A DNA stretch of 33,005 bases. Origin: Squatina squatina (lineage: Eukaryota). Position 1 is the first letter of the stretch. Each line of letters begins with the position of its first letter. The notes beneath the pieces are model-generated. The model had not been told where the DNA came from, did no database searches, and saw nothing but the letters and a program-made list of their open reading frames with translations. The position numbers and the translations under genes were made by a program. The stretch is from the NCBI GenBank assembly GCA_031763465.1, contig JARFOE010000007.1, positions 3,720,484-3,753,488 of the forward strand. Reading direction: 5' to 3'. Positions 1 to 33,005 of this stretch are shown here, one piece after another.

Positions 1-1540
1 GCATTCAATACAATTGGGGTGCTCAACTGTGGCGCTTACAATTCCTACCACAAGTCCTTTGAACCCTGCCGAATCGGCTTTGGCTTCTTTGCAATGCCAT
101 TTCTAAACTTTGTAAGACAAGGCTTTTTAATAACACCCTTCGGTCATTGGTTAGGCTTGCCAATTATGTCCCTTTGTACATAAAACCAGAATTACTACAT
201 GTGAAGAAGTTTGGTTTGTAGAAGTACACTGGTAAATGGCATTCTCCACCACTAAAACGTCCCAATCGGAGGTAGTTTATTCCGTTGTGGACATCTGATT
301 AAATTGGGCTGAGGCCACTGATATATTTTATAATTTCCACAGCTGTAGTAAGAGGAGGCAATCCGGCTGGATTTGAATGCGAGCCGTCATTCTTATATAA
401 AAACCAGACTTATTACAAAAATCAGAATGAATGAATGAATGAAAGAAGAACATAAAATGCTGACAACACACAGTCTGTATTCGAAAGAGAAACTATGTCT
501 TCACTTCCCAACTGAAGTGGTTATTTTTTCCAATGTTCACGATTTCTCTTTATCTTGAAAGATCTTCTGTAGGAAAAAGTTTTTTCTCATCAGATAGGGC
601 AGTGATTCACCAACTTTTATGTTGGAAGCCAGAACTGATAAATACTTAGAGGGGAAAAAAAATTGCAGGTTTATGGGGAGAGCAAAGGGGACTAATTGGA
701 GCCAGCACAGGCATAATGTGCCAAATGGCCTCCTTCTGTACTGACAACGAGGGGTGCAGCAAGCCGCTAGAAAGGGCACCCCCTCCCCTCGTCTAGGGGT
801 TATGACCAACGCGTTGAGAACCACGGAGATACAATGCACAGTTGATAAAGATTACAACTGACAAAATGCAGCTTTACACAGTATGTCTGAAAATTTATGT
901 AGAGAATGGATCACTTTTAATCTCAGCTACTGCATGAACTCCGCCATTTTAATTACTATAAAAGAAAACCCGCCGTGACTGAGGGAAGGAGTTTACGTGG
1001 CAGCTTGTGACTAGTTTATAGGCTGCCAACGTGCCTCAGTTACTGGCTTAATAACACCGCTGCTGCTCAAACAACGTCCTGCTGCTTGGCAAGCGCACAG
1101 AGTTTGGGAGGTAACCGTAACACTATAGACTCAACAATGATTCAATTCAGAAAGGCCGAAATATGATACTTTCAGAGTGTTAAACACTATTTACATATAA
1201 ACTGCCCAGGCTTAAACATGGAAGAATTTGTCTTTCTTAGCAAAGCGATCCAATACCCCCACCCCGCCCACCTCCCTCGCCCCCCACTACCCCCTGCCCA
1301 TACAAAATATTACCCCCCAAGGTCACAAAAAATTCTCATTCCAGCCAAAAGAAAAATGCAAGTGTTGTCTTTTCTTCTATTTAATACAGTAACTGTTTTA
1401 AAGTTTTAGGTGCCTGAACGTTTGTGTGAAAAAGGGGCCANNNNNNNNNNNNNNNNNNNNNNNNNNNNNNNNNNNNNNNNNNNNNNNNNNNNNNNNNNNN
1501 NNNNNNNNNNNNNNNNNNNNNNNNNNNNNNNNNNNNNNNN

Positions 1541-2002
1541 GCCCCGGCCCCGAAATTGGCTTTTGCTCCTTGAAGCAGTGCAGGGCAAGAACAGCGACAG
1601 CTTCAGGGGATGCGTATCGGGCAGCCAGCCACTGCCAGGGCGAAAATTAAATGGGGAGGCCTCCAAGTGCAGAAAAAAAAACGTAACTTTTCGTTGCTGC
1701 TTCTCAGGCGGTTTCGTCACGGGGTCGTGGCCGCGCTCGCTCAGCCTGACACATTGATCATGCAGCATCCCTGCTCCCCGGTGGTCCAGGTAGGTGCCTT
1801 CGTCTCTTGCAGAGTAGGCAGTGTGGGCCATTCCCTTTAGTTGAGGGAAGAGCCCCTCGGAAGTGGCAGCGCTACACGGCCAAGTGCGTAGTGCTTGCCG
1901 AGACGTCTGCTCTGTTACTGTCCCAGGAAGGTAACACGAATTTATCAAGCGGTTGGGGCAGGGGGGAGGGGACTTCCGCACCTGCCGCAAATTTTTGCCC
2001 CT
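1541..2002. mobile_element. GC/CpG-rich segment, probably a non-autonomous DNA transposon (Harbinger-type MITE)
   Basis: Sharp GC rise within an intron; end motif gcaaatttttgcccc and internal gggcgaaaatt. No TSD can be verified because the left end abuts a gap. Confidence 0.35.
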
Positions 2003-2123
2003 CCCGGATGTTACTGTCCTCAAATGGGTTAATCATTAACCAAATAAAAAGCATAAACAAAGCATGAAAACAATTCGACAGCTAAATATAACAAGATTAT
2101 TCTGTCACAGCAGGTGAGTTTAC

Positions 2124-2685
2124 CTTTCAAACCAACTGGCTCCACATTCCCATTGGCATCCAGCACAGTGTTAAATTCCTGATCAGTACGACCTTGTATC
2201 GCTTTTGTATCCAAAGAAAGACTGTCGGCCTTCTCACCCCCAAGGAAAAAATCTTCATTTTTGCCATTTGCTTCACTTCCCAATCCATTACCTTCCACCA
2301 CCCAGGTATCTTCCGTGAACTCATCCAAAGGCTTCCCATTTTGTTGAAACTGATCCTCAGAATCGGAAGAGCTGTTCACCATATAATCAGCAGGTTCCTC
2401 AACTATACTGAGCAGTACTTCCTGGTTTGGGGAATACACAACTGCATCACTGGGTTTGGATAAGAACTCCAATGTCTCTTTGGGTCCATCACCTTCATTA
2501 GGGACAGTTGGACTTTCCAATGCTACTGGCAACCAAGGTGACTCTTCTTCTGAGATGCATTTGAACAACAACTCTTCAGTGTCCTCATTCTGAAAAGCAC
2601 CTTTCTTTAAATCCACTATCGACTGGATTTCCATTGGCAAAATGTGGTCCTCACCCAAGCTAGAATCAGAGGCAGTTTCTAGCAA
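2124..2685 (-). CDS. AKAP13: Probable AKAP13 large acidic exon, 3' segment
   Basis: Acidic open frame LLETASDSSLGEDHILPMEIQ...DANGNVEPVGLK ending at a phase-1 donor (AAA G|gtaaac, GT at 2123-2122). Fits the long, poorly conserved exon in the AKAP13 N-terminal half. Confidence 0.7.
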
Positions 2686-2724
2686 TGCGTCAACCTGTTT
2701 GGACCACTCGTCGTNNNNNNNNNN

Positions 2725-2828
2725 GGGAGGGCAGCACTGTCGGAGGGGCAGTACTGCAGGAGCGCTGCTCTGTTGAAGGGGCAGTACTGAGGGAGTTCTG
2801 CACTATCGGAGAGGCAGTACTGAGGGAG
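2725..2828 (+). repeat. 33-bp tandem repeat derived from the Deu-SINE body
   Basis: gcagtactg recurs at 2748, 2781 and 2814. The unit matches the SINE segment cagtgctgagggagtgccgcactgtcgga at about 15715-15743. Confidence 0.8.
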
Positions 2829-2891
2829 GGTTCGACCAGTCTGACTTCGACCAGGGTTATCCGATACATCAGCCAACGGCCGCATGCGGCG

Positions 2892-3150
2892 AATTGCATT
2901 TCCAACTGGTCATCGTTTTGTTCAGGCTCACTTTCTAAAATATTTAAAGGTAGCACTTCTGGTGCAGCGTCACTCTGCTCAGATTCCTCAATGTCATTAA
3001 ATGAAAGAGGCATTTCAGACACTTCCAGATTCTGCGCAGGTTCTTCCTCTTCAGTCGTTTCGTGGCTTACTCCTTCGCACTCCTGATCTGAACCACAAAT
3101 CAAGTCTAGTGAATTTACACAGATCTTGTTAAGAAAACCATTTTTTACCT
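2892..3150 (-). CDS. AKAP13: Probable AKAP13 large acidic/disordered exon, segment upstream of the insert (5' end lost in gap)
   Basis: Open from the gap edge: VKNGFLNKICVNSLDLICGSDQECEGVSHETTEEEEPAQNLEVSE...DDQLEMQ. Very acidic, on the same strand and downstream of the AKAP13 exons. Joins in frame with 2124-2683 if the insert is removed. Assigned by position and composition, not by a motif. Confidence 0.7.
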
Positions 3151-5157
3151 NNNNNNNNNNNNNNNNNNNNNNNNNNNNNNNNNNNNNNNNNNNNNNNNNN
3201 NNNNNNNNNNNNNNNNNNNNNNNNNNNNNNNNNNNNNNNNNNNNNNNNNNCTATCACAAGGAAATTACTATAATATTAAATATATGTGTGTTTAAAATCC
3301 TGATTTTAACATCTGAATTGAATTGGAGGTGTAACCATCATAGGACCACGAGGCTCAGTCTCAGGATTGAAGATGACTATTTTGGTCCATCTGACCAAGT
3401 GCTTAGACATAACACACAGTTCAGTGTCTATATTACTCATTTGATTTTCTCACCAAATGCTTTTCTATTTTTGATTTAAAATTTTTTTAAATTAAGCTTA
3501 ATTTGAATGCATTTTGATTTATTTCAGTTTCCCATTTCTATTGATTTTGTGTATTTGGATGATTAACTTAGAAATTGGGTAATGAGTTTTTATATTAAAA
3601 AAAAATCTGAGGGTAATAATACGAAGTCTGTAAATACTTAGGTTTTTATTACCTAGTTTGAGTACCTCTCTTTCCCTTCCCCCATATATTCCAGGTATGG
3701 TGCCACAACATGATGGAGCTCCAGTCTGTGCAGTGATGGGGTTTTGGTTTACACCATGGATTTGCTCAGTTGTGTGATGGTGTTGAGCAGCGGGAAGGGA
3801 GGATCACTTGCAAGCCAAGTTTGTGCGCCTCCTGTTGGCTGGTCATGGAGTGACACTGACAGAGAGCTGAATGCAGGTCAAATTGCTAGTCTTTGTAGTG
3901 TATGATGTGATGCAGAGTGACCAGCATATAAAAAAAAACAGAAGGCACCAGCAAACTGCAAGCCAACGATCCCATTAGCACCATGACCTTTTTTTCACCC
4001 CCTTGAAACTGCTCTCAAGACGAATAACCATTCAAAGAGAGAACCAGTGCAACTGGAAAATACTCAGGATTGAACAGTTATTTATCTCAATGCTCATGGT
4101 CTGTTAACTCGCACATAAAATGCTCACTTCAAAAGAATTGCAGCTTACATAAAGATTGAGACAGACTGCTGGTGTCTATCCACAAGACCATGACTGGCTG
4201 TAGACAAGGATTTTTTTGATTAAAGGTGCCCAGAGTTAATAACCTCCTGAAGCCTTTAGTAAGGGGTCACTTCACCAAAGTCCCTCAGATTTCATTATAC
4301 GCCCAGCAAGGTTGCGAGGATTTCAGTAAAGCATAACGGTGATAGGTGAAAAATTTCACGCACTGTGGAAAGCACACAGCACAGTCGGAAGCTGCTTTTA
4401 TAGTGGGTTAAGTGCCCTGTTCACCTCACAATGAGCTGCTGGCAGCCCAAAATAACTTGCTAAATTTGCAACGGCCAGCAGCCATTTTTCTTTAAGCGGT
4501 CTTCTTGATAGCCAGTCTTAGTGAATACACCAAGTTTATTTTGGGGTTGTCCCAAGACCTGCGTAACTGGGAGTCGTGATAAACACAAGTCTCACGCAAG
4601 ATAAAACCCGCTATAGATTCACCTCGATGTCTTCTTGTGTTTCTTTTGAAAAAAAAACAGGTTTACAAGCCCATTTATTAAAACATAAACAAAGTCATTA
4701 AAATTAGCACTGAGGAAAATATCGGGCTTGCCTTTCCAAACTTTGGTTGTGTCTCGAGAGAAGGCTTTGAGTTGTACAACACTGGGATAGGTGCGTTACT
4801 GCTGATGGTAGCAGTGAAATAATTTGGGGAATAATCAAGGGCTGTATGCACAAAGCAGGCTGGCACAGATGCCAATTTTCCAAATGCTGTACTGGTACCA
4901 ATAAGTCCATCAAAAGCCCATCAAAATTCAGTTGAGCCACAGATTTTGCCCCATTTAGTGACTTTGCATCATATTTCATTTTTTCTCTTTACTTCTTGCT
5001 CTCTACATTACAAATCTCTTCATCTATCTGGGCAGATCTTTGATCCCAACTCCAGATGTTGCAGCCAAATCTCTCGTCTGGATTACGCTACGATCCTGTC
5101 TGGAACAGTATAGCCAGAGGTTTTCTTGCGACATCAGGAGCAGGGAGCCAGTGTATC

Positions 5158-5508
5158 AAAGAATCATAGAAATTTATGGCACAGAAGGCGGTCATTACCA
5201 TCATCGTGTCTGTGCCAGCTGAAAAAGAGCCATCCAGCTTAATCCCACTTTCCAGCTCTTGGTCCGTAGCCCTGTAGGTTACGGCACTTCAAGGGCACAT
5301 CCAAGTATTTTTTAAATGTGATGAGGGTTTCTGCCTCTACCACCCTCTCAGGCAGTGAGTTCCAGACCCCCACCACCCTCTGGGTGAAAAAAAGTTCTCC
5401 TCAAATCCCCTCTAATCCTCCTACCAATTATATTAAATCTATATCCCCTGGTTATTGACCTCTCTGCTCAGGGGGATAGGCCCTTCCATCTAGGCCCCTC
5501 ATAATTTT
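5158..5508 (-). mobile_element. CR1-type LINE 3' fragment
   Basis: Typical chondrichthyan CR1 3' end (catagaa...ggcacagaaggcgg...); the minus strand carries the FFTQRVVGVWNSLP motif. Confidence 0.85.
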
Positions 5509-6187
5509 AATAAAATGACTCCTGCCAACGAACCTGAAGCTCAGCAGAAGCATTCTACGCATAAATGTCAGGTCCCAAATTTGAAAAAACAATGTTCACC
5601 ACACCAGGCAGAGGAGCTGAGAGCGATAATCACACTCGGCGAGATTACAATAAAACTCTCGCAAGCTGACAACATCCTAATATCGCCTTGAAGTCACATT
5701 ACAGACCTCACAGCACCTGAGATTTCCACCCCTCACCTTTCTTACCAATCTGTGGGAAGTCCGGCGAGAACAAACAAAAAACCTCTGGAACTGGCACACA
5801 CAACTACTTTATGTCGCTGGTAGCAGTCGCATCCATTAATGGTATATTCACTCTGCTTCTGTGCAACTATACGAGCCAGAATGAATCATGATAATCCACA
5901 TCAAATAACCAAGCTAATTTCTTCACTGGGGATTTTGGCTGGTAGAGAATAGCAGAAATTGAGATGGCAGCGGCAGTTGTTGCTGCAGGTGGAAGTTTTG
6001 TTTTCCTGTCGGCTCCAAACTGGAAGTAAAGAGACAAAAAATCCATGGCGGCCACGTTTTGGTGTAAGTGCCAGGAGGGTCTTGCTGGGACCCTCCACCA
6101 CTTCTCCTAGCAGACTTAGGAGGTTCCTTTATTTGCATACTAGTGGAAGGCATCTGCTCCACTCTGAGGCGGATCAAGAGGAACAAG

Positions 6188-6261
6188 TAGATCAGAGGAC
6201 CTCCTTGTTGAACTGCTCCTGAGCCTGGCAAAGGTGGCCATTAACAGGTCCACGCAGCGGG
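6188..6261 (+). mobile_element. Tx1/L1-clade LINE ORF2 C-terminal fragment, running into a gap
   Basis: Reads EDLLVELLLSLAKVAINRSTQR, resembling the recalled Tx1-like motif DLLVNLLLGLAKLAI..SR. Confidence 0.55.
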
Positions 6262-6361
6262 NNNNNNNNNNNNNNNNNNNNNNNNNNNNNNNNNNNNNNN
6301 NNNNNNNNNNNNNNNNNNNNNNNNNNNNNNNNNNNNNNNNNNNNNNNNNNNNNNNNNNNNN

Positions 6362-6505
6362 GATCGATAGACTACTGCTAACCATGGGTATTAAAGGATA
6401 TGGAGCCAAGGCAGTTGGGTGGAGTTAGGATGCAGATCCCTCATGATGTATTGAATGGTGGAACAGGCTCGAGGGGCTGAATGGACTACTCCTGTTCCTA
6501 TGTTG
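6362..6505 (+). mobile_element. CR1-type LINE 3' end
   Basis: IDRLLLTMGIKGYGAKAVGWS* followed by the tail ggaacaggctcgaggggctgaatggactactcctgttcctatg. Confidence 0.85.
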
Positions 6506-6545
6506 CGGTGGTAGATCAACAAATCAGTTTCTGAACAGTCCCTAC

Positions 6546-6842
6546 CTGGCAGCTTGGTGTCTGGTCCCAGGACATTCCACCTGGAGGGCAGCACCAGATG
6601 TTGCACCTCTAGAGTCAGATTTTTATCCAGCAGTGCCACATTGTTGGAGGATACGCGAAAGTTATCTATTATCCTAATGGCGTTGAGTGCTTCTTGAGAT
6701 CCAGCACTGCTCACCAGGAACTGTGCCATGTCGTACGCAGCATTCTGTACATACCGAAAATTTTCTTCTGCCAACACAGAGACGGGAAATCCTTCCTTGC
6801 AGGCACACAGCACAACTTTCACCGTCTCACAGCAGTTGTGAG
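6546..6842 (-). CDS. AKAP13: AKAP13 N-terminal coding exon, next after 11579-11726
   Basis: Encodes (A)HNCCETVKVVLCACKEGFPVSVLAEENFRYVQNAAYDMAQFLVSSAGSQEALN...LDKNLTLEVQHLVLPSRWNVLGPDTKLP, versus human HDCCETVKVQLCASKEGLPVFVVAEEDFHFVQDEAYDAAQFLATSAGNQQALN...LDKKLVLAFRHLKLPTEWNVLG. Acceptor ctttgcag, donor gtagg; 297 nt, phase 1 to 1, in frame with the previous exon. Confidence 0.95.
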
Positions 6843-6957
6843 CTGCAAAGAGGAAGAAGAAACACAAAATTATGGAGAATACAAAAGGTGCGATTTAAAA
6901 AAATATATATTATTACCCCAAGGCGATCAATACTCCAGGTAGTGTGTTTTGAACCCA

Positions 6958-7025
6958 GCTAGGGTTGGGAAATAAATTGCAGGCCTTGCCAGCAACGCTT
7001 ACATCCCGTGAATGACTAATAAAAG
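6958..7025 (+). mobile_element. 3' tail shared by a shark CR1-clade LINE and its SINE
   Basis: ctagggttgggaaataaattgcaggccttgccagcaacgcttacatcccgtgaatga is a diverged reverse complement of the tail at 22330-22385. Confidence 0.6.
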
Positions 7026-7065
7026 AAAAGCTGGCTAAATGATTTGGAGGGTTCAAAAGCAAGAT

Positions 7066-7705
7066 TACATAGAATATACAGCACAGAAACAGGCCATTTG
7101 GCCCAACCAGTCCATGCCAGCATTATGCTCCACTCGAGCCTCCTTCATCCTTCCTCATCTAACTATCAGCATAACCCTCTATTCCCTTCTCCCTCATATG
7201 CTTATCTAACCTCTCCTTAAGTGCATCTATACTATTTGCCTCAACCACTCCCTGTGGTAGTGAGTTCCACATTCTCACCACTCTCTGGGCAAAGAAGTTT
7301 CTTCTGAATTTCATATTTGATTTCTTGGTGACCATTTTATTTTGATGGTCTCTAGTTTTGTTCTTCCCCACAAGTGGAAACACTCTGTATCTACTCTATC
7401 ACAACCTTTCATAATTTTAAAGAGCTCTATTAGATCACCCGTCGGCCTTGTATTTTCAAGGGAAAAGAGACCCACCTCTTCATCCTTTCCCGATAGTGTA
7501 CCCTCGTATCTCTGTTATCATCCTTGTAAATCTTCTCTGCACCCTCTCCTGTGCCTCTATATCCTTTTTATAAATATGGCGAGCAGAATCGTATGCAGTA
7601 CTCCAATTTAGTCTAACCAAGATTTAATACAAGTTTAGCATAACTTCACTACTTTTTAATTCAATCCCACTAGAAATAAACCCCAGTGCTTGGTTTGCTT
7701 TTTTT
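7066..7705 (-). mobile_element. CR1-type LINE 3' fragment
   Basis: ORF2 C-terminus MFPLVGKNKTRDHQ...FRRNFFAQRVVRMWNSLPQGVVEANSIDALKERLDKHMREKGIEGY. Confidence 0.9.
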
Positions 7706-7999
7706 ATGGCTACTTTCAGCTACTCACAGCTCAACTCTGCTCCCTCAACAACAATCTAACTTTCTTCACTCATGTCCACACCCTGCCCAGAAGGGTGTTG
7801 TGGATAGCCACTCCCACAAGCAAAGGCGCTGTGCTATTTCTCTTACAAAAACTTAACTCAATCTTTCTGCTTGAGCTTAAACACTCGCATGCTCGACTAG
7901 AGGAAGGCATCACACCCAAAATCCATCTCCTAACTGGAGTTGCTAAATGGCAACTGACAGCAGGACTCCTCCATAATATGGGGTTCTGAGATCACTTCT

Positions 8000-8515
8000 A
8001 GGGCCCGATCCTGGCTGCGATTAACTGGGAATAGTCCTGCCTTTAATGCAAATGTTAATACGTAAATGTGATGCATTTTTGTGGGAAGTACTCATTTAAA
8101 ATATTTTCTGCTTCAATCTGTATGTGATGCTCTAACGGCAGAGTGCACACATCAGTAAATGTTGTGCAGGCAGGCCATCCCAGCTCCATTCTCCTACTTT
8201 TAGATATTGACCAACCTGTTGCGTGCCAGGCTGGTGACCTGGTGACCGGCGTCCCTGGTGGCCCAGTGTCTTTAAGGGAGGCCTGGCTGTGCTGCTGATG
8301 CGACGTTGCTGACGCCACTGGCATCTAAGGCCAGCCGCCCCAGGAGCAACCGGGAGCGCGCTGTGCCTTGCAGGCACCCCAGAATTCCAGGAGTTGGGTG
8401 GGCACCAGCAAGAGAAATGCCGGCTCCCGTCCCATGCGCGTTTTCAGCATGGCGCCAATAAATTTCAAGCCCCACTTGTTCCTGAACTGGAGCAGGGCAC
8501 GGAATTTGACCCCCA
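8000..8515. mobile_element. Probable MITE-like DNA transposon
   Basis: GC-rich block ending ggaatttgacccc, with ctttaaggga and catggcgcc motifs recalled from shark non-autonomous elements. Confidence 0.35.
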
Positions 8516-9914
8516 CCTCATCATTTGTTGTTGCTCCATGGGAGGGTACCGGTCCCAAACTGGGTTTCTCAAAAAATGATGCTCACTTCTTGTATGCAAA
8601 ACCATGAAGACTCTCTGCTGGCTGAAGACTATAGACTGCCTTCAGAGGTCATCTCACCTGCAGGAGTATAATTCCAAATCTTCTGGATCCTTTGCAATCT
8701 TAAATACCTGAATAAGATCACCTCGATACCACTCTCTCCCCAAATCAGGCAAAAGTAAACATCCTAGTACCCTGAAACACATTCATCAACATAATTGACG
8801 TTTTTTGCATTCCCTCAACAGGCCAAGCTGTCCTTGTGACACAGTGTCAGGCTCTGTACACTCATGCTGGGAGTGGATCAGTATTTTGCACAAAACATCA
8901 CGGTGGGCTCTATTCCTCAAGCTAGACATTCTAAGATCCTACCTACACATGGAGCCATGTTGTGATGGTAGTCTAAGCGTGTTTCCCACAAAAACATTCC
9001 CTCCTCTCTGGTTTCCTGTATTCCCACTGTTCATTTTAATTCCCCAACCTCATGATTTTGTATTTTTGTACAATGTATTCTCCACTTTGTGGCCTAAAAA
9101 TCTCTCAGCAAATGCTCTACTTCTTCCCTATTTATGCTCCTCCCAATTTGGTGTAATCACCTCTTTGTTGGTGCAGCTCTCCTAACATCGTCATTATGTG
9201 GATTAAATATGCACTTTTTCCAAAAGCATGTTCAGTTTATAAACCAATAGACATACAATTTATTTAATATTAATGGGTAAATTAATAGTATTCAGTGCAA
9301 AACAATTAAACTTATTATCCTTGATTCATATCAAAACAATACCCTGAGCTCTCTTTCAAGTTAACTAGTTTCCAAAAAACGATGCTCACTTCTTGTATGC
9401 AAAACCGTGGAGTGACTGACTCTCTGCTGGTTGAAGGCTATAGACTGCCTTCTGAGGTCAACTCACCCACAGGAGTATCATTCCAAATCTTTTAAACATG
9501 TACTGAAACAAAGCCCTTTCACAAAAAACTGCATTTTATGTAACTTTATCAGATAACTATTCTTTGTCAATTGCACAGCATGTTTGTATGACAGTTGAAG
9601 TACCGGTGATAGTTGGAACTTATTACTTTGCCCATCCAGTCATCAAAGAGAAAACAGGTACAAACCAAGGCCTCTACATTCAAATTAACACCGATATATT
9701 AAAAACATTTTTGTTTCAAGAGGAATCAATCACAACATTGTATTCAATTCCTTATCAATCCTCAATCAGGCAGTTGTCTGGGTTCCTATTCAAGTACAAT
9801 AGTGGCAATCACACCAAGGACTTCAAGATCTATATGTTTCTGCTTGGGCAAAACTATGGCAGGTGGACTTCAATGTGGGAACTTGGAGAAAGACAAATCA
9901 GAATATTTTCTTAA

Positions 9915-10060
9915 TGTTGAGAAACTAGGAACTGTGGAGCAGTGTGAGATTTAGGTATTCATGTAAATCATTCAGTTTTGGACATCAAACCTCAAGAAGG
10001 ATATACTTGCCTTCGAGTGGGTACAGGACAGTTTTACCAGTGTGATACCAGGGCTTTTAC
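9915..10060 (+). mobile_element. Degenerate CR1 RT fragments
   Basis: gtgagatttaggtattcatgta and cagttttgg...caagaaggatatacttgccttcgagtgggtacag match the CR1 RDLGV and QFW.P...KDI.ALE.VQ segments. Confidence 0.55.
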
Positions 10061-11578
10061 ATGCGGCACCTTGGCGATGTCATCCAAAAAACGCAATTGT
10101 AAGATATAGCCTACCTGTAAATGTCTATATTTATAACATATAGCCTACTTATATGATGTGATGTCTTAAGTGTGTAAACGTACTTTAGAATGTCTGCATT
10201 ACAAGATATAGCCTACCTATAGATGTGATGTCTTATATATGTATAAGCATACTTTAAAAATGTCTGAAATATGATGTTTTGGAATAGTTAAAACAACATG
10301 TATAAACTCAGTATTAATGGAATATAAGGTCGAGAAGCAAAGCATGATGGCCAAATAGGTCAAAAAGAGCTAACTGCAGGAATCTGCTGACCTTGGCTTA
10401 AGATTGCAGACTCACCATCTACAAGAAGGGTGATGAACTAAGAGTTCTGCTCGATAAAACCAGGGACAGGACATTATTTCTGTTACAATATTATACCTAG
10501 GGTTCAAAACATCTCAACAATCTTGATCAGTAAAACAAGATATTGGGCCTGAAATCGTGACCTCCATGGGTGGGATGTTCCCACCTACCTGGGGTGCTCT
10601 GCGCATGCCTGCAGATCCGGCACTTGCAATCTGTCTTGACAGATCATATGCTTAGGCTGGAAAACAGATTTCCAGCACTGAGCTTTGCAAAATTTTCTCA
10701 ACGCTTACACTGGAAATCTGTTAAACTTCTTTATGCATGGTAAAACCTAGCATATATGCTTGGTTTTACCAGCGTAAGAGTTTAAAAAAAATATTTAAAT
10801 CAAAAAAATTTACTGATACATTACTTTAAAGCCATTTCCATTAAGGTAAGTATGTTTTTAAACATTTTAAAAGATTTGTTTTTAAATTAAAAAAAAAAAA
10901 TGTTTTTGTCTTATTTATCTCCTTTTTATTAAATTTTAATGTTAGAATAGTTCTTAAAATGTTTNNNNNNNNNNNNNNNNNNNNNNNNNNNNNNNNNNNN
11001 NNNNNNNNNNNNNNNNNNNNNNNNNNNNNNNNNNNNNNNNNNNNNNNNNNNNNNNNNNNNNNNNCATCAGCCATAAATTAAGTGTCCGTTAGGATGAACA
11101 GGATGGGGAGAGGCTCCTTGGCAGGAAACTAAATGAGAATAAGGTCAGAGTTCAAACCTAGTTGACATCATCAGGAACATAGAAACAGTCTGATGATTGC
11201 CCACTTAACACTGTTTATGATGATGTCAGTGAAGACCAGACTGTTATATAGAAATTCATTTGGGAATACATCATTTCCTCAGTCCATAATACATTGCACT
11301 TAGAGCATCAAGCACTTACACTGTGCAGCAGCTTTGAAGCAGGGTCAATCAAATAACCAGAAGTATGTTGGGCCTCACATCAGAAACGTTGATGTCACTG
11401 TCAGTTTAACATCCTCATTGTGCGAGCTTGAAGCATTTCATTTTCTACTTGCTGAAGCTCATGTATCAAAGGGTAATGTGTTAAGTGGGGTGGCTGGGGT
11501 GGCCGGGGGGGGGGAAGAAGGAAGAAGAGAAAGAGAGGGAGAAGCAACAAAACAAAAAGCCAGGGTATCCTCACTTAC

Positions 11579-11726
11579 CAGGAGCGACAGTCTGCAACGT
11601 ATTCTGGTCCACCCTCTGCGTGCTGGTTAAGTGGCGTTGACTGGAGCCAGAGAACAACAGGTAGAGGGTTACATCCTCTTCGACTGTGTGCTCATCACCC
11701 AAGAGCACAGAGAGCACAGACTCACC
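11579..11726 (-). CDS. AKAP13: AKAP13 (AKAP-Lbc) N-terminal coding exon, equivalent to the second coding exon in human
   Basis: Encodes GESVLSVLLGDEHTVEEDVTLYLLFSGSSQRHLTSTQRVDQNTLQTVAP, matching recalled human AKAP13 GDCVVTVLLAEEDKAEDDVVFYLVFLGSTLRHCTSTRKVSSDTLETIAP and closer to it than to the paralog ARHGEF28. Pyrimidine-rich acceptor ...ttctttccacag, donor gtaagtga; 148 nt, phase 0 to 1. Confidence 0.93.
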
Positions 11727-11984
11727 CTGTGGAAAGAAAGAACAAGAGATCATTAGAAACAGAATCTAAAACTAAACACGGAATTCATCACTAATACAGT
11801 ATTTGTGATCAATTGGTAGGTTTGGACAGTTGAGTGGCGTTGCCTTGAACACTTAGTTATTGTCTTTGTTTTAAAAAAAAGTCANNNNNNNNNNNNNNNN
11901 NNNNNNNNNNNNNNNNNNNNNNNNNNNNNNNNNNNNNNNNNNNNNNNNNNNNNNNNNNNNNNNNNNNNNNNNNNNNNNNNNNNN

Positions 11985-12335
11985 GGAAAGAGAGCGGGAG
12001 AGGTTGAGAGGCGGAGAAGTTTAGGCAGGGAATTTCAGAGCTTAGGGCCTTGGCAACAGAAGATACAGCCACCAACGGTTGAGCGATTTATAATCAGGGA
12101 TGCTCAAGAGAGCAGAATTAGAGGAGCGCAGACATCTCAGGGGGGTTGTGGGGCTGGAGGAGATTACAGAGATAGGGAGGGGGCCGAGGCCATGGAGAGA
12201 TTTGAAAACAAGGATGAGAATTTTGAAATTGAGGCATTGCTTAACCAGAAGCCAATGTAGGTCAGCGAGCACACGGGTGGTGTGTGAGCGGGACTTGGTG
12301 AGAATTAGGACACAGGCAGCCGGGTTTTGGTTTGC
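11985..12335 (-). mobile_element. L2-clade LINE 3' fragment
   Basis: Minus strand encodes LADLHWLLVKQCLNFKILILVFKSLHGLGP, the L2 LHWLP.....FKIL signature. Confidence 0.85.
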
Positions 12336-12374
12336 CTTGCCTTCGGTTTATGTAGGAGGCCAGCCTGGAGTGCA

Positions 12375-12545
12375 TTGGACTAGTTAGCTCAGTTGTTAAG
12401 TGCGTCAGTGTGGAGCCAAGCTACAGAGATCAGGAAGATCGCGAGCAAACACTTCAGTAAGGGAACTGCAATTGGCTACTGCATGTCTGGACTTAGTAGA
12501 GAAAGAAATCCAGACCGAATTGCTGTCCTTGATCAGTAACCAGTA
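12375..12545 (+). mobile_element. Old tRNA-derived SINE fragment
   Basis: A-box-like tagctcagttgttaagtgc; the body resembles the element at 31610-31915 in opposite orientation. Confidence 0.4.
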
Positions 12546-13274
12546 AACCAGACCTGGTTGGGTACTGGCACGGCACCATTGGGACAATAGAACTCCTCAT
12601 TTTTCCCACTAGACTAGTTAATCCACTGATCAACACATGATAATGGAAACTGAAGATCTGTCCCTGTGAAGTATTGCCAGTTAATACATTGGCAGGTGAC
12701 ACACACCCAAGCCTTTTGGCCTTCATCAATACTGTGGAATGTGAATGCAAAAGGGCAAGTGGGAGCTCTTCTGAACTTCTGGCGAGCTGAGTCAACAGCT
12801 GAAAGCTTTGTGCATTCACAAGAGAGCTTTGGAGTGGATAGCTGGCCCTCTGGGCCACAGCAACTGCCAAACAACACTGAGTCCAACATAGCAAACATCA
12901 GGGAGGGAGGCAAATAGAGAAACACAGTTGGCCAAGAAAATTTAAATGTATGCAATGCGGGTTTTCTGGAATTTAATCTGCAGCTGATTACTAGAAAAAG
13001 TGCTGATCTGTATGTACGAAAGAGATGCGATTATTCCGGTAATTCACTGCAGCATACAATGGTTGCGAGCCAACTTTGATCTTGCAGCAAGGATTCAATG
13101 ATTACGGATCCTGTGAATGAAACATCCCAATTCTATAGGACAGACACAATGTGCAACTGGGAGAGGGTGGGGGAAGAGAAGAAGAGGGAAAAGGACATAA
13201 CAGGCCTGAAGTAATATTTTCAATAACCAAAATTGAATGCCTACTATAAAATCAGGATGGTAGCTTCCCTTTCC

Positions 13275-13515
13275 CCACACTAGCCCTCTGTTGGTCCCTC
13301 TCATTAAGAATGCTAATTTAACGTCAAATCAGGGGCAGCTCCGTGCTCTGGACTTGTGCCCACTTGGAAACTCAGCCGAGACTACCCAAACTCATTTTAC
13401 TCAAGACCCTAACAGAGAGCACAGAGAGATCTTCACTCCTTTAATCAGGCCCTGGATTGAAACCCGTTTCCAGAGATGAAACAGCAATACTGAAACTCAC
13501 TGCACTACCCGATTC
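13275..13515 (-). mobile_element. LF-SINE-like ancient SINE
   Basis: Minus strand has tttcatctctggaaacgggtttcaatccagg, gtaaaatgagtttgggtagtctcggctgagtttccaagtgggcacaagtcca and atttgacgttaaattagcattctt, collinear with recalled LF-SINE consensus blocks. Confidence 0.55.
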
Positions 13516-13809
13516 TGCAGTGGGATTGCCTTTTTAAAACAATAACCTATCCACGTGCACCGCTAGTTATTTCCTAAAGCCCAAATCTTATCCAGCAAAG
13601 GAAGAGTTGAATGACGGCCTTTGAGAGGAGCTTGTGATGTACTGAACTTATCAATCGTAGCTCTGACATACATTTAGTACATTTATTTTTTTTTTTTTTT
13701 AAATGGGTTNNNNNNNNNNNNNNNNNNNNNNNNNNNNNNNNNNNNNNNNNNNNNNNNNNNNNNNNNNNNNNNNNNNNNNNNNNNNNNNNNNNNNNNNNNN
13801 NNNNNNNNN

Positions 13810-14450
13810 CTGGCGTGTGGATGTCCCACACCTCCAGATTCAGCTTGAGATGGCGATTGAAGAGGTTGATGGAGTTGGCGTTGGTGAGAGCTGATGAGGA
13901 CGACTTGAATCTTGCCGACACCCAGCTGGTAGAATGCACGAGATGACAATATCTCTTTACTATGTAGACTCCAAAGACCCCAAAACATCCCCCTCGCTTA
14001 CATCTTTAAGGCGATTGTCTCTGGTTAGCAACTTCGACCATACCACATTCCTTTCCTATTGTTTGGTCATGTATCAGTTGGGGAGAGTCTCTATTCAGCT
14101 GGTTTTGATTATTCCAACTGATCTCATCCTGTTCTCAAAAGCCATTACTCAGGTCAAGATTCATTTACATAACGTACAGCCTCAAATCATTCAGCCAAGT
14201 GCAGTCTATATTGTGCAATCTGAGAATGCCATTTGGAAGCACAGACAATAGCTCATAACAAATCACAAAAAAGGAGTTCCCTCAGAAGGTCACAGATGGC
14301 CTTTAATTTCGTCAAGAGGGAGAATCTTCCCTCATTACATCATTTGTTCGATACATGGGCAGCCTGGTGTTATAACCAGCTTGTAATTTCCCTCCAAATC
14401 AGAGGGAGGCAGTCAGGCTCCTGAGCAATCAACTCATCCTGTACTAGTTG
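13810..14450 (-). mobile_element. Highly degraded CR1-like LINE ORF2 remnants
   Basis: Minus-strand peptides IWREITSWL*HQAAHV (cf. WI.SWL..R.Q.V) and WVSARFKSSSSALTNANSINLFNRHL (cf. V..WN.LP...V.A.SIN.FK..L). Confidence 0.35.
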
Positions 14451-15604
14451 GGATAGATTTACTCGGTTTGACCCAGCCCTGGACCAATAGGCGATGAAAG
14501 GACTACAGTGAGCAAGACTTTACATAAATTATCCAATCCTTCAAATTGAGCCTCTCGCTAGCCAATCATGAACTAGATCTGGCCATACATCTCATGGTCC
14601 AGACTGTCCCCATTGGACACTGGCTGCACCACAAGGCAGAGAAAGGACTTGAGAGAGAAGTAATACTAACAAAAATTATAGGAATACATTTGTAATCTTT
14701 ATGGGCTCTTTTCCTTCTATGGTGAGCGAACAAACAGTTACTTNNNNNNNNNNNNNNNNNNNNNNNNNNNNNNNNNNNNNNNNNNNNNNNNNNNNNNNNN
14801 NNNNNNNNNNNNNNNNNNNNNNNNNNNNNNNNNNNNNNNNNNNACCCAGGATGCAGAACCGTTCTATTCACAAAATAAAACCCAGCCTCTAGCAAGTGAC
14901 CCGAAAAATTCAGTGAACCTTTTAAACTGAAGGTTAATGACTTGCTCTGAGCAAATTAAACCAAGTGTTTAGCAGGTGCAGGCTTGTGGCAAAGGCCAAG
15001 ATCATCTTTGCTATTTAAACAGATTACCAGAGTGCTGCAAACGATAATTTTAAACACAAGGGAATGACGATTATTTCTTCAATTAGCAACAAGAAGCTGG
15101 TGTTTTAGTAAAATGTCCCAGCTGCGGACTCNNNNNNNNNNAGCTGCCGCAATGTTGGAGGAATTCGATATTAAAAGGTTGCCCATTAATAGGTTTGTTT
15201 TGTTATGCATTTATATACAGCAGATGCCCAACGCACAGCCCTGCATGCGGTGAGATTACGATTCACCCCATGCAGTAATAGTTCTGCTTTTGGTGCTTGC
15301 TGAAAGCCAGAGAATGAAGAATCGCCGGTCACCTGTGATTCTTGTTCAAGTTATACACTTGTTTTAGTTGCGTGTTGGGATAGAGAATGTCTCTCTGTGC
15401 CTTAGCGTCCTTCGTCCTGCTGACACTTCAACACCCAGTCAGCCGATGCAAGAATTAAAATTCATTTATAATTTTTATTCTCCTTTTCCGGTTATCTTTC
15501 TTTCTCTTTTGCCCCTGCACCCCACGTTGCATCCTTGCACCTTGAAACTCCACATTTAAAAAAGGAATTCTCAGAGAGAAGAGCGTTGAGATTGTTCGAT
15601 GTGG

Positions 15605-15765
15605 AGTTAGCTGTGGCTCAGTGGCTGGCACTCTCGCCTCCAAGGCAGAAGGTTGTAGGTTCAAGTCCCACTCCAGAAACTCGAGCACATAAATCTAGGC
15701 TGACATTCCCAGTGCAGTGCTGAGGGAGTGCCGCACTGTCGGATATGAGACCGCTTGTCCGACAT
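15605..15765 (+). mobile_element. Deu-domain SINE (SacSINE1-like), 5' part
   Basis: tRNA-like head gtggctcagtggctggcactctcgcctc...ggttcaagtcccactccaga, then cagtgctgagggagtgccgcactgtcggatatgagac. Confidence 0.8.
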
Positions 15766-15814
15766 CCAGTTCTGGATGAGCAGAAATTTTCACCAATTAA
15801 ACTCATTGAAACTT

Positions 15815-15883
15815 ATTATCTCATTGAAACTTACAACATTCCAGCAGGACTGGACAGACTAGATGCAGGAAGGATGTTCCCGA
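15815..15883 (+). mobile_element. CR1 fragment running into a gap
   Basis: Encodes LIETYNIPAGLDRLDAGRMFP, a CR1 ORF2 motif. Confidence 0.75.
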
Positions 15884-17029
15884 NNNNNNNNNNNNNNNNN
15901 NNNNNNNNNNNNNNNNNNNNNNNNNNNNNNNNNNNNNNNNNNNNNNNNNNNNNNNNNNNNNNNNNNNNNNNNNNNNNNNNNNNNNNNNNNNNNNNNNNNN
16001 NNNNNNNNNNNNNNNNNNNNNNNNNNNNNNNNNNNNNNNNNNNNNNNNNNNNNNNNNNNNNNNNNNNNNNNNNNNNNNNNNNNNNNNNNNNNNNNNNNNN
16101 NNNNNNNNNNNNNNNNNNNNNNNNNNNNNNNNNNNNNNNNNNNNNNNNNNNNNNNNNNNNNNNNNNNNNNNNNNNNNNNNNNNNNNNNNNNNNNNNNNNN
16201 NNNNNNNNNNNNNNNNNNNNNNNNNNNNNNNNNNNNNNNNNNNNNNNNNNNNNNNNNNNNNNNNNNNNNNNNNNNNNNNNNNNNACCTCGCTCAAACCAT
16301 TACAAAAGCAGCTTTTACTGATGCCAAAGCACCAACAGTGGACACGTTTCTGGACAATTTACCATCGTGGGAGTTGACAGCTTCTCAACGGCCAGAAAAA
16401 AAAAAGGGATTACAAGTATCTGACACTCTTGACCCGAATTCTCAGCGGTTCTAACAATTTTCTGGAGTTGCGTGAACATTTTCACAAGTCGACACTGACA
16501 ACAGACAATGTGCAAGCTTTTCTCAAGCAGATTCATGAAGCTCTGCATCAAAAGAACTCCCTCCCCGGAGCGCTGCTACTATTCCACTTCCCTTTCTTCT
16601 TGAGCATTACAATAGCAAGGATGCTGACCTTGAAATCAAGAGTCCTGGGACCCTTAGCCCTGGACTAACAAAAAGCTCTTTGGGGTCATTGTGAGAGTTC
16701 ACACATGGGAGTGCTGAGCCGAGCCTCTGTGTCCTCCTACACAGCTCAAGCAGCAGAATGGAGAACGTTGTATAGAAATGAAAAGGGATGAAGATAGAGA
16801 GAGTATCTGTACAGCTTATTAAAAATGTGTGAAAATGACTTATTATTCTGCCACACTAACACGGTTTGGGTTTNNNNNNNNNNNNNNNNNNNNNNNNNNN
16901 NNNNNNNNNNNNNNNNNNNNNNNNNNNNNNNNNNNNNNNNNNNNNNNNNNNNNNNNNNNNNNNNNNNNNNNNNGGGCTTTCCCTACAGATGCAAACTTCT
17001 CTGTCTCAACACATTCAGGCTCAAACACT

Positions 17030-17095
17030 TGAAAGAAAAAAAAGATTTGCATTTATATAGCGCTTTTCATGACCACCGGGCGTCCCAAAGCGCAA
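17030..17095 (-). mobile_element. L2/Deu-SINE 3' tail
   Basis: aaagatttgcatttatatagcgcttttcatgaccaccgggcgtcccaaagcgc. Confidence 0.7.
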
Positions 17096-17597
17096 GAGAA
17101 GAGAAACCAATCCCCCTAATCGAGCATTTTATCAAAAGCAACCTGGTTAAATATCAACAAGTGAGCCGTCAATAATAAAAGATAAAAAGGAAAGAAACAA
17201 AGTAACAAGTGCAAAATGAATTTCAATCTACCTTCAAAGCATGTGGAATTTTAGCAAATGTAATATAGTACGGAAGCAATGTGTAAATGGGAATTGGCTT
17301 AGCATCAAATTCTCACGTTATTATGTAGATGTAGTGTCTCAGAGATTTGGTGTAAAAAAAAAATTATAGCTTCCTTGAACTGTAAATGAGCTCCCACTGA
17401 AACTTTCCCACAGTACAAGATTAACTTGATATGTTCCATCTCGTACCCACTGACCAGCTGGAGCAGTTTGGTGAGAGACTAGTCAACTGTGTAACCGTAA
17501 ACCATTAATGAAAGGAATTTACAGAGTTTATCCTCTAACCAGGAATGGGCTCACAAAAAAAGACAGTTTCATTTTCCTTAATCTGTACCTTTTGCAG

Positions 17598-17789
17598 GTC
17601 TATCCTGAAACCCAATTGGCAAATGATGAAGTTACAGCACAGCCTGAATTCAACAAGTGGTTCAGTGACAGGCTGTCCTGCACGATTACTCTTCAACACT
17701 CTGCATTGGACATAGTTTCTGAAACATCTGTATATACATATTTGAACACAAAACACTATAAATACATAATTCCACAGGAAAAGTCAGAG
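17598..17789 (+). CDS. Candidate internal exon of an unidentified gene
   Basis: Strong acceptor (ttttccttaatctgtaccttttgcag) and donor (GAG|gtaagg). 192 nt = 64 codons, open only in phase 0: VYPETQLANDEVTAQPEFNKWFSDRLSCTITLQHSALDIVSETSVYTYLNTKHYKYIIPQEKSE. Confidence 0.45.
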
Positions 17790-17861
17790 GTAAGGAAGGT
17801 CATTCAGTCCACTGAAGTTCATCCTTCTAGAAATGAAGGATGACTGAAATCTAAATGAAGC

Positions 17862-18270
17862 CACCAGCTTGGCTCAGTTGGTAGCATTCTTGCCTCAGGT
17901 TCAGAAGGTTAAGAGCTCCAGCCCGGCTGCAGCATTTGTACCTAATCTAGGTTGGCATTCCAGTGCAGCACTGAGAGAAAGCTGCATCGTTGGAGGCGCT
18001 ACACTTCAGATGTAAAAGGAAACGCAGGCCTTATCTGTTCTGATCGTTCAAGTGGAAGTAAGAGATCCCATGGGTGTGAAGAAGAGTGAGGGGTTCTCCC
18101 AGTGTCCTGGCCAACATTCCTCCCTCAATTAACACTACCAAAACAAAGCAACTGGTCATCGGTCATTGCTGTCTGTCGGACCGTACTATGCACAACGTAG
18201 CTACTATGGTTGCCTACAAAACAGCGGTCAATGCATTTCAGAAGCAATTCATTGGATGTAAAGCACTTTA
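17862..18270 (+). mobile_element. Near full-length Deu-domain SINE (SacSINE1-like)
   Basis: tRNA-like head tggctcagttggtagcattcttgcctc, Deu core aagagatcccatgg...gaagaagagtgaggggttctcccagtgtcctggccaacattcc, and L2-like tail cattggatgtaaagcacttt. Confidence 0.8.
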
Positions 18271-19324
18271 GCATGCAATAAGGCAAGTTATTTCTGTGTT
18301 TTGGAATTTTTGTTACCTGTAAAAGCAGGTAAATATCGATGGTCTTGCCTATATTTAATGAATACACATAAATAACAGCTACATCTTATCTACAGTCAAA
18401 CAGCTTGTGAACTTCGATTATTTTAATTTCTCAAGTTGGGCTTGCGCTATTAAGATTTGCCAAAAAAAATCCACATCCTTCCACATTATATTAAGGNNNN
18501 NNNNNNNNNNNNNNNNNNNNNNNNNNNNNNNNNNNNNNNNNNNNNNNNNNNNNNNNNNNNNNNNNNNNNNNNNNNNNNNNNNNNNNNNNNNNNNNNNNNN
18601 NNNNNNNNNNNNNNNNNNNNNNNNNNNNNNNNNNNNNNNNNNNNNNNNNNNNNNNNNNNNNNNNNNNNNNNNNNNNNNNNNNNNNNNNNNNNNNNNNNNN
18701 NNNNNNNNNNNNNNNNNNNNNNNNNNNNNNNNNNNNNNNNNNNNNNNNNNNNNNNNNNNNNNNNNNNNNNNNNNNNNNNNNNNNNNNNNNNNNNNNNNNN
18801 NNNNNNNNNNNNNNNNNNNNNNNNNNNNNNNNNNNNNNNNNNNNNNNNNNNNNNNNNNNNNNNNNNNNNNNNNNNNNNNNNNNNNNNNNNNNNNNNNNNN
18901 NNNNNNNNNNNNNNNNNNNNNNNNNNNNNNNNNNNNNNNNNNNNNNNNNNNNNNNNNNNNNNNNNNNNNNNNNNNNNNNNNNNNNNNNNNNNNNNNNNNN
19001 NNNNNNNNNNNNNNNNNNNNNNNNNNNNNNNNNNNNNNNNNNNNNNNNNNNNNNNNNNNNNNNNNNNNNNNNNNNNNNNNNNNNNNNNNNNNNNNNNNNN
19101 NNNNNNNNNNNNNNNNNNNNNNNNNNNNNNNNNNNNNNNNNNNNNNNNNNNNNNNNNNNNNNNNNNNNNNNNNNNNNNNNNNNNNNNNNNNNNNNNNNNN
19201 NNNNNNNNNNNNNNNNNNNNNNNNNNNNNNNNNNNNNNNNNNNNNNNNNNNNNNNNNNNNNNNNNNNNNNNNNNNNNNNNNNNNNNNNNNNNNNNNNNNN
19301 NNNNNNNNNNNNNNNNNNNNNNNN

Positions 19325-19580
19325 GTCACATATAGGCCCAGACCGGGTAAGGACGGCAGATTTCCTTCCCTAATGAACATTGGTGTCCTGGCCAATATTT
19401 ATCCCTCAACCAATATCATTAAAATTGATTACTGTTTATGGGACCTTATGGTGTGCAAATTGGGTGCTGTGTTTCCTACATTTCAACAGGAACTACACTT
19501 CAGAAGTACTTCATTGGTTGTAAAAAAAAAACCTTTGGGACGTCCTGAGGTTATGAAAGACCGGTTTTAATGCCAGTCCC
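19325..19580. mobile_element. Composite: minus-strand SINE fragment (19325-19380) joined to the plus-strand 3' half of a Deu-SINE
   Basis: gtcacatataggcccagaccgggtaaggacggcagatttccttcccta, then ggtgtcctggccaatatttatccctcaacc...tttgggacgtcctgaggttatgaaag. Confidence 0.75.
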
Positions 19581-20419
19581 TTGTTTCCTTTCCCGGTTTT
19601 CTTCAACTGAGCACTGTGCTGACTCGTCTCTTTTTCTTCTTGCTCCCTTTGTACTGCACATATTCTCCAGGCTTCTCGCTTTCAGCTAGCACCAAGGTCA
19701 GCTTTGCCACATCTCTATTCCTGCCACCATTCCTCTTCACCTGTTTCTGCCTACAGCCTTGCGGTTAATGCTGACTTGATCAAAACACAGGTAGACAACA
19801 GACGCAACACAAAACACTGACCTTTTCTTTAAAATGACAATTCCCAATACCATGCTGGCAATCAGAGAGCCCTGACAAATAAAAGTAGAATGTTAATTAA
19901 GTAACAAAATAGGTCAAAAGCGATAAACAAGTACTGTAGGAAGACAATTAATTTTGAGATGTTTCTCTAATATGAATTCCTGGTATAAGACCTAAAGCAG
20001 AATTCAATTTTTGATCAAGAGACAATACAAAAACAACACCACCTAGAAATGACTGTCACCATAAAGGCAAACACTGGCAGTAATTCAGGGAGGCGAGTCC
20101 ATAAAACTGAGAGTGCAGCTTGGCGCTTGTTTGCTGATCAGCTGTGCTGCATTCTATATAGCCAGCAATGCAAGAAGTGTTCTATAACCTATTGCACACA
20201 ATTCAGGTGTAACTGCAATTAAGGCTATTAATACCAGCAGTTCATACCAGTTCATACAGGGAATGAACTGTAGTTATGAGCTTCCACATATAATTTGGGA
20301 GTTGGAGTGGAACCAGAATCTCTTGTGGTTTAGGTTTCCAGGAAATGACAATGTTGTTCTGTCTGCACAGCATGATGGGAGTTGAATTACGAGCACCCCT
20401 GGTACTCAGGTTGACTAAG

Positions 20420-20850
20420 GAACGTAAGAATTAGGAGCAGGAGTCGGCCATTCGGCCCCTTGAGCCTACTCTGTCATTCAATAAGATCATGGCTGATCTT
20501 CGACCTTAACTCCACTTTCCCACCCGAACTCCATATCCCTTGATTCCCCTCGCGTCCAAATATCTATCAATCTCAACCTTGAATATACTCAACGATTCAG
20601 CATCTGCAGCCCTTTGGGGTAGAGACTTCCAAAGATACACAACCCTCTGAGTGAAGAAATTCCACCTCATCTCAGTCTTAGATGGCCGACCCCTTATCCT
20701 GAGACTGTGACCCCTGGTTCTGGACTCCCCAGCCAGGGGAAACAACTCCCAGCATCTATTCTGTCAATCCCCCTCAGAATCTTATGTATTTCAATGAGAT
20801 CAGCTCTCATTCTTCTTAATTCCAGAGAGTATAGGCCTAATCTACTCAAT
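20420..20850 (-). mobile_element. CR1-type LINE 3' fragment
   Basis: Encodes FPLAGESRTRGHSLRIRGRPSKTEMRWNFFTQRVVYLWKSLPQRAADAESLSIFKVEIDRYLDARGIKGYG, with the canonical tail. Confidence 0.92.
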
Positions 20851-21525
20851 GGAAGATGAAAAAGAGTAGGAATAGACTGCCAGATGTGGAGAATGGTACC
20901 AAGGTCATACTGTCTATCCCCAGCATTACACTATCTAGTGGGTGCACTGCTAACAGAGGATTATTGAAGAGCTATGGTTTAGCGATGGTTTGTGACCAAA
21001 CTGTACCATTTCCTTCATAAAATGCTCCCAAAAAGCATATACAATCCAGATAGCACTGCCAGTGACCCTCAAGATCACCACAGTCCTACTGTGACCACCA
21101 GAACAGCATGATGAAGATAAGAACATGAGAACATAAGAAATAGAATGCTCAGTTCCTGGCGGGTCCCACAATACATTTATTTTGCAGCAACAATCTGTGC
21201 CAGGCTTAGCCGGCGGGAAGGTAGAGTGGAAGGTGGTGGCTATTTTCTTCAACCTAGAAGCAATGCACAGTTCTCTGGAAGGTACAGATGGCATTTCCCC
21301 TTGCAGCCACCCCTGTTGTACTGTTGTCCTGAGCGGAGAATGGCTTGGAGAAGAAAATCGAGTAATATTCCTTTCACTGAAGAAAACGATTGTGAATGAT
21401 ATATTTGCATTTGGAAAAAAAAATCAATAAAATGTTTTTTAAAAAACTACAGCTTCTATAATCATCGACAGGCTAATTTCATTGATGCTGATATTTCTGT
21501 GGTTGCTTTTTTCACTTTGTTACAG

Positions 21526-21609
21526 GAGGAGAAAAGACCGCACCCCAGAGACTACTGGGCCATCCCCTCCACTGCCTACACTGTACTAATGAGATGTGTT
21601 CGGGAAGGG
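21526..21609 (+). CDS. Candidate internal exon of an unidentified gene
   Basis: Acceptor ttttttcactttgttacag, donor GGG|gtaagg. 84 nt = 28 codons; phase 0 reads EEKRPHPRDYWAIPSTAYTVLMRCVREG (phase 1 is also open). Confidence 0.4.
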
Positions 21610-21773
21610 GTAAGGCTGTTAGTTGCCTCCTGAGAAATGAATAGATGCTTCAGATGTTGCAGTTTTTATATTTATGCAAGTGTGCTTTGTGTATATCATT
21701 TCCTAAATTAAAATTGCCGAGGGAAAGGCTCAGTCGCCGTGTCCCCATAGTGTTTTTTTTTGTTTCCATCAAG

Positions 21774-22025
21774 AAAGGTGCAGCGATGATTCCAGTCGCT
21801 TGGAATCACAGACCAGAACACCCATGGAAGTCTCCTCACCATCAGGGTGCTCCTCATCAGGAGGGTGCTCCTCATCAAGTGGATGCTCCTCACTACGAGG
21901 GGGCTCCTCACCGTGAGGGGTGTCCTCACGAGAAGGGTGCTCATCACAAGTCTCTGGTTCCTTGTTTCAAATTTGGAGTGTTTATCGACCGGGTTCCCCC
22001 CACACAACTTCTGTCATTGATTTAA
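21774..22025 (+). CDS. Candidate terminal exon of an unidentified gene with a His/Pro/Gly hexapeptide repeat
   Basis: Acceptor tttttttttgtttccatcaag after a 164-nt intron. Phase 0 reads KGAAMIPVAWNHRPEHPWKSPHHQGAPHQEGAPHQVDAPHYEGAPHREGCPHEKGAHHKSLVPCFKFGVFIDRVPPTQLLSLI*. Confidence 0.35.
   Translation, partial: KGAAMIPVAWNHRPEHPWKSPHHQGAPHQEGAPHQVDAPHYEGAPHREGCPHEKGAHHKSLVPCFKFGVFIDRVPPTQLLSLI
21831..21953 (+). repeat. 18-bp minisatellite, about 6.5 units (gctcctcaY-N6-ggK)
   Basis: Units start at 21831, 21849, 21867, 21885, 21903, 21921 and 21939. Confidence 0.9.
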
Positions 22026-22154
22026 TTTCCCCTTCTTGAGCTGCCCAATCCTAATGTCCCCATAATGGACGGCCTATCTGTATATCCCTCTGGGCACCCC
22101 TCTGTTTTCTTAGGTTTTGGGAGAGGAGGGAAAAGATCAGGAAAAGCTTCAGTT

Positions 22155-22207
22155 TTTTTTATTCGTTCCTGGGATGTGGGTGTCGCTGGCGAGGCCGGCA
22201 TTTATTG
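22155..22207 (-). mobile_element. LINE/SINE 3' tail truncated by a 10-N gap
   Basis: gttcctgggatgtgggtgtcgctggcgaggccggcatttattg, identical to the start of the element at about 22332. Confidence 0.75.
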
Positions 22208-22319
22208 NNNNNNNNNNATGTGGTTTCAAAAACAAATTAAAGTGATTATATGTGTTTGCACAGTATCAAAACTCTACTTGGGTCATAGTTTGTATTCTTA
22301 TTGCCTAGTGTGATTTGTT

Positions 22320-22620
22320 TTTTTAAAGTTTGTTCCTGGGATGTGGGTGTCGCTGGCGAGGCCGGCATTTATTGCCCATCCCTAGTTGCCCTTGAGAAGG
22401 TGGTGGTGAGTCACCTTCTTGAACCGCTGCAGTCCATGAGGTGAAGAGTGATGTTAGGGAGGGAGTTCGAGGATTTTGACCCAGCGACGATGAAAGAACG
22501 GTGATATATTTCCAAGTCAGGATGGCGTGTGATTTGAAGGGGACTTGAAGGTGATGGTGTTCCCATGCGCCTGCTGCACATGTCCTCCTTCTAAGTGGTA
22601 GAGGTTGTGGGTTTGGGCTT
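22320..22620 (-). mobile_element. CR1-clade LINE 3' end (second family)
   Basis: Minus strand reads PNPQPLPLRRTCAAGAWEHHHLQVP, then (frameshifted) GSKS.NSLP and GLQRFKKVTHHHLLKGN*, followed by the tail gggcaataaatgccggcctcgccagcgac. Confidence 0.85.
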
Positions 22621-23137
22621 GTTGTCCTGTCCAATACATTATTGTTGTTGCGTGAAGGATATTCAGGGATTGCTGCATCCTTTCCAGCTTTTGCATGGGC
22701 CATCAACATACTTTGTTGAAATACATAACCTGCGACTGCAGGAGAGCAAAGCACAGAAGAACAAATTAAAGCTTCTGTGTTTTTTATCCTTGTTAATGTG
22801 TTGATATAAAATGAACAGAGACAGACAAGTTACACTGGTGGCAAGGAGGGACTGCATCAGCTCACCGATGAAACAGTGATACTCTCTGTGCAGTTCAGAG
22901 GATGTATTCCCACTCTATGCGCATATGCTGGTTGAAGCAGAATTGGAACAAGTAGAAGGCCTGACACAATAGGTCTTGCCTATCATGTGGCACTGAGGCC
23001 GAGCAACCTGCAAAAATATATGCAGCTGCTGGTCCACGCCATAAACGGCCATTGGCCCCTGCACATTACCCCAGGCATAGGTGACAGCATTACAGACATA
23101 GATTGTGCTGGCATCCACTCCAAACTGGACTTAAATT

Positions 23138-23256
23138 CAGAAAATGCTGGAAACGTCAGAGTTCTGACGAAAGGTCACTGGCCTGAAACGCTAATCCCCC
23201 ACCTTCATCTCTCCACAGATGCTTACTGGCCTGCTGAGTGTTTCCAGCAGTTTCTG
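23138..23256. mobile_element. Penelope-like-element-derived palindromic repeat with a hammerhead-like core
   Basis: Ends cagaaaatgctggaaac and gtttccagcagtttctg form a 16/17 inverted repeat. Internal ctgacga-aaggtcactggcct-gaaacg and ctctccacagatgc...cctgctgagt. Confidence 0.7.
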
Positions 23257-23838
23257 TTTGTGATATAGATGCAAGTATAACCCCGGGACAGGGGAGTTGC
23301 TCTGCATCAATCTGCTCTTCAGCTTCCTAACGTCAACAGCAGCAGCGGCGGCAGTTGCTAGGAGACCAGTCTACACCTCCCCCTCCCACCATTCTGCCAC
23401 AAGTGGTCCACTGGAAAGGAGTGGGGAAGAGTTACAAATCTTCAAAAATAAATTGAAGCATCCCCTTACTATTGCACTGCCTTTTTAAAAAAAAAATTCA
23501 AGTAAACCTGCTAGGGCCTTCAAGAGGTTAGTCAGCCGTAATACCATTAATTGGTCAAGCTGGACTTCGGCAAACTGATCTAAAGCTTCAGGAGTAAGTA
23601 ATTGGAAGAGAAATACTTGAGCTTTCAGTTTACACACTATTAGCCGTTAGATCACTAAATGAGTAGATTGGCTGCGGAGCAAGCATTAATCCCTCCATCC
23701 AGCAACGAGGAAGCTCAGGCTAATTAAATCTCTTGGCANNNNNNNNNNNNNNNNNNNNNNNNNNNNNNNNNNNNNNNNNNNNNNNNNNNNNNNNNNNNNN
23801 NNNNNNNNNNNNNNNNNNNNNNNNNNNNNNNNNNNNNN

Positions 23839-23905
23839 AGCACTGTGAGATGTCCGGTGGTCGTGAAAGGTGCTATTTAAATGCAAGTCTTTCGTTCTTT
23901 TGTTT
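23839..23905 (+). mobile_element. L2/Deu-SINE 3' tail
   Basis: gcactgtgagatgtccggtggtcgtgaaaggtgctatttaaatgcaagtctttc. Confidence 0.7.
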
Positions 23906-24539
23906 TTACTGAAATGGCAAGTATCTGACCTACAGTGACTCCCAGTCCATCAGTGCGTGTTATTACTTGTGTTGGTATAAATCATCCTGATATCCAAGTA
24001 TTCAAATGGTTTACCGAGCTACTTTAAGCTAAAGGCAACAACCTCTGATTCCTGAATTAAAATAAGCTTTAGCTACAAGAAGAACGGGCATAAGAGGATT
24101 TTTTGAACCACATTATTTTGAGTGGCTGTACACATGTTCTGAAGTAAATAAAAGAAACTATGCTGTGGCCAGAGTCTGGGCCTCAAAAGGCCACATAATT
24201 ATCTGTAGTCCTCTCCACAGTTATGCAATGCAAGTTATCAGCCAAAAAAACACATTCACAAACAGGAGTTTATTCAAAGTCATTTTATTAGTCATATTCA
24301 TATGTTTTAGAAAAGAAAGCAGCATTTGAGGTAAACCGTCCTTATTCTGAGTGGGTCTAACTCATAATAATGAGCCATGGCTGTTCTTTTTCATGTTCCA
24401 AACACTCTGAATGCAAGTCACTTTGGAATGAAGATGACCNNNNNNNNNNNNNNNNNNNNNNNNNNNNNNNNNNNNNNNNNNNNNNNNNNNNNNNNNNNNN
24501 NNNNNNNNNNNNNNNNNNNNNNNNNNNNNNNNNNNNNNN

Positions 24540-24815
24540 TCAAGTCCTAAATCAGAACCTGAATGTTAAAATCTAGGCCTTCACTCTCGTGGATGAGACA
24601 TGAAACCAAGTTTCTGTCTGATTATTGCAATGAATATTAAAGATTTCATATGTTCGAAGAGGAGCAGGGAGTTCTCTTGGAGCCCTGGCCAACATTCCCC
24701 CACCAGCAAACACCAACAAAGGATAAAGATTTCTATGTGGGTGATCTTACTGTGTGCAAAATTAGCTGGTGTGTTTGGCTACATAACAATAATTGCTGCA
24801 TTCCAAAAATAATTC
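24540..24815 (+). mobile_element. Degenerate Deu-domain SINE
   Basis: ggatgagacatgaaacc...ttaaagatttcat...gaagaggagcaggggagttctc...cctggccaacattcc...tgtgtgcaaaattagctg. Confidence 0.7.
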
Positions 24816-24875
24816 ACTGTGAGGAAAATTTGATGTGATTATTTTATTATTAATCTTCTTATTACTGTTTCGCAG

Positions 24876-25056
24876 GGTTGATAGTATATTTGGGAATGAT
24901 GGTAGGAGCCTTCATCTGGGGCGGTCTGGCAGATAAAATGGGCAGAAGGTATTGTCTGATCATTGCCCTCAGCATCAATGGAGTCTTTGTCATCTTCTCA
25001 TCGTTTGTCCAGGGCTACGGCATCTTCCTGTTCTGCCGACTACTTTCAGGAATTGG
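24876..25056 (+). CDS. SV2B: Synaptic vesicle glycoprotein 2B exon (N-terminal MFS transmembrane helices)
   Basis: Encodes (G)LIVYLGMMVGAFIWGGLADKMGRRYCLIIALSINGVFVIFSSFVQGYGIFLFCRLLSGIG, with MFS motif A (GGLADKMGRR) and the SV2-typical SSFVQGYG.FLFCRL.SGIG. Acceptor tttcgcag, donor gtaagt; 181 nt. Confidence 0.95.
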
Positions 25057-25627
25057 GTAAGTGAGTTGTATCTTTTGAAACAGGAGAATTAAAGTATGGT
25101 CACTGAGAACTAGCCTGGCTCTCTTGCCTCTGGGTTAAACACCCACACCAAGACTTGAATGCATAATGTAAAATGACTCTCCCATGCAATACTGCGGAAG
25201 ATGAAACTGAGGTATTGTTCAGGTGGATCTTGAGAGTTGCAGTGGGAGGACAATAGGGCTGATGTTCGGAAAGGTTGAGCTCAATGGGACAAAGGGCTAC
25301 CTTCACCTAAACTCTCTTGTGAAATTATACAGTGTGTTGAAAGCATGTTCAATGCTTGGCTGGCAGTGAGATTCTTTTGTAGAAAGAAAGAAAGGTTTTT
25401 ACAGCCAATTAAGTACTTTTTTTGGAGTGTAGTCACTGTTGTATAGGAGCATATATTGTATCATCTCCTTAGAGGTACAAGCTAATAAATCTGCTCAAAA
25501 TTGTAGAAAATTGATTAGAATTAATAGCTGCACTAATAGCTGCACAAAGAGATGTCAATATTGGAGAATATTGGTGACCGGTGGCCTAGTGTAAGCCCAA
25601 GAAAATCCGGCCTGTCGTCCCCTTTAA

Positions 25628-25739
25628 CCATAAGACGATAAGACCAAAAGAAGTAGGAACAGGAGTAGGCCATTCGGCCCGTCGAGCCCGCTCCACCATT
25701 CAATAAGATCATGGCTGATCCGACATTCCTCAAGTCCAC
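25628..25739 (-). mobile_element. CR1 3' tail
   Basis: aagtaggaacaggagtaggccattcggcccgtcgagcccgctccaccattcaataagatcatggctgatc. Confidence 0.85.
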
Positions 25740-25839
25740 NNNNNNNNNNNNNNNNNNNNNNNNNNNNNNNNNNNNNNNNNNNNNNNNNNNNNNNNNNNNN
25801 NNNNNNNNNNNNNNNNNNNNNNNNNNNNNNNNNNNNNNN

Positions 25840-26070
25840 GCGCAGACAGAGAGAGGGAGACAGTGACAGAAAAGGAGAGAGACAGGCAGAAAGAGAGAGA
25901 GAGAGCGAGAGAGAGCAGCATTAGCAATGTTAGAGAGATGAAGAGAGACAGCACAAGAGAGAGTGGGCAGCTTCAGCAATGTTAGGAAAAAGGAGAAAGG
26001 GGAGGGCACTAGTAATTTTAGAGTGAGGGAGGGAGCCATCATCAATGTTAAAGAGGAAAAGTGACATTAG
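25840..26070. repeat. GA-rich low-complexity/microsatellite region
   Basis: (GA)n tracts and a recurring agcaatgttag motif. Confidence 0.7.
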
Positions 26071-26182
26071 TANNNNNNNNNNTTTCTCTATTTTTTCTGG
26101 TGAATATTTATCTTTATTGAGGTGAGGGAGGTCTGTGGTGGGACATGGAACATCTTTTCCACTTTGGGCAACCACTATTGGC

Positions 26183-26358
26183 ATCCAACACGCCCAGATC
26201 TGGTACAGCAGGGCTTAGATTTAGAAAGAAGCACCCTCCGCACTGTCCCATCCAGCATCTCCAGATCTGGTGCATCATGGGATACCTTCAGAATGAAGCT
26301 CCTCCAATGCTATTCCAGGAAGGTGTCTTCACCCTAATTGCAGAAGAGAATCCCTCAG
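26183..26358 (+). repeat. ~67-bp tandem repeat (2 units), upstream copy of a local duplication
   Basis: catccaacacgcccagatctggtacagcaggg... and catccagcatctccagatctggtgcatcatggg...; resembles a common shark repeat. Confidence 0.65.
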
Positions 26359-26402
26359 TGGAGCACATGTGCCGTCTCACTTAACTCTGGTTTCTTTTCC
26401 AG

Positions 26403-26609
26403 ATCTGTTCCAGACAAGATTCATTGACAGCAGGTTTATAAATAGCACATTCCTCCACAACAAGGAAGGCTGCCAGATTGACTTCACTGATGACGCTGAA
26501 ACTGCATTTCTTACTTACTTGGTCAGTTTCCTGGGCTCCTTGGCTGTGTTGCCGGGAAACATTGTGTCTGCGTTGTTTATGGACAAAGTTGGAAGGATTA
26601 AGATGATTG
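26403..26609 (+). CDS. SV2B: SV2B exon: end of luminal domain 4 plus the following TM helix
   Basis: Encodes (D)LFQTRFIDSRFINSTFLHNKEGCQIDFTDDAETAFLTYLVSFLGSLAVLPGNIVSALFMDKVGRIKMI(G). Acceptor tttcttttccag, donor gtgagt; 207 nt, phase 1 to 1. Confidence 0.95.
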
Positions 26610-26696
26610 GTGAGTAGCCATTGATAATTTCACAAGGATCACTTAAAGGAAGTCATGTGGTGTCAACTTTTGTTTTGAAGGGAAGAAGTGTTAGTT

Positions 26697-26811
26697 TTAG
26701 AAAGAAACTTCCTCCGCACTGTCCCATCTAGCATTTCCAGAACTGCTACATCACGGGATACCTTCAGAATGAAGCTCCTCGAACTCTTGATTGCAGAAGA
26801 GCATCCCTCAG
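26697..26811 (+). repeat. Downstream direct-repeat copy of 26220-26358
   Basis: ttagaaagaa..cctccgcactgtcccatc...gggataccttcagaatgaagctcctc...attgcagaagag.atccctcag occurs on both sides of the SV2B exon. Confidence 0.85.
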
Positions 26812-26829
26812 ATTGGGGAGGACTTGGGG

Positions 26830-26930
26830 CTATGTATTTAAACTACGCAAATGTAGGAATAGGCTGGATGTTAGGCAGTTCTTCTTTTCACAGAGAGCCG
26901 TGAGCCTCTGGAATGACTTGGCAGTGGGTG
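26830..26930 (+). mobile_element. Old CR1 fragment
   Basis: Reads RLDVRQFFFSQRAVSLWNDL. Confidence 0.6.
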
Positions 26931-27264
26931 CTGACCAACGTGCCCGCTGAGCTGCGTTGCTGTATAATGGTCTGGAGGTCCCGCCTTGGCCACTCACTGC
27001 TTTGTACGTGGAAGAAACTGTGCAGGCGCAAACATTTGAATGGGCCGCACANNNNNNNNNNNNNNNNNNNNNNNNNNNNNNNNNNNNNNNNNNNNNNNNN
27101 NNNNNNNNNNNNNNNNNNNNNNNNNNNNNNNNNNNNNNNNNNNNNNNNNNNCTTATCTGGATGACCAGGTGTTGGTGTGTGGTGCAGGTCAATCAGGCAA
27201 AATAAGGATATGTTAGAAACAGAACTGAAGTGTAGGTCAGACAATAGTCAGGTTACATGTGTGA

Positions 27265-27450
27265 GCAAACAGAATGTAAAAAACGGTCGGTCAACATTTC
27301 AGGTCCAACAGTCCTGAGGTAAGGTCTTAGACAGGAAACATCAGCTGACTGGCTTCTGTTTTCCCACAGATGGTACCTCACCTGCTGAGTATATCCAGTT
27401 TCTTGTGTTTTGTTTTCAGATTTCCAGCATATGCAGTGTTCTGTTTTTAG
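27265..27450. mobile_element. Degenerate Penelope-like-derived repeat
   Basis: aacatttcaggtc...ctgaggtaaggtc...gaaacatc...cccacagatggtacctcacctgctgagtatatccag...ttcagatttccagcatatgcag; same family as 23138-23256. Confidence 0.65.
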
Positions 27451-27764
27451 GTAGTTTTCCTGTTTCATTCTTAATTTGATTGCATTTGCAACAGGCAGGA
27501 GAGAGTCCGAGAGGGATACAGAACAGAAGGATAGAGGAGGCTGAGGGGATACGGACAGACAGTGACTAACCACACAAAATGACAGGGATGAGCAAATAGA
27601 TAAAGCAGAATTTTGTTTTGGTGAGAATAGGGGCAGGAAGGAGAGAAAGAGCTCAGAAATCATTTGCTGTTATTGGTTAGCATAGAATTAAAGTTGTGCT
27701 GCATAAAATGTGTGCGTCCCATTTTGATTAATAAAATAATAGAGTCCAATAGCAATTAAAACCA

Positions 27765-28006
27765 GAGTCGTTATGGCACAGGAGTCCATAAAGCCCATCG
27801 AGTCCATGCCAAGTCTCTTTGGAGCAATCCAGTCAGTCCCACTCCCCCGCTCTTACCCTGTAACCCTGCAAGTTGATTTCCGTCAAGTGCCAATCCAATT
27901 TTCTTTTGTAATCATTGATCGTCTCCGCTTCCACCACCCTCGCAGGCAGCGAGTTCCAGGTCATCACCACTCGCTGCGTAACATAGAAACATGGAAGATA
28001 GAAGCA
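27765..28006 (-). mobile_element. CR1 3' fragment plus the start of a second CR1 tail
   Basis: Encodes TQRVVMTWNSLPARVVEAETINDYKRKLDWHLTEINLQGY; catagaaacatggaagatagaagc precedes the gap. Confidence 0.85.
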
Positions 28007-28106
28007 NNNNNNNNNNNNNNNNNNNNNNNNNNNNNNNNNNNNNNNNNNNNNNNNNNNNNNNNNNNNNNNNNNNNNNNNNNNNNNNNNNNNNNNNNNNNNN
28101 NNNNNN

Positions 28107-28241
28107 CTGGGTATATCAATATTTGCCTCATTTGTGGAGATAACTAAGGTGATCCCTATCTTGCTGGCTTCTATTGCGTTAGTAGGAGGTGCCCTCCTTG
28201 GCCTCCGCCTTCCTGAGACCCGGGAGCAAGTTCTGATGTGA
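28107..28241 (+). CDS. SV2B: SV2B terminal coding exon (5' part in gap) with stop codon
   Basis: Encodes LGISIFASFVEITKVIPILLASIALVGGALLGLRLPETREQVLM*, TGA at 28239-28241. LRLPETREQVLM is the recalled SV2B C-terminus (SV2A LKLPETRGQVLQ, SV2C LCLPDTRTQVLM). Not listed in the ORF track because there is no start codon. Confidence 0.95.
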   Translation: MGISIFASFVEITKVIPILLASIALVGGALLGLRLPETREQVLM

Positions 28242-29054
28242 GGGGCTCTCCAAACCACTTCTGGACTCACAGTATATGCACAGCTGCTAACCACTGTCCT
28301 TCCAGCCTAAAGCATCCACTCTACCATCTGTGCTTTCTGTGACTGGACATACTTGTGCTATCTGTACACTCAATACAGTTTCAAATAGCTAGTTAACATA
28401 TAATTACAGAAATCGTCCTGTACACATACCCCATAAGGCTGGGATGGGGAAGGTTGGAAACCATCGGGAGTGTTTTCATTGTTAAGTGTTGCGCGCTTCA
28501 AATTTTACATTAACCTGTTCTTGTGGTTCTCCCCTTCCTTTGCCTTTGCTAATGATCTATATTTCACTGCAATTGGATTTGCCCTTTTAAAGGGTGAGTT
28601 CTCCGACAGCAATTTTTAAGTCAGCCCACGGAATTCCTTCCAAGATTACATCATTTGGTATTGGTGGAGAGCCTCTCAAAACTGCTACAAACCATGAACC
28701 AGCACCATTGAAATTATGCTATCAATGGTTTGGATGAAATAACACTTGTACTTTTAAAGGGGCCATGTTCAGTCAACTGCCTGACTGTTATCTCATCTCT
28801 CCACCTTCAGCAAAGGTACACCAATGGGAACATATTCACTCAGCATGCTTATCCCATGATGGGCCTTCACCACTGGAGCCAGAAGAATTTTCAAAGCACC
28901 GGTTGCAGTAATCCACGGGGTTGAGGGCACCTTATTGCTCTCACTTGCCACAAGCGCCACACGAAAACGAAGCAAGCTTTCTTCCCCTCGCTCAGTGTTA
29001 GCCTGGCTCAGATGCTGGCACCCTCAGCCAGGAGTTCATGGGTTTAAGCCACAC
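28242..29054 (+). other. SV2B: Probable SV2B 3' UTR, up to the next gap
   Basis: Largely repeat-poor sequence contiguous with the stop codon; the true 3' end is not determined. Confidence 0.55.
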
Positions 29055-30811
29055 NNNNNNNNNNNNNNNNNNNNNNNNNNNNNNNNNNNNNNNNNNNNNN
29101 NNNNNNNNNNNNNNNNNNNNNNNNNNNNNNNNNNNNNNNNNNNNNNNNNNNNNNTTGCAAATAGCTCCAGCTTCAGCCTGGAACGAGGCAAACATATAAA
29201 ATTCATTGGAACAGTCACCTTCACAGTCACTGGCAATGCGGTACTTGGCCTGCTCTGGGGTTGTAGTTATGGCTGCAGCAGGTGGCAAATTTTAGTGAGG
29301 ATGTCCTTGGTGAAACACATTGTTTCTCACTAAGGTTCAGTTAGGAGGATTGTTCCCTGAACACCTTGGGTGGATATGGCCTCCTGCTCAGAGCTCTTCT
29401 CCCCCTCCTCCTCCTTTTTCTTCCAGTAGCTTGTCCTGATCTGTGTGCCATCTGTTGATTCTCCAAGATATGCTGCATTCCAAGGGGAATGTCTACTACT
29501 GCATCCACGTCTGGCAGTAAGTGGCTTATTCAGAAACCTTGAAGTCAGAAAAAATTACTTCAGCACATGCCACACTACTCCCTGTTGCATGCTGATTGAC
29601 ACCATGAACTGTTTATTCTGCATACTTCTGGCGGATGTTCAATGCACACGCGCAAATGCCCTCACCAATATGGCGTCCAGCACGATTCACCCCGCAAGTG
29701 TGGATACGCGCTGCGGACACCAATTGAAATCAAAACAGCACTCAGTGCAGAAAAAACAGGTGCTAAGTATCTGAATTTTCTATGGGGTTCAAATTCCCAC
29801 CTTTTCCAGTTTTAGCAAAAAATGGTGCGGGTAAAAAAATAACAAATACATCTTATTTGTTATAATTAGCAAATATGGGGATTTCAACCTCCACGTTTAT
29901 TGTAAAAGAGAGTGAAATATCAAATCGCCATTTACTTTAGGTATAGAATGCTAACCTTGAGAAGAGGTCTGTCTATCAGTGGGCACTCGTTTTCCTCATT
30001 CAGAACAAAACATCTCAGCTGTTAAACTGATGCTCACAGGAACAGTAAGATCAGTGTCTACTGGAGACCTTTCCTGCCCAGTCCACATCAGTTTGGCGGC
30101 TTGCTCTCTATGTGTTGTGAACCAATGTGTCCCTGTGGAGACTGAATGAATGACTACAGGCTGTTACAATAAATTCCAGGAAAAGAGTTTTGGAGAATGA
30201 TGGGTTTATCACATCCTGTGTTTTATTTTATTTTGTTGAAAAACACAATCGTTTTTCTTTCCTCAGAACTTTTTTTCCGCCCCCCCATCAACAGTCCCCC
30301 ACGCTGGATAATTTTACGATACTGCTTCAATTTGCTCTGATGGATGTCTGTTGGTGCAAAAGATTGAATTTTCTTTTTATTTTAAGCAGAGGGCGACCGG
30401 GCAGTTAGCATCTATACTCTTATCAACATGCAATGAAGCCTGACTCAATTTCTTCCTGTCCTCAGATGGATGATGAAATGTTATCCCATGTACCGAGGGT
30501 TATCGCCATTTTATAAACATTGAGTTTCGGCTAGGGAACCTGATAGCAACGAAATGAAATCAAAAGTGACATTTATGCACCCTCCACCCCCCCCACATTC
30601 TCATCCTCCATTGAAATGAATACATTTTTATATAAACTTACATTTATTCCGAACCAGTGTTTAGTTTGTTCCACGATATTTTAATGCACTCCCACTGCAA
30701 CAGAAAATGTATTTACTTTCTCGTCTCCAGTTCTATTCGCAGACACACTAAGGGTGGAAATTGTCTTTTTTCTGTCGTGTTCTCCTCTCGAGACAGTGCG
30801 CTCGCACTAGG

Positions 30812-30878
30812 TAGGGTGACCAGAAGTCACGGTTTTGCCGTGACAGTCCCAGTTTTTAATGCAATGTCCCGGTGTCCC
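30812..30878 (+). mobile_element. hAT (Blackjack/MER94-like) DNA transposon left end
   Basis: TAGGGTGACCAGA...ggttttgccgtgacagtcccagttttt...gtcccggtgtccc; interrupted by a CR1 tail. Confidence 0.65.
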
Positions 30879-30954
30879 ATAGAAATATAGAAAATAGGAG
30901 CAGGAGTAGGCCATTCGGCCCTTCGAGCCTGCTCCGCCATTCAATATGATCATG
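30879..30954 (-). mobile_element. CR1 3' tail inserted in the hAT element
   Basis: atagaaatatagaaaataggagcaggagtaggccattcggcccttcgagcctgctccgccattcaatatgatcatg. Confidence 0.88.
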
Positions 30955-31396
30955 NNNNNNNNNNNNNNNNNNNNNNNNNNNNNNNNNNNNNNNNNNNNNN
31001 NNNNNNNNNNNNNNNNNNNNNNNNNNNNNNNNNNNNNNNNNNNNNNNNNNNNNNGAAAGTCAGAACTGAAATGGGTTATTCATCAAAAACAGATTTGTCG
31101 TGTATTTTCTCTTTCAAATTATTTTCGTCTATCTACCCGGTATTGATGCTTGTCACATGGGACTGTTTTTCTAAGTCATGCAGCCATCAATCTTACAATC
31201 CCAGTATTTGCTAATCACAAAGGCATGGACTAGAGTCACAAGATTAATGTCACCTTGACTGAAAAACGCAGGCGTGCATAAGAAATGCCATTCGGTCTCC
31301 GGCAAATCTATTCGAATAGACTAGAATTTGATGCGTTTGCATTAATGCACTTTTTTATTTGGCCGAATTAGTAATGCACTGCATAACCATGGCTCT

Positions 31397-31419
31397 TATA
31401 TATCTATATCTATCTATAC

Positions 31420-31447
<28 letters not shown>
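31397..31447. repeat. (TA)n/(TATC)n microsatellite
   Basis: tatatatctatatctatctatacacatatatatatatatatatacacatat. Confidence 0.9.
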
Positions 31448-31450
<3 letters not shown>

Positions 31451-31609
31451 GTTTCAGCCTTGGCTAGCTGTTTATGGTAGGAGTGGGGAAGAGGCAAGTT
31501 CAGGCTAGATCGCTTTCTCTACAAGAGTTTTGAATAATCAGTAGGTGGCTCGCTCTATGCCATTCAAACAAGATATGGTTCCGTAGCTGCCAACAGATGT
31601 CCACTACCT

Positions 31610-31915
31610 GACCCAGTGGCCATTGTCCGCATGTGAGCCTGGTCAGAGGGTGGTGACATGCTCTTCAGCTGTGGAGCCCATCACAATCAAGCCCAATCCT
31701 GGTGGCCACATGCACCCACTTTCCAGGAGAGGGTCACTGACCACCGATTCCTGCCCGATTATATTTTCCACCTCTCCGGTCCAGGGCCCTAGAACCAGTC
31801 ATTGCACTCATTGCATTGCCCCTGCTGAGATTAGGCAGGGCACTCAGCAAGGAGCAGAGATCAACTTGGAACTTCTTTATACGGATGGCTCCAGGTCGTG
31901 TATTTATCCATTGTA
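31610..31915 (-). mobile_element. Old tRNA-derived SINE
   Basis: Reverse complement carries blocks recalled from a shark SINE family (tgctgagt...atctcagc, tcagtgaccctctcctggaaagtgggtgcatgtg, ggctcacatgcggacaatggccactgggt). Confidence 0.5.
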
Positions 31916-33005
31916 GTCTCTTCCAATAGCTCTGACAATTTAAACAAATCACAGTGAGCTATTTTAATAGTGAATGTGCTAATACGTAGCATGAAATTTC
32001 TGTGCTAGTTTGATGAATGCAGAGGTTAAAACCCTTTAACAAAATAGCAGGCAAACCACACAGTGCAATTTCAACCCAAAAGTTTGGGCCCTCAAATTAC
32101 ACTGTGGGATACTCGCATAAAGACACTTAATCCATGCACACAAAATTCATTCCTTTTTATCATAGCTGTTCATATTAAAATGGGAAACACCTCCATTAAA
32201 ATAAAGGAGGAAGGACCTTCATATGCACACATTAAACATTCATGTCCGACTGTGTAGGTTTAAGGCCTTGATAGCAAAAGCCACGATAGGTGCTGCTCAG
32301 CAGGTGGTCTGTTGCGATGGGAAACTGTATATTTCTGATGAGAATGGCCCCTTTAAGATGGTTGAACTGATTCTTGTTATTTTCTGCTGCTCTGAGGATT
32401 TAAACTTAATCTTGCAGCTTAGTGTCGGATTCTAGCAAATCTAAAAATGTAATAGTCATCCCAAAAATTGTACCCATCAGACCACGGTTTAGTCAAGCAA
32501 AGCAAAATGTAACTAGGTTTCCTGTCTCCTCGATTATTGCATAACTATAAATACATCTTCAAAGAAGCTGCTTGCATTTCTGGCTCTATTCCCATCAGAA
32601 GATATAGGACAGGTGGTCAGCCGGCCCAGAGGCTGGCCTTGCATGCAAAGAGCATCTGGTGTAGCGAACAATCAGGGTTCAGTTGGTGCTTGTCCACTAA
32701 TGTGGCCACCTGTCCTTCTGCCTCTCAACTTGCCCATCTTACAATGGAGCCCTCTCACTGGCTCAAAATCTATATTTAGGTTCTGATAGCTGTAGCCTTG
32801 ACAGCTTGGGCTGATTTTTACATCTGCGTGGCAGTTTTCTGTCGCAATTAGCTGTCTCCTGAACTGACACCTGGAGTGCTTTCGGTGAACTTTTGCGTTC
32901 ATCAAGGTGACGGAGATGACGAGCTATTTCACTTCCTGGCACCTGGTATCAGCATCAGTCACTTCCAGGTATAAAGCAGGAGCTAGATGCAAAAATAAAG
33001 CTCCC

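What the first reader, a model, noticed from the sequence alone, without database searches (positions are those of the whole stretch)
17598..22025. Candidate unannotated spliced gene between AKAP13 and SV2B: three phase-0 exons giving a 175-aa orphan peptide
Seen in sequence: three plus-strand segments in unique DNA have canonical acceptors, and the first two have gtaagg donors (17598-17789, 192 nt; 21526-21609, 84 nt; 21774 to a stop at 22025). Both internal segments are multiples of 3, and the 192-nt one is open only in phase 0. Splicing all three gives an uninterrupted 64+28+83 aa frame (VYPETQLAND...QEKSE|EEKRPHPRDYWAIPSTAYTVLMRCVREG|KGAAMIP...APHxxG repeats...LLSLI*). It matches neither SV2B nor AKAP13, and I recognise no family. 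Inference: a lineage-restricted protein-coding gene, or else a spliced lncRNA or SV2B 5'-UTR exons, lying intergenic or antisense within an AKAP13 5' intron. Caveats: an ~830-N gap separates the first two exons, no start exon was found, and the last two exons are also open in phase 1 (GEKTAPQRLL...ERCSDDSSR...GCSSSGGCSS...*).
Basis: partly seen in the sequence, partly recalled or inferred. Interest (0 to 1): 0.72.

Follow-up and report, generated by a model that had tools for sequence, protein, structure and literature searches.

The report
Shark orphan-gene candidate, likely chance exons
Between two known genes of a fragmented shark genome lie three single-copy stretches with splice-like ends that join into a 175-residue reading frame, but no relative turned up and the third stretch is weak, so this is most likely a chance pattern, with a roughly one-in-four possibility of a shark gene missed so far.

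Summary
The three segments, their ends and the 175-codon joined frame are as described, single-copy and outside repeats. E1 (17598-17789) and E2 (21526-21609) have splice sites as strong as true exons nearby, with branch-point motifs. Such a chain arose in 34 of 3055 simulated windows, 1 of 3055 with the branch-point criteria added (thresholds set afterwards). E3 is weak: AAG acceptor, no branch motif, a competing AG 23 nt upstream, non-coding-like codon signal, and an 18-bp minisatellite that behaves like other such arrays in this genome. No homologue was found for E1 or E3, although a control exon retrieved SV2B from 15 cartilaginous fishes; none of 25 SV2B isoforms contains the segments. 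Expression could not be tested. The window is a patchwork lacking SV2B's start exon, so 'intergenic' is unproven. My odds (judgement): chance pseudo-exons 0.45; coding gene using E1+E2 0.27 (the 175-aa form about 0.08); non-coding exons 0.2.

The parts
17598..17789 (+). E1: exon-like segment, 192 nt, open only in phase 0 (64 codons); acceptor TTTTGCAG, donor GAG|GTAAGG
   Evidence: 8.2/10.9 bits; AG-free zone 29 nt, branch motifs at -27 and -17, no GC step; phase periodicity in top 3-6% of GC-matched non-coding frames; single copy; no homologue
21526..21609 (+). E2: exon-like segment, 84 nt, open in phase 0 and after a phase-1 intron; the most exon-like of the three
   Evidence: 12.5/9.0 bits; AG-free zone 52 nt, four branch motifs, GC step +0.27, above all 26 unexplained exon-like segments and all 8 known exons measured; no coding periodicity in either frame; single copy
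21774..22025 (+). E3: weak acceptor (AAG) followed by an 83-codon frame to a TAA
   Evidence: 7.5 bits; AG-free zone 21 nt, no branch motif; the AG at 21749-21750 would give a stop after 12 codons; non-coding-like; no homologue
21832..21947 (.). 18-bp minisatellite, about 6.4 copies, giving the PHxxGA repeats; 4 of 6 frames are open across it
   Evidence: pN/pS 0.72, neutral P 0.35; other 18-bp arrays give equal or lower values
18497..19324 (.). 828-N gap inside the putative first intron; could hide a further exon
16974..23738 (.). assembly piece holding E1-E3, bounded by 100-N gaps of unknown true size
14484..14721 (+). possible start exon on another piece: four CCAAT boxes, then ATG directly before a donor (phase 0 with E1); not significant on its own
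   Evidence: donor 8.4 bits; single copy; link to E1 is inference only
24876..25056 (+). SV2B second coding exon (context; E2 would join it in frame after a phase-1 intron)
11579..11726 (-). AKAP13-like 5' coding exon (context; name recalled, not from a call)
   Evidence: 14.5/10.6 bits

Best explanation
The three segments are most likely pseudo-exons, splice-like signals that the cell probably skips, whose joined 175-codon frame is likely a coincidence helped by a GC-rich minisatellite. Shown: the signals, single copy status, open frames, absence of detectable homologues, weakness of E3. Inferred: they lie in the long 5' introns of SV2B/AKAP13 or between the two genes, are read, if at all, only as part of SV2B-sense pre-mRNA, and are removed with the intron, so no 175-aa protein is made.
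For: Exon-like segments at these thresholds occur at 4.6 per simulated window and at a like rate in the real flanks; full chains in 34 of 3055 windows, enough to be met often in a scan of many windows. Cryptic sites outnumber true ones about tenfold (PMC4702124, one passage). No homologue of E1 among 1.84 billion representatives: the 4 hits are sums of weak repeat matches, best single domain 8.5 bits; none in word searches of 113-2000 aa (E1, 0 of 5 candidates) or 147-2000 aa (E3, 0 of 27), while an SV2B exon of like length retrieves cartilaginous-fish proteins. Joined frame scores below 10 of 10 true coding windows in both periodicity models, likelihood ratio 0.04 and 0.42; first model gave 0.55, 1.1, 0.38 for E1, E2, E3. 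E3 acceptor is atypical. The repeat shows no significant synonymous bias and resembles other 18-bp arrays.
Against: Only 1 of 3055 simulated windows had a chain with branch motifs and AG-free zones at both internal exons. E2's GC step exceeds all 26 comparison segments. E1's phase periodicity is in the top 3-6% of GC-matched non-coding frames, ratio 2-6, and E1+E2 scores 4.4 in one model (0.5 in the other). All three junctions are phase 0, the commonest phase in vertebrate genes (recalled). No open two-exon chain other than those in the window appeared in the flanks. E2 and E3 were not run against the 1.84-billion library, lengths near the query and proteins over 2000 aa were not covered by the word searches, and a fast-evolving orthologue can be missed.
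Confidence: 0.45

Rival explanations
1. E1 and E2 are internal coding exons of an unannotated, lineage-restricted or fast-evolving gene on the SV2B strand, whose start and other exons lie in gaps or on unplaced contigs; E3 is either its last exon (175-aa form, about 0.08) or a bystander.
For: True-exon-grade sites and branch motifs; chain rate 1 of 3055 with all criteria; E1 open for 64 codons in one phase only and with coding-like periodicity; most SV2B exons are also missing from the scaffold, so missing exons are expected; a phase-0 ATG|GT exists at 14719-14721 behind four CCAAT boxes.
Against: No homologue despite 15 cartilaginous-fish species in the database; E2 and E3 lack coding periodicity; single-sequence fold of E1 is not confident, pLDDT 54; the ATG|GT sits three pieces away and such a match is common by chance (my estimate, not computed).
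Confidence: 0.27
2. E2, and perhaps E1, are real but non-coding exons: alternative 5' leader exons of SV2B or exons of a lncRNA running antisense to AKAP13's 5' end; open frames are incidental.
For: E2's acceptor, branch motifs and GC step without coding periodicity; same strand as SV2B, whose start exon is unplaced; lincRNA constraint is mostly at splice signals (PMC4245815, abstract); a human lncRNA named AKAP13-AS1 is mentioned in print (PMC11432684, passages; its position was not checked).
Against: Only 319 of 5829 simulated exon pairs have a joint open frame and 47 of 5829 a full chain, so the open frame is unexplained by this reading; four ATGs in E1+E2 would burden an SV2B leader; no Rfam match.
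Confidence: 0.2
3. E2 alone is a rare in-frame cassette exon of SV2B, inserted between its first two coding exons.
For: E2 is 84 nt, open after a phase-1 intron and joins the SV2B exon at 24876 in frame.
Against: None of 25 SV2B sequences examined (of 42 cluster members) has an insert there: 21 join directly, 2 skip further, 2 lack the region; that frame has the lowest periodicity score, ratio 0.07-0.16; it needs the piece to lie downstream of the unplaced start exon.
Confidence: 0.04
4. E1 is a decayed piece of an endogenous retrovirus envelope gene.
For: A recalled likeness of one short E1 motif to the Env transmembrane region; a weak GP41 match (E 0.034, below cut-off) 3.4 kb upstream on another piece.
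Against: No significant pairwise match to 12 of the 13 env-like loci of G000 that could be compared (best shuffle p 0.09), tblastn best E 2.3 over all 13; no Pfam match for E1; no viral locus returned.
Confidence: 0.02

Closest known systems
Vertebrate pseudo-exons / cryptic splice sites (PMC4702124, one passage read)
   Same: Consensus-grade acceptor and donor pairs in intronic or intergenic DNA with no known transcript.
   Different: Here two such segments and a third acceptor form one open phase-0 frame, and E2 has an unusually sharp GC step.
Taxonomically restricted (orphan) multi-exon genes (general class, recalled)
   Same: Single copy, no Pfam family, no homologue, short low-complexity tail.
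   Different: No transcript, start exon, orthologue or selection evidence; joined frame scores non-coding-like.
Spliced lincRNAs and 5' leader exons (PMC4245815, abstract and outline read; AKAP13-AS1 named in PMC11432684)
   Same: Good splice signals without protein homology, beside divergently arranged genes.
   Different: No RNA evidence; the long joint open frame is not expected.
SV2B of cartilaginous fishes (e.g. XP_078386146.1, XP_067827477.1)
   Same: Same strand, next gene in the scaffold; window exons 92-97% identical to the shark and ray proteins at the second coding exon.
   Different: No part of E1-E3 matches any of 25 SV2B sequences.
18-bp minisatellites of this genome (L076-L079)
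   Same: Period 18, clustered variable positions, several open frames, His/Gly/Pro-rich translations.
   Different: E3's array is short (6.4 units), its exact unit pattern is single-copy, and the comparison arrays were picked by peptide likeness and are not proven non-coding.

Membership tests
Protein-coding orphan gene | Spliced transcript containing the junctions | not testable with these tools
   No reads could be laid on the stretch; see Tried and rejected.
Protein-coding orphan gene | Canonical splice sites of true-exon strength with compatible phases | tested here: met
   Met for E1 and E2; weak for E3 (AAG, no branch motif).
Protein-coding orphan gene | Coding-type codon periodicity | tested here: inconclusive
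   E1 ratio 2-6, E2 0.14-0.5, E3 0.26-0.29, joined 0.04-0.42; 0.55/1.1/0.38; about 2,300-2,400 training codons only.
Protein-coding orphan gene | Start codon, first exon and polyadenylation site | tested here: inconclusive
   Candidate ATG|GT at 14719-14721; ATTAAA at 22236, first AATAAA at 23447; none tied to the segments.
Protein-coding orphan gene | Frame kept and dN/dS below 1 in related species | not testable with these tools
   No other eukaryote genome is held; no look-alike window in this scan.
Protein-coding orphan gene | No homologue outside the lineage | tested here: met
   but none inside the lineage either.
SV2B coding exon | Sequence present in an SV2B isoform | tested here: not met
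   0 of 25 sequences.
Spliced lncRNA or 5' leader exon | Transcribed and spliced, without conserved frame | not testable with these tools
   No RNA or orthologous DNA; no Rfam family in the window.
Dispersed repeat | Multiple similar copies in the genome | tested here: not met
   One match each; these searches skip very common words and give lower bounds, but one search also shows no overlap with local repeats.
Coding tandem repeat (E3) | Synonymous excess between units in one frame | tested here: not met
   pN/pS 0.72, neutral simulation P 0.35; 22 of 27 blocks of other arrays have a best-frame ratio of 0.62 or lower.
Retroviral Env relic | Significant similarity to Env transmembrane region with its cysteine motif | tested here: not met

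The most novel reading that the evidence does not exclude
An unannotated multi-exon protein-coding gene sits on the SV2B strand between AKAP13 and SV2B in this shark lineage, with E1 and E2 as internal exons and possibly a His-rich tail captured from a minisatellite, and it has no detectable relative among the annotated proteins of 15 cartilaginous fishes.
Probability: 0.27. Interest if true: 0.5.

Novelty: not a real feature. Interest (0 to 1): 0.24.

Why it matters
If chance, it is a useful calibration: in fragmented shark drafts about one 33-kb window in a hundred yields such a three-part open chain, and 18-bp minisatellites supply convincing-looking His-rich tails. If real and coding, it would be a new member of a known kind (a lineage-restricted gene) in an otherwise conserved AKAP13-SV2B-SLCO3A1 block, and a testable case of a minisatellite becoming a protein tail; that is of interest to shark genomics and gene-birth studies but opens no new mechanism. 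Seven literature searches listed no paper describing a gene or transcript in this interval in sharks; the library lacks most subscription journals and supplements were not read.

Tried and rejected
Expression: one search for RNA runs on 21380-22140; no RNA holder was listed, which is no evidence either way, and so no reads were laid. Homology: E1 word search, longer proteins only; E1 full HMMER search, four repeat artefacts; E3 word search, longer only; ESM Atlas E1 best 0.76, E3 no usable hit; Pfam for E1, E2, E3 and E3's other frame, none at E<=1; PDB, none at E<=10; metagenome scan, two short chance matches in bacterial-looking DNA; viral scan, no locus. A second E1-like place in G000 (L005, E 0.091, with a stop) was judged chance. 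Fold of E1 alone, pLDDT 54, not searched further. Repeat as coding evidence: clustering of changes looked suggestive (p 0.024) but 8 of 27 blocks of other arrays reach p<0.05 too. Env relic: rejected. WDR93 as the hidden gene: the preprint that names AKAP13 and SV2B places WDR93 outside that pair in monotremes (10.1101/2023.05.22.541847, passages). An off-by-one for the upstream AG was corrected. Earlier scan notes: nothing near, no look-alikes.
Full report
Setting. The window is G000:C7:3720484-3753488 of a 1.52-Gb assembly in 1,152,659 contigs. It is a patchwork of 16 pieces joined by 100-N gaps of unknown size. SV2B is confirmed by protein matches to sharks, rays and chimaera; only three of its coding exons matched in the window, while pieces of the start exon and middle exons are on unplaced contigs. 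The AKAP13 label and the names of flanking genes rest on my recognition of translations, not on a database call. AKAP13 and SV2B are neighbours in monotremes (10.1101/2023.05.22.541847, passages) and lie about 140 kb apart around a goat SNP (PMC9727218, passages), so the true interval is probably far longer than the window shows (inference). E1-E3 share one piece, 16974-23738, which could lie in an AKAP13 5' intron, between the genes, or in SV2B's first introns.

Observation. Coordinates, ends and frames are confirmed. Each segment has one match in G000 and none overlaps the repeats in the piece.

Splice signals. With recalled vertebrate matrices E1 and E2 score like true exons. E1 has a 29-nt AG-free zone and two branch motifs; E2 has 52 nt, four motifs and a GC step of +0.27, larger than in 26 unexplained exon-like segments (maximum 0.16) and 8 known exons (maximum 0.11). 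E3 has an AAG acceptor, 21 nt, no motif; the AG at 21749-21750 would end the frame after 12 codons. Simulated windows hold 4.6 exon-like segments each, as the real flanks do. Of 3055 simulated windows 225 had an open two-exon chain, 34 a three-part chain, 11 and 1 with the branch criteria. Thresholds and features were chosen after seeing the data.

Coding signal. A three-periodic model trained on 2,379 codons of neighbouring genes put all three segments between coding and non-coding (ratios 0.55, 1.1, 0.38). A composition-independent version favoured coding for E1 (2-6), not for E2 (0.14-0.5) or E3 (0.26-0.29); the joined frame fell below all 10 true windows of that length (0.04-0.42), E1+E2 gave 0.5 and 4.4. 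The training set is small and was trimmed by eye.

The His-repeat. It is an 18-bp minisatellite with 4 of 6 frames open; the proposed frame has the lowest pN/pS (0.72-0.75) but neutral simulation reaches that with P 0.35. The E3 peptide matches 109 places in G000 at E<=1 (150 of 379 candidates scored); the four loci inspected are other 18-bp arrays with several open frames, equal clustering of changes and mostly lower best-frame ratios. The repeat is therefore no evidence of coding.

Homology. E1 found nothing real among 1.84 billion representatives; the four hits are bacterial repeat proteins and an insect repeat protein, with single-domain scores of 8.5 bits or less. Word searches for longer proteins were blank for E1 and E3, as were Pfam, PDB and the ESM Atlas. 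The control, a 68-aa SV2B exon, returned 435 proteins, led by cartilaginous fishes; 15 species are named. SV2B is conserved, so this shows coverage, not sensitivity to a fast-evolving protein. None of 25 SV2B sequences examined (of 42 cluster members) matches E1-E3 or carries an insert where E2 would fit in frame. An envelope-relic idea failed.

Weighing. Chance explains the lack of relatives, the weak E3 and the non-coding score of the whole, but must absorb a 1-in-100 to 1-in-3000 pattern. A coding gene explains the strong sites, phase 0 throughout and E1's periodicity, but must be absent from or unrecognisable in all annotated relatives. Non-coding exons explain E2 well but not the open frame (319 of 5829 pairs). 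Cryptic sites outnumber true ones about tenfold (PMC4702124, one passage), and lincRNA constraint is mainly on splicing (PMC4245815, abstract and outline). My rough weighing, a judgement and not a computed result, gives chance 0.45, coding E1+E2 0.27 (with E3 as last exon about 0.08), non-coding 0.2, SV2B cassette 0.04, viral relic 0.02. The two decisive data sets, orthologous DNA and RNA reads, were not available.

Verdict. Observation confirmed; interpretation partly supported; the 175-aa orphan peptide is unproven and probably not real as drawn. If a transcript exists it is a new member of a known kind. Interest 0.24.

Noticed in passing
L071:274-574 (G000:C721582): The SV2B start exon matches for only 27 codons and then runs into unrelated sequence with an open frame and no Pfam family: a chimeric contig or a rearranged copy; residues 29-143 were not found in G000.
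   Followed up: partly
window 14484-14721: Four CCAAT boxes within 140 bases (one of three such clusters in 195 kb; one other, at 19379-19520, overlaps a repeat) followed by ATG|GT; single-copy; could be a promoter for either strand.
   Followed up: partly
window 13898-14248: 117-codon frame with a weak GP41 match (E 0.034, below cut-off); no match to env-like loci of G000.
   Followed up: partly
window 9507-9911: 135-codon open frame antisense to the AKAP13-like gene, no Pfam family of note.
   Followed up: partly
window 16285-16873: Single-copy piece with broken frames that recalled an integrase; Pfam did not support this.
   Followed up: partly
window 22155-22380: The same repeat start appears on both sides of the 10-N gap at 22208, suggesting a local misjoin just behind E3, where its 3' end would lie.
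   Followed up: no
G000, unplaced contigs (L085-L097): Thirteen matches to the retroviral envelope family PF00429 at E<=1; used only for comparison with E1.
   Followed up: no
L020-L059 (200 kb each side): Translations recognised by eye as PIAS1, FEM1B, CORO2B, GLCE on one side and SLCO3A1, ST8SIA2, CHD2, RGMA on the other, plus a TNF-receptor-like exon about 73 kb beyond the window; names recalled, not from a call.
   Followed up: no
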